A DNA stretch of 64,000 nucleotides from Epithemia pelagica. Lineage: Eukaryota > Protista > Bacillariophyta. A model generated the notes under the pieces. That model saw only the letters and a program-made list of their open reading frames with translations, was not told the origin of the DNA and ran no database searches. Positions 1-64,000 of the stretch are shown here, one piece after another. The stretch covers positions 1,426,001-1,490,000 of the forward strand of contig OX337240.1 of NCBI GenBank assembly GCA_946965045.2, written 5' to 3'. A program made the position numbers and the translations under genes. Position 1 is the first letter of the stretch. The number at the start of each line of letters is the position of its first letter.

Positions 1-33
1 ACTGAAAGCGCCAGCTTGCTGATCATATTTCTT

Positions 34-1038
34 CTATTGTTGTTTTTGTTGTGATTGTGGTTGAAATAGTCCCACTCGATCCGCGAGGTAGAGAGAGCAT
101 GTGAGACTGGCAAAATGACTCAGCAAAATATTGGTATTGGCCTGTACAATCAAGACATCCAAGGGTTGGACGAATCCTACTGGCGTGGTGGCTCCGGCAG
201 CCGCCCCATAGACATTTCCAAAGGTACTTCCCGCCGTCAAAACCTTGAGCGCCAAGGATCCGACAATCTCTTCCGCCGCGAGCAGTGTCAAAAACAAACC
301 CACCAAGTTCAAACTGACTTGAACCCGAATCGCACGTCGTAACAGTTCACCCGGTGTGGCAGGAAGAAAGGGGGATTTTTGTCCCTGTCGCGAATTGGGT
401 GGTCTTTGTTGCTGCCTTTGTTCTTGTGCAGAAGAAGTTTGGGGTGGAACCACCGACTTGTCCCGAAGCAATCGACGAGAGAGTCTCGTTCCGTTGCCCC
501 ATGTCCACAAAATCGACAGAAAGGAAACCGTCAAACCCAGTGCCGACAAGAAAAACGAAGGTGGATTGCCCGCTCGATTGGCTTTGGTAGCATTCGACGC
601 AAACAAGAGAATTGTACAGCTAATCACCGTCAATATCGTTTGCGCCCACCATGAAAACCAAGATGTCCGTTTCAGCATTCGGCTCGCCTCTTGAACCAAT
701 GGATTGACGTTGTTGTTGCCCACACGAGGAGGGACGTTGTTACCGATACTTTCGTGTAATCGCACCAAAGCTCTGGAATCGTTTGTCGTACGCTTCCTCG
801 CCGTCAGAGACCTCGGAAATGAATATTTCTGCGAACATGAACTAGAGAAAAGGTTCCGCCGAGAACCTGAGAAATGTTTGATGCTTACGATCCCAGGTTC
901 GAATGGAGATTTCCCATTCACTGAGGAGTGATCGGATCTGCTTGTTGTCCTTTGAGATAGGTGAAAAGATGCAACAAAATTCATGCCGCTCAAGAGCAGA
1001 AGTGCTGCATAAGCGAAACTCCGATTCATGGCTCTCAT
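34..1038 (-). CDS. DUF3611-family membrane protein, probably plastid-targeted
   Basis: 334-aa ORF. Signal peptide ends in VAS-F (ASAF-like bipartite presequence). Three hydrophobic helices. C-terminal QPLDVLIVQANTNILLSHF resembles the conserved DUF3611 block as I recall it. Confidence 0.7.
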   Translation of the reverse strand: MRAMNRSFAYAALLLLSGMNFVASFHLSQRTTSRSDHSSVNGKSPFEPGIVSIKHFSGSRRNLFSSSCSQKYSFPRSLTARKRTTNDSRALVRLHESIGNNVPPRVGNNNVNPLVQEASRMLKRTSWFSWWAQTILTVISCTILLFASNATKANRAGNPPSFFLSALGLTVSFLSILWTWGNGTRLSRRLLRDKSVVPPQTSSAQEQRQQQRPPNSRQGQKSPFLPATPGELLRRAIRVQVSLNLVGLFLTLLAAEEIVGSLALKVLTAGSTFGNVYGAAAGATTPVGFVQPLDVLIVQANTNILLSHFASLTCSLYLADRVGLFQPQSQQKQQ

Positions 1039-1411
1039 TCTTGTCTGCTTGCCGTCGATGTGATCTGCTCTCTTTCGATCGTCTCTGATACTTATGTCTG
1101 TAGCAAAGGAGAAAGGAGTATAGCTCGTCGCCGACTCTTCTCTATGTTTGTGTCGGCGTCTTGAATCTTGTGCCCGTACACCTCCGTCGATGCAATGGCA
1201 TACATAATATCCGCGACCACTATTTTTGATTTTTGTAATCCATCACCATAAAGCCGATGACCACAAGAAACAACTGCTTCGATATGATCATGTAGCTTAT
1301 TAATCTTAGAACGGTAATGTAGAAGAGCTCATGTTCCTGAAACTATACAGTCACAATTATGGTTGTATTCAAAATCATAGTCAACATGTAAGTCCTGGCC
1401 TATTCGAACAC

Positions 1412-2731
1412 CTACTTGGTGACCTCTTCGATTTTCTTTTCCACCTTCTTCATGAAACCTTCGGCATCAAAATCTTGTACCATGTCTTTCAAGTTGGAGA
1501 TGCTATTCATGATACCTTCCGTGTCGGGCAGAGTCGCGGAATCATCGCTACCCTTGAAGGACAACTTGAGGTTTTCCAATTTGGCCGCGCCTTCACTGTT
1601 CAACTGAAAGCGTACAAAAGTGTCGGATTCTTCCAATTCGTAGACCGAGTTGAAGGCAAAGTATCCGGCAGCAAGGATTGGGAGGAAGATGTTGGGGTGG
1701 AAGAACATGCTGTTTTCGACAATGGGATGTCCAGTCAAGGCTTCCCACATGGCAAAGTAGGTAATGGCCAACATGGCACTACGTCCATGACTCACTTCCA
1801 CTTCTCGCAATCCCTTGCGCGAGTAGGCATCATCACCAATCGAGTTGTACAGATTCAGAGGATCAAAGCCATAGTCACCAGCCACACCCCACTTCCACAC
1901 GTCGGCCATGTCCTTGTTGTGCATGCGACCGGATGGTGTGTTGCTCACTTGGCGGAAACAAGTCTTGTACTCCAAGAATCCAATGGCACCGAAAATGGCA
2001 GCAAAGCCAATAAAGGAAATGGGGTTGAATCCATTCAATACAGATGGTGCGCATCCATTTTGCAACATCCAATCGGGCGCCAACAACTCCGAGATGGGCC
2101 ATCCGATGACGGCAAGCATCGCCAACCGAGCGTGACGGATCTCCGCTTCTTGCATTGTGTAGAGATCGTATTCTTCCGTGAATCCAAGGGGATCAAATCC
2201 ATAGTCCCCAGCATGGCTACCATCCAAGGCAGGAGGGCGCTTGAGGAATGGTACCGCAATCGATTCATCCTTGTTGCTGTATCGGCCACTGTGAAGACGA
2301 ATGAAAATGACGTGAAAGGAACATGAATGCAAAAATAAAGGTGAGAGGGAGGAGGGAAAGAGAAAGCATCAGTCTCATTTACATGGAGAGAGACAAGTCT
2401 CGCCGACTCTGCTTCGGCATACTGCTGCAAGGGACGGAAAAACTCACGGTTGAATCGTGCTATATCTACTGGAGACGTCGTCCGCGTCGGAAGCTTTCAC
2501 GGCAGCGATATCATTGATTGTCGCAGTCTTGGAGTCACCCCCAGAAACGATTTCCTCCTCGGATTCCTTCTTGGTCTCGGGTTCGGCCACAACCGATGCG
2601 AAGAGCGCTTCCACGTTCACCGAGTTTTGACTAACAGTTGGACTCGCCGAGTACGTGAAAGCAGTCACGGCCAAAGCCTGAAGAGCCAAAGCGGCAACGA
2701 TTGTTCCTGTTTGAGTGGCAAACTTGGTCAT
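1412..2731 (-). CDS. Light-harvesting complex (LHC/FCP-family) chlorophyll-binding protein with a long C-terminal extension; 2 exons
   Basis: Exons 2448-2731 and 1412-2288 (1161 nt, 386 aa) with a phase-2 GTGAGT...CACAG intron at 2289-2447. Presequence MTKFATQTGTIVAALALQALAVTA-F. Motifs GDYGFDPLG, EIRHARLAMLA, FDPLNL and EVSHGRSAMLA. Confidence 0.85.
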
Positions 2732-3218
2732 GGTGACGGTTGCTCTGTTGTTGTCGTGTGCTTGCGTTGCTTCGTCGAATGTTGTGGAGTACCCCAAGAT
2801 GTGAATTTGATGGGTCGTCGGTGGAGAAGCACCCAAAGAAATGGATTCCACTTTGTCCCATCAACAAATAATTACGTCACCATTCCAGTTTCCGTGCTTT
2901 TGGTCCTGTGACGTAAGATGCGAATCAAAGGCGATCATGGAAGAGTATCCGGAAGGAATCTGACGTGGTTTGCGTTCCACGATCGAAAGGAAAGATCGCA
3001 CATGCAAGCACACGCACCCCAAAAAGAGAAAGAGACCCACGTACACGTGTCTGTGTCTACGGTACGAGATTGCTACATGGCCATGACTACCTATCTAGAG
3101 TCTAGAGGCTCGTAGGAGTAAGCATAATGCATAGGAGTATAACCAAGCTTCCTCTTTCTACCGAAGCTGTTTATGTGTATCGTCTATCCAGATATTTTCA
3201 GTTTATTGTAACGATGGT

Positions 3219-4523
3219 CTAGACCGAGGAGAGCTGATACTCCTCAATGAGTTTATCAAACTCTTTACTGGAGAGATAGGTCAAGAATCCTACTCCAGTG
3301 GCATTGTCGGGGCCTTCGGCCGCAATGTCAATGACACGAGATTTGTTGAGGACCTTACGGACCACTTCGTCGGCTGTCTTGTGGCAAAGTTGTTTGGACC
3401 CGGATTGCAAAATGTCGGGGAGCAAGGCTGTGATCAAGCCACACACGTGCGGACAGGCCATGGACGTTCCCGACATGTCTTGGTATTCTCCATTGCCAGG
3501 TTTGAAACTAATCACATTCACGCCGATCCCGGCATAGTCGACTTCCGGGTTGGTGTTGGAAAAGTAGGCAACGGGCAAACCAGCCGCCTTGGAAACGGCG
3601 GCAACACTAATGCATTCCGGCCACATGGCTGGGAATCTGTATTTGAATTGTAAGGGCAAGTGGTGAGATTTCAACAATACCAGTTTTCAATGTCTCATCA
3701 TGATTCCGGTGGACACGTACGATCTTTCGTTGGTCATTGGATTATCATCGCCCTCATTTCCTGCAGCACAAACCACAATGACATCTCGCTCGTTGGCAAA
3801 CTTGACGGCTGTCCGAATGTTGAGCGATGCAAAGCGTCCTCCCAGCGACATGTTGATAATCTGACACCCATCGTAGACGGCTTCGACAATGGCCATGGCA
3901 ATGGCCTCGTCGACACCAATGGATCCTTCCTCACCAAACACGCGATAATCGTAAATCTCGGCATCGGGTGCCATCAAATGAATGGTACCAGCAACATGGG
4001 TGCCATGATCGTCTTGTTCCAAAGGCGTGCCGCCTCGGAACCACAACTGATGCTTGACCTGTCCATGGAATCCAGCATGTTCGGCGTCGACACCCGAATC
4101 AATGACACCCACTTTAATGCCCTTACCGGTCTTGCCCTCCTTGCGAAGCTTGGCACCGCCCGTGAGACGAATGCCCAATGGCAAGGCCAAGTCATCTACA
4201 GTTTCTTCGTCTTGTGGTGGTGGTGGTGCCTTGGCGGGTCGACGCACGACCGAAGGTTGCTTGATTGCCGTAACCTCAACTACTTTGGAAGACATGGTGG
4301 TGTTTGTGTTTGGTTCAATGACAGTGGAAGGAACGGGAGGTTCGACGACTTGTTGTTGTTGTTGTTGTGGAAGAGGCTCTGGATCCGATTTTGTGGTGGG
4401 AGCTGGCTTGGTGTGGCCTTTCTTCTGCTCTTGGTTTGTCTGGTTCTGGATATCGTCGTCGTCGGCTGTGGCGTCTTTGGGGGAGCAAAGCGAATCAAGA
4501 CACGATCCAAGACAATCTTGCAT
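3219..4523 (-). CDS. Subtilisin-like serine protease (peptidase S8); 2 exons
   Basis: Exons 3721-4523 and 3219-3636 (1221 nt, 406 aa); intron 3637-3720 is GTACGT...TACAG. Catalytic motifs VGVIDSG (Asp), HGTHVAGTI (His), AAGNEG (oxyanion Asn) and GTSMACPHV (Ser). Confidence 0.9.
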
Positions 4524-5262
4524 GCCTACTCAGGGAAGGACTGGAAGTGCACGTCTTTTCCACTCGAGAGCTGATACCTACCACAAAGGATTGTCACAAT
4601 GATTTCAATAATGCGGAACACCAACTCGATATCCCCGATTGATCTCGCGGAGAATGCACAAAAAGACACAAGACGAAGAGATAGGAGTGAATCCCATGAG
4701 CGTTCCCGGATTAACACCGGGTCACGCTTGCTACCCTTCTCATCCAATCCCGTAATTTGATTCCCGGACTCCAGATATTGCGCGACTCACACGCCGTTCC
4801 AAACGTGCATTCGCATTTGGATACGCACCCAAGTACTACCCGGCGGTGAGCACGGTGAGAACAAGAGAAGATCCAAAATTCTGATCCAAGTTGACACCTC
4901 TCTCACTTCTCATCGGTTAGAATGAAATGTCTCCGTTAAATATATTATCAAATTTACAGAAAGATCTTTATTACGAGTGATCAGGTGTATGTCTGGTTTC
5001 GTAAAGTTCTACGCACCTTGGTACAGAGGGTATCTTTTGGAGAGTTGGGATGACACCAACCCATGTGATCTCATCCTTGACACAGAATAGGTTCTACCAA
5101 GAGCGAGTTGATTGCTTGCTGTCTTGGAAACAAAGCAACCAAAAGATCGCATTTCCTACAAAATTACGTTTCCAGTTCGAACCTCGTTGTTCGAACCTCG
5201 TTCAACGTTTACCGAATCCAATCTCGAGATCCTCTCTCTCTACAGACACCGCTACAACAATA

Positions 5263-5724
5263 ATGGGCAAGCCGAAGAAGACCGCCGCCGTGGAAGAATT
5301 CAAGCTCTCCAAGTAAGTGGATGTAACGAGATCGAGGCATGAAGCGAATTGCGATCCTGATCGTGATATCCATGAGACATTTTCGCCTTGGATACAAGGA
5401 TCTTTTCCCTCTCTTGAGATCTTTTGAATTCCAGCCAAGAGACACGTATCTCACAAGTACTTTTTCCTCTACTCTTGTCACCGCTCTCCAAATTTTCAGG
5501 AAGGACCAAAAGAAAGTCGACAAGCTTAGCGCTCAAATCCCTTTCCATGAATCCAGTAAGTTTGATACATATCCAACTCAACCTTCCTTGGTACAGCCGC
5601 ATGACTAACTTCATTGTGTGTGCTTTTTTGCATTCCTACAGGAGGTAACAAGGAAGAAGTAGTCAAGATCCAAGAGCAAATCAAGGACATTGAAACCAAG
5701 GCCAGAGAAGCGGCTGGTTTCTAA
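5263..5724 (+). CDS. Small Lys/Glu-rich protein of unknown function, 62 aa, 3 exons (absent from the ORF track)
   Basis: Exons 5263-5312, 5500-5555 and 5642-5724 (189 nt). Both introns have GTAAGT donors and pyrimidine-rich CAG acceptors, and the phases match. Product: MGKPKKTAAVEEFKLSKKDQKKVDKLSAQIPFHESRGNKEEVVKIQEQIKDIETKAREAAGF. Confidence 0.75.
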
Positions 5725-6187
5725 GGAAGATTCTGTGCTGCATCGTTCTCTCATATGAGGGTTGGCCGCTTGTTGGAGCAACCCTTTTCTTGTCGTCTCG
5801 TCGTTTTTCATTCCATGAATGTAAAGCGTCGACGGTCGTTTGCAGAATAGAGTGTGCACATAACATCTTCCTTATACTAATAGACACGACTTGATACTTT
5901 TTGCCGAGTCTCTTTCATTTGTACCTGTCCATAAGGTTGCCTGACAGAAGTTCCGCTTGCATGGGGAAAGTCTCAACAAGTGGATTTGTGGAGTCGTCAG
6001 CGATGCGTACGTCGTGTGGCGTGCACAGCCCATACGCACGACAAACGACGATAGTCAATCCCCCTTACCCTTAAGTCACGGGTTGACAATCCCTCCCCCC
6101 CTTTAAAATGTTCATGCCATTATCATCAAAGAGTGTCCATGACCATTGGACGACTTACTGGAACTTGCTGAACACTGATTCTCCACC

Positions 6188-7195
6188 ATGGTTTCCTCAT
6201 CCATCGCCACAGCCGCCCTGTTATCGACGGGTTTGATCAGTTTGGCACCGAATTTGCTGTTATTCCTGTTCTCGGTCGAAAAATCGAATCCATCGTCTCT
6301 CAAATTGTTCTTGAACTTGGGTCAGGCGTTGGCATCCGGTGCCTTACTCGGTGACGTCTTTCTTCACGCACTACCTCATGCCGAGATTAATGACGAAACA
6401 GGTATTTGGATATTGGCCGGCTTTGTCATGTTTCTGCTGGCAGATATCCTTGCGAGAACCATTAGTGGAGATCATGGTCATCACCATGGCGACCATGCAA
6501 ACAACGACGACTCTTCATCTTCTTCTTCTGCTTCCAAAAGTCGGACCAAGCTTTCGGCCGTCGCTCTCAGTCTGATTGCGGACTCTCTCCACAACTTTAC
6601 CGATGGACTTGCCATTGGCGCTAGTTTCACGGCAGAATCTTCGGCGTCCATGATAGGCCAATCCATCTCGTCGTTAATGGCTAGCCGAGGGGGCTTGGCC
6701 ACCATTTCCGTCATGCTGCATGAAATTCCGCATGAAATTGGAGACTTTTGTACCTTGATTCAAGCTGGATTTACCAAGAGACAGGCCATTCTGGCGCAGT
6801 TTGTGACGGCCATTGCCGCCATGGTGGGGACCTTGGTGGCACTCTTTGTGTCGGACCTCTTTGCGGGAGATGGGCTCAGTCTCATTACAGCCGGAGGTTT
6901 TGTCTACTTGGCCTCGGTGACCATTCTTCCCGAAGTGTTGGGAGAAAGCAAATCGTTTGGATACGCCATGGCGCAAGTGGTGGCATTCTTGACCGGTGTG
7001 GCATTTATGCAGTCGGTGGCAATTTTGGAAGAACATGATCACTCGCATCATCACCATCATGGACATTCACATCATCAACAGCATGCAGATCATCATCATC
7101 ATGGACATGCTCAACACCAACATGAGGTGCACCATCATGGTGGTCATGATCACCACGGACACGATCATGGTTCGGCGGTCCACACAGAGCTGTAA
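6188..7195 (+). CDS. ZIP-family (LIV-1/ZIP7-ZIP13-like) zinc transporter with His-rich C-terminal tail
   Basis: 335 aa. Motifs GALLGDVFLHALPH, DSLHNFTDGLAIG (TM4) and HEIPHEIGDF (LIV-1 signature, TM5). About 27 His in the last ~55 residues; ends in HTEL. Confidence 0.9.
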   Translation: MVSSSIATAALLSTGLISLAPNLLLFLFSVEKSNPSSLKLFLNLGQALASGALLGDVFLHALPHAEINDETGIWILAGFVMFLLADILARTISGDHGHHHGDHANNDDSSSSSSASKSRTKLSAVALSLIADSLHNFTDGLAIGASFTAESSASMIGQSISSLMASRGGLATISVMLHEIPHEIGDFCTLIQAGFTKRQAILAQFVTAIAAMVGTLVALFVSDLFAGDGLSLITAGGFVYLASVTILPEVLGESKSFGYAMAQVVAFLTGVAFMQSVAILEEHDHSHHHHHGHSHHQQHADHHHHGHAQHQHEVHHHGGHDHHGHDHGSAVHTEL

Positions 7196-7716
7196 AAGAC
7201 AACTGCCTACTATTCAGTTGCTTTTGCGTCGTCCAATCCGGTGGTTTCGACGATATGATTCTGGGCAAAAACAGTCTTTGTATGATTGTATGAGATGACA
7301 GTGAGAGACGCATACCAAGGTTTCTTCACTCACAAATCTCGAGTCCAACATTCATATCCTTTTAACTGTACGACGATCCGATTCTACTCGAAAGATCTAC
7401 TAGTTGCAGCTAAGGAGATAGAAGGTTGTCTGTTTACTCTAATGGACAGAACTTTTGGTCTTGATAGTAATGATTACAGCAACGGAGGAACCACATCCAT
7501 ATGTCTTCCTTTTGTTGCTTCTACTATAGTCTGGTATATGGCTCTCTTATCCCAAACTAAAAACAACTTATGGAAAAGATCATCGGTGTGGCCAATTCTC
7601 ATGCTCGTGAGAGTCTGCTCCCCAAATCCGAAATATCCATTTACTTGTTCAAACTGCACCTAGATATGACACAAGCCCCGAGTAGTGATTATGGTTGACA
7701 TAGATGCGATCGCTTG

Positions 7717-9507
7717 CTACCGGTTCAACTGATTGACTTGTTCTTGCAACTTGTCCAAAAAGGCTGGAGCATCCTCCTCCAAGACATCCTGCAACTCGGG
7801 TCGTAAATCGGCCATGGGACGATCAGCATGCTTGGTGGCATGATTGTAAATGAAATCCACCAAGGAGGATTCTGGTTCTCCCAACAACTGCTGAATCTCT
7901 TTGGCAATCCATTCTTTCAAGTCGCCCACTTGTTCCACCTTGCTTCGTTTGGCCGGAGGAGGCTGTACAGCACCAGCTTCACTAGCAGCCGCAGCAGTAG
8001 TAGTACTGGCTTGTGTCATCCATGCAGGCAAGTTGGACACACCACGAGGCCCTGTTCCTTGCTGTGGTGGCGCTCCTTGTGGTGGTGGTAAAGGAGGTTG
8101 CGGGAGCTGCTCCGTGTTCGGCGGAGGGGGGAATGGTAAAGAAGGGGGAGCAGCCATATTCGGCGGCGGTGGAGGCAACATTCCTCCTCCTGCTGCTGCA
8201 GATGTAGGAGGTGGTGGTAAGTCATGCATGGGAGGTGGTGGCATGGGTGGTGCTCCTCCATGAGGAGGAGGTGGCAGTGTTCCCCCGTGAGGTGGTGGTG
8301 GCAGTTCTCCTCCTCCACCACCCACGGGAGGAGGAGGGGGCATGGAGGGTGGTGGACCCATCATCGGCGGAGGCGGTGGTCCTCCCGCAAACGGAGGAGG
8401 TTGTCCTTGTAGGGGGCCTTCGCCACCAGGAGGTCCTGGTGGTGGTTGTTGACGCAATCGTTCCATGGCGGCCTCCAGTTTGTTCATGACCAATTCTTTT
8501 CGCCGGACGGCCTTATGTCCTTGTTGCTGTTCCAATGATTGACGAAACTGACGTACTGCGGATAAAACTGCTGGATTCTGCAAGGGATCTTCTTCTTCTC
8601 CGTCTCCTCCATCCTCACCCATGGTGATTCCAGATGAGTTAGCGGCGGTTGTAGTTGTTGTATCAGCGGGGTTATTGCTCGCATTTGGCCCACCTAACTG
8701 AGACGGATCACCACTGCTACTCGATAACAAGTGTTCGTACGAGACTTGGAGTTTTTCACAGAGGCTATCGACAAGTTCAGGTGTATAATCCGGAAAGGAT
8801 GTAGGAGGGGGGAGGGGAAGATTGGGTTGTACGGGTACCCAATGGACTGCCGTTCTACCCACAGAATCATTGGTATTTTGGTTGGAATTTCGTTGCGTCC
8901 AAAATTGGCGCATGGCTGACACTAATTTCATGGCTCCATCCGCATGGGCACATGTCACCAAGGCATGAGTGGCCAACACGGGGACGCTTCCGACTGTTTC
9001 TCGTTTGTTCTTGTCTTGTGATTCGTCCTCTTTTTTCACAGTTACACTAGACACAGTCTCTTCAGCTCCAATATCAAGCTTTAGTAAGGAAAAGAGGTCC
9101 CTGGTTTTCGGTTTCAAAGAGGAAGCCGTCGTCGAGGGTTTCTCGGGGTGGTGGTTGTCACGACGTTGCAATGCTTGCGGCGAACACATGTGGATATGTC
9201 GGACACCCACCACTTCCACCAACCACGTTCGCAGTCGACTCTTTTCATGAAAGAGTTCCGGTAAGTTGGTCAGCAACACTGTTTTGGAGAGCGAGGGACG
9301 AGGAATGGAGGGAGGAGGTACCGCAAGGGGAACAACAGGAGGAACTCCGACTGTGGTGGGTGGTGGTGGAGGAGGAAGGGCGCCACCGGGTGGTGGTAAT
9401 GGCGGGGGTGGCAAGGCTCCACCAACACCACCGGGAGGAGGCGGGGGCATCATCATATTGGGAAGGGGGACCGGAGGTGGAGGAGGTTGGGTTGTTGTCG
9501 ATGCCAT
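7717..9507 (-). CDS. Proline-rich protein with C-terminal PWI domain (RBM25-like RNA-processing factor)
   Basis: 596 aa with poly-Pro tracts. C-terminal LKEWIAKEIQQLLGEPESSLVDFI...LQDVLEEDAPAFLDKL matches the PWI pattern. Confidence 0.75.
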   Translation of the reverse strand: MASTTTQPPPPPVPLPNMMMPPPPPGGVGGALPPPPLPPPGGALPPPPPPTTVGVPPVVPLAVPPPSIPRPSLSKTVLLTNLPELFHEKSRLRTWLVEVVGVRHIHMCSPQALQRRDNHHPEKPSTTASSLKPKTRDLFSLLKLDIGAEETVSSVTVKKEDESQDKNKRETVGSVPVLATHALVTCAHADGAMKLVSAMRQFWTQRNSNQNTNDSVGRTAVHWVPVQPNLPLPPPTSFPDYTPELVDSLCEKLQVSYEHLLSSSSGDPSQLGGPNASNNPADTTTTTAANSSGITMGEDGGDGEEEDPLQNPAVLSAVRQFRQSLEQQQGHKAVRRKELVMNKLEAAMERLRQQPPPGPPGGEGPLQGQPPPFAGGPPPPPMMGPPPSMPPPPPVGGGGGELPPPPHGGTLPPPPHGGAPPMPPPPMHDLPPPPTSAAAGGGMLPPPPPNMAAPPSLPFPPPPNTEQLPQPPLPPPQGAPPQQGTGPRGVSNLPAWMTQASTTTAAAASEAGAVQPPPAKRSKVEQVGDLKEWIAKEIQQLLGEPESSLVDFIYNHATKHADRPMADLRPELQDVLEEDAPAFLDKLQEQVNQLNR

Positions 9508-9870
9508 GGTCGTTCAAGGATCTCTGCACTCTGCAACGGCGCCAACAGCACAGGCAAGCGATCGGACTGCTATTCCATTCCTGTTCTGTCTCTACCCATC
9601 GTTGAGTCACGAACAATATCTTTATCTGCTATCCTAGGAGTAAGTCCTAAGCCTATTCCATCGACGTAATGTAGCTAGAGCATATCTCTCATCTTCTCGT
9701 AGCAACAAAGAAACTCCGATTTGTTTAACAAGGCAATGCTCAACAAAGCTTAGGGTCGGTACTAGATCATTATGTCCGCAAGGAAATCCTTAAGAAATCT
9801 AGTAATCGAAAAAAGCAAGACAAAATGTCTAGGTAGGAAAGATGGAAGCAGGTTGGAACTCCATTGCTAA

Positions 9871-11380
9871 TCACCGAGGACTAATGCTTCGATGTTGTTC
9901 AATCTGCCGTCGAGCCCATTGTAGCAACAGTTCGTATGTCAAAAAGGTGATACAAGTGTTGGGTAACACTCGAATCAAGGTAATGGGAAAACCGGCGTAA
10001 AACCCAAAGAGCCCATCCTTGGCATAAATTCGTGCACACGTGTCCAAAAATCCCACATGTTTCATGCGAGCGTCTTGCATGCGAGACCGAATCACTTCGT
10101 GGGGATACGATACCGAACAAGCCATCATTTTGGACATGGCACTGGCCACCAAAAATTCGACGGGCGCATTGTTACGTTTGTCCAATCGCATTCGTTTTTT
10201 CAAGGCTTCGTAGACAGGAAATTGAATGGCCACATGGGACAATCCAATGAGATTGGCCAACATGCCGCGCCAAAAAATCAGCAGGCCACCTTCTTGATAC
10301 AGCCCTCGTATCGTTTCCGAGACGGTTTTGGGTCGAATCGAAGAGGTAGGGGAGGCGGCCGTCATGACATGCAAGGCATCGGTTTGTAGCCGTGTCCGTA
10401 CGACAAACATGGGATTGCAAATTACATCGGCCACGGCCCCCGCAGTCACGGCCGATCCCAAGTGAATCCAGGTTGGACTAAAGCCAGGATAATGAATGGT
10501 CCAATGACGTTTCAAATCGTCGTACAGTGGAACTGTCACGATGCAATCGGCAGAATGCAGAAACAAAACACAGAAAGCAAACAAAGAAAGAGTTCATGAT
10601 GAAATGAGTTGGTCAGTGAATTCTCCATCAAAAAGACGTCTACGTCTGTAAAAGAGCCGGCGCTTTACTTCGACGTTCGCTTGTGGCTTTTGGTGCATAA
10701 ATGTCATTTTACTTACAGTAAATGCCCCAAAATGCCGGTACGGTCACCAAGGTCGCCGCCAATCCTCGAAAACAACCCGCAAATCCTTCTTTTTGAATAA
10801 TTTCTCTCATGAGCAAGGGAATATTGGCCAAGTGTCCTCGTTGGCTCACGACCCAACTCCCGACTTGCGGTTGTTGTTGTGGCTGCTGGACAAAGACATC
10901 GCCCCAGACTTGCAATCGAGTCCGAACCAAATCCAAGGGCGCACACAAAATACTCGCCAAGGCCGAACTCCCGGCACCGGCAACCAAGGAAGACCACATG
11001 TAAATGGGATCACGATGCAAATGCAAGTCCAAGGGTGCCGCCGACGACGACGAACCCTCTGGGGATGATGGTGGTGGTGCTTGTATGGATTGGGATGGAG
11101 TAGTGTTGGTCCCCATGAATTTCTTTTTGTTGTCCCAGGAAAACAGTGAAGTTGGATTGAAGCGTGAGGATAAGCTTGCTTTGGTAGTTTCCGGGGATGT
11201 TGACGACGACGATTCCGAAGATGAAGACGATGCCATGGTGTCAATGGACGGGTTGTTACTGCGATGATTGCGGTTACCGAACTTGATGGACGACGATGGC
11301 TGCAGGCTAACCAAGAAAAACACAATGACCAAGACGGCGTGCTGAGAAATCCAACAAGAAGGAAACAACCAACGTCTCAT
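9871..11380 (-). CDS. Mitochondrial carrier family protein (SLC25; NAD+/folate/pyrimidine-nucleotide carrier clade); 2 exons
   Basis: Exon 1 ends at 10717 and exon 2 is 9871-10532; the phase-1 intron GTAAGT...GACAG joins to GIY-F-PLYD. Three carrier signature repeats: PLDLVRTRLQ, PMFVVRTRLQ, PHEVIRSRMQ. Start uncertain (11380 or 11236). Confidence 0.88.
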
Positions 11381-11868
11381 GGAGCAAAGACACTGTTCCT
11401 CCTCCTTCTTTTGACTCTACAATAATCAATAAAAGCCCACAATACTGTCGGCCGCATTCGCATGGAAAATGGAAATGTTCTCATGTGATTGATGGAAGAA
11501 TGGGTCACGCCACGCACGTCTCAAATGGGACTCATCTAATGCCTATCGAAGAAGAGGGGTAGAAAAAGCCACCATATCTCTAGCTAGAGCTAGTTTCGAA
11601 TGGGAGTTCACAAAACACTATCAACTACCCTCGCAACTCTGGATGGCCACAGCTCATTATGGTGTTCGATTTCCATCCCTTTCAATAATGCTCTACTCTA
11701 GTAGCGAGAGCGAGTCATTTTGGTGGATTGGTCGTTTGTCTCCCTGTCGTGCACTCGAGGTCGAGGCGTCTTTTGCATACCCGTGACGACTGTGTGCCTG
11801 CCTTCGCTCGCTTTCTCATTCTCGAATGAGCGTCTCATTTGTTGCCAAGTAGAACGTTTGTTTGTTTC

Positions 11869-13563
11869 TTACGCCGCCGGGAGAGGAGGTTTGTTCCACA
11901 AAAGATAGGTCATGCCACCGGTCAAGGTAATTGTGACCAGGAGTAAAATGTGTGCGGCCGAGACACCGACTCCGTACAAGCGATGGCCCCATTCTTGGTC
12001 CACCATGTGTTCCAACTCGTGTCGTACTTGATCTCGATCGTCACCATTGACCAAGACCAAAGTGGCTCGTCGTTCCTTTTCGGCCAAGGACAATTGTGCT
12101 TGAATCCGATTGCGACAATCCTCCTCCGACCAGTCGGCATGACGGTGTCGCAACCGGTTCCATTGGACGGTAGAATCCGGCACGGTGACCATGACACTGA
12201 GACAAAACAAGTGTTGCAAGAACCAGGATTTGCTTTCAAACAACAAGGGCACTTCGGCCACGGTAAAATCGGCCCCCGACCACCAACATCCATAACAACA
12301 CCGTTGGAACAAGATCCAAAAAATGCGGGCATGTGTCAATCGATTCAAGGTCCGACGATGGGCCGTGTCACCAAAAATGACGGCACCCAATTTGGTCCGA
12401 TCAATCAAGGGAGGAACCATTGACGACGAGGACGCCCCATCTTCCTTCTCCTTGTTGTTGTCGTTGTCGACAAAGATATCGTACTGGTCAAAGGCGCGAC
12501 AGACGTTGGCATAGACGGATTCGTGAGGTTGAACCGAATACCCCTTTTCCTTGCTCGATAGTTCTTGTGGAGGGAGCAAGATTTCGTGTCCAATCTTGTC
12601 GCAATCAATGACATAAAAGGTATACGATTCCGCCTCGGGCTTGTCGTCGTCGTCATTGTCATTGTCGTTGGTGGCCTCATTGGATGGTGGATGGGACGAG
12701 TCGGAAGAAGGTGTTGTTGTGGCAGACTCGTCCTTGTTGTTGTTGTTGTTGTTTGTTTCATTCTTGTTCTTGTCTTGGTCCTCATTCTGGCTGTCGGTCG
12801 TCGTTGTGGTGGAGGTTTCTTGAAGCATGTTGAGAATGGTAGATTTTCCCGTCGCAATGCCACCGGTAATGGCAATGGGAGCCAATCCTTGTCCCAAGGA
12901 AAGACCTACCATGACAAAGGCCATGCGTAGTGTCAAAACACATCCCAATGCCACGGGAGTCAAAACATCGCTAGGCAATTGAATGTAGCACTCGTGTCCC
13001 CACATGGTTTGCAACCACGACCACCCATCGACGCACATCCAGTGGAGCCAGGAGAGAACCATCGTCATGGGTGTCGTCGTTGTTGTTGTCATCGAGGACG
13101 ACAATGGAAACATGCCGGGTGTTGGCAAGCATTTGGCACTGGGCAAGACCAGTTCCAATACGACATCGGCCACTACGATGGCCGTCCAGGCATTCCAGAC
13201 ATCGCGTCGGAGTATCGATCGCAAGAAGGAGAATGCATTGGTACAATTGAGGCGCAAAATCAATTGTCCCACGGGAAAACAAAGGGGAACGGTCAGACAC
13301 AGTCCCATTGCCACTTCATAGGCAATCATGGTGGGAGTCACGGGCCGACTTCCAAAGGTAAACAAGGCATTGGCGGTCGTAGTGCTTGTGGTAAAGGTTG
13401 GAAGAGTGCGGAGGAATTGGAGCGATGGTGGAAGGATGTCTGACGTTTGCAAGCAGTTCCATCCTAGCAAGGGGACCGATACTAGAGACGAAATCAAAAC
13501 CATGCTAAATGTATCAATCAATTGACGTTGTGAGAAATGGAATGGCGTGTATGGTACATGCAA
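11869..13563 (-). CDS. coaE: Dephospho-CoA kinase (CoaE/DCAKD-like) with N- and C-terminal hydrophobic segments
   Basis: P-loop AITGGIATGKST, plus IDCDKIGHEIL, IDRTKLGAVIF, LNRLTH, EVPLLFES and RIQAQ. The start may be ATG 13503. Confidence 0.85.
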   Translation of the reverse strand: MHVPYTPFHFSQRQLIDTFSMVLISSLVSVPLLGWNCLQTSDILPPSLQFLRTLPTFTTSTTTANALFTFGSRPVTPTMIAYEVAMGLCLTVPLCFPVGQLILRLNCTNAFSFLRSILRRDVWNAWTAIVVADVVLELVLPSAKCLPTPGMFPLSSSMTTTTTTPMTMVLSWLHWMCVDGWSWLQTMWGHECYIQLPSDVLTPVALGCVLTLRMAFVMVGLSLGQGLAPIAITGGIATGKSTILNMLQETSTTTTTDSQNEDQDKNKNETNNNNNNKDESATTTPSSDSSHPPSNEATNDNDNDDDDKPEAESYTFYVIDCDKIGHEILLPPQELSSKEKGYSVQPHESVYANVCRAFDQYDIFVDNDNNKEKEDGASSSSMVPPLIDRTKLGAVIFGDTAHRRTLNRLTHARIFWILFQRCCYGCWWSGADFTVAEVPLLFESKSWFLQHLFCLSVMVTVPDSTVQWNRLRHRHADWSEEDCRNRIQAQLSLAEKERRATLVLVNGDDRDQVRHELEHMVDQEWGHRLYGVGVSAAHILLLVTITLTGGMTYLLWNKPPLPAA

Positions 13564-14084
13564 TCGGATATATCGAATATCGAATGACTCTCCAACTCAA
13601 ATTAGTTTTGGAGAATGGCATCATTAATCTCCAGCAAGTGATGGAAGATTCCACCATGCTACGTAAATAGTAAACGTAATAAGTTCGTCGCTGTGACCGT
13701 TCGGGCGTACCTTCATCTTTCGGATGGCGTGGGGACTGGAACGTGGGTTGGACCCTTACTAAGAATGAACCAGCCAAACATCCGTTCACAAATCCATGTC
13801 GGAAGATCGGAACTCGGAACTCGGAACACTTTTTCAACTCGCATCTCGCATAGAAGTTTTGTGTCGTGCTGTGGGTCCCGACAACGTCGCTTTGTAGATG
13901 ATCAAAGGGGATGCAGGTCCCTTTCACATTCTTGTGCTTGAAGCTGTAATGGTCTAACGCAATCCATATCATAGGAAGAAAGAACAAGTCCACACTCAGA
14001 GTCTTTTTACCATCCTTAGCAGTTTCGGCTCAATTTGGCACGATTGAAGAGCCCCAGGAACCAAACACAACAATCTTATTCTGG

Positions 14085-17000
14085 TTGAGCGTCTGTTTCA
14101 TCATGAAGAGATTCTTGCAATCGTCCAATACGAATGAAAACAATGGCAACAAGAAAGACGACAGCCACAACGACGGTTCGAGCCAACCCAAGAAGAAGAA
14201 GGTCCAATGGTGGTGGGCATCCATGGTAGCTCGGTGGTTGTCGGACTGGTTGGGCATCGACCTGGACCCTACGAGTATGCAAACGCGCTTGTTTCGCAAT
14301 GCCGGTATCACCTTGCGCAATGTACCCCTCAAACAACAACATTCAAAAGAACAATCACCAGAACAAGAACAAGTTCCGTATCGAGGGTGGATCGATTTGG
14401 TGGAATTGCAGTGGAAGTGGACCGTGACAGGTCACATGACCAATGTCACCTTGTTGGTGTCGGGAGTCCATGTAACACTTTTGCCGTTGCCAACCACGCC
14501 GGATCCAACCTCACACGAATCCATCTCTTGTCCAAACAAGCCATGCAAGGAGGAGGATAATACTACCAGTAGTGACGACCAAGGCAACGAGGATCCGTGG
14601 GACTATGAACTTGTTTCCCCATTTGAAGAAGCAACCCTGGGGATACCAGCTTCATCATCATCGTCGTCGTCCGATCAGAATCACCAAAATGCCTCCAATG
14701 ACACCACCAAGTGGCGAACCAATCGATACCTTCAACATATATTGGATCAATTGACCTTGACGATTGAAACTGTTATCATTACAGTCGATCTAGATACCAA
14801 CGAAAGGTTCGAACTTGCAATGGGCCATCTGGAATTGAAACCAACAAATGTGCCTGGCAGTACCAACACTTCCACCACCTCCACGACGGGTCCGTTGCAT
14901 CAACAACTGCAAGTGCGAGGATTGCAAGCACGTATTTTGGTGCTCCAAGAACAAGAACAGCAAGACAACAAGACTCTTGGTGACAACCACACAAGAGGCA
15001 TGGACCAAGCGTTCGTGTCATCTTCGCTAATCGTTGTAGATTCCTGGCCAGTGATGAATTCGTGGCATGGTGTGTTGCAAATTCAACGCATTGAGGGTCG
15101 TCGCTTTGTCGACAGTCTCTGGTCGGGCTTGTGCATTCATGGAGTGGAACCGAGCTGTGCCCCCCTGCGTATTCATTGGTCGTCATCCCTCTGGCGCATT
15201 GGGCCATTTGTGGAGACGTGGCAGCGTCGTTTCCAACAGAACAAGCCGCAGAGGAGTCACAATGAAACCGGAGAGCTGGCATCGACCGGCAGCACCGCAC
15301 CAGCCACGGCGTTTTGTCCGAGTCAATTCACCTTGCCCTTCTCCTCCATAGACTTGGTCTTGGAGGAAACGGGGAATGTTGTATCTCTGCAAAACTGCCA
15401 ATGGTCGCTTCAGGGAGATGGATCTCATGACTGGACCTTTCAGGGGAGTCCCATGGTGTACTCGACGAAATCGAGTTCGGTGATTGTCCCCGTCAAGTGG
15501 CACGTGGATTGGACGAAGCATTGCGTCCATGTCATGTCCACACAGGGGACCTCTCCTGAGGCAACACGAGAGGACGAGCAAGAGTCGAAATCCGCGGTGT
15601 CACCAACATGCCAGGGACCCTATCCTCGACTGGAATTCAATCTTGAAGACTGGAAGACCCTGGTTGAAGGAACCAAGACCATTTGGTTGGATTTGTTTCA
15701 TTCTTCCGTATCATCCTCCCTTTCCGCCCACAGCTGCCAAGGGCACGTGGCAGAAACAAGCCCGCCCCCGAGCACGGCTCCAGCAATAACGACCTTGCAA
15801 ACAGGGTGGTCTCTTGAGTTTGGAAATGAGTTGGCCGTCCGATTCAAACGCCGGACAAGCCCCAATGACAATGACAGTCCACTGTGCGAGGAGGAGGAGG
15901 AGGAGGAGTGGATCGAGTGCGGCCTCCGTGGACTCCAGACGCAATGGGAACCAACGACAGCAGGAGGAGGAGGTTGTCGTGTCGAGTGGGATCGCATCCA
16001 AGTTACAACAAATTGGACAGCAAATCAACCAGTGCTATCGCTTCCGTCAGGACAATGGGATAGTGGCTCCAATCAATTGGTTTTCAACGATGCTCAGGAA
16101 TCCGTCATCACTCTTGATCAACATGGTATCCAAAAACTTTACATGTTGTGGAAAGAACTCTATTTATCGCAAATCTTTGTACAAGAGTCTCGAGCGACGC
16201 CTTCTCCTCTTTCATTGCCTCTGGAAGAGCATACGGCATCACCGTCTTCCTTCCGTCCTTCTACACTGCAGCTGTCTCTTCCCAAAATCCGGGTCAACTG
16301 GTGGAGCCCTGACGACAGTTTGCGACCTGTTGAGCCGTCGAAGCAGGTGATTCTTGTGGATTCGATGTGTATCAACGCGGACCTTGAAAATGATACATTA
16401 TGTATGGGTTGGAACTCTTTGGAGATGAGAGATGATAATACTCAAATGGTCTTCTCTTTACGCGAGATTGGAAACCTCAAGCTTCAACAGGTCAAAGGAT
16501 CCTTCGTTTCCTGTTCGATTGGTGAGAGTGGTACATTGGATTGTCGCATAACGTTACCCGGCGATCGATGGCTTGACCTCAAAGTAGAGTCTCCTACAGT
16601 TCGACGGCCATCCGAAACAGAAGCTGGTTCTCCTAGTAGCCCGCCGTTTGTTGTCGAATGGAAGCGTTTGGAAATTGCTCATTGCAGTTCAATTGGAGAG
16701 AGAGTCGATTTATCGGTCCCAGCTGCAACGTCCGATGGACAAACAATCTCGATCTCCGAGCAACTATCGGTGGAGGCGTCAACGCTTTCAGCGTTTGGTT
16801 CCTTCTCCTCATTTGTATCTCAAGTGGCGAGATGCTTTTCCTTCATGGGCAACATGAACATGTTGTTTGAATGTCCGGTTCGACTTAAAATGGCCGCATG
16901 CTGTATAAGTGTTGAATCAGTCGATCTCATTATGAACAACGTGGAAGTTGATGGTATAATGTGTTCCTGTGAAAGGATCCGGGCTCGCGGAGTTAACGGC

Positions 17001-19373
17001 AAAGAGAGCTTACTTTGTCTTGAGGCTTTGTCCATCTTTGTCTCAAATGACGACACTCTCTGCATCCAATCAACCTTTTCGGTGGTTGCAGCCTCACTGA
17101 ACGATACTGTCCGTATCTCGTCACCCATTGATAATGTTGTAGCAACTTTCCATGGAAATCTTTTTCACCCGGCGGGACATGGCGACGCACGCAGCACCGC
17201 GTATGTCCCGTTCCATTGTGATATCGCTGTCAAAACAGTGAAACTTGACGTTTTACCCACCACAAATGATTCCGAAATCGATTTATCGAGTTCCGTTCAA
17301 TTGGACCAAAGCAAGCTCTCGATAAAGAATGTTGGGTCTTTTGTTCATTGGGCTTTTTCCTGTGAGCACCTCTGCTGTTGGCGAACGCGGCATTCCCCTT
17401 TTCAGACCGATTTGAAGGGTTTGGAGGTGAGCTCCAAGACCAATCCCCAGCAAAATCTTTCCACGTCGCATCTTTCGATTCCATGTGTGGGTGAACTCTG
17501 TGAGCTCAATCTTTCAATTCAAAGACTCCATCGACTTTCCAATGATACATATGCCCTTGTATCTCCGGTCGACGGAATAACGGCATCGTTACAGGGTGGT
17601 ATAATGATAATTCAGAGCCCTCGAGTGGAATTGGAGACACAGGCTCCCAATCGAGATTGTCATCGAATAACAAGATCGACATTTGTGCTCCCTCTCCCGG
17701 TTCAGGCACATGTGGACGAATGTGTTGTATTCAAGACATGCTCGGATGGGGAGCATTTGAAACTAGTATCTCTTGGGACGTCGTCCATATACTTCGAAAG
17801 GGCGCTAGGGGATGAAACAGGAGGAGTAAGAATCCAAATTGTCAAAGCTCTGGACGTTGTCTACCTCGAAACAATCCGTGTCCCAGAGATTAAGGCGTCG
17901 GCCATTGTTCGTCCGGAACGCTTGGACGTTTTCAGAAAGGTGGAAGTCCATTTGGACGCAGCAGAGATAACGGCAGACTTTTCTTCGGAAGAATGGAACA
18001 GACACTTGGCAGTTAACGAGTCTTCCCATCTTTATCAACTCCCACTAATACGTATTTCAGCATTTGAAGTTGTGCTTCATTTCAAGAAGGGCGTTGCAAG
18101 TGTCAGCGACGCAGTACTGAAGCTCTCGGCTGTAATCGGTAGCCATGAAAGTGACAGTAGTGTTCTGGTTGCTCATTATACTGATCAGATTAAGAAGCGG
18201 ATTCCTTACCTGTTTCTCAAGACAGATGTCCTCGGGGCAAATGTTGGTGATTCCATGAGCTCCGTTGCAGCGAGTGTCGCCTTTCGGTCCACGATTGGAG
18301 GCTCTGTCGCAGGTGTGGTTGGTTATGACGCCATAAGCTCGGCCATCTCCATGGGCAAAAAAAGTCGAGGTGCTGAACAAACGGAACGGTACAAGTTCGG
18401 TGACCTTTCTCGAGGTCTCGTGCAATCTGTCCGGGAAGCATCGAAGGCAGGCTCCCGCATGAGGGGAGACGATCAATACGAGTTAGGCGATGTCACGGCG
18501 GGTGCGGCGTCTGCTGCGATGCAGTATACTTCTGAAAACCGTGTCCGGCTTTCATCTGCCGTAGGATCAGGTATGGGAATGGCGGCAGGCTTTGCTATCG
18601 CAGGCCCTGTTGGGATGATTGGCGGTGCTTTGTTGGGTTCGAGAGCTGCTGGCGAAGTCGTGGCTCAGACTACCGGCGATCCAAAGAAGGACAAGAGTCG
18701 CCCAATGCTGAATGACAGTAGTCATCGCGCTCCTGGAAATGATCGTAAACCTGTGAAACACGGAAGTTCACGTGTCTCTGCCCCGCCTGAAAACATGTTC
18801 ACGGGTGCCACATCTCGGCGATCTGTATCCGTTTCGACCCGGTCTCAAACATCACAAAATTCCCACACACCACATCGGAGCACTGAGCAAAACCGACATG
18901 ACCTGTCCACAAACACGGCGAACCATCACAATCAACATGCACGAAATCTGACCTTGCCCTCTCCATCACTGGGACACTCCAATTCGCCTCACAACTGTAC
19001 AAGGGAACAAGTCATATCTTCGAGCCAACCATCTCCCACCCATAACGGCTCGGCGGATCGACGTCATCGTTCGTCGGCACTTGACCTCAAACAAGAACAA
19101 GGAAGTGACCGCCTTGTCTCCTCCGCACATGCGATGAAACAAGATCGGCGTAGACCCCAAAGCGGCTTTCGGGGCTCTCAATCTATGCAACAGCAGCGCC
19201 CGTCTCCAACAAGAGATAGTTCTCAACAGCAACCAGGAGAGACGGCAGATGGCTACAAGTTTGGAGACATAACTCGTGGTATCATCGCTCGGGGGAAGCA
19301 ACTACGAGGGGAAACAAAGGATTCCAACTATCGATTTGGTGATTTCACACGCGGTCTCTTTGGCGGACCTTGA
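14085..19373 (+). CDS. Large ATG2/VPS13-like (chorein-N) bridge-type lipid-transfer protein candidate
   Basis: 1762-aa ORF, first ATG at 14103. The N-terminus (ARWLSDWLGIDLD...GITLRNVPL; ILDQLTLTIETVII) resembles chorein-N and is followed by a long beta-rich body. The C-terminus has a Gly-zipper-like hydrophobic hairpin and four Y-x-[FL]-G-D motifs. Family assigned by pattern only. Confidence 0.55.
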   Translation: MSVCFIMKRFLQSSNTNENNGNKKDDSHNDGSSQPKKKKVQWWWASMVARWLSDWLGIDLDPTSMQTRLFRNAGITLRNVPLKQQHSKEQSPEQEQVPYRGWIDLVELQWKWTVTGHMTNVTLLVSGVHVTLLPLPTTPDPTSHESISCPNKPCKEEDNTTSSDDQGNEDPWDYELVSPFEEATLGIPASSSSSSSDQNHQNASNDTTKWRTNRYLQHILDQLTLTIETVIITVDLDTNERFELAMGHLELKPTNVPGSTNTSTTSTTGPLHQQLQVRGLQARILVLQEQEQQDNKTLGDNHTRGMDQAFVSSSLIVVDSWPVMNSWHGVLQIQRIEGRRFVDSLWSGLCIHGVEPSCAPLRIHWSSSLWRIGPFVETWQRRFQQNKPQRSHNETGELASTGSTAPATAFCPSQFTLPFSSIDLVLEETGNVVSLQNCQWSLQGDGSHDWTFQGSPMVYSTKSSSVIVPVKWHVDWTKHCVHVMSTQGTSPEATREDEQESKSAVSPTCQGPYPRLEFNLEDWKTLVEGTKTIWLDLFHSSVSSSLSAHSCQGHVAETSPPPSTAPAITTLQTGWSLEFGNELAVRFKRRTSPNDNDSPLCEEEEEEEWIECGLRGLQTQWEPTTAGGGGCRVEWDRIQVTTNWTANQPVLSLPSGQWDSGSNQLVFNDAQESVITLDQHGIQKLYMLWKELYLSQIFVQESRATPSPLSLPLEEHTASPSSFRPSTLQLSLPKIRVNWWSPDDSLRPVEPSKQVILVDSMCINADLENDTLCMGWNSLEMRDDNTQMVFSLREIGNLKLQQVKGSFVSCSIGESGTLDCRITLPGDRWLDLKVESPTVRRPSETEAGSPSSPPFVVEWKRLEIAHCSSIGERVDLSVPAATSDGQTISISEQLSVEASTLSAFGSFSSFVSQVARCFSFMGNMNMLFECPVRLKMAACCISVESVDLIMNNVEVDGIMCSCERIRARGVNGKESLLCLEALSIFVSNDDTLCIQSTFSVVAASLNDTVRISSPIDNVVATFHGNLFHPAGHGDARSTAYVPFHCDIAVKTVKLDVLPTTNDSEIDLSSSVQLDQSKLSIKNVGSFVHWAFSCEHLCCWRTRHSPFQTDLKGLEVSSKTNPQQNLSTSHLSIPCVGELCELNLSIQRLHRLSNDTYALVSPVDGITASLQGGIMIIQSPRVELETQAPNRDCHRITRSTFVLPLPVQAHVDECVVFKTCSDGEHLKLVSLGTSSIYFERALGDETGGVRIQIVKALDVVYLETIRVPEIKASAIVRPERLDVFRKVEVHLDAAEITADFSSEEWNRHLAVNESSHLYQLPLIRISAFEVVLHFKKGVASVSDAVLKLSAVIGSHESDSSVLVAHYTDQIKKRIPYLFLKTDVLGANVGDSMSSVAASVAFRSTIGGSVAGVVGYDAISSAISMGKKSRGAEQTERYKFGDLSRGLVQSVREASKAGSRMRGDDQYELGDVTAGAASAAMQYTSENRVRLSSAVGSGMGMAAGFAIAGPVGMIGGALLGSRAAGEVVAQTTGDPKKDKSRPMLNDSSHRAPGNDRKPVKHGSSRVSAPPENMFTGATSRRSVSVSTRSQTSQNSHTPHRSTEQNRHDLSTNTANHHNQHARNLTLPSPSLGHSNSPHNCTREQVISSSQPSPTHNGSADRRHRSSALDLKQEQGSDRLVSSAHAMKQDRRRPQSGFRGSQSMQQQRPSPTRDSSQQQPGETADGYKFGDITRGIIARGKQLRGETKDSNYRFGDFTRGLFGGP

Positions 19374-19621
19374 CCCAGTACGATATTCTTAGAGACGATA
19401 GCAGAGCTGCCTAATTTGGTTTGTTGGATCAGTAAGACTTTGAAATATTGGGAGAAGACGGCGCTTTGCCTCACGACATCGTCCGATTATTTACTCTAGT
19501 CTGCTTCGACCACAAAGGAAACACTTGGTTTTCGCCACAAGAGTGGCATATTATCGCACTCTCAAATTGTCTGCAAGCGATTGGGAATTTATGGCGTGGT
19601 ACTGACAGTCAACGAAATAGT

Positions 19622-22600
19622 TTACTTACGACGCCGAATTTCGGAAATTGCAACATCATCCACAACTTCACCATCGCTAAACTGCACCGTTAACCACCAT
19701 GCACCAATGTTTTTCGGATCCAAGTTGTTTGGTTCGAACTCTACTTGCGTGACAACGCAATCTTCATACTCCTTTTTACCTACATCTTCTTCATCAAACA
19801 ACCGTACTTGAATCTCTTGTCCTACCAGGTCGTTGGGGTGAAATCGATGAACCAAACGAGAAGCATACGTTCTTGTCTCATCCATGATTTCAAGCTGGTA
19901 ACTGGCGTTAGGAAAGGCTTCTACCACAATGCCAAAATAGAAAAAGGCCCCCCGTTGAATTTTGACAAGTGAGCCAGAATGCATCCATGCGCCGGGTGCA
20001 GGTTCATGTGTAGGATGTCGGTCTGCATCGATTATTGCCGTGGAGGTCGGGGAAATCGACCTGTCTATATGTCCGTTGTGGCTTGGAATTTTCTGTAGGC
20101 AAAAAGAGCGTCGAAACCTTTCGCAGGGCATTGCATCGACAATAGATGAAACCTCTTGTAATGTTTCTTCGCCAGAAGCTTGCCAATCTAGCGACATGGG
20201 GTGTGCCTGCAACGATAACGATGACACTCTAGTGTGGGTGGAAGTTGGGACAGCTACCTTCCTATTCAAACTTTTCTCCTCGGCTGTTGTAGTCGCAGCA
20301 TTGTACAATCTTTCTTCGAGGGTATGTAAGACGGGGACGGCATGTCCATGCGCCATGGCAGTTGTTTGGTAAATTCCAAAACGCCATTCAGAGACAAGCG
20401 GCTCCAAGGTGTCACGAGTTAATCGATGCAACACTGGGTACAAAACTTGACTAAGAAGTCGATGTTCAAGAACCGTTTTAGCTTCAACATGCGACATGAG
20501 AAACCATTTGCCGTCTTGTCCCTGTTCCAAGAACCGAGCTTGGTTCTCATGCCACAAGCATTGTACCAGCAACCACTCGACCAATTGATCTTTGGCCATA
20601 AGAACAAGTGCTTTCCCGTGTGGACTTTCAAATTGTTTTATCATCTGCTGCAATTGTGCATTCCCGTGATGTCCCTTGTAAATCATGTCTTTGAAAATGC
20701 CGAAATAGTGCGATCCACCAATGCGATGCTCAAGCAGAATATCATGCCGTATCGGCAAAGTCGTCCAACCATGACTCTTGACACCAAATTCTGCCTCATG
20801 TTCCAGAACACTTGCATTCAGACGATTATGACGCAAGTCCTTGGCCCACTGTGTCGAATCAACGTGAGACCTTGCTCCCAGCCAAACTCCGTACGACAGC
20901 AAACCAAACTTTGCCATTTGACAAAGAGCATTCATTATGCCGTGTGAAGATGACTTCGGATTGCTCGATTCTTGTTGGTTAGTTCCCAATATGTTCTTGG
21001 CTTGTTTCAAGATCCAAGCCGCTGCATAAGACAAAAACATGTACACCAAGAGAAAAGCTCCAACGAATATGGCGTGAAACACACGGACACGTTGCCACAA
21101 GGCATTGTAGTAAAAGAACCAGGCTCGATCGTCATCCAATTGCTCCAGAGTCACAGTAGCCGTTGTTTGTAACAAGAATTTTGGAATTGGAGATGTTGGT
21201 AACAAGAATTTTGGAATCGGAAACGGCAAGGGTGCCTTTCCTTCATAGACCACGTCGTCCAAACTTTCTGGCGTGAATTCTTCTGGATCGTTGCATATCC
21301 TACTAATGGCATTGTTGAAAAAGTCGTATCCCCATGATTCTTGGATATTGTACAAACCCATGGATCGCAGAATGCTCCACGGCCGTTGCATCACCGTTGT
21401 TGCTTTTTGAACATCGCCCCATGTGTGGCCCTATGAAACAGCAAGGCTGTGAGAAAATGACAAAGTGCGCGAAATGCCAAGACTCTCATCAACACACCGA
21501 CAAATGCCAGTGAGCACGTCACACAACACTTACAAACAAATCAGCTCGAACGGCAAACATGACTTTTTGCACTGATTGTCGTGATTCGGCCCTCGGACGA
21601 GGCTTGGCACCAAACGCCAATATAACCAAGACGCGTTCGCGTCCTGGTTCTGGATCGACGTGTTCGGCGCCCCGATGGAACACATTTAAATTCATAATAG
21701 CCGCGTCGCCAGCAGGCCAGTACGGTTCCGACTCTCGATCGGTCCCTACTGGTGTAGCGTTGGTTTCGTGATTGGACTCTTGTGGTGGTGGCACGACCAT
21801 GGAAAACCCATGTTGACGACACGTGCTGTAGACTTGTTGAAAATCACCACAATACTGTGTGCCAGGACAAACTTGTGTGGCTCCCATAGCCGCTGTGGTG
21901 TTCTGCAATTGAATCAGGACTGAATGCGCGGATGCAAAGGATCGAGCATGTCCCAAGCCAGAAAGTTCTGGATTGACATCGTAGTGATACGGCTGATCTG
22001 TGGCACCATAATGCGAGGCAACCGTGACCATTTCCAACACGGCTGTACAAAAAGCAATCACCGAACCAAGACGTAACCCAGTGAGCAAAATATTGCACTG
22101 ACAAGAAAGGAAGACACAGCAACACGGGAAACAAGTGCAATCGAGGAACATGGATTCTCGCTCCCTGCACTATGTAAAGGAATCTGTGACATGTGACTAC
22201 TGACCTGGATCTTTGCCCATAATTTCCTGGATTGCGTTGCTGTTGTTGTATGGAAATTTTGCCATATCATTTCCAATCGAACATGGGACAAAAAAGCCGC
22301 ATTCTGAGCACCACAATCCATGGGACAAAACGGTTGTGGTAACTAGAGCGCCAGCGATACGTACCTGAGTATAGGATGGTTGGTAATTTCCTCCAAGGCT
22401 TGCGCCACAATGGGATGATCTTGGGGATTCAATGCAATCGACTCTCGTTCACCTGCTGGATAAATCTGAAAGTCCTTAATGGCTTGTAGTTTGTTTTGTG
22501 TCAAAATATGTTGTCGCAATTCTGTGGCGGTGGAAGGACTCAAGACTTGAGGAATGACGGAAAAACATGCTTCAAATGATGATGGTAAATCTGCTCGACA

Positions 22601-23067
22601 AGATTGTTTTGGTTTTGGTTGGTAGTGTTGTTGTTTGTCATGGCTGTTGGGGAAACTGCGTACAAATCTTGAGGATTTGTGGTGGATACGTCGTCGGCTG
22701 AACATTGGCGATAATAATAGGTATGTTCCTTGAATTTTCGTTCTTTGGTCCAGGGAAAGCTTGTATAGAGGCGAAGCAAGTATTCCTCGTAGACATAATT
22801 CATCCATGTTGTCCCTGCAAGACTCAACAAGACGAGACATAGCAACAAGTCCAAGATCGATCGAAAAGAAGCATTCCAGGAGGAGGGCCCATCAGGACGT
22901 ACGTGACGTTGTATTCGGAGGCGCATGTTGCCCTGACTGTTCTGCGTCACAGGTCGGTCCCTACTACCCTTGGTTGTTGGAATGACGGGCACCAAGGGTT
23001 TGGACAAAGACGGTGACGGTCGTTGTGGTTGATTGCCCATGGTGGCATTTTGACTATCCTCCTTCAT
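19622..23067 (-). pseudogene. Membrane-anchored PhyH-type Fe(II)/2-oxoglutarate dioxygenase (~1018 aa, 4 exons) with a 1-nt frameshift (real lesion or assembly error)
   Basis: Exons 22365-23067, 22205-22239, 21534-22042 and 19622-21430; all introns are GT-AG. Motifs GKDPAVLEM, QPYHYD (HxD), GATQVCPGT and FHRG (distal His). The first three exons sum to 1247 nt; restoring one base near 22566 (CATG[G]TTTTTCC = HGFSVIPQVLS) restores the frame. Confidence 0.75.
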
Positions 23068-23843
23068 TTTCTTTTCCTTGTCATCCTCATTCTTTGATTG
23101 AAGAAACGACTTGTGGATAGGAATCCTCTCCTTCTGATATGGTTCACGTCGCCGAGATGGCTCTTGTGTGCGTCCAGGGCCGAATCCATTTCCAATCAGA
23201 TCGGTACGTCGTGTTGTTGTTGTGAAAGTTTGCTTATTCTCGTCAGATCATCCAATGACAACGATGACAGCCACCACAAGAATTCGAAATATTGCCGTCG
23301 TTGCTTTTTTGTGGTCCTTGGTCAGCTCGATTATTTGTCTTTTTCAGGTCAAAGGATTATACAACAATACAGAAAAACAAAACATGGTCATAATGTGGGC
23401 GGAATTTGGGCGATATAGCCATCTGTCGGCGAGTCCTAAATAAGTCCTATTGTACTTGTACTCGTATTGTACTCCTACTCCCTAACTACTTGTAACGTTT
23501 AACTAACCCCTCGCCACGGGGCGAGTGAATCTTTGATGGGAGCGGAGGGAAACAGTCGCGGATAATTTTATATTATTTCGAATTTTGAATGTTTGTATCC
23601 TTTAAATCCGTGTAGTTGTGTACAATACAGAGATGATTCTGAATGGGCCGAACCAACACTCCCCTCGTACTTTCTCGGAGTCTCACATTTTGGAATTCCT
23701 GTTTTTCAGTTGGAAGACGAAACGAAACGAAACGAAACCATTCTATCAGCGACTAGGAATCACCTACCGACCAAGACAACTAAACTAAAGGCACGTTAAT
23801 CATAAAGTGTTCTTATGTGGACGCTCTATTGCTTGCATGGGTC

Positions 23844-26800
23844 TTAAAATACTTGAACAAGGGCTTCGGTTGTGGATTCTCGTAGTGGTCCGACGGGACG
23901 AAAGGGCTCGTCGTTACGTTTTGGATTGGACCGTGACTGTGTCGTCGACACTTCTCGCGCCGCCAGGTGAATGTTCAGTTCTGGATATTGAATGATATCG
24001 TCCGGTTTGACACTGGCATCACTACTTGAGAGTCGTCTCTTTTCCTTTCGTTCCGCCTTTCGTTTGAGCTTCTCTTCGTCTGGTAGTTCAATCTCAACCC
24101 ACACAATGTGCTCTCCCTCGGGTAAAAAGTAGGCAAAAATGTCGTGACCTGGTGTGTTCGGCTGGATCACATCCTCAACCGACGTGTCATCCTCCTCCAA
24201 TTCCAGAGGAGCTTCTGGTACCGAGGCACCTGAGGACAAGCCGGGTGCGTCCAACTCTCCTCGGTTTCCACGACCAAAGGGGAACAAACCCTTGCCAAAT
24301 CGACGTAGCGGTGATCCAGGAGATTCCGGGGCCTGCAGAGCCGCCGCAGAAGATGACGTCGACGGAGGTCCTCCCGAAGGACCCGAGGGACCTCCCGTAG
24401 CACCACCCGACGTTGTAGGACTCTGTTGGGAAGGAGGGGGTTGTGCCGGTTGCTGTTGATGCTGCTGCTGCTGTTGGTGTTGTGCTGTCGGCATTGAGAC
24501 ACGACGACCAGGACGAGAACTTTTGTCTTGGTCCTTTTTCTTTTCCACCTTTACGTCATCTTTCTCAAGTTCTGATGTATTTCCCTTGGTTTCGGCAGCA
24601 TCGGAGCTGTAGTCAGCTCCTTTATCCGATAGAATATTGGAGATGGAAGCTCGTCGCCTCAATCGCGAGAAACTTCCTTCCATTTCCGATCCTGCATCGT
24701 CATCCAGTGCCATGAGGGTTCGAGTATGAGATCCCGAATTTCTCCTAGTCAGCAGACCGCGTCGACTTCCGGAACGGTTCATGGAAGCGCGTCGATCCTG
24801 GCCAGACGTACTTGCATTACTTGACGAACGCCTCGTTGTGCTGCGTCCCTGAGTCGACCTGGTCGATGGTTGTTGATCGGAGGTGGATCGGGAGGAAGTT
24901 CGTGGACGGGGAGGAAGATTCTCACCATTACCACCATTTGCACCAGACGCAACGTCTGTCGGGTCACCGCCACGGGCAGGAATGGGAGATGCCTTACGCA
25001 CCACATCGTCATGGACGGACCCATTGTCGCTGTCGGAAGAGCTGTAAGACGTGGTACGTTGTCGAGCGCTCTTGTTCTGATCCAGTTTATCATCTGCCAC
25101 CTTGCTGTCTTGCTTGACCTCGGGTTTTTCCTGTTTAGCCTCAGGTTTGTCTTGTTTCTGTTGTTGAATTTCCTTTTGTACTTCATCTTTGAGCTCCGCT
25201 CGCAACTCTCGTCGAATCTGTTCCTTCAAGGCTTCCCTCTCAAGCTCCTCTTTCATTTGTCTCTTGACTTCTTCTTTCATTTGCTGCTTGAGCTCCTCTT
25301 TCATGATATCTTCTTGGGACATGCCATGGGTTGGTGCAGACTCTTCTGTCGTTCCTGTTTCACCTCCTTCTACTGCACCCTCCCCGTTTTGATTCGAATT
25401 GCCTTCGGGTGGTGACTTTTTGCCGACAGTGTTGGAATCGTCCTCTCCCCCCGCGGATGGCTGCGCTTGTTGTTGTTGTTGCTGCTGCTTGGCGGCCGGT
25501 GGTGGTTGCCGAGCCTTGCGCCGGATGCGTGGTGGACCAGGACTTTGTCGGGATCTGGCTCCTGCTACGGACGTGCGTGTATGTGTGGATTCCTCGTCGT
25601 CCTTGGTTACCTTGGTATCATTGGAACTGGCTGGTTTGGCCTTGACCGATGGAGGTGGTGGTTCCGTCGTACTACCATTCGTAGTATTGTTGCCGTTATT
25701 GGAAGCCGTTGGTTTGGGTTGTTTCGTAGGACTGCCGTTGGAGCTGGAATCCGCCAGTGAGGCATTGGATTTGGCGGATTTGGTGGGTGATGAAACTTCT
25801 GGTGCACCAGGTCTGGAGGATTTGGTTGGTGATGAAACTTCTGGTGCACCGGGTTTGGCGGATTTGGTAGGTGATAAAACCTCTGGTGCACTGGGTTTGG
25901 AGGATTTGGTAGGTGACGAAACTTCTGGTGCACTGGGTTTGGAAGATTTGGTGGGTGATGAAACTTCTGGAGAACCGGGTTTGGAAGATTTGGTGGGTGA
26001 TGAAACTTCTGGCGCCCCTGGTTTGGAAGATTTGGTGGGTGATGAAACTTCTGGTGCACTGGGTTTGGAGGAGGATTTGGTAGGTGACGTTAGTTCGGGC
26101 GCCCCTGGTTTGGACGATTTGGTGGGAGGTGATGTCACTTCGGCCGCACTGGGTTTGGACCCTCTCATGGGTGACGCCACCTCCGGAGCAGCTGCCGTCT
26201 GTTTGACCTTGTTGGTGGCGCCAGCAGGGGACGTTGGTTCCAGGTTGCTGGATCGAGATCGTACCATGGGGGCAGATGTCCCGGTAGCAATATCATTGTC
26301 GGCCGTTTCGTCCTTGCTATTAGTGCCATGGTTGTTGTTGTTGTTGTTGTTGCTCATACTGGACGAAGTCGATGGTGGAGGTGGACGCCGGTTCGGACCA
26401 GGCTTGCGTTTGCGTGCCACCGGCTTGTTGTTGTTGTTTGGTTTGACACTGGTATTGTTTGTAGCGTTGTTGTGGTTATTGCTATTCGGTCGGTCATTGT
26501 CACTGTCACTGTCCGAAGAAGAGCTACTCGAGGAATCATCATTGTCATTCATATCATTGGGGTCGACATCGGGCAAGTTGGTCCAATCGGCTCCCTTGCC
26601 CTGATGAACCGTTTCGGCGGGCTTGACACCAGGCACTTTGCCACTGGATACACGCCAGGTACTGGCATCTCCATGATAATAATGATTCAACCCCCATTCT
26701 ACCTTGGAGACGGGTTTATACGCCGAGTCTTCTTCTTCTTCCACGGCACTTTTGTTATTGTTGCGTGTGGATGGATTGCCCGTAATCATTTGTTCCGACA

Positions 26801-27668
26801 TGGTTTTGCGTAACATGGGTTTGCTCTTGTTGGCTGGAGTGTTGTGCATGCCATTTTTGACCGCCAGGCCTTTGGATTTCTTGATGGATACCATGTCGTC
26901 TTCGGGATTGTTCTCCAAAGCCGACGCGTCCGCCACTTTGCGGGGACTACCTCCTCCTGCTGCCATGCGACGTGGACTGCCCATGACGTGAGCACTATGG
27001 GTACTCCCCTTGAGGGGATCGGATCCCTTGAACCGCTTCATGGTACCAGCCTTGGCCGGAGAGGACACGGAAGCTTTACCAGATGTCTCTTGTTTGGGAG
27101 ATTCAGCGCCAGACAATTTGTCCTTGGAATGTTGCTTTTGTTGTTGTTGTTGCTGCTGCTTGGTGCGAGCCGAGTTTGTTTCATTGGCCATGGCGGACAT
27201 GATGCCCAAACTACTTCTTCGCTGTTCTCGACCCGTATTGTTGCTACTGCCATTTCGGGAAGGAGGACTTTCACTCCCACCCAATCCTCCACTGCTCGTC
27301 GAATCATGCAACAAACCAGAGGATTTTTCTCCCCTACTATGGCGACTGAGTGGGGGTGGAGGAGCATGATCTTCCAACGATGCCTCGTCGTCATCCATCA
27401 CATTGGGAATGGCCGGGGCGCTGGCCGTCGCTCGAAACCTCATGGTAGAGTCGTACAAAGAAGAAGAAGAAGATGCTCCAAGCTCACTTCGTTCCTCTCT
27501 CTTTGGTTTGACGAGTTGTCCTACCCACACCAACAATACCAACGGAGATACACCTCCAAAGAAGGCCTTGTGTTTGTTGGGATGATGATTGATCCGTATT
27601 ACTCTACTGGCAGTAGACTTTTTGGCAGGCACAAGACCCCCGGTTTTTCTTCGTTTGATTTTCCCCAA
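23844..27668 (-). CDS. Large intrinsically disordered Ser/Pro/Lys-rich protein with a 14-aa tandem repeat and a coiled-coil
   Basis: 1274-codon open frame, mostly low complexity, with a coiled-coil (EELKQQMKEEVKRQMKEELE...). The true start is uncertain and probably downstream (MRFRATA). Confidence 0.7.
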   Translation of the reverse strand: MGKIKRRKTGGLVPAKKSTASRVIRINHHPNKHKAFFGGVSPLVLLVWVGQLVKPKREERSELGASSSSSLYDSTMRFRATASAPAIPNVMDDDEASLEDHAPPPPLSRHSRGEKSSGLLHDSTSSGGLGGSESPPSRNGSSNNTGREQRRSSLGIMSAMANETNSARTKQQQQQQQKQHSKDKLSGAESPKQETSGKASVSSPAKAGTMKRFKGSDPLKGSTHSAHVMGSPRRMAAGGGSPRKVADASALENNPEDDMVSIKKSKGLAVKNGMHNTPANKSKPMLRKTMSEQMITGNPSTRNNNKSAVEEEEDSAYKPVSKVEWGLNHYYHGDASTWRVSSGKVPGVKPAETVHQGKGADWTNLPDVDPNDMNDNDDSSSSSSSDSDSDNDRPNSNNHNNATNNTSVKPNNNNKPVARKRKPGPNRRPPPPSTSSSMSNNNNNNNHGTNSKDETADNDIATGTSAPMVRSRSSNLEPTSPAGATNKVKQTAAAPEVASPMRGSKPSAAEVTSPPTKSSKPGAPELTSPTKSSSKPSAPEVSSPTKSSKPGAPEVSSPTKSSKPGSPEVSSPTKSSKPSAPEVSSPTKSSKPSAPEVLSPTKSAKPGAPEVSSPTKSSRPGAPEVSSPTKSAKSNASLADSSSNGSPTKQPKPTASNNGNNTTNGSTTEPPPPSVKAKPASSNDTKVTKDDEESTHTRTSVAGARSRQSPGPPRIRRKARQPPPAAKQQQQQQQAQPSAGGEDDSNTVGKKSPPEGNSNQNGEGAVEGGETGTTEESAPTHGMSQEDIMKEELKQQMKEEVKRQMKEELEREALKEQIRRELRAELKDEVQKEIQQQKQDKPEAKQEKPEVKQDSKVADDKLDQNKSARQRTTSYSSSDSDNGSVHDDVVRKASPIPARGGDPTDVASGANGGNGENLPPRPRTSSRSTSDQQPSTRSTQGRSTTRRSSSNASTSGQDRRASMNRSGSRRGLLTRRNSGSHTRTLMALDDDAGSEMEGSFSRLRRRASISNILSDKGADYSSDAAETKGNTSELEKDDVKVEKKKDQDKSSRPGRRVSMPTAQHQQQQQHQQQPAQPPPSQQSPTTSGGATGGPSGPSGGPPSTSSSAAALQAPESPGSPLRRFGKGLFPFGRGNRGELDAPGLSSGASVPEAPLELEEDDTSVEDVIQPNTPGHDIFAYFLPEGEHIVWVEIELPDEEKLKRKAERKEKRRLSSSDASVKPDDIIQYPELNIHLAAREVSTTQSRSNPKRNDEPFRPVGPLRESTTEALVQVF
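25768..26190 (-). repeat. Coding minisatellite: about 10 copies of a ~42-bp unit encoding APEVSSPTKSSKP[GS]
   Basis: Seven near-identical units and three degenerate ones, read from the translation. The + strand repeats GATTTGGT[GA]GGTGA[TC]GAAACTTCTGG. Confidence 0.9.
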
Positions 27669-28746
27669 CCGTTGGGGAAAGATTGCGGTTGAAGTACAGT
27701 AGCAGCATTACAATAAATAATAGTGTGTGCCAAGACTGCACGAAGATGACATGCTAATGGCCCAACCAAAAAGTCCAAAACATCCATACACTTCAGCTCA
27801 TACTGACACGTGTGCAAGCATGATGGCAAGGACCAACGGATTTCCCTACCAGTGGAACAACAAAGAAAGGGAGAAGTCACGGTCATTGGATGACAGCGAT
27901 CGAAGCTTTCCCAACCCAATTCGAATTCGTTTGAATTGAAGAAAATTTATTAGGCGTATATTAACTGCTCGTATTGCGGTACGAGTAAGCTACCTTCCTC
28001 TCGATATTAGCCACTTCACGTGTTTCCAAAAAATACCACAATCCCTAAAACACACCACCAACGAAACGAACAGTCGCCTCGTTGTTGCTCGTTTGAGCTA
28101 TCGGACGACGACGGACGCAACAACCAGAAGAAGAGCGAACAAGTCCTTCCGCAAGTGTGACTGCTTCCATTGCGACTGCACAGAGACAGAGTCACGTTTG
28201 GGTGTTCCGAATCCGTACCAGCAGTACTACCATCATGGTGCTTGTGTTCACTCCGTCTCCTGCAAACAGATGGATCATCCCTCTATCGAATAGGAGGCAG
28301 CTTTCGCCACCGCCGTGCTTCCACATCCCCTTTAACGAATAGGAGTAGCTCTCTAGGTAGAGAGGTCCGAGTCTCTAGAGTAGGCATCCATACATCTGGA
28401 GGTAGTAACTCTCAAGACGCTCAATCGCATAGGAGTAACGATCGAGGAAAGACGCTACTGTCTGTGTTGTGTGTTGGGGGCTTGTCCTTGATGTAGATTT
28501 TTTGGTGAGAATGTTTGGGAGATGATTAGAAGCTGGTCGAATGAGACCTCCGATTCCGGTCTCTTGTGTTTGTCTGGAACCAAAGGCGTGAGGCGAGATC
28601 AACCCCAAGAACCATCATGATTGCCATAAACTTGGTGGTGCAAGAAGAAGATTGGAGAGTTGGCCGCTCATGGATTAAGCATCTGCACAAGAACGTGAAC
28701 AAATCACAGAGCAAGCGAAAGACCGCAATGCAGGTGCTACATATGC

Positions 28747-28792
28747 GTAGTTTGGGTCTTGCTTCACGGCCCTCGAATGAATCACGCGCCAT
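28747..28792 (+). promoter_or_regulatory. Conserved bipartite upstream element, copy 1 (upstream of paralogue A)
   Basis: GTAGTTTGGGTCTTGC and TCGAATGAATCACGCGCCAT match 30913-30961 at 15/16 and 19/20 nt, while the surrounding sequence has diverged. Confidence 0.55.
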
Positions 28793-29003
28793 TTTTCTCT
28801 TGCTGTTCTTGTACCGCAGTACGGTGACGTCTCTCGCCGAGTCTCGCGGGATGCGGAGGCAATAAACACCCAACCAGAAAGCTCATTCTTTTGCAGTATC
28901 ACGGGGTCATATCTTCATTTCTCTCTTTTACCTTCCATCCGGCAGGAGCATCGGCAACACCAAGGATCGTTCGACAAACAGCAAGTCCGTTGGTTCATCA
29001 AAC

Positions 29004-30431
29004 ATGCCGAAACGCTCCCGTTCCAAATTACAGCAGAGACTCATTGTCTTCGCTCTCATGTCGACGATGGTGTTTCTGTTTCAGTTCACGTCCATGTCCA
29101 TGGTGAGCATGATACCCACAGCCAACTATGAGCATCCAACTCATCAATCCCAGAAGGATGAAACAACGGTCCTTTCCTTTCCTCCCAAATCATCTCGGAT
29201 TTCCTTTACACTGCATCGCAATCGTCCGTATCGGAACATTTTTAACCCTTACGTGAACTGCCTAAAAAAGAGCCCTCGACGAGACCCCCTCCCGGCGGCC
29301 ATGACAGTTGAGAGTCCAGGAGTGTTGGATTTCACGACTTATTGGTCCACGGATTTAAAGACTTTGGTCATGGGTGACTCAGTGGGAATACAATTATCGG
29401 AAACCTTGGAAGAAGTCGTCAGCGCCAATGTGTCGCATCGATCGGTGTTGCGAGAATCTTGGAGAGGTCATGTTGGTCTTCACGTATCCGCGCCGGTCCA
29501 AGGCGGTGGAGCAGTGGCTGGATGGCGGATTCTGCATTTCTTGTTGGCCCGAAAACATGGCAGTGGGTTGCCCAACCATTGCTGCGGAGGATGGTTGCGC
29601 TCGGATGTTCATCAATTACTCAATCATACCTATTCGGTACCCGAAGCAACCGCTTCCAACACAGCATCTGGAATCTCAAACTCAACCATTCAATCGTTTG
29701 ATGTCATGATCTTTCGCATCTCTCACGGTTGGAATAAATTGGACATAGTTTCGAGGGAGAACATAGAAGAAACAATCCGCTTGGCCTCTTCATTGTTTGG
29801 TGTCAAGACTCTTATATTTTTGTCTCTTCCCTTTATCAACAACATTGTAGCCCAAGCTGACCTCGACCTGCTCTACGTCAAACGTAAACTGCTTCAAGAA
29901 GTGGCGCATAACTGGACTATGCAGCAGCAACTGAAACGACAACGTGACGGCATGGTAGAGGGAGTCGAAACGGTTCTAGTATTGGATATGGCCAAGCTGA
30001 CCGATGAGCTCATTACGTGGAACGCCAACTTGTTGGGTATGGATACGACGACATCCGACTATTGGTTGGGAAGGTCTACGGATGACAAGAATCCAAATGT
30101 GTCGTATACACATCACACGGCACAAGTGTGTGCCAAAGTACCACCCAAGCGACAACGGGGCAAACCAAAAAAGTGTGCGCTGAATTCCATTTCGGTCGAT
30201 GGAATGCATTGGTGCTTTGAAACGATTGGCGGACGACTTTTTGCTGGCATGGGCTGCCAATTAGCCTGTGTCTACTCCAACCACAACGCGACGGAACCAT
30301 CAGTTCCAGCAATGTCCACCAAGAATGGTACCGTCATACCCATGTTGTCACCCGTGGAGGACTGTGCTCAAAAGTGCAATGACAAATACATGGGATTACA
30401 ACCCGTCGACCCCTCTGAAATCCTAGACTGA
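29004..30431 (+). CDS. Type II membrane protein with SGNH/PC-esterase (TBL-like) motifs, paralogue A
   Basis: 475 aa. Short basic N-terminus and a single TM helix; LVMGDS (GDS nucleophile block); DGMHWC (DxxH block); several conserved Cys. Confidence 0.7.
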   Translation: MPKRSRSKLQQRLIVFALMSTMVFLFQFTSMSMVSMIPTANYEHPTHQSQKDETTVLSFPPKSSRISFTLHRNRPYRNIFNPYVNCLKKSPRRDPLPAAMTVESPGVLDFTTYWSTDLKTLVMGDSVGIQLSETLEEVVSANVSHRSVLRESWRGHVGLHVSAPVQGGGAVAGWRILHFLLARKHGSGLPNHCCGGWLRSDVHQLLNHTYSVPEATASNTASGISNSTIQSFDVMIFRISHGWNKLDIVSRENIEETIRLASSLFGVKTLIFLSLPFINNIVAQADLDLLYVKRKLLQEVAHNWTMQQQLKRQRDGMVEGVETVLVLDMAKLTDELITWNANLLGMDTTTSDYWLGRSTDDKNPNVSYTHHTAQVCAKVPPKRQRGKPKKCALNSISVDGMHWCFETIGGRLFAGMGCQLACVYSNHNATEPSVPAMSTKNGTVIPMLSPVEDCAQKCNDKYMGLQPVDPSEILD

Positions 30432-30912
30432 GTGATAGACGGTCGACAAACAAGTCGAGCGGAAACTATCGACGCTGTAAACTCGTTGTCTCTGTACAAG
30501 AATCAAGCTCTACTCTTCCAATTGTTGTATGCTTGAACGATAACCGCAAGGACAAGCAACTGGAGGGGATGATAAATAATGTATGAGAAGGCACTCGGCA
30601 CTTGTTTCTTTTCAGAAAAGAAGGAGGGAACTGCAATGTGCAGTGTAAAGGTAGGAAATACTGTGGAGGAGAAGGGAAGTCATTTTGTGGAGAGAGACTG
30701 GCGAAAGTGAACGATGAGGTTCCACTGCTATCCAATGGTTGTAATCTTTTCCTGGCAGTAAAACCAGGAACATAGAGATTGGTAACGAATATATGTAGCT
30801 TTTAGAATGAGTAGAGTACATCTTGATCTTGCCGTTTCAATGTCACTACGACTACTCCCCTTGGAGTATTCACGGAGAGTGAAGAGGAAGAAAGACCATC
30901 ACATAACACATG

Positions 30913-30961
30913 GTAGTTTGGGTCCTGCGTCGTCGCTTACATCGAATGAGTCACGCGCCAT
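30913..30961 (+). promoter_or_regulatory. Conserved bipartite upstream element, copy 2 (upstream of paralogue B)
   Basis: GTAGTTTGGGTCCTGC and TCGAATGAGTCACGCGCCAT; contains TGAGTCA. Confidence 0.55.
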
Positions 30962-31120
30962 GCTGCACATGCGCGATATCGCGAGCACGTCACACCGTTT
31001 TGAATAGGGGAAGCCACAATAAAAGTGTCAATACTCAAAATACAAAATACCGTTGCAACAAAGCAAAAAGGTTACAACACAAGAACGCTAGCTACAAACA
31101 AGTACCTTGATTCATCAAAC

Positions 31121-32566
31121 ATGGCAAAACGGAACGGTTCCAAATCAAAGCCGAGACTCGTTGTTTTCGCCGCGTTGTTCTGTCTCTTTCTGCGCCAGTT
31201 CATGGGCATCGTGAACGTGCATCGAAGCATGATCTCAGTAGACGAGCATGACGAGACTCAATTGCTACACTACTTCATGGAGGAGGCTCCATCCTTTCCT
31301 CCTCCCTCCTCTCGGATTTCCTTCACTCTGCATCGCAATCGTCCCTATCAGAACAAGTTCAATACTGGTATGAATTGCCAGAACCAGGTGGATCAAGTCG
31401 TTCGAGCACCGCTTCCGTCGAACATGACGGTCGACAGTCCAGGAGTGCTTGATTTTACCACATACTGGTCCACAGATTTAAAGATTTTGGTCATGGGAGA
31501 CTCCGTCGCCCTTCAAATGTCGGAAACCTTGGAAGAAGTCGTCGAGGCAAATGCGTCGCAGAGGTCTATCTTGCGAGAAAACTGGAAAGGACATGCGGGT
31601 CTTCACGTGTCAGCACCAGTGCGAGGTGGTGGAGTGGTGGCTGGATGGCGGATACTACATTTTCTGTTGGCGCAGAACGAAGGAAAACCCTTGCCGAATC
31701 GATGCTGTGGTGGATGGCGACGCCAGGATCTTCATCAACTACTCAATTATAAAACAAAATCAAGTACCTCGAGTACAATTGAATCGTTTGATGTCATGGT
31801 CTTTCGTATCGCTCATGGTTGGCATAATTTGGATGAAGTGACGAGGCCCTACATGGAAGAAACAATCCGAATGGCCCATTCATTGTTTGGAGTCAAGACC
31901 ATTATTTTCTTGTCTCTTCCCTTTGTCAACAATATACTAAATCAAACGGATCTCGATCTCTTGCATGCTAAACGTGAATTGGTGCAAGAGGTGGCCCATA
32001 ACTGGACCATGGAGCAGCAACTGAAACGGCAACGGAACAACACGGTGGAGGGAGTCGAAACGGTCCTTGTATTGGACATGGCCAAGTTGACGGATGAGCT
32101 CATTACGTGGAACGCCGAGTTGTTGGGAATGGATACAAGGACATCTGACTATTGGTTGGAATCGCTGGGCACAAGGGTGAAAGCGATTCCCTATCTGCAT
32201 CACACCGCTCAAGTGTGTGCCAGTCGCCCCTACGACTCCCACAACCGAAGCAGTACGAACCAGAAACGGCAGCCGGCCAAAAAGGGTTGCACGTTCAATT
32301 CGTTTTCGCGCGATGGAATGCATTGGTGCTTTGAAACCATTGGCGGTCGACTCTTTGCTGGATTGGCTTGTCAATTAGCCTGCGTCTATCCCACATACAA
32401 TCACAGCAGCAGTACTAACACGGTCGAACCACAGTCCCCAACCATTCTCTCTCGAAATGGCTCGTTTCGCGACACCCCCTGGTCGTCTGTGGAGGACTGT
32501 GCTCAAAAGTGCAATGACAAATACATGGGGCTACGACCCATCGACCGCTCTGAAATCCTTGACTGA
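31121..32566 (+). CDS. Type II membrane protein with SGNH/PC-esterase (TBL-like) motifs, paralogue B (tandem duplicate)
   Basis: ATG 31121 has the same context (TTCATCAAACATG) as ATG 29004. Long shared blocks with paralogue A: SPGVLDFTTYWSTDLK, VMGDS, DGMHWCFETIGGRLFAG, VEDCAQKCNDKYMGL, SEILD*. Confidence 0.75.
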   Translation: MAKRNGSKSKPRLVVFAALFCLFLRQFMGIVNVHRSMISVDEHDETQLLHYFMEEAPSFPPPSSRISFTLHRNRPYQNKFNTGMNCQNQVDQVVRAPLPSNMTVDSPGVLDFTTYWSTDLKILVMGDSVALQMSETLEEVVEANASQRSILRENWKGHAGLHVSAPVRGGGVVAGWRILHFLLAQNEGKPLPNRCCGGWRRQDLHQLLNYKTKSSTSSTIESFDVMVFRIAHGWHNLDEVTRPYMEETIRMAHSLFGVKTIIFLSLPFVNNILNQTDLDLLHAKRELVQEVAHNWTMEQQLKRQRNNTVEGVETVLVLDMAKLTDELITWNAELLGMDTRTSDYWLESLGTRVKAIPYLHHTAQVCASRPYDSHNRSSTNQKRQPAKKGCTFNSFSRDGMHWCFETIGGRLFAGLACQLACVYPTYNHSSSTNTVEPQSPTILSRNGSFRDTPWSSVEDCAQKCNDKYMGLRPIDRSEILD

Positions 32567-33002
32567 GTTCAATCTACAGTTCAATCTACACAGTCGCTGA
32601 ACTATGTTATAGTCACAGAGCTCGGTTTCTTCGAAGCAAGCAGCGATCACCCATCACCTCAACCAATGCCCTACAAACAGCTTCTAGCTAGGTTATACTT
32701 GGAATCGGAGTTTCCTTGAGGAAAAGGAGATCGGACTATTGATGAGATTGACCATCTTCTCGAATCGTCTCAACAAAACAATGCTTCTTGGTGAGAAGGA
32801 ACTGCAAACTAACGTTACCAGTTACCAAACACAACGATTGCTCAACTTCTAACGCCACCCGTTGACATAATAGTAGAAAGATGACATAATTGGAATTTTC
32901 CTGGAAACACTGGTTCCGAATCCGAATCGGCGAAGAACCGTACGACGTATGGACCGTACTCGAGGTCTCTCTTCAGTCGCTTAAAAGCTTGATTCATAAC
33001 TT

Positions 33003-34313
33003 GTGACTGAATTCACGAAGATCTTGTTGTGGTTCCTTCAGAGGATCTTCTTTGTGTTGTCGTTGATGAAGCGAAGCGTCGTCTCTCTGATGAAGCCCTC
33101 GAATACGACTTATCGTACGGACATTCGTGGTGCCCGATTCGGTTCATTGTGCGTCGTTGCAACCCATTTTCTTATTGCCAGTAGTCTCTGTCGTCCGTTC
33201 TGGGTTCTTGTGCACGGGTTACAACCATCTTCTCCTTCTACTATAACAAGCAGCAACACCATGATGCGAGCCTCAGCAGCTCAACGATACGAACCCTTTC
33301 GGAAGCATCCTCAACTATTTCGTGGTGCTCCGTTTGAGTCGTCCTGGATTCATGCGGATTTGAAAAGCTTGGTGGATCTTTTTGCTTCCATCACAACTAC
33401 CGGAGAGACGACCAACCATACGGACGCGCCAGAATCGTCTGCACCACAAACATCTCCTCCCAATCAACCGTCACCTGGAAAACAGGAAGAAGATCAGCAA
33501 CAAGAGCATCAAGTTTGTTATGACAAGGCTATGACAGAAAAGTGGTTACGCGTCGAAGCACCTGAAGTGTATTCTTTTCAGTGTTTCGACAACTCCTTTA
33601 TTCGCATGTTCAATGAAGAAATACAACATTTCTATGCAATTGCCGAACAAGAGAATATTCCCATTCGTCGTCCAAACAGTATGAACAACTACGGGGTCAT
33701 TGTCAATGAAATTGGATTGCGTCCCCTCATCACCGCCTTTCAACAAGAGTATCTTTGGCCCTTGGCGCGCATTCTCTTTCCCAAGCAAGCCTCTCAATTC
33801 GATGACCATCATGCCTTTATCGTCCGGTATCAAGCTGGACAAGATTTGGGATTGGATATGCACGTGGACGATTCCGATGTGACCTTCAATGTCTGCATGG
33901 GAGACGACAACTTCACCGGGGCCACCTTGTCCTTTTGTGGCATGTTTGGGACACCCAATCATCGCCAATTGGTCCACGTCTATCATCATGTCGTGGGCCG
34001 AGCCGTCTTGCATTTGGGCAATCGTCGGCATGGTGCGGATGATATCGAATCCGGTGTTCGGTCCAATCTGATTGTCTGGAATCACAATTGGCAATGGCGG
34101 GATACACCGGAGTATAAGGAACGACGACAATTTCATGTGTACCAAGCCGAACAAGGTCCACCCGATCCCACCTGTTTGAGTTATACGCACGATCGTGATT
34201 ACCTTGCATACAAGGACAAAAATAGCCTCCCTCCCAGCCAACGAGATCGGACCTTTCAGGGATGGTGTCCACCGCGTGGCAAAGAATATGACGGATTTCC
34301 CAAAGAATTCTAG
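33003..34313 (+). CDS. 2OG-Fe(II) oxygenase, OGFOD2-like
   Basis: Motifs RRPNSMNNYG, HHAFIVRY, LDMHVDDSDVTFNVC (HxD), HLGNRRHGA (distal His) and R-x-N-L-I-V-W. First in-frame ATG at 33066. Confidence 0.85.
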   Translation: MTEFTKILLWFLQRIFFVLSLMKRSVVSLMKPSNTTYRTDIRGARFGSLCVVATHFLIASSLCRPFWVLVHGLQPSSPSTITSSNTMMRASAAQRYEPFRKHPQLFRGAPFESSWIHADLKSLVDLFASITTTGETTNHTDAPESSAPQTSPPNQPSPGKQEEDQQQEHQVCYDKAMTEKWLRVEAPEVYSFQCFDNSFIRMFNEEIQHFYAIAEQENIPIRRPNSMNNYGVIVNEIGLRPLITAFQQEYLWPLARILFPKQASQFDDHHAFIVRYQAGQDLGLDMHVDDSDVTFNVCMGDDNFTGATLSFCGMFGTPNHRQLVHVYHHVVGRAVLHLGNRRHGADDIESGVRSNLIVWNHNWQWRDTPEYKERRQFHVYQAEQGPPDPTCLSYTHDRDYLAYKDKNSLPPSQRDRTFQGWCPPRGKEYDGFPKEF

Positions 34314-34806
34314 AGAAGAAATGCTGCAACAACAACGAACGTGGCAAGGTGACGTGACCACAGAAAAAGGTGTGAATAAATGTTTCCCCCTTGGATTTCA
34401 CATGCATACACAAACAAGAGGAGCGAAGAGCTTCATGATGGGCTGATTTCCATGTGGATGGAATCCGCAACCGTCATAGACACGGCATTCGACTGCCAAG
34501 ATGCTCACCTAGAGGACCAAACGTTGTGCTCCACGGATCTAACCTTTCTCGGATGGGTGATCGATGGGTAATCTTAATCAGGCCTTTCCCGGCATCCTAA
34601 AACCCTGAAAGGCCCAAAAAATGGATCGTCGTACGATCTGATTCTTCTATTGGCTTAGGACAAACTTTTAGAACACGGGGTGACCGTTTTGCTCCCCCAA
34701 ATCGCGTTGACTTATACCCCTCATTTTTCGGTGCAGGGGGCATGATGATGATTTCGTCGTCAACATTTTTTTCTTTTCTTCCTTCCCACCGAATACGTAA
34801 TGCACC

Positions 34807-35760
34807 ATGGCATCGAACCAACTTGAGCTTAATGACACAGGTACAACAGGACTCCTGATCGACGAAGAAGAAAGTCAGTCGTGCGTCCAGGATCAGCCAA
34901 GCACAGTCCCAGAGGGTGACGCTATGGTCGCTGTGGCACGGAATCCAAGGGAGACGGTCCGTTCGGGGGCCAACATCATGGCACACGTGCTGTCTTTTGC
35001 CGCCCTATTGACCGTGTATAGATGGATTTATAGCCTAGGAGGCCTTTCGTGGAGAGAGGGTGAGGTAAGGGTATATTCCTGAAGATATTGATGGGTGAAT
35101 TTGTCACAATCTCAAAGAAAATTCTCTGTATCTTCGATCTACCCAAAGGCAAAAGTGGTGTTCAATTGGCATCCACTGCTCATGGTTACAGCATTTTGTT
35201 TCATGACTGTGTCAACACTATCCTTCAGATCTCCATGGATGGTTCTTTCTCGCAAGGCCAGAAAAACCGTTCATGGTTTAGGCTGGTTGATAGCTGCAAT
35301 GTCGGGCTTTATTGGTTTAATTGCTGTGTTCAAGTCACACAATGATAAATCCAGTGGATACATTGCCAACATGTACAGTTTTCACTCTTGGATTGGAATC
35401 TGCGTCGTCTTTGCATATGTTCTGCAGTTTCTGGCCGGAGCGTACTTCTTTTGGTGGGCGTCGAATACAACGCTCAAGGCTTTGGCCTTGCAAGTACATG
35501 TCTTGGTTGGACCAATCTTGTACTATTCCGTCTCTGTTACCATCCTGTTGGGAATTCAGGAAAAGGAAGGCTTTGTGGGATGCTCCTATGCCGTCAACTC
35601 GGTCAATCTTTTTCCAGAAATTAGCAAGATACCCGATTCTTGCCTCGTAAGTCACACGCTTGGCCTTTTGGTCTTCTTTACCACTGTGTGTACCTTTGTG
35701 GCCTTGCACCATCGAACCCATGAGTTCCCAATAGCACCATCCCCGAGTACCAATGATTGA
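34807..35760 (+). CDS. Cytochrome b561 (ascorbate-dependent transmembrane reductase); 2 exons
   Basis: Exons 34807-35064 and 35149-35760 (289 aa) with a phase-0 intron GTAAGG...AAAG. Haem-ligand motifs FNWHPLLM, KTVHG, YSFHSWIG and QVH. Confidence 0.88.
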
Positions 35761-36222
35761 ACACACAAGGCAGCATCTAAGGTTCACCACCCCAAGCCTA
35801 AAAACATAGGAGTAGTTACAAGTATAGAGTTCGAGTTAAATTTCTCTGCGCAAATCCGGGATTGGAAAAATGAGACAGACAGCTGACCCGTAACACGTAA
35901 TCCCACGTGTCGTCTGATCGAAGAAGGCCCAAGAACCAAGTTCCACCAAGAACAAGTCAGCGTCTTTGCCTCTCTTTTTTGATATACACGATGCGCTAAT
36001 CGCCAGCGCGGTCCATAAAGAGAACCACAATCCACAGCGACAACATCATCAAGCCAAAAATCCATCCACATCCACACGAGTGGATACAAGAATCCAGAGG
36101 GGCACTCTAGTCTAGTGTATGAGATTGCTGGCTCTTCGTGTTCTTGATTCCTTTTGCGAAAGCGACGCACCATCAAAGACAGTATCCAAACGCCATTGAC
36201 AGATGGAAGATCAGACGTGTGA

Positions 36223-38208
36223 TTGCTTGAGTTTGATTCAAAGAGTTTAATCCTAGTAGAGTTTCTCTCCTGGTGTGCTGTTGTTCCTCACCATCATCAT
36301 CATCACGGGGACATTATCCATTATCACTGTGTACCATCTTTGGAGAAACGTCAAGAGACCATGGGCACCTCTTCAAGTGTGACGAATCGTCGTCGAACCG
36401 GGTTCTCGATGTTACTACTTGTGCGGAGATTCCGAAGTTTTTCTGCCGGAATTTTTTTACTGTCATACCTAATATTTCGGACATTTCCATTCCGTGGCAG
36501 TTTCCGTGACACGAGCTTATTGGTGAGTTTGGTGGACCTATTGACCCAGGCACGTCAGGCAGTGATTGACACTCTCCTGGCTCATAAAAACATCAACAAC
36601 AACAACGCGAACGATCCGTTTGCCTCGGTGGGGACTGTCTTGCTTGTTGGATTGATTGAGTACCTTTGGAGACTGGTAGAGGATGCCATGGCCATAATGG
36701 CCGTGGCGGCAATTGCCCGAATGGTCTACGTCCTTTATCACTTCTCGGTAGAAGATTGGAGGTCCCTGTTTGTGACGCGCTGCTTTCAATGGGCTCAAAA
36801 CAACCTGTCCTTTGTTCAAGCCGAGCTGAGCAAGCAAGCGGACGACATTTACAAAACAGGTGAAAGCTTGCTCCATAAGAAACCGGACCGTGTTCTCACA
36901 ACCAGGCTTCCTAAACAAGGCCGACCCGCTCAAGAAATAACCAAGGAACTGGAACTATACGCGAATCAAGAAGACAAACAATGGTCACGAGGTAGAATAT
37001 CGGGCACTGTTTACTCGAATTCTCAAGAGCATACGAACCTCATGAATCAAGTATATTCCATTTACTCGTGGAGTAATCCACTTCACCCTGGTGTTTGGCC
37101 GAAACTAAATCAATGTGAAGGAGAAGTGATTGCCATGACGAGCAACTTGATGAATGCACCACAAGCGATTGGATGTATCACATCGGGTGGTACCGAAAGC
37201 ATCTTGTTAGCCATTCGAGCCCACTTGAACTATTATGGCAAAGCTCGAGGCATTACTCATCCAGAACTGATTTGTGGAAGCACTGCACACGCAGCCGTAG
37301 ACAAGGCCTGTGATATCTTTGGTATTCGTAAAGTCACTATTTCCTGCGATGACGGAGAAACGTACCAATTAGATCCGTCGAAAGTGCGACGTCATGTGAC
37401 CTCCAACACCATTTTGATTTATGCGTCGGCACCCTGTTATCCTCAAGGCGTCGTGGATCCTATTCCTGTATTGTCCGATGTGGCACTAGAATATGACATT
37501 GGTTTGCATGTCGATGCATGCTTGGGTGGCTTTGTCTTGCCCTTTTGTCAAGACGCTCCGGTCTTTGATTTCCGTAACCCAGGTGTCACGAGTATGAGTT
37601 CTGACAGTCACAAGTTTGGTTACGCCAGCAAGGGGACCAGCATTGTCATGTACAAACACAAGGAACTGCGACACGGACAGTACTTTTGCTATGCCCATTG
37701 GACGGGAGGAATGTACTCGACCCCAACCTTTGCCGGATCGCGTCCCGGTGCCTTGTCGGCTTGTGCCTGGGCCGCCTTGGTGTCCCTAGGAGAAGAAGGA
37801 TATCGAAAACGAGCTCAGTTCATTGTGGATGCGGCTCGTGCCATTGCGAAAGGTATTCAATCCATTTCCGACATTTATTTATTGACGAGAAACCCGTTCA
37901 TGGTCGTTTGTTTTGGATCCAAGGAACTCGATATTTACCGTGTTCAAGATATGATGTCCAGCCTCGGATGGTCCTTGAATTCCATGCAATTCCCTTCGAG
38001 CATTCACATTTGCGTGACCTTGAACATTGTGCCACAGGTAGATCAGTTCTTGAAGGATTTGCGAGTGGCCGTGGCGCAAGTTAGGAAGGAAGGATCCACC
38101 GGACGTACCAAGGGCACGGCGGGTATTTATGGTACGGTTGGAGCTGCTCCGGCCGGTGCCGTGGAACCGACACTCAAAGCATTTACCGACATGACTTTGG
38201 CACCATGA
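36223..38208 (+). CDS. SPL: Sphingosine-1-phosphate lyase (PLP-dependent, group II decarboxylase fold)
   Basis: Motifs ISGTVY, NPLHPGVWP, TSGGTESILLA, HVDACLGGF, DSHKFGY (PLP Lys) and GSRPGA, with an N-terminal membrane segment. First ATG at 36361. Confidence 0.92.
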   Translation: MLEFDSKSLILVEFLSWCAVVPHHHHHHGDIIHYHCVPSLEKRQETMGTSSSVTNRRRTGFSMLLLVRRFRSFSAGIFLLSYLIFRTFPFRGSFRDTSLLVSLVDLLTQARQAVIDTLLAHKNINNNNANDPFASVGTVLLVGLIEYLWRLVEDAMAIMAVAAIARMVYVLYHFSVEDWRSLFVTRCFQWAQNNLSFVQAELSKQADDIYKTGESLLHKKPDRVLTTRLPKQGRPAQEITKELELYANQEDKQWSRGRISGTVYSNSQEHTNLMNQVYSIYSWSNPLHPGVWPKLNQCEGEVIAMTSNLMNAPQAIGCITSGGTESILLAIRAHLNYYGKARGITHPELICGSTAHAAVDKACDIFGIRKVTISCDDGETYQLDPSKVRRHVTSNTILIYASAPCYPQGVVDPIPVLSDVALEYDIGLHVDACLGGFVLPFCQDAPVFDFRNPGVTSMSSDSHKFGYASKGTSIVMYKHKELRHGQYFCYAHWTGGMYSTPTFAGSRPGALSACAWAALVSLGEEGYRKRAQFIVDAARAIAKGIQSISDIYLLTRNPFMVVCFGSKELDIYRVQDMMSSLGWSLNSMQFPSSIHICVTLNIVPQVDQFLKDLRVAVAQVRKEGSTGRTKGTAGIYGTVGAAPAGAVEPTLKAFTDMTLAP

Positions 38209-38883
38209 CGAAACTTGGTACCTGTTTAGGATTATCTTCCCCCGAGCAACGCCACTTCTCTTCTCTCTGTTGTGTGTATTTTGGTTCCTCGAACCAACAC
38301 ATAACTCTGTTGTGAGTCTTTTGTATACCGTGGCTGTACAGTTTGTACAAGAGTACCACAACTTCCACCCTCCCAACACCCTCTCAACCTATCATCATCC
38401 AAGCTTGCCAACCAGCTAGCGTCTTGTGGACTTCCTTTTGGTGTCGCACAAGATGCTTGCGGCGATGGTGCCTGTTTCTTTCTGCACGCTACTGCGCGCC
38501 CCACTATGGACTGTCCTTGGTCAGGACTGTTTTCTCGTCGAGAAATCGGTTGATCACGGCTTTCCATCCGTCCCCTCATGGCTCAGACCCACTTGGAGAT
38601 CGAATGTCATCTATCCCCTCGAAAACACATTGTATCCTCCATGTGTTTGGCGTTCGACCAGCATCCTTTTCAGTTCCCATGAAGTGATTCCCTCCATTGC
38701 AGGCACCGTCGTTTCCCGTTATTCTTCATAATCTACATAGTAGTTGTACTTGAGAACGATGGACTCTATGTCTGTTTCTGCGTAGGAGTACCTAAAATAT
38801 CCACCGAAATAACCTTAGGAATAGTTGAAGAAGTTTCTCATTGTCAGATAGTTTATCTCTGTCTGTCAGTCTTCCGAGATTTT

Positions 38884-40872
38884 ATGCGACTCTGCAGCGA
38901 TCTGAGAATTTTGTGTCAACAGTCAGTCAACACAATGGGCGATGGGCCAAACAACGCTAGGGAAAACAATTCGGGTGTCCTCTACGCTGCCGAATCAAAG
39001 CACGCAATTATCACCGAATCTGCTCTGTGTGTGGATTGTTGCCAAAGGACTCTTGAATCTGATTGCTACGGATCTGAATGTAATGGGGATCGATTTCCTC
39101 CCTCCCGACCTATCATTGCTCAGTTGGAGATCATACGCATCATGGCCAAGAACATTGAAAAAACAAAGTGGTCCTCTCCCTGGATGACCTTTCATCCCAA
39201 TTCCATCAAGACGGAGAGCTCTTCTTCCACTAGAGTACCAAGCCGCATGAACGAGAGCTCCGTAAGTGACGACAATCATGGGATGGAAGCAATAAATACA
39301 ACGAACGAGGAAGGGTTGGTGATCGTACCAATTACAGGATGGTATGCTCTGTACTTTGGAGTGGATCAACCACTGGAAGGTCATCGGAAGCGTAAAGAGC
39401 CATCGTATTCACCAGATGGAGTTGGAGAATCCAAGATTGGATTTACTCTCTGGATGGAATCTCCCGAACAGGATAGCTCGGGTTCCTTGCAAACAGTCTC
39501 CAGAAAGCGATCATTGCCAATCAGAGATGGAAATGTTGAACTTGCTTCGTGTCGAGTGGGTGTGCTCATCTTTATTACGGAAGGTGTGCGGATGCGCATC
39601 GAAGAGGAGCATGCTAAACCAACAATTTCCAGCACCGACACGGACTCTGCTACAGTAAACCAGCCACTATGGTGGCGGGTGGCCTTTCATCGTTACTTGG
39701 AACGAAGATCTGTAAGCGGTACCTCAGCTGACAACGCCTCAATACAGCCAGATGTTGGCGCGTTGGCGGCACACCCTCTGCGACGATTTTGTTGTTCGTA
39801 TTGTGGACAATGCTTTCACAATGTCAATGCCGTGAAACAACACATGGATGTGCGACATTCGCCACATGTGAAAAAGAATGAAGACGCTGTTGACTCGGCA
39901 ACGGCCACAGATAAAACCGGTGACGCAAACAGCAGCATCTGGACTCGACCGCTCAAGGTGTTGTATCAAGATGATTCTTTGTTGGTGATTGATAAACCAC
40001 AGGGAATGCCAGTCATGGGGAGTGAACATACCCTCCAACGTTCTCCTTTGCTCTTACCTCTAAAGGGGACTCGAGTTCCCGATTGGCCCAAGGCGGGCTC
40101 AGGTTCTCTTTCATGCGATACAACAGACACTCTCCATGCTCCACCAGCGGATGCCAATGACGAGACAACAAACATTGTTCCGAGTTGCGATTCCATTTTG
40201 GGAAAACCACGTCCAGTTCACCGATTGGATGCACCCACAGGTGGTGTACTGGTTGTGGCCAAGACTCGTCGGGCTGAAGCAATGCTGAAGAAACTGTTTC
40301 GAGAACGATCTTGTCACAAAGTCTATCGTGCTCTTGTGTACGGCAAACTGCAACAGCGTGGTGACTGTAACCTTCCACTCTCGGACAAGCCAGCCATGAC
40401 GAAATACAAACCCTTACGGTACAGTCGCAGTATGAAAAGTCATGATGAATGGTTAACCGTGGTGGAATTAATGCCGGTGACTGGTAGACAACATCAATTG
40501 CGGAAGCATTTACAACTACTGCGCCATCCCATTGTTGGAGATCCACGATACGGTGGTGGACACAAAGTTTTTCGCGCGACACAGTGTCCTCCAAGCACTG
40601 AGGAGAACACCAAGAAACCGTCGGACTCATCATCCATGACACCAACGCCAACACCTCCTCATTTGCAGCGTCTTTGTTTGTGGGCATTGTCAATTAAATT
40701 TCCTCATCCACTGACAGGGGCAGAGACGACAGTAAGTTTGCCAGTAGAACCAGAGTGGTTGAATCATGTGATGGAAAAGGAGCAATTGGAATGGGAATCA
40801 GCAAAGAACGGACAGTCCACGAAAGAAGCTGTCAAAGAATCGAAGGAAGTTGCCGGAGAACCTGAATCGTGA
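38884..40872 (+). CDS. RluA-family RNA pseudouridine synthase with a C2H2 zinc finger
   Basis: Motifs VIDKPQG, VHRLDAPTGG (catalytic Asp), KVYRALV, TGRQHQLRKH and HPIVGDPRYG. CSYCGQCFHNVNAVKQHMDVRH fits C2H2. Start uncertain. Confidence 0.85.
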   Translation: MRLCSDLRILCQQSVNTMGDGPNNARENNSGVLYAAESKHAIITESALCVDCCQRTLESDCYGSECNGDRFPPSRPIIAQLEIIRIMAKNIEKTKWSSPWMTFHPNSIKTESSSSTRVPSRMNESSVSDDNHGMEAINTTNEEGLVIVPITGWYALYFGVDQPLEGHRKRKEPSYSPDGVGESKIGFTLWMESPEQDSSGSLQTVSRKRSLPIRDGNVELASCRVGVLIFITEGVRMRIEEEHAKPTISSTDTDSATVNQPLWWRVAFHRYLERRSVSGTSADNASIQPDVGALAAHPLRRFCCSYCGQCFHNVNAVKQHMDVRHSPHVKKNEDAVDSATATDKTGDANSSIWTRPLKVLYQDDSLLVIDKPQGMPVMGSEHTLQRSPLLLPLKGTRVPDWPKAGSGSLSCDTTDTLHAPPADANDETTNIVPSCDSILGKPRPVHRLDAPTGGVLVVAKTRRAEAMLKKLFRERSCHKVYRALVYGKLQQRGDCNLPLSDKPAMTKYKPLRYSRSMKSHDEWLTVVELMPVTGRQHQLRKHLQLLRHPIVGDPRYGGGHKVFRATQCPPSTEENTKKPSDSSSMTPTPTPPHLQRLCLWALSIKFPHPLTGAETTVSLPVEPEWLNHVMEKEQLEWESAKNGQSTKEAVKESKEVAGEPES

Positions 40873-41065
40873 TCACATGATTGAATGTGTATGCTTTGTT
40901 GACGAAAAGCTGGAAAGCCTATGTGCTTGTCACTTTGGAGTTGACACTTTTATCATCTCTCTATTGATGAAGTTACCCTCTAGCACATTGAAACTATACA
41001 CAACAAACACATAAATGAATGGCTTCTCAGATTCGAGCCACTGATTCCTTGAGAGATGGTTGTGG

Positions 41066-41572
41066 CTATTCCAGAAGAGAGAGTCCACGCAAATCCATGC
41101 CATCTTCGCTATCCGAGTAATCGTCCGATGTTTCTGTTTCTAGGGAATCTTGACGACAGAGTACTTGGTCCTTTTCCTCATCCAGGGAAGGAAGACAAAG
41201 TGGATTTCTCGGACTTTGTTTGTACAGTTCATTGGATGCCGTGAATCCTTGTCGCCGTCGCCTCCAGGATGTGCGTAATTGGCGGTTGGAGGAGGATTTG
41301 GCGAGCCTTGGACTCGTTAATGGACGATTGGGATTGGGTCGGAACCAAAAGAGCGATTTGCTCGTACCATCTGTTTGTAAATGAGCAGGCAACGACCGTG
41401 ATCGTCGTAAGATGGGCGGTGACACGTTGGTGAGGGGAGGAGCCATTGGAAAGCTGCTGTTTGTGGGAAACGAAGGGTATCCATCCTTTTTCATGGTATC
41501 AACCCAAGAGAAATGATGAACCGATGTGGACGTGGGGGAGATGATTTGGAGTTGTGTGGATGCGCTTGTCAT
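41066..41572 (-). CDS. Possible small disordered protein (unverified)
   Basis: 168-codon Ser/Pro/Arg-rich ORF in an otherwise empty gap; no recognisable domain. Confidence 0.3.
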   Translation of the reverse strand: MTSASTQLQIISPTSTSVHHFSWVDTMKKDGYPSFPTNSSFPMAPPLTNVSPPILRRSRSLPAHLQTDGTSKSLFWFRPNPNRPLTSPRLAKSSSNRQLRTSWRRRRQGFTASNELYKQSPRNPLCLPSLDEEKDQVLCRQDSLETETSDDYSDSEDGMDLRGLSLLE

Positions 41573-42261
41573 ATGATTGTATTGACTATTTCAATTGTTG
41601 GCGTCTTGATTTGAAGGGAGGCTGTCTTTGTGAAATGAAGCGAATTCTGACATTGTGATCCACCATGTTGTTGACATACGACTGGAAAAAGAGGAAGCAA
41701 GAAAAGGATCACTCTCTAGAGAGAGAAATAATAAACAGGACTTGCAGAGCTGACGACTCAACCATAGGAAGATGACCTATGAGTTCTCGTTCCAAAACTT
41801 TGGTGTGATTGCCATTTTTTCAATTTTTGGCGAACCTTTCTATTTGCGGATGAACGGCTGGATTCTTGGATAGTTCCAACGATAACATGCACGACTGGGA
41901 GTGTACCATGATTTATTCGCTCTTGTCGGTGGTAGCAAGTCTATTTGAAAACGACGCAACACGAACGAATCAAAATTCTTATTCTCATCGTTTCCTCAAG
42001 CTAGACACGACAGACATGTTTCGAACGCTCTGTCAAGAACGTCTCATTGTGATGTGTTCCATCTACAACACGAGAATGCGGAATGCGGACGCGAATTTGC
42101 TGCTTGCTGCCGCATCACCAACTGGCACGTCGTTCGGTCGCGCATAAGTTTCCCAGTCTGTCCATCGTTTCTTTTCCTTTTTCGTTCTTCGTCGACCATG
42201 ACGGAGCACTTGAACTTGTGAAAGTAGGGTATGCAGCCACCTTCTCGTTAGAGTGTAAGAT

Positions 42262-43833
42262 ATGAACGATGACGTGAATGGAACCATGTCGAATGCTGTC
42301 TCCAGCTTCTGTCAAACCTTGATGAGGATTGATCTTGTAATCATCTTTCTTGCATCATTTATTGGTGCTCTCTGCACCAGCATCGGCATCGGAATTGTCC
42401 CCGATACAATATCCGATCGATATGCCCGATTGCACCACAATTATACGGGTCCAGATTGTGGTATGGTTGGCGCTCATGGGGATGTTCCATTGGAATGTCA
42501 AGAGGGAACAGACGATGCGCAACTTGCCGCCACGTGGTCTCATGTCGGTATCTGTGTCTTTGGCTTGATTCTAAATCCAGTGGTTGGCAGTTGGTCGGAT
42601 CGTCACGGTCGAAAGGGCGCCATGATTGCAAGTCTACTCGTTGGGTGGTTGTCCGCCATTGTATTTTTTGGAACCATTGTGACACCAACCATGGATCCTT
42701 TTTGGTATTATCTGTCCTATAGTCTGGTGGGAGGATTTCAACCTCTTGGATTGACCTTTGCGGCTCTGACCGATCTCGTGCCCGAAATGCACCGAACGGG
42801 GTGTTTTGGTGTTTTAATTGCTGTCGGATACGGTGCCTATGCGATGGGTCCCTCCATTCCGTTGTTCATGGATCACAAGCAGACGGCCCTCTGTTGTGCC
42901 GTGTTGGCCACGGCCAATGTTCTACTTGCCGCACTGTTCCTACCGGAAACACTTCCGCATCATGTCCGAGAGGCCAATCAGCAAGGACCACCTTGCAATG
43001 TGGTCGAGGGCAGGAGACCATCAGAGTCTGTCTTGACTCGCCTTCTGGGTCCCATTTTTGAGCCGGTTCGAGACATTTCCATTCTCAACGAGAACTGGGC
43101 TACTCGACTCTATGCGGTTGGTGCGGTGATTAGTAGCATGGTGTTTGCATCGGACCAAACCCTGTTGATTTTTTACATTGAAGATCATTTTGCGGTTGGA
43201 GATCAAGATATTGCCTCCATGTTTCTGGCCATTGGTATTTCTGGCCTGTTACTGCAGGCATCCATACAATCACTCGTCAAAATAACCGGGGAACACAATC
43301 TGTTGATTGGGACTTTTGTGTGTGGATCTCTGCACAACTTGCTGTACGGTATGGCTAAGTGCAAACAAACCATTTTTGTGGCACTCATCGTTTCCCAAAT
43401 TACCAAACTCAACTTTCCCATCCTGCCATCCTTGGCTTCCAAACAAGTTCCGGAAACCATGCAGGGTCGGATCCAAGGTGCTCTTTCAGCTTGTATGGCC
43501 ATTGGTTCGGCCGCCGGCCCCGTGTCCATGGAGTTTGTCTATCATCATACCAAAAACAAGACCCGGTATGGACCCGGTTTTATGTTTGTCTATGCGGCTG
43601 GACTGTACCTGTTTGGAACGGCGGTGGTAACCATGGTGCCTCGGACGACCCACGAGACGGAACAAGACTCTGGATCGCCCGCACAACAACGTGAGGGTTC
43701 GCAAGACAATGACGTAGATTGCGATCCAGAGGATGTATCGTTTAGGGAATCCTTGCTGGTGGAAGAGTCGACGAGTACAATGGATCTGGAAGAGCCACTT
43801 CTTCCACAAGCTACATCAGATACAGACCAGTGA
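42262..43833 (+). CDS. MFS transporter (TetA/MFSD14/SLC46-like)
   Basis: 523 aa with about 12 hydrophobic segments. MFS motif A (GSWSDRHGRK), plus TDLVPEMHR and QGRIQGAL. Confidence 0.88.
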   Translation: MNDDVNGTMSNAVSSFCQTLMRIDLVIIFLASFIGALCTSIGIGIVPDTISDRYARLHHNYTGPDCGMVGAHGDVPLECQEGTDDAQLAATWSHVGICVFGLILNPVVGSWSDRHGRKGAMIASLLVGWLSAIVFFGTIVTPTMDPFWYYLSYSLVGGFQPLGLTFAALTDLVPEMHRTGCFGVLIAVGYGAYAMGPSIPLFMDHKQTALCCAVLATANVLLAALFLPETLPHHVREANQQGPPCNVVEGRRPSESVLTRLLGPIFEPVRDISILNENWATRLYAVGAVISSMVFASDQTLLIFYIEDHFAVGDQDIASMFLAIGISGLLLQASIQSLVKITGEHNLLIGTFVCGSLHNLLYGMAKCKQTIFVALIVSQITKLNFPILPSLASKQVPETMQGRIQGALSACMAIGSAAGPVSMEFVYHHTKNKTRYGPGFMFVYAAGLYLFGTAVVTMVPRTTHETEQDSGSPAQQREGSQDNDVDCDPEDVSFRESLLVEESTSTMDLEEPLLPQATSDTDQ

Positions 43834-44289
43834 ACGGGCAAGAGCAGAGAAATCGTTTGTTTCCAAAATCCCAGCGTAGCAGTATGGAAACTCAGTTTGA
43901 AGAATGATGCTGTGGAAGCTTGATTGAGACACTGACAAGTGATTCGCCAATACGACATTGCAGATGATATCACCTCAAGGTTGCATGATATTGAAAGAAA
44001 GGTCTATCAAGTTAAACTGTTAAGATGTGGAAAATGGAGATTGGTCATTCAAAAAACGTTGTCAAGGATTGTTCGTCGTGTAAATACAACATGCATTCAT
44101 GCACGGGTCATGTTGGAGAGTCACCATGCTCGAGAAGGAATTAAAGAATAAAGATCATACGAGATCTACCAAGGGATACGGCTGACGAAGCTCTGAGAAC
44201 TGTGTCAGAGTCGCAGCGGATGGCATAGTATCCTTCGTATATCTTCGTCCCATATGCTTGGGTTCTGTTCTCTTGGAAAGTTGGTGTCT

Positions 44290-44508
44290 TGTGATTTCTA
44301 CGATAGGTTGGGAAGACGTAATCGTAGGGGCATTCGTAGATCGGTTGTTTTGTTATTATGAGCTTTATACGTTCTAAAAGGATGACAAGGGCAAGCCTTT
44401 ATTCACCTAACGCTTGTCCTTGCAGTCGTATGCAAAGCGAAGCGAACATCCTGTAGATTGGGTAGTCTAGGTGACCGCGAGACGTGCTATGGTTGCTATA
44501 TTCTCACA
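44290..44508 (-). repeat. 3' LTR of the outer copia element
   Basis: Direct repeat of 58148-58366, adjacent to the PPT. Confidence 0.95.
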
Positions 44509-44534
44509 CTCCCTCCCATGAACGGGTTGCTAGG

Positions 44535-45552
44535 TCACCATCCCTGTATCCGTTGTCGAAATTTGCGAAATGCAGATTCGGGTATTGGCTTTGTGAGCAG
44601 ATCTGCCAGTTGGTCATCAGTTGGAGTCGCGACCAAAGTGAGTTCGTCCAAGTGTGACCGAAAGTGGTGATAATAATTGTTAGGAGTAAGATGTTTTGTG
44701 CGTGGTCTGTATTTTGGCAGCTTGGCCATTTCTAGCGCACCACTGTTGTCTTCGAAGACTTGACAGTGAATCTTGGGTGGTTCCAAGTCGATGATAACTC
44801 CATGTTGTTTAGCTTCCTTGGCCAACTCCATTAGAGGTATCACCTCCCTCAAAGCGGTAGACAATGCAATGTACTCTGCTTCAGTCGTTGAAAGAGCAGT
44901 CAATGTCTGTAGTTTGGAAGCCCAAGTGATCGGACAACCTGCATAAGTGATGATCCATCCTGATCTCGACTTCGATGTCATGGGATCATGGGCCGCATGT
45001 GGTTGGAACCAGTTTCCTGCAAAATCAGAGTCAACCCAACATTCGAAGCTCTTCTTCGGATCGGGCTTCATATAATACCCTTTCTTGGCCGTCTCTTTAA
45101 GGTAGCGTCCAATCCGTTTGATTGCCAGTTGATGACTCTGTTTGGGTTGTTCAGAGAATCTGGCACATTGATGGACTATGAAAGAGATGTCCGGCCTCGT
45201 TGACTTTTCCAGAAAGTTGAGCTTGCCGATGACACTCCTGTAATGAAACTCCTTGTTCATCGGTGCTCCCTCTGGGTCCTTATGCAGTAATTGTTGGGTA
45301 GATGGGGTAGAGCGACCATTCGTATTATCCTGTAGGTGAAGGTCTTTCAATATTGAAGCGATAAGTTGTGGTTGGCTGAGTTTCAACCTTCCACCGGTTC
45401 TTTGCTCCACTTTGACACCCAAGTAATCGTTGACGTCACCCAAATCGTCGATGGTGAAATTTTCCTTGGCTCGTTTGAGATCATCAATTGCTTCTTCAAT
45501 TTCCGTCAGTTTGGGGCTCATCAAGATGCAATCATCGATGTACACCAAGAAT
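44535..45552 (-). pseudogene. pol: Outer element pol, 3' fragment (RT C-terminus and RNase H)
   Basis: Motifs LVYIDDCI, CWVDSDFAG, TEAEYIALS, FEDNSGA and QLADLLTKP. Truncated at the TIR insertion. Confidence 0.9.
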
Positions 45553-46929
45553 CCCTCGGTATCAGTGTCCACTGCTTAGCTGTTTTTTGTCTGTGCAACC
45601 TTCATAGGTTCCCAAGTGGACACAGACAGGAAATTTCACTTTTCGTCTGTCCTTTTCACCAAAATGATTCCTCGTGCTGGTGGAAATGCCGGCGTGCAAG
45701 TAGCCGTTGGCGGTTGGCACCTTCCTGTGACCGTGACCACGATTCAAATTTGGAATCCTTTCATACTCGTCACAAAAAATTTCACGCGGTGTCAAAAACA
45801 TCGACATTGACCATGAAGCGAGCTCTTTACGAATCCTTGTGACCTGAAGCAGTATTTTGGTTGGTTTTCTCTCTTGTTACTTGTTGTTTGTCTCTTAGCT
45901 TCTTTCATGCCCTGCATAGTTTTCTCACACGTTATCTCATTTATCTTTGTCCATGTTAAAGTTGATGGTTTGTTGTCCTTTGATTTCGTCGCAATGAAAC
46001 GGAGGACAAGTCATTGTAGGCCATTTGCCACAACTTTTCCTTTGCTTTATTCGTAGTGCTGTTTGATTGTTGGTTGGTTGTCTTCATATCTTTGTAGCAT
46101 GTTTTTTTACACTCATCATTGTGTTTCGCCCATCCATCATCCGTGTCGACCACAGAACCTTTCGTTGAGTGGTAGATCTAGATGACGACAACTGCAGCAT
46201 CTTGTTGTCACTAGTCCTACTATTACTAGAGGAGTAGTCGTCATGGATCATAGAGTCTATCGGATATGCTGGAAGATGGCTTCTTACTTGCTTCAGAGTG
46301 TCATGGTTGTTGAAAACAAGGAAATAACACGCTGCAACGATCTTACAAAAACTATGAAAGATGAGAACTAAACTACGGATAAAAACTCCTCCAAAATTCA
46401 AAGAAAAGAAGCTTTATGTTGTGGTTTCCAATTTTAAGCCGAGGCTCGAATGGAGAATAGGCATTCCATAGGCACAAAACTTTCACTCTCAAAGAAGTGG
46501 AGAGAGACAGTTGGCGAATGGAGAATATCAGAAGAGAAAAACGAATACAAGAGTGAGGGAGAAGTTAGAATGACAGTACAAGAGCTGTTGTCATGGAAAC
46601 ATTTTGTGCGTTCAAACTTACCTCAATTGCATGAAAGGCGACAATTCATGCCATGCCATTGTGAACTGTGATGGCCTCTGTGTGATTTTATGGCGGATTT
46701 GGATGGCGCATTCTGCGAAGACCAACCAACCGTCATCCACACAGGGCCGCTTGCTGGGCTTGCGTCTGTTTCATGAACTGTGAAAACTCCAGCTGGGTAT
46801 GCGCGCCAATTTGCTTTTTAGCCATTTCCATTTGAGTCAAAAAGGAAATTTCCTGTCTGTGTCCACTTGGGAACCTATGAAGGTGGCACAGACAAAAAAC
46901 AGCTAAGCAGTGGACACTGATAACGAGGG
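45553..46929. mobile_element. Non-autonomous DNA-transposon-like element with 85-bp terminal inverted repeats
   Basis: 45553-45637 and 46845-46929 are inverted copies (83/85 identical) beginning CCCTCG[G/T]TATCAGTGTCCAC. No intact internal ORF and no TSD visible. Confidence 0.75.
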
Positions 46930-47058
46930 TTCCCACGGTAGAACAAGCAAGGGTCTAATTTACTAGGCGTAAAGCCCAGATCTTTAAGCCCTTTTTTCCA
47001 CACCCTAGGCGCTTGCTTAGTGCCATAGATGTTGCGAAGTAGTAGTAGATCTACATCC

Positions 47059-47210
47059 GTGGGGAGGCACGAGGAGGGGCTATTGACTCCGAGAAGGGCA
47101 ATAGCTCCGAGAAGTGGACCGCCTTCTAAATCCGCTTAAGCGGATTTGGCGGTCCACGACGAGGAGCTATTGCCCGCCGAGGAGTCAATAGCCCCGACAA
47201 GTGCCCCCAC
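47059..47210. other. 152-nt rod-like inverted-repeat (hairpin) structure with periodic internal loops
   Basis: Perfect stems: 47076-47090/47181-47195 (15 bp), 47096-47108/47163-47175 (13 bp), 47114-47123/47148-47157 (10 bp) and 47066-47070/47201-47205. The apical palindrome AAATCCGCTTAAGCGGATTT lies at 47128-47147. Confidence 0.9.
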
Positions 47211-47407
47211 GACCAGTAGGGGATGTCGCTTGCTTCTATAACCTCCGAGCCCCCCCCCCTAATTAACTGTCACACTTTTTTCCCAGGACTGTTTTTTTTG
47301 CTCCGCACTAGCTTTTCTTGCTCCGCACTTGCTCGCGTATGAGAGCACGGCCGTCGTGGGCAATATAAGGCTATATTAGACGAAAATCCTACTTCCATTC
47401 CGAGGAG

Positions 47408-50400
47408 CTATAGTAGTTTGAGACAGTGTGTCTTTGGAGAAATTCCTGGCTGGTAGTGATAGCCTTGTGGGAAATTCATATATAGTTGGACCTCTGCAGG
47501 TGCTTGAGGAAACGCTAGCACAAAATCGAGTTGTCGTGTGTGCCAACCTCGGAGCAAGGACAAAACAAAGAAGAACCGTAAGGTAGTCCACATTACTACT
47601 GGGGCATAAGTTTCCCAGTAGTTGATGCCATACTGTTGTTGGCCTCCATGCACGTTAAGACGTGCTTTCCATTTGTAGATCTCTCTGGTGTCGATGCGTC
47701 GTTTCCTCTTCATGGACCAAACCATGTTGACAATCTTTGTACCTGATGGTACCTGTGAGCGTCTCACAACTTTCCAATGTTGTCGTTGCTCATGGTCTGC
47801 CAATTCTTTGTCCATGGCAATGCAAAATTGCTTGCGGTCAGGCTGACTCATGGCCTCATTGAGGTACATGGTGTCAGGGTCAGCACTGGCTGCAAAGGAT
47901 CCTCCAGTTGTTGTTGGATCTCATATTGTTGTTGAGCTGTTGGGACCAGTTCATTGTCATCCTGGTCCACTAGCGTCTCCCATGCCACGAGTCCTTGTTG
48001 TCTTTGTTGGACTCCTTCTGCGTATCGTTGAGTATTCCGTACGACTCGTCCACTGCGCGTTTGTCGCTGTAGAGTAGGTTGCTCTGCCTGACCTCCCTCA
48101 GGCTCTGGCATGGGTTGATGGATTGGTTCCAAAGGTGGCTCATCCACTGGAAGAGGGACGATGTCATCTTCCATTGGAGGTATCAATGAGTGTTGCTGAT
48201 TGGGAGCTCTGACTGGTCGTAGGATGTCAGCTTTCTCAGGCAACATATTGGTGGATTGTTGATGCGTTCTTTGTTTCTTCTTCACTGTGAGCCGGCTAAG
48301 ATATTTCCGGTCAGGCTCTGGTGTATCAAAGTCTGTGGCTTTGCCAGTCACAGTTTCAAAGAAATCGTCATGTTTCACATGGAATTGGGGAGATACATGA
48401 CCGGTTCTCGGATTCAGAACCAAACTGATAGACCTGGCGTGATTGGGAGATGGTCCCAGATAGATTCCAAGTCTTGAACGCACTTTCCACTTGTGCAGCC
48501 CCTTCTGGGCTTGTAAATTGTTGTCCAAAACGTAGGTTGGGCATCCAAAGGTGTGGAAATGCCGAATCTTGGGCATGACTTCCACTCCAGAGAAGATTTC
48601 CTCGGGTGAGCGTTGGTCTTTGATTGTTGGGATTGCATTAATGGCAGCGTTGGCAGTCCTTAATGCATATGGCCATAGATGTATGTTAAGCATCCTAGGC
48701 CATTTCCCAATCGCATACAAAAGCATAGTTCGAGTCTGCTCTTGTAAGTCCCGAATCTTCTTCTCTGCAATACCGTTTTGGAAATGGGCATTGACTCCAC
48801 AGTAAGTGAGTCCCTGTCCATGGGCCTGACAGTCTCGGATGAAACCATTGTCAGCAAAGCGTCCGTTGTCAGCATGGTAATGCTGAATCCTGACTCCGCG
48901 ATCTCTCGCATATCGTTCAAAGGCGTGCTTGGCCAGTACCGTCTCTTCGCTGGTGAGTCGCCTTTGTAGGAAGACGAAAGACAAGCGTGAGTACTGATCG
49001 ACGAACACTGTGGCATATTTGTACCGCCGGGTTGTCAAGATGCCCTTGAGTTGTCCGATGAAGCCCACAGTTGTGGATTCCAGTTGATCCACAGAGACAA
49101 CTTGTCCTGGTGCTGTCACTGTGCAAACTTGTTTGCCTGTTTGTTGTGGTTTGGTTCTCCATGGTCGCCTTGTCGTCTTGCCATATTGACAGGCTGGGCA
49201 CAAAGGAATTTTGGCCTCCAACAGTTTCTTGGGCAGCTCATTTCGTTTGGCCATGAGCTGGATTCTCCGGAATGAGACATGGCCCAATCGGTAATGCCAA
49301 CGCAACAATTCATCGTGTGGTGTTAAATTGCGTGGCTCCTCGTCATCAGGTATGACATGTGGTTTGTCTGGTAAGGCAAAGTCCACTTGACTTGTTGTTG
49401 GCAAGTCGTCAATGGTGACTGGCACGTCGTCACCTTGTTGTCTGATTGGTGGATCCGTCGTTGTTGGTGGATCGACTGGGTCAGGTGGTTGAAATGACAT
49501 GTCGTCGTCATCCAACTGTCGTGGCGCAGTGGATTCATCATCAGGTATGATGTGAGTCTCGAACACTGCTTCTTCCATCTCGTGTTCCCAGTTGTGTGCC
49601 ACATTAGCCATGAAAGTGGCAAAGCGTTTGTATCCGGATGCCGTTCTTGCAAGGCCAATGTTGAGTTTAGTGTCCAATGGGATAGACTTCCTGTAGCGTC
49701 GTTGATCCCAAAACAACACGACATGTTTGCTTGTCGTCATACACCCGGTGCCTTCTGCCATGGGTTTTTGATCATGGGCTTGTTGGGCCCATTGTTGTGG
49801 ACACAGTATTCGGTGAGAAGCATCAGGCACATAGTAAAGATTGCAAATTACAAACCTGTGCTCCACTCAATTGTCATCTTCGAATCTCCAGGCCACTGTT
49901 CCTCTTTTCGTAGCTAGCACTTTTTGGCGACTGATGCCTGTGACTTGAGCACTGACATTCGTCGGAGGCTGTAGGAAGTCAGCAAGATCATTAGTGATGC
50001 ATGCTGACGCTCCAATGTCGATGAGTATTACAACGGAGTCTGTGTCAAACGCGGTTTCTCGTGCTTGAGGCTCGAGTTCTGCGTCGTCATTCGACTTGGT
50101 AGTTGCCATAGTAACCGTGTAAACTCGCAAGTGGTAGCAATGAGTGCGCGCCAGACTTCTAAAGCGGACACCCGCCTCGCTTGCGTCTGCGAGTCCGCAT
50201 GCTATTGATCCAGGTTTCAACTGAACATAGCCAAGGTAGCATAGACCTGCGCCATAGATATCGCATCCAATGAAGGATGATGGATGGTCGTTGATATCGT
50301 TTCGGCACATATGGTTCATAGTCATAGGCAGGTAAGTATATATCTACAATGACTGTTGCTGCGTTAATCATGGCCACCAGTGTCATTCCTGGGTTGCCAC

Positions 50401-50452
50401 ACAAGTACAGTATCATCCAGTGCAACAGTCGGAGGAGTTGCATGTATGACAC
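47408..50452 (-). pseudogene. pol: Outer element pol, 5' part (linker, protease, integrase, RT N-terminus) with disablements
   Basis: Protease-like FDTDSVVILIDIGAS; integrase HYRLGH...CPAC, VSVDQL, YHADNG and NGIAEKKIRDLQ; RT block TRQLDFVLAF. Frameshifts near 50170 and 47890 and an in-frame TGA at 49867. Confidence 0.9.
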
Positions 50453-50464
50453 CGACCACCATTG

Positions 50465-51289
50465 TCATTCTTGGTCACTGCTCTCAGCACCGCTGTCCAT
50501 GGTATCGAAGGTAGCCATGTTGACTGTGTCAGTGCCTGAGCTTCGTTGTTGCCATTGCTGCTGGTTGGAAGTGTTGTTGCATTCGTTTGGGTGATGCAGC
50601 ACCCACTTGCCTTTGCCATCGTTGTGGTTCAAGCACCAATAGTAGAGCTTGTCATCCTTCTTCTTTGTCGGATGGCCATCCACTTTGGTCTCATTCCCAG
50701 ATGGTTTCACATCCTTCCAAGCATATTTGTTCTGCTTGGATTTATTGGATGCATCAGCAGTCGTTGCAGGGCGTTTGTTGGACGAGTTCTTGGTAGATGC
50801 CTTGCCTTGTTGCTTCCCTGAGGAAGTCTTTTTCGTTTGATTGCTGGATCGTGCATTAAGCTGCTTCTCCACTGTATGGAGTTTAGCAGTTAATGCCACA
50901 ATCTCAGATTGTTCGTCGGATGGTTGACCCCAGTCACCTGATTGCACTCGCTCTTTATATTTGTTTTCAGCTAGGACCATGAGTTGCGCACTCGTGTGGT
51001 TGGCGCGACATTCATTGTACATATTGCAAAGGTCCTTTATGTAGGCCACAAACTCAGAGTCATGTTGATCATGAGTGTAGGCCTTCCATAGATACGAAAG
51101 TAGGTCGGGTGCATCCGTACCACGCGCATTGAGCCGGGCCTGTTGTGTTCTCACCCAGTTGTTGAACAGGGTAATATTGCCCTCAAGCTCAGTCAGTTTG
51201 TCGGACATATCGATGAGAGTGTCTCTGATATGGGCTGTAGTTGCCCTATTGTCGATGTAGGTGAGGACGACAATCTGTTTGAGAAGACA
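50465..51289 (-). pseudogene. gag: Outer element gag, 3' part (split by the nested element)
   Basis: Joins 57573 onward in frame after one 6-bp TSD copy is removed (DGICL-LKQIVVLTYID). Ends with YYWCLNH...WVLHHPNEC and TGA at 50465-50467. Confidence 0.85.
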
Positions 51290-51563
51290 TGTTGTTTTAA
51301 CCGTGGTCACTGCCGATTAAAAGGGCCAACTAGTTTCGTAAAAGGAAATTGAGTAAATTATAAGGGTATGGTCATGTTACGCTATGGGTGCGAATGGACT
51401 GACGTTGGAGGGACGTCAGTTGATAAGTGCCAAGTGATGTGCGTCAGGAAAATGACCTGTTGCACTTGGAAGATTCCCCCAGGTTCCGATTGCGCCCGGC
51501 GGCAATTGGGAACTTCCAACACTCCCTCTCACTTTTCAATTCGCTCCCTTTTTGTGATGCATC

Positions 51564-54500
51564 TTACCATGCCAGGACTCGCTTTCGTAGTCGTGTGAGG
51601 GTGTCGTTTGGTAGTGGTTTTGTTAGGTAGTCGGCGAGTTGGTCTTCCGTTGCCACTTTGTGAATGGTCACGCTCCCGTTTTCCACATACGTGCGAAAAT
51701 GGTGGAGCTTGACGTTGAGATGTTTCGTTCGTGGGCGGAACTTGTAAACCTTAGCCATCTCCAATGCCCCACTGTTGTCCTCGAATACCTTGCAATGGAC
51801 CTCTGCCTTGGTATTGTGGATCATGATGCCTTGTTGTTGCATCTCTTCCAGGAGGCGCATGATTGGTATGGCTGCCCGGAGCGCATAGGACAGACCCGTG
51901 TACTCGCTCTCAGTTGAGCTGAGCGCAATCTCGGTCTGTAATTGGGATTTCCAGATGACTGGGCACCCCATATATCGAATTATGTATCCATGTCGGGACC
52001 TTGCTGTGTCACGATCTGTTGTTGCGTCTTCGCGCTTCCAGTTCCCAGCAAAGTCAGCATCCACCCACACCTCCAGTCTGGCTTCCTTGTTGGGACGGAA
52101 GGTCATACCTCGATCCTTTGTCGCATGAAGATACCTGCCTATCCATCTGACGGCGTCTCCGTGCGGTTTCCGTGGATTGGAGGCGAACCTGGCGCACTGG
52201 TGCGTCGCATAGGCTATATCACTCCTTGAGCCAGCCTCGATGTAATTCATCATACCGACGATTGATCTGTAATTGAAGCTGTTGTCGAAGGCTGGCTTAT
52301 CCAGGTGGCGATGGAGTATTTTGGACGGTGCTGCTGGTGTGTCCTTTGGGACCATGTTGGTTCCTAGGCGCAATCCTTTTAGCTCTTTGTCAATCAGGTG
52401 TGGCTGGGAGAACGTGATCTCTCCGTTGTCGTGTTTGCTGATATTAACACCAAGGAAATCCTTGACGTCTCCTTCCACTGTGATATTGAGCTTGGCTGCT
52501 CGGATATCGTTGATTGCTTTGTCTATCTCGGCCTGATCCGGACCCACAATGATACTATCGTCAGTGTAGAGGACGTAGATCACGTTACCCCTGTAGAACA
52601 CACACTCGTCAACGGAGGATTTGGTGAACCCCACTTGCTCCACCAATCGCTTCGACAGGTGTTGGTACCACACCCGTCCGGCTTGCTCTTGTCCATATAG
52701 GTTCGCATGTAGCTTGAGGACATAGTCCTTTTTCGACTTGCCTTCGTCCAGGTTGTACCCCACGGGGAATTCCATGTAGACTTCTCGTTCTACTGGAGCC
52801 TGCGGGTATGCTAGGACGTAGTCGATTTGTTGCGTGTGCCAATTGAACGCGGAGACAAGCGCCAACACCAGTCGTATGGATGCCCATGAAGCTACTGGGG
52901 CATAGGTTTGATCGTAATCGATCCCCTGTTCCATCTTTGACCCATCGAAGTTGAGTCGCGCTTTATGTGTCTTGATATCGCGTGTCAGGATGTCCCTTTT
53001 CCTTCGCATCTGCCACACGGCCTTGAAGATGCGCTGGCCTGCTGGGACCGATGTGCGGCGCACAATGGACAAGTTTCCGTCCTCCATCTGCCTTTCCATT
53101 TCTTTCTGCATCCCTTTTATAAATTCCGCCTTGTCGGGCTCTTTCATGGCCTCGTGGTGATACATCGTATCTGGGTCGGAAACTGCCGCTTTATATGCCA
53201 TAAGTGGGTTTCCCCAGTTTTCCATATCTTCTTGCGGCAGGAGGGTTGTGAGGGCGAACAACTCCCCTGGGACGGTGGAATCGTCCTCGATCTCCGTCGA
53301 CATCACCTTGATAAGGCGTTGCGTCGGTTTTCGTAGCCGTCCCGATCTCGTCCGTAATTGGTAGGTTGTTGTTGTTTGTTGTGGGAGTTGCCGCTCCCTC
53401 TGGCCTTGTGCTCCCTCTGAATCCGGTGGAGGCGTTCGATCCATGGTTGGTCCATGTTGTGCTTGTTGTGGTGGCGTCCCACCTGATGGACTCGTGTTTG
53501 GATTGTGGATGGGTGCTTGGTCCGGCCATTCGTTGTTTGGTGGTAGTTGTTGCCATTCGTTCAGTGGATTACCGTTGGGAGTGTGTTGTGGGGCTCCCTC
53601 TTGCCCCTTTTGCCTCCTTCGTCGTTTTCCCTTTTGGCCCACTTTCATTTGTCCGGCTCGTTTGGCTTCCATGAAGTGGGTGCTCACTTGCCATGTTGAG
53701 GACAGTTGTTCCTGTTGGAGCGTATGGAAGCTGCTGTCGAACCGTACATGGAACTGTGGACTCACATGTCCTGTGTGACGGTTCAGGACCAGAGCCACGT
53801 TCCTATTGTGGATTGGGGACTGTCCCAAGTATATTCCCACTCGTGCTCGGTTCTCCCATTTGTTGTGTGGCTTATTGCTCTGTAACTTTTTGTCCAACAC
53901 ATACACGGGGCATCCGAACGGCCTCCAGTGTTTCTTATTGGTGTTGATAGCCAATTGGGAGAAGAGTTGGAGAGGTGATTGTTTTGATTCGTGCTGCATA
54001 TTTGGGCTGGCATTGATGCAGTCATTCGCGTGGCGCACTGCGTAGGGCCATAGATTGGCCGTGATTGCTTGTGGCCATCGTTTATTTGCATGGAGCAGCA
54101 TCGTCCGGGCCATCTCTTGCAGTTCCCGGATTCTTCGTTCGGCCTTGCCGTTCAAATGGTGGGCTCCCACTGCAGCGAAGGTGAGGTCTTGTCCCTGGTC
54201 ATGACATGCCTTGACCCATCCATGTGCCTTGAATATACCGTTGTCGGCATGGTATGCACGCACAGTCACTCCTCCATTGAGTGCAAATCGTTCGAACGCC
54301 AATTTGCCTTGTAGCGTTTCTTCCACCGTTGATGTTTTCTGCAGGAACGTGAAGCCCAGGGACGTTGCTTGGTCGACATAGACCGTTGCATACTTGTAGC
54401 GCTTTTTCGTGATGAACCCGGTCATCTGCGCTACGAGTCCTGGTGTTGGCGAGACCAATTGGTCCACAGAGACCACCATTCCTGGTTTCTCCGGAGGAGA

Positions 54501-55829
54501 CTTGTTCGTCCAATCCTTAGATGTCCTGGTGCGCCATGCCCGTTTTGTTGCTTTCGCAAAATTGCACGCTGAGCAGGCCGGTACGTGACATTTCGCCAGC
54601 CGTTTTGGCAATATGCCGTCCTTTGCCATCTGTTGTAACTTGGCAAAAGGGAGGTGGCCAAAGTCATAATGGTACCTTAGCAGCTCCGCTTCTGCCGACG
54701 GACTTTGTTCCTCCTCATGGGGGATGATGTCTGGTGGTGGTGGTGTTGCGTCTTCGGTTGTTTTACCGTCTAGATCAAAATCAAACTTGCGTGGTTCTGC
54801 GTAGTCTGTTTGTTGGGTTGCTGCATCAGTTGTTGCCATGCTGGTCTGCTTCGGAATGGCTCGATGCCATTGAGGTGCCTGGACGGGGTAGGTCGTTTCG
54901 TCGTTGTCTCCCTCGTCGTTGGACACCACCATTGATGGCATGGCCTGATGTTGCAATAGTGGATCTTTGTCGTAGGAGTGGTCGTGTTCAGTCCCACATT
55001 CCCTACAGTAGTTATGGTACTGCTTGTACCCACTTGCGAGATGGAACGTGGCCACATTGTTGCCTTGAGTATCTATTGGGATCGTCTTATGTGATTGACG
55101 GTCGTCCCAGAAGAGTACTACTTCCGTGCCAGTGGTTATTTCTCCCGCCCCACCACGCTTTTCACTGTTTTTCCGTGTCTGCGCCCAGTGTTGTGGGCTC
55201 AGTAGTCGGACTTTGCCTTCGGGGACATAGTACGAATTGGGGATCACCATTTTATGGATCTTTCCTTGATCGTCCTCCCATTCCCAATGGATGGTCCCTG
55301 ACCACACTTCAAACGTCTTTGCGCCTCCAAATCCCTTGATTGCTCTGTTACATTGCTTCAAAGAACCTGGTATGTCGCTCCGTACGTGGGTTATGCAGCC
55401 TGAACATCTGTTGTCGATGCCGATCGTGGCCGAGTCCGAGTCAAACGGGTGGCAATTGGTTGCTGCTGCGCACTTTGCCGCCATTGCCATGATGGCTGCG
55501 CTGCATATTACCTTTTTCATTCTTGTTTGTCTCCGTTGTCTCATTCTCTTCTTCTCTTTCGTGTGCAGGAGTTGCTTGTCTGCCCATTCCGCCATGTTTC
55601 CGATTACCTCGTTGGTTGTCGTGATGGCGTGGTGCATCCAATCCTCCTTGTTTGTAATTGTCTTGTGTTCCTCCTCCGTTTGTACGATGACTATGGTGAG
55701 CTTTATTGCTGCTTCCACCGTGATCATCATTTGTTGGAGGAGGTGGACGAATGTGCTTATCCACAGGTACGTGATTATGTCTTCGAGGGAGAGGTTGGAG
55801 TACATGTGTAATATCGGAATTACTAACAT
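51564..55829 (-). CDS. pol: Inner element Pol (protease, integrase, RT, RNase H), in frame with gag beyond a TGA
   Basis: 1421 aa with no stops. Protease-position IGIDNRCS; integrase HYDFGH...CSAC, VSVDQL, YHADNG and NGKAERRIRELQE; RT QQIDYVLAY and YTDDSII; RNase H VWVDADFAG, ESEY, FEDNSGA and QLADYLTK. Confidence 0.93.
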   Translation of the reverse strand: MLVIPILHMYSNLSLEDIITYLWISTFVHLLQQMMITVEAAIKLTIVIVQTEEEHKTITNKEDWMHHAITTTNEVIGNMAEWADKQLLHTKEKKRMRQRRQTRMKKVICSAAIMAMAAKCAAATNCHPFDSDSATIGIDNRCSGCITHVRSDIPGSLKQCNRAIKGFGGAKTFEVWSGTIHWEWEDDQGKIHKMVIPNSYYVPEGKVRLLSPQHWAQTRKNSEKRGGAGEITTGTEVVLFWDDRQSHKTIPIDTQGNNVATFHLASGYKQYHNYCRECGTEHDHSYDKDPLLQHQAMPSMVVSNDEGDNDETTYPVQAPQWHRAIPKQTSMATTDAATQQTDYAEPRKFDFDLDGKTTEDATPPPPDIIPHEEEQSPSAEAELLRYHYDFGHLPFAKLQQMAKDGILPKRLAKCHVPACSACNFAKATKRAWRTRTSKDWTNKSPPEKPGMVVSVDQLVSPTPGLVAQMTGFITKKRYKYATVYVDQATSLGFTFLQKTSTVEETLQGKLAFERFALNGGVTVRAYHADNGIFKAHGWVKACHDQGQDLTFAAVGAHHLNGKAERRIRELQEMARTMLLHANKRWPQAITANLWPYAVRHANDCINASPNMQHESKQSPLQLFSQLAINTNKKHWRPFGCPVYVLDKKLQSNKPHNKWENRARVGIYLGQSPIHNRNVALVLNRHTGHVSPQFHVRFDSSFHTLQQEQLSSTWQVSTHFMEAKRAGQMKVGQKGKRRRRQKGQEGAPQHTPNGNPLNEWQQLPPNNEWPDQAPIHNPNTSPSGGTPPQQAQHGPTMDRTPPPDSEGAQGQRERQLPQQTTTTYQLRTRSGRLRKPTQRLIKVMSTEIEDDSTVPGELFALTTLLPQEDMENWGNPLMAYKAAVSDPDTMYHHEAMKEPDKAEFIKGMQKEMERQMEDGNLSIVRRTSVPAGQRIFKAVWQMRRKRDILTRDIKTHKARLNFDGSKMEQGIDYDQTYAPVASWASIRLVLALVSAFNWHTQQIDYVLAYPQAPVEREVYMEFPVGYNLDEGKSKKDYVLKLHANLYGQEQAGRVWYQHLSKRLVEQVGFTKSSVDECVFYRGNVIYVLYTDDSIIVGPDQAEIDKAINDIRAAKLNITVEGDVKDFLGVNISKHDNGEITFSQPHLIDKELKGLRLGTNMVPKDTPAAPSKILHRHLDKPAFDNSFNYRSIVGMMNYIEAGSRSDIAYATHQCARFASNPRKPHGDAVRWIGRYLHATKDRGMTFRPNKEARLEVWVDADFAGNWKREDATTDRDTARSRHGYIIRYMGCPVIWKSQLQTEIALSSTESEYTGLSYALRAAIPIMRLLEEMQQQGIMIHNTKAEVHCKVFEDNSGALEMAKVYKFRPRTKHLNVKLHHFRTYVENGSVTIHKVATEDQLADYLTKPLPNDTLTRLRKRVLAW

Positions 55830-55859
55830 TGTTACTGGTTTCCACCCTCTCCATAGGAG

Positions 55860-57254
55860 TCACGATTTGTAATCAGAGTCCTCCTGCTCGTCCTCCATGC
55901 TCTCGACCAGTGTCTCATGCGCCACTGCCATCTTCAGAGCTTCTTTCTTCTTCTTTTCTTCTTTTGCGTCCGTTTTCGGTGCTGGTTTCGCATACCCTTT
56001 ACAATCCGCTGGCTTGTGGGTCCTCCACTTGCCACCACATTTGCCGCCTGTGGCTTCATCGCACCAGTGCCACTTGGTACCATTCCAAGTACGGTACTTT
56101 GTCAGGCTTTCCTGTTTCGGCTTCGTGTGGTCTTTGAGCCATCCTGGTCGTTCGGGTTTCTGCTTGGTGTTCTCCGGTTTTGCTTTGGTGCCTTTCTTGT
56201 GCACTCCATCCTTGGCTTTTGCTTTGTCCGCGTTGTTCTTGTTGGACTGTTTCTTGAGGTGGAGTACCTTGGCCTGGAGGGCCAGTACCTCCTTTTGGTG
56301 CTGGGTTGGTTGCTCCCATTCGTCGCGCGTCACTTGTTTCTTGTAGAAGTTGACAGCGCGGACCATCAATTCATTTGCGTTCGTGATGACATTGGATCCG
56401 TCTTCGTGGCCGTCTTCAATCTTTTGGATATAATCCTGAAAACGGTTGTCCTTGACGGCTTTGTAGCCTTTAAACAAGTTAACGATTAGGTCTAGTGACG
56501 TGTGTCCTCTGGATGCCAATCCATCAACTTGGCTCTGCACGTAGGCGTTGAATGCGACAATATCGGACCCCTTCGTCTCGATGTAACGATCGAGGTTTGT
56601 TAGGTTCAGTCGCAACGTAGTGACAGTCGCGTTGGAGTCAAGGTAACTCTCGCGAATCATGACCTTGAAGAGGCATCCTCCTGCATCTTCCCCATTCACC
56701 TTGGTATCATTCGTCCAAATTTGGATACGTTGAATGCCGGTTGGTGAGAGTGAGTTCATGATTAAGTCATGAAGCATCTTGGAGTTCTGCGAGTTCCTGG
56801 TGTTCTGTCCGATGAATGTCGTTTCGTAGGCCTTGATTTCCTCCAACGTCAAACGTCCATAATCCGTGATCATGTTGACAGCTGGTGGTGCGACTCCTCC
56901 TGGAGGTGCCGGAACTGTTGCCATGCAGTTGGCTCCGTTCTCGAGCATTCTGAGGTCGCGAGCCCGCGTATGGAGTAGGTTCACGAATAGTTGGAACCTG
57001 CCTGGCTCTACGTCAAACTTCTCGTCGGTAGAGAATAAGGATCTCGTTGCCTGTTCGTAGTACTTCCTGCCTTCTTTCGTGCCAAAATCCAGGGTGTTTG
57101 CAATCCCTGATCGCAAGGGAGTACGTAGGAACGGTCCTGCAGCTGGTGCTCCTGGTCCGGCAGATGCTTGCGCTATTGCGTTCTGGATCGCAGCGGATGC
57201 ATTGTTCAGGGCTTGAACGAGCGCTTGGGCATCTGCTCCTGCTGCGTCTCCCAT
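55860..57254 (-). CDS. gag: Inner element Gag
   Basis: ATG 57254 (MGDAAGADAQ). Shares blocks with the outer gag (KYYEQAT/LYYKAIA, DYGRLT/DYAQVT, CLFK/CLLK, YLD/YID). C-terminal WC-x7-C-x6-H-x4-C knuckle. Confidence 0.88.
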   Translation of the reverse strand: MGDAAGADAQALVQALNNASAAIQNAIAQASAGPGAPAAGPFLRTPLRSGIANTLDFGTKEGRKYYEQATRSLFSTDEKFDVEPGRFQLFVNLLHTRARDLRMLENGANCMATVPAPPGGVAPPAVNMITDYGRLTLEEIKAYETTFIGQNTRNSQNSKMLHDLIMNSLSPTGIQRIQIWTNDTKVNGEDAGGCLFKVMIRESYLDSNATVTTLRLNLTNLDRYIETKGSDIVAFNAYVQSQVDGLASRGHTSLDLIVNLFKGYKAVKDNRFQDYIQKIEDGHEDGSNVITNANELMVRAVNFYKKQVTRDEWEQPTQHQKEVLALQAKVLHLKKQSNKNNADKAKAKDGVHKKGTKAKPENTKQKPERPGWLKDHTKPKQESLTKYRTWNGTKWHWCDEATGGKCGGKWRTHKPADCKGYAKPAPKTDAKEEKKKKEALKMAVAHETLVESMEDEQEDSDYKS

Positions 57255-57572
57255 GTTCACTTGTTCTCCTGAAAGTAGTTCACGGCACAAATCGGTGAGT
57301 TTTTCTTATGAAAGGTCACAGTTATCGCGCAGAGGAAGCGTGTTGTTTTAACCGTGGTCACTGCCGATTAAAAGGGCCAACTAGTTTCGTAAAAGGGGAT
57401 TGAGTGAATTATAAGGGTATGGTCATGTTACGCTATGGGTGCGAATGGACTGACGTTGGAGGGACGTCAGTTGATAAGTGCCAAGTGATGTGCGTCAGGA
57501 AAATGACCTGTTGCACTTGGAAGATTCCCCCAGGTTCCGATTGCGCCCGGCGGCAATTGGGAGCTTCCAACA

Positions 57573-58101
57573 AAGACAAATTCCATCGGGTGCGTCGTTG
57601 ATTGTGAAGTTGTCCACAAACAACAAGACCTGAGCTTTAAACGTTTCTGTCAATGATTCGATCAGAAAGTAATAAAGCATGTCCGAGTTTTGCGCGTCTC
57701 TCGTCTGTTGACCCTGATAGGTCGTAGCTCGTGCTCGTACTTCAGTAGCAGTGACTTGGGCATAATCCTTGATGAGGTTGCGACTGACTCCTCCTGCCAC
57801 AGGGATGGTCAGGATGCTCGTCCAGTGGAAACGACGAGCTCGGTCAGCGACGGAAGCAAGGAACAGCAATGTTGTCCGGCTGTCCATCGAACTTGGTCTC
57901 CAATGGAGCAATAGCCTTGTAGTAGAGCTTCACGGCTGATGATTCCGTGAAGTCCAGAACGTCGTTAGTTCGTCCAGGTCCAAGTGCAAAGGCAGCTGCT
58001 CCTCCCCCTGGAGGTGCTGGAGGTGCTCCTCCTCCACCGCCTGCGTCCATAATTGCAGCAGCGGCGACTCTTCGTGCTCTGGCAGCTCTGGTTTCGACTA
58101 T
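57573..58101 (-). pseudogene. gag: Outer element gag, 5' part
   Basis: Reads ATA-GTC-GAA-ACC-AGA (possibly a former ATG, MVETR) through ALGPGRTNDVLDF, KFDGQPDNIAV and IKDYAQVT. Frameshift near 57865. Confidence 0.8.
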
Positions 58102-58147
58102 GGTGATACTCTTGGTGGTCTCTTGGTCTCTATTCGCAGAGGAAGCG

Positions 58148-58366
58148 TGTGATTTCTACGATAGGTTGGGAAGACGTGATTGTAGGGGCATTCGTAGATC
58201 GGTTGTTTTGTTATTATGAGCTTTATACGTTCTAAAAGGATGACAAGGGCAAGCCTTTATTCACCTAATGCTTGTCCTTGCAGTCGTATGCAAAGCGAAG
58301 CAAACATCCTGTAGATTGGGTAGTCTAGGTGACCGCGAGACGTGCTATGGTTGCTATATTCTCACA
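58148..58366 (-). repeat. 5' LTR of the outer copia element
   Basis: Direct repeat of 44290-44508, followed (element sense) by the PBS-position sequence. Confidence 0.95.
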
Positions 58367-59359
58367 TGTCTCTTTTTCTTGAACCAACGATGTCTGCACA
58401 GATATCTGTTCGAGTCGTCGTCAAAGAGTTGGATAGTGGTTTGGTCTGCGACATTCCAGTTGCTCTCTTATGACCGGAAAGATTGTTCTTGGCGGAAAAT
58501 GATTTTGCTGGGGCACTCTGGAGCTTCCAGGCCTTGGATCCTGGAAAGATGACGACAAACATCACCACAACAATCACACGAGGAAACATCATGATGAATC
58601 GACTTCTTGGTCTATCTCAATCTATGATATCTTTTCATCTAGTTGTGTATACTTTTGACTTGATTGCTCCGTAATGTTTTCAGAAGGGAGGAGCTCATAC
58701 GAAACCTTGCTTGGGTCAATTTGAGCGATGCACCGATTGAGTTGATGGGATACATCGTGCACAGGCCAAAGTTGAATTTATTAGCTTTTTTGTCGCTGTA
58801 CATTCGCATCTGAAATCCGAATGGAAGGTACCGGGACTCCGCTACCGCTCGCGTTTCCCACCTACTCCCAAGGTACTCCTAGCACTAAGACTCCAGGAAG
58901 CTAAGCTCCACGATTGAACAAGAACCACCACTTTGACAATGTTGTCCAGTTTCTGTGTATCCTTTGGATCATGCTGGGTCCTCAAATGCCAAGAAACCCT
59001 AATCTCGGACATCCTTTGTCTGCTACTGACCCGGTGAACGAACAACGAACGCATTGCTTCATCTACTTTTCCTGATGACTGTTCCATTCAACAGAAACCA
59101 TCACGAAGGAGGCTCAAAAGGTAGTTAACTTTCTCGTATTCCAATAGATCTCTAGTATGCTGGCAGTGTCCCGATCTCCGATCAGTTTGAGAATCGTGCA
59201 AGTTCGCAACATAATCCTAGGATTTTCGCTCGGTCGATTTTGCCTGCATGTCAATGTAGACAACTGGTCGGCAGACCTGTCCACGACACTGATACGAAAC
59301 GAGACAAACGGGGAGTTACAATGAACGATCAACTTGGTTGCGCTTTTCGAGGCCAAGTG

Positions 59360-59665
59360 CACGCCGTTACCTCGAGGCTATCTACTATCGTCTTGATACA
59401 AAATCGGAGCAAAGCGAAGTCCTACGTAACGTGAACTAGATTGAGTTGTTCGAACTTGTTCTCGAGGTAGTTAATCGTCATTGTTCCAGTCCAATCCCTC
59501 AATCCACTTGTCCACGCCGCTGCCTCGAGGCTATCTACATGACGTCGTTTTCGAAAAGTGTCGCAGGCACCAAGCCCGAAGTCCTTCAAAACTTGACCTA
59601 GATTGAGTCGTTCCGGTGTGTTCTCAAAGCACGCATGTACCCTCAATGATGGTTTTCTATCGTCA
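59360..59665. repeat. Degenerate tandem duplication (~150-bp period), possibly within the third element's 3' LTR
   Basis: CACGCCG..CCTCGAGGCTATCTAC at 59360 and 59513; CTAGATTGAGT occurs twice; a partial third unit begins CACGC..TACCTC at 59630. Confidence 0.55.
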
Positions 59666-60374
59666 TCGTTGTCATTTGTCCTAGGTGTTCCCTTTCTTAT
59701 TAACTCTATGTTGAACGTTGAGCCCCCATCCTGTACTCGTATACTGCCCGACTTTCCTCCTCGGCATCAGACTCGGCACAGGCTGACACGAGCATGAGCA
59801 AGGACTTTCGTTCGCGAAGATGTCTTGTAAAAAGTCACTGGGTTCTAAGGTGTTTTTGTAGATAGACGAGCATGTGTCTTGTCGTCTTCTTGGACAGAAA
59901 GCTCAATTGAGACTCCACCGAGATGTCAGAACAGACAAGACAGCTTCTGCTAGATTTGGTGTCCAGAATTCTGTGAATCTTGAAGCGGAGGCATCTGATC
60001 CTCTAGCCTTCCGCGCCTCCTTTCGACCTTTTGATGATTCCGATGTGTGTGTTTCGTTAATCGTTACTAGGTAAGCAAAGATCGCAAGATTCGAGAGCAT
60101 GAATGCAAATTACGATCGTGTGTCTAAGTGAAAAACTGAAATAGTGAGCTCTAAGCTACGCGTCCCTCATGGGTTAGCTACTCGCCCAAAATTCGCTTAA
60201 TATCAGTCGCCTTTCTTGGTCCCCTCAAAATTGCTATGACGGACCCTCTTGATATAGTCACATTTTGCCATCTTCATACTCTATAACACATGGAATTCAT
60301 CAACATTCATCTTCTTCATCTCCTCCACACCTGCTTTAGAGCGCCCCACTTTTATGGCGTGCAGGACGTACCCA

Positions 60375-60383
60375 GTCCCCTCA
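60375..60383 (-). other. Probable polypurine tract of the third copia element (TGAGGGGAC, then TG)
   Basis: Purine run about 40 nt after the pol stop, directly followed by TG at 60374-60373 (element sense). The far end of the LTR cannot be fixed because the partner LTR is outside the window. Confidence 0.5.
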
Positions 60384-60421
60384 GTCGGGCGGGAAACGTA
60401 CTCATTGTCCAACGGCTTTCC

Positions 60422-63400
60422 TTAGAATAAAATCATCTGTGCCAATCTTGTTCGCTCCGGACCAGTTTGAATCTTTGTAAGCAGGTCCGCTAAATTTGTC
60501 TTAGACGGTTCAAAGGCAATCTTGCATGTACCGTTTGCCACGTTTTCGCGTACAAAATGATACGCAACTGAATTCGATTTCTTGCGTAGTGTCGATTCCG
60601 GTAAGGAACTGTTGTAGACCACAGACATGTTGTCTACTCGCACATGTGCATGCCCGTCCAAGGGAATACCCATCATCCTTATCTTGTATCGTAAGCCTTT
60701 CAGCATCTCCACTCCCACTTTGAGGGCCATAAATTCAGACCCAAACGTAGAAGTCTCAACGCTCGTTTGTTTCTTGCTATACCACGAGATGGGGGCTCGA
60801 TTCAAATAAATGAGCACACCTGTTCTTGAGCGTCGCGTCAGGAGATCTCCAGCATGGTCTGAATCGACAAAGACTGTCATTTGGACCGCTTTGCCTAATG
60901 GTTCGGGTGCATCTGGAGGAATTTCTTCAATGGCTCCAGGATAGAAGCCTGTCCAGTCACTCGTTGGTTCATCACCAAGCTCAATATATGATGGATCCAT
61001 GATGAGCCGTGAACGATCGTGTAGGTTGAGATAGGCAAACAGATGAAGCATTGCCTCCATATGCCCTTCTCTGGGCCCTGCCAAAAATCCAGCCAACATT
61101 GACACTTCTGCAGCGATGTCAATTCTTCCCAATTCGACGAGCCAGCGAAGCACACCCATTTGCTGTTGATAAAAGGTCATTAGCTGTGGATCACAATATG
61201 GTGTTGTGTCCAATTCAGGACGATACCCACTGGGCAACACACTTGGTGCTCTGGTTTTGAGTTTGCGGTCTTGATTTTCAAGCCATGAGACGACGTTCCG
61301 TATGGCTGCCTTTGCATATTTCTCTGAACTCAACGCCCAGCATCGTTGCGACACGTCATTATTGATATCGAACGTTTGTACTTGTGATCCCAGATAATAC
61401 TTAGGAATACCAATCGAATCTGGTTTAAGTAGGTAGTGGTGGTCAAGCATCGTCAAAGATTCCATCGGCTTGTGCGAGATGACCAATATGTCGTCTGTAT
61501 AGACGAACAGCATTTCGTAGTAGCGCTCTCCATTTCCCTTTGTAGCTTGACGTAAATAACAGTCTGGATCTGCTCGACATGGGAAATAGCCCAAGTCCTC
61601 TTGCAGGGTAGTGGACAGGAGATCGCGCCAGGCATAGGCACTGGTCTTTAACCCATAGAGGGCTTTCGTGATGATCGCAATCCGGCCTTGGTATTCGGTG
61701 CCAAATTCTAAACCGCATCTTGTGCAGACCTTTTCAAGGCATGGAGTGTTAAGATATGCTCCGGCAATATCAGCTGCTTGAATCTCTAATCCATTGAGAG
61801 CAGCCAGCATGAATCCAATTCGGACGCTCTCACGGCTGACGACACTTGCGTATGTTGGTGCTTCAGGCTCTTCCGTTCTATGGCCTCCAGCCACATATCT
61901 GGCCTTTTGGGTGAAATCCATCTTGACATCAAAAACAATGTGACAAGGGATTACCTGATAGCCAACTGGTTCTTTGACACCGTCATCCAATATTTTGACG
62001 GCTGGGAAAATCTTGGACATCTCCAGTTTCAGGGCTTTACGCCAATAATCCGTTCCAGTTTCACGATCAATCTGGAGAGCTCGTTCCACTGTTTTGGGCA
62101 CCTCAATGCCGTATTTTTGGGATTGCCGCATGTATCTTGTAGTCTTTGCTGCTTTGATCAGCCTCGTTCTCCTTCGTAGAGTGAACGGTACCCACCATGC
62201 AAACGCGGGTTCTTTTTCTAGTTTGTTCGCAACAGCATACTCAGCGACTTCGATAGGATACGATTCTTTGAGATCCTTCAGGGCCTCCCAACTTGAGGAG
62301 CCGTCCTTCCATTTAATACATAAGAACCAGCCTCTCGTTGTCTTCTTCTTGTGTTTTCGTCCGTTCAATTCGAATTCGCCATCCGATATGGGCACAGCTG
62401 TCTTGTCTGCTTTGTGATCGGTGATTTCCTCCACCATACGATACAAATTGCCCTCATCATCGAGTTGCTCGTAAATATTTTCGGCAATAAGATTTGCCGC
62501 ATAGGACTGTACATGGCCATCGTCGAATTCAACTTCATAGAGGGTCGTATCCAGATAGGGATTTGTCGAGGCATGTCCGACGACCCGACCCTCTGCATCG
62601 CGTTTCCTTCTTCTAACCGTCCCCTTTCGTTGGTCATCCCCAAGAGGCAGCATAACTTTAGCTGAAATGAGTTTATCGTATGCATCGGGTGCATAGGCAT
62701 CGGCTTCTGGCATCCGAACATCTGGTTGTTCGTCATCTTCGTAGGCCTCAAAGGTAGGCGTGTCAGCCTCATTATCGTCTTCATCAGCGATGGGGATACC
62801 GGCCATTCGATTCCCAAGGGCAGCTTTCAGGTTTTCCATATATAAAGCCTGCTGAGCTTTATGTGCGTCATCCATTTGTGATTCTCGGTGGATTGGCCAT
62901 ACGGAGGTTCGATGAACTATCTTTCCTTTGTCAGTAAAGACTTTGGCACACATTGCCTGCCCAACGGTATGACTTGGTCCCAGCCAGCGGCCCAATTTGC
63001 GACCCTCAAAGCCAGGGTTACTATACCAAACAAAATCAAACCATCGATGTTCAACGAGGTGGGAAATATCTGGCGTATCGCCAGTGAGTTGCTGAATGGG
63101 CGGACCATTCACATTGCTTCCAAAACTCGTGTGGGAGCGTCGTTCCGCCATTAGCATGAGACAATGGTCCCACAACACAGCTGGAGCGTTACTACGCCTC
63201 ATTTCGCGTCGGTAGAGGCGCTTCAATTCTCTGATATTGGCCTCAGCCAGGTTTTGGTTTGGAGTCCAGGCTTCCACAGGTTTAATGCGGCATCCGTATT
63301 TGTGGGCTACCTTCCGAAATTCTTGCGAGGTTAATTCTGGCGCGTTGTCAGGAATTATATGGTTGAAAATGCCGTAACTGTCGAAGACAGATGGCAACGT

Positions 63401-64000
63401 TGTCGGAGCTTCGCTTTTCTTTCGCATAGGGACGAAATGGACCCAGCCAAAGTCTGTGGCAAAGATCTGCCCGCATGTATGTTGATCAAGCGATTTCGTC
63501 TCAGAAAACAGTGTATCGGTGTACACATCTGCTCTCAGTCGGCGATGCCGCAGTTGGTATGCCGTGTGTTTCAAACGGCGACTCCCTCCTTGATCAGTAA
63601 ACTCTCGGACACCCAACTGTGTCGTCTGCTGGAATGTCCGCTCAGCGCTAGGAAGTCCAATACTCCATCGCTGTGCCAATTCATCTGGACGTACTGTCCC
63701 CTTTCGCCTATGTCCAATATCTGATACATGGACATGAATGGCGCGATTATTCACTCGTAGTGTCTTTGTCATTGCAAGGTTGATCGTCCGCTCACGCTTT
63801 TCTTCTGAGGCGTTCACTTGTACTGAATCCCGGAGTGCCCTTTCATCAACGTCAGGTGTTGAGTCATTCGGTTGCCACTCAGGTCTTTCATTCGTCATGT
63901 CGATTCGGCAAGAAGGATCTATTGTTTCAATCTCTTCTTTCGTGGGCTTGCGCGTGCGGAATTGGCTTAGAACGCCAACAAGGTCGAGTGGAATGCGCAA
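60422..64000 (-). mobile_element. pol: Third Ty1/copia (CoDi-like) element: open pol with integrase, Tudor-like and chromodomain-like segments, RT and RNase H; truncated by the window edge
   Basis: 1192 codons without a stop. Integrase VYTDTL, IIPDNAP and NLAEANIRELK; LYEVEFDDG; EEITDH...LCIKWKDGSSSWEAL; RT AADIAGAYL and VYTDDIL; RNase H FVDSDHAG, GSEF, VDNMSV and NLADLLTK. Confidence 0.93.

Follow-up and report, generated by a model that had tools for sequence, protein, structure and literature searches.

What is a long, rod-like hairpin with ordered mismatches doing inside a broken copia retrotransposon of the diatom Epithemia pelagica, and to what kind of sequence does it belong? We address this question in a stretch of 64,000 nucleotides (hereafter the window, meaning the whole stretch). 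In the initial annotation, the hairpin was placed in an insertion spanning 46930-47410. The boundaries of this insertion were set by aligning 26 other copies with their flanks and by a clean pair of an empty and a filled site (L039 and L014). Homology among the copies begins a few bases before the hairpin and stops at ...CTATAGTAG (window 47416). The mobile unit is 47046-47416, and the annotated left bound was off by about 115 bp: since 46932-47045 aligns to the uninterrupted copia relative L043, the interval 46930-47410 merges copia sequence with the true 371-bp element. The locus reads as follows.

Up to 45551, minus strand: copia.
45552..46931, no strand assigned: unrelated 1.38-kb element with terminal inverted repeats (TIR) of ~91 bp (45553-45643 and 46840-46930).
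46932..47045, minus strand: copia coding remnant between the two insertions, single-copy in the genome, aligning to L043.
47042..47045, plus strand: target half-site GTAG (pattern GTnG), host copia sequence immediately left of the insertion point.
47046..47416, plus strand: non-autonomous hairpin element of subfamily A, 371 bp, from TAGATCTACAT... to ...CTATAGTAG, with the final G ambiguous with the target.
47046..47056, plus strand: left terminus TA-GA-TCTACAT; the two bases after TA differ by subfamily (AT, TA, GA, GT).
47386..47416, plus strand: right-terminal ~30 nt (...ATCCTACTTCCATTCCGAGGAGCTATAGTAG); 47386-47417 matches L060:5317-5348 at 81%.
47417..47424, plus strand: right flank (TTTGAG + AC); insertion favours targets with AC at these +7/+8 positions past the element.
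From 47417: copia resumes.

The hairpin belongs to its own 371-bp element and is, as had been supposed, distinct from the copia and TIR repeats. The 1.38-kb TIR element shares the copia host, at a distance of 114 bp from the hairpin element. It is present in at least 40 copies, many of which are 99% identical, and thus looks recently active. A copia paralogue that is 97% identical to the right flank of the window (L042:~2081, G000 C11) loses homology at window 47425/47426, that is, 1-2 nt from the AC of the target site.

A search for homologues had been set beforehand as a check on the hairpin. Large numbers were found, and the hairpin is not single-copy. Subfamily A comprises at least 27 near-full copies with 92-98% identity in the 60.5-Mb genome. 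The 15-nt core CGAGRAGGGCAATRG has 189 exact matches in the genome compared to 0 for the reversed control, and we count about 190 hairpin modules, mostly gene-less short copies. The hairpin element is multi-copy and has recently been active. The locus is not an assembly artefact, since both junctions are bridged by contigs of three DNA runs from the same organism (public runs X1-X3, genomic DNA contigs). A contig from a biofilm metagenome (run X4; window 47169-47416) contains a copy of the A family whose flank is that of the L020 locus; thus, Epithemia pelagica or a close relative was present in the biofilm sample. Further features of the 371-bp element lie outside the hairpin. A poly-C tract just 3' of it (47250-47259) has 6 to 14 C depending on the copy, and the right half contains two 20-nt tandem repeats (47293-47332; a T-run followed by GCTCCGCAC). 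A TATA-like stretch (GCAATATAAGGCTATATTAG, 47360-47379) lies ~40-55 nt from the right end and points outward; were the element to form a circle, reading from this stretch would cross the joint and enter the hairpin.

Folded as RNA, window positions 47058-47211 form a rod-like hairpin of 154 nt with a minimum free energy of -127.1 kcal/mol, compared to -67.7 ± 4.8 kcal/mol in 200 shuffles (z = -12.5). An intact copy of the family folded as DNA gives -74.5 kcal/mol (z -12.6). The position and overall anatomy given in the initial annotation hold, except that its outermost stem of 5 bp is replaced by 7 bp, an AG bulge and 4 bp.

47058..47211, plus strand: rod hairpin of the window copy, with stems of 7, 4, 15, 13, 10 and 8 bp, three 5x5 loops, a TTCT bulge and a TTAA tip.
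Outer stems of the rod: CGTGGGG/CCCCACG (7 bp), AG bulge, then GCAC/GTGC (4 bp).
47071..47075, plus strand: loop 1, GAGGA, with partner GACAA at 47196-47200; the 15-bp stem follows.
47091..47095, plus strand: loop 2, GAGAA, with partner GCCGA at 47176-47180; the 13-bp stem follows.
47109..47113, plus strand: loop 3, GAGAA, with partner GACGA at 47158-47162; the 10-bp stem follows.
47124-47127: TTCT bulge between the 10-bp stem and the apical palindrome.
47128..47147, plus strand: apical stem-loop, a 20-nt palindrome, AAATCCGC-TTAA-GCGGATTT.

All six loop strands of the window copy fit the previously described pattern G-N-[G/C]-N-A, with complementary centres. The apical stem is conserved across copies while the tetraloop varies (GTCA, ATTA, TGTA, CTAA); the family tip is GTCA, and the TTAA tip is private to the window copy. 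This copy is slightly damaged, lacking 10 nt (GCTCCGCGGA) that are present in other copies and there form an extra stem and a fourth 5x5 loop (GCGGA/GACCA). The annotated recurrence of hairpin sequence near the right junction was also found, with CCGAGGAGCTAT at 47400-47411, near the right end of the element. An alternative branched fold, in which GCTATTG pairs with CAATAGC, had been proposed too. This pairing exists in subfamily A and is lost in all other subfamilies; being confined to subfamily A, it is not a conserved feature. Some copies carry structural variants of the rod, including a tandem duplication of the first ~23 nt (L027), an expansion of the G-run in loop 1 (L022) and a 58-nt deletion that takes most of the left arm (L028 and L057), the same joint of which (window 47079-47138) is found in the DNA runs X1-X3. 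An Rfam scan of the hairpin returned sub-threshold matches to generic hairpins only (MIR6457, mir-1253, RRE). We rejected a precursor of the miRNA MIR6457 (RF04102), as its 43.1 bits compare to a gathering score of 140 and the match is of a generic long-hairpin kind.

A subfamily with ~82% identity over the hairpin reveals that the module is the left end of a far larger repeat. In the autonomous-type B element of L060, which extends from ~264 to 5347 (~5.1 kb) and has the right end ...CCGAGGACCAATGGTAG, the hairpin is located at the left end, as it is in 1.6-kb derivatives (L050, L053) and in two further lineages (L063 and L064/L065). What the 371-bp element has in common with the 5.1-kb form is confined to the palindrome and the last ~30 nt, a pattern that cis-acting parts would be expected to leave.

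The L060 element contains one conserved gene with two exons, which are separated by an intron of 80 nt (2761-2840) with canonical GT-AG ends and were searched separately. Exon 1 ends at 2760 and exon 2 spans 2841-3542. Downstream of this gene, L060:3647-4633 holds a threonine-rich, low-complexity candidate ORF with tandem repeats of ~80-100 nt. With Pfam, no match to the L060 product was found even at E <= 10, so that the threshold of PF00589 (Phage_integrase) was not reached, and ten long homologues were essentially blank; one homologue (P0064) scored 17.4 bits for PF00589 compared to the cut-off of 27.1. Neither a reverse transcriptase nor any other Pfam domain was detected in ORFs of at least 120 aa in L060:264-5347, and precomputed Pfam annotations were blank for the genes inside the L063, L064 and L065 elements.

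The class of the protein emerges from structure prediction. A first prediction from 5 sequences (pLDDT 36) was superseded by a version based on a profile of 38 homologues, which reached a pLDDT of 84 and a pTM of 0.76. When the model was compared to 48,161 representative structures, 25 of the 28 chains with Z >= 2 were tyrosine recombinases or type-IB topoisomerases. The top neighbours are Cre and XerA (Z 5.8, rmsd 3.1-3.5, 114-130 aligned residues), followed by the Crypton-derived domain of QRICH1 (Z 5.3); XerH, IntI4, Tn1549 Int, lambda Int and Flp are also among them. Since the Z-scores are middling (at most 5.8), the weight of the fold evidence lies in the exclusivity of this list. A Foldseek search against the PDB gave no significant match, and its weak rows were recombinases; language-model neighbours of the protein likewise point to a tyrosine recombinase. 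Among solved structures, XerA (E = 0.14) and IntI4 (E = 1.2) match the sequence best, in its C-terminal catalytic part, and the R, H and Y of the protein align to the catalytic R, H and Y of XerA. Conservation across the 38 sequences is 90% or more at K32, R182-H183 and Y192. The upstream exon has an invariant Arg-I (FxLRG/SFRCLE box), and the first H of the H-x-x-R motif is an R in the consensus. The predicted catalytic-domain fold and the catalytic residues are thus those of the tyrosine recombinase superfamily, and the protein is a member of a remote family below the sensitivity of Pfam.

We next consider how the hairpin differs between lineages. Folds computed for each lineage show that every 5x5 loop consists of a 2x2 mismatch, one Watson-Crick pair and another 2x2 mismatch, giving the frame G.A, N.N, G-C (or C-G), N.N, A.G. 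Within each loop strand, G is fixed at position 1 and A at position 5, position 3 is a complementary G or C, and positions 2 and 4 vary. Most of the 2x2 units are 5'-GA/3'-AG, and GA/GA units are found in A, B, D, F, G and L069. In DNA as well as RNA, G.A steps in tandem form stable sheared pairs when flanked as pyrimidine-GA-purine. If the G.A steps of the hairpin form such pairs, the rod would be nearly continuous. The centre of the loop switches between subfamilies; in one loop, A has G-C and B has C-G.

For the covariation analysis, we aligned 11 different copies that represent subfamilies A, B, B2, C, D and E, and RNAalifold recovered the rod from them. In this alignment, 95.1% of the cells are paired compared to 34-44% with slid partners. 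Both sides have changed in 15 of the 67 pairs, a value reached in 0 of 500 shuffles (7.8 ± 1.4) and compared to 2-6 in slid controls; these copies represent about six independent lineages, and most of the double changes trace to the split between A and B/C. The second stem illustrates the divergence of the arms.

Lineage A: GGGGCTATTGACTCC (5' arm) / GGAGTCAATAGCCCC (3' arm).
Lineage B: GGGGCGCCTAACTCC (5' arm) / GGAGTTAGGCCCCC (3' arm).
Lineage D: GTGGCTCAACTCC (5' arm) / GGAGTTAAGCCAC (3' arm).
Lineage F: GGGGCGTAAC (5' arm) / GTTACGCCCC (3' arm).
Lineage G: GGGTAGAATGAC (5' arm) / GTCATTCTCCC (3' arm).

Lineages D and F have their own recombinases, which are 45% and 66% identical to that of B. 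As judged from these alignments, compensatory substitutions have maintained intrastrand pairing in lineages with recombinases of 45-66% identity. A still more distant case, from another organism, is the metagenomic contig L069, whose recombinase is ~27% identical and which has an equivalent rod just upstream of the ORF, ~120 nt from the start codon; its stems are unrelated and its loops are GACGA/GAGAA. A comparable palindrome is absent from three other distant relatives of the recombinase on contigs of 3.5-6.5 kb, where the element ends may lie off-contig. The selected structured module of a mobile element that the initial annotation had postulated is thus borne out by many homologues, by the covariation of the stems and by a loop frame that, together with its central G-C pair, is kept across lineages. 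Another hairpin-bearing repeat, family G, has at least 54 copies (L005:1886-2200; L073:1500-1700; L072, L074-L076). It starts with TATTAATACTTCCC right after host ...TAG and has a rod of ~190 nt at its very terminus, in which the loops again follow the GA/GA design and one stem is GGGCAATGG; in one case, a G copy lies directly against the right end of an A-family copy.

The two strands of the module are not equivalent. Purine-purine pairs are possible only on the strand that is sense to the recombinase, whereas the opposite strand gets C.T mismatches, and the G.A-forming strand is always the recombinase-sense strand (L060, L063, L064, L069). Inside the palindrome, CGAG occurs 5-8 times on the top strand and 0 times on the bottom strand. 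Folding as DNA gives -74.5 kcal/mol for the top strand compared to -68.1 kcal/mol for the bottom strand, a difference in the expected direction that is not decisive.

How the element inserts can be read from its flanks. The empty site L039 is a paralogue of the host repeat of L014, with 91-97% identity. The empty site reads ...GAAGTTG|ACTATTAC... and the filled site reads ...GAAGTTG[ TATATCTACAT...CTATAGTAG ]ACTATTAC..., so that this single clean empty site reveals no target-site duplication, with one G being ambiguous. GTnG is found in the same register in nearly all tabulated copies and in the aligned copies of the B/C subfamilies; the empty site L039 also has it, and L043 has it in the form CTGTAG. 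On the right side, A occurs in 38 and C in 35 of 44 flank sets at +7/+8, and the base before AC is biased towards G. In the empty site L039, the corresponding bases all belong to the target; the left GTnG and the right AC are thus target preferences, and insertion favours GTnG|N5-(G)AC. The right end of the element, GTAG, mimics the GTnG of the target, and the GT...AC dyad of the target may resemble a minimal recombinase core site. The window site and L043 (70-80% identity) agree on GTnG and AC and disagree on the six bases between them, which would be explained by an in-frame 6-nt difference between the copia copies. This disagreement had suggested a coupling sequence as in Tn916, that is, six bases carried over from the donor; we rejected this option, as these bases are target sequence in L039. 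A MITE of a DDE/TIR transposon was rejected because of the ends (TA..TCTACAT and ..ATAGTAG) and the lack of a duplication, and a SINE because of the termini and the absence of a duplication. A Helitron or other HUH element was also rejected, as there is no Rep/helicase gene, the right-flank bases are not T-specific and the hairpin occupies the terminus on the upstream side of the gene. We also examined whether the palindrome extends across the joined ends. For the B element there is a modest signal (z -3.0; 32 nt paired compared to a control mean of 12.6 and maximum of 41), and for the A subfamily of the window there is no support (z -0.4; 7 nt).

It is well supported that the mobile element behind the hairpin is a Crypton-like transposon with a tyrosine recombinase. 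Cryptons (Goodwin et al. 2003; Kojima & Jurka 2011, PMC3212892; including CryptonS of oomycetes and the diatom Phaeodactylum) likewise have a tyrosine recombinase as the sole recognisable enzyme. They also lack a reverse transcriptase, TIR, LTR and target-site duplication, the last point resting here on one clean empty site. They have been described as having no inverted repeats, no duplication, and direct repeats of 4-6 bp that reflect microhomology (PMC3212892, PMC13465315). Here, the corresponding short direct repeat or microhomology is between the flanking GTnG and the element end GTAG, and an intron-containing gene is shared as well. The likeness to Cryptons is one of published features, and the tie to Crypton recombinases is the structural match to the DUF3504 domain of QRICH1 only. 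TATGG has been reported as the terminus of most CryptonS, whereas the termini here are of the GTAG type. Furthermore, Cryptons have been described as being without structural end features, with ends that are hard to define (PMC3212892, PMC13465315), which makes short derivatives hard to annotate. Unlike described Cryptons, the elements found here have a conserved rod palindrome of 150-220 nt within about 7 nt of the left end. The words 'hairpin' and 'palindrome' are absent from PMC3212892 and PMC13465315, and neither a terminal rod palindrome nor loops zipped by G.A pairs are described in the Crypton literature that we searched. Both the enzyme class and the mode of insertion, guided by microhomology and free of duplication, resemble those of Cryptons and are known, whereas the structured hairpin end would be a new feature.

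Two other groups of elements invite comparison. Helitron2 and IS200-IS605 elements, which use HUH enzymes, have subterminal hairpins near the cleavage site with compensatory mutations and no terminal inverted repeats (PMC3627910). Unlike these, the elements studied here encode a predicted tyrosine-recombinase fold and no Rep/HUH or helicase, their hairpin is ten times longer and they lack 5'-T(C)...CTRR-3' ends. DIRS, Ngaro and VIPER elements are likewise eukaryotic, with a tyrosine recombinase and unusual terminal repeat structures. However, they encode reverse transcriptase/RNase H, which the hairpin elements do not, and their ends are marked by split direct repeats or by inverted terminal repeats plus an internal complementary region, none of which occurs here.

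We consider it probable that the rod is a cis-acting end structure of the Crypton-like transposon and that it is used as folded DNA. The components of this proposal differ in strength. That the hairpin is a conserved end of a tyrosine-recombinase (Crypton-like) element is very likely, and that it is needed in cis for mobilisation is likely, although less so. A folded DNA, either a single strand or a cruciform, may be the active form, which we regard as a serious possibility. We are more hesitant still about the suggestion that, in a family of eukaryotic DNA transposons, the tyrosine recombinase uses a folded single strand as its substrate, with a rod of ~200 nt zipped by one-strand G.A pairs. 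According to this proposal, the 371-bp derivative would keep only what the recombinase of its ~5-kb relative needs in cis, namely the rod-bearing left terminus and ~30 nt at the right end. The module would work as folded DNA, either as a one-strand hairpin or as a cruciform extruded from a supercoiled circular intermediate. It would sit about 5-7 nt from the point of cutting and joining, and it might serve as a recognition or assembly scaffold for the recombinase, as folded attC does for integron integrases. The reading as a folded strand drew on the strand-specific G.A pairing and on the absence of a duplication.

Integron attC sites and the attP(+) hairpin of CTX phage are folded single-stranded substrates of IntI and XerCD, respectively. 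Both systems are bacterial; the attC sites are 57-141 nt long and have extrahelical bases and an unpaired central spacer. The analogy with both systems would lie in an imperfect palindrome next to the crossover of a tyrosine recombinase, with structure conserved over sequence. From the alignments, the palindrome of the diatom elements has this arrangement, with the outermost stem ~7 nt from the insertion point. In attC and CTX attP(+), ordered unpaired or mismatched positions likewise make the strands non-equivalent, and the duplication-free insertion would fit a single strand exchange that replication then resolves. Unlike attC, the rod has periodic symmetric 5x5 G.A loops and is found in a eukaryotic host.

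Three other explanations for the module can be weighed against the use of folded DNA. It could be a duplex array of about 8-10 direct sites (CGAGRAG, ~18-20 bp apart) for the recombinase or an accessory protein, similar to arm-type sites; the palindromic stems would then be secondary, and loops would mark where both arms carry the same oriented motif. The strict strand asymmetry of CGAG (5-8 on the top strand, 0 on the bottom strand) is equally expected from such an array, the spacing of the motif is regular, and the motif CCGAGGAG recurs at the right terminus (47400-47407 and L060:~5331). However, an array does not require intrastrand complementarity, yet the stems are kept by compensatory changes, and there is no sequence conservation of the motif beyond loop positions 1 and 5, position 3 keeping just its complementarity. 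A change of the loop centre from G to C on one arm is matched by a change from C to G on the other, which argues for a constraint on pairing rather than on a recognition sequence. We thus consider a duplex array unlikely.

The rod might instead act as RNA, either as a structured 5' leader of the recombinase transcript or as a hairpin that feeds or evades small-RNA silencing, an option raised in the initial annotation too. The very stable RNA fold would suit such a role, as would a G.A-forming strand that is constantly sense to the recombinase gene and the position of the L069 hairpin ~120 nt upstream of the start codon. However, the ~190 mostly gene-less short copies keep the module intact without having a use for a leader, and the sole Rfam match, MIR6457, has 43 bits compared to the gathering score of 140. 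In addition, the rod starts ~7 nt from the element end, so that a promoter must be outside the element or act across the joint of a circle. This makes a role as RNA rather improbable in our view. We dismiss as highly implausible that the palindrome is an inert by-product of inverted duplication or hairpin-primed synthesis carried by a young repeat family, for although the subfamily A copies are 92-98% identical and their shared structure alone therefore proves nothing, the architecture persists on different stems where the recombinases are 66%, 45% and ~27% identical, the differing stems of the divergent lineages exclude recent recombinants sharing one palindrome, and copy-back would make perfect palindromes rather than ordered asymmetric mismatches. 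An origin of the palindrome by protelomerase-like resolution or by copy-back was rejected, as either would give perfect palindromes.

Lastly, we return to the folded end structure and to what it would mean for these elements. Crypton transposition has not been worked out in the literature that we searched (PMC3212892, PMC13465315). If the proposal is true, the rod would be a eukaryotic counterpart of integron attC or CTX attP(+) sites, and the duplication-free, sequence-guided insertion would be explained by a single strand exchange that is finished by replication. The conserved, strand-specific hairpin near the cut site is diagnostic for these elements and for roughly 190 small derivatives, and it offers a concrete cis-acting substrate for biochemistry. 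The repeated unit GA-S-GA/GA-S-GA is a natural, evolutionarily validated periodic purine-purine zipper. The finding leads to the testable hypothesis that eukaryotic tyrosine-recombinase transposons use folded DNA, like integrons and CTX phage.
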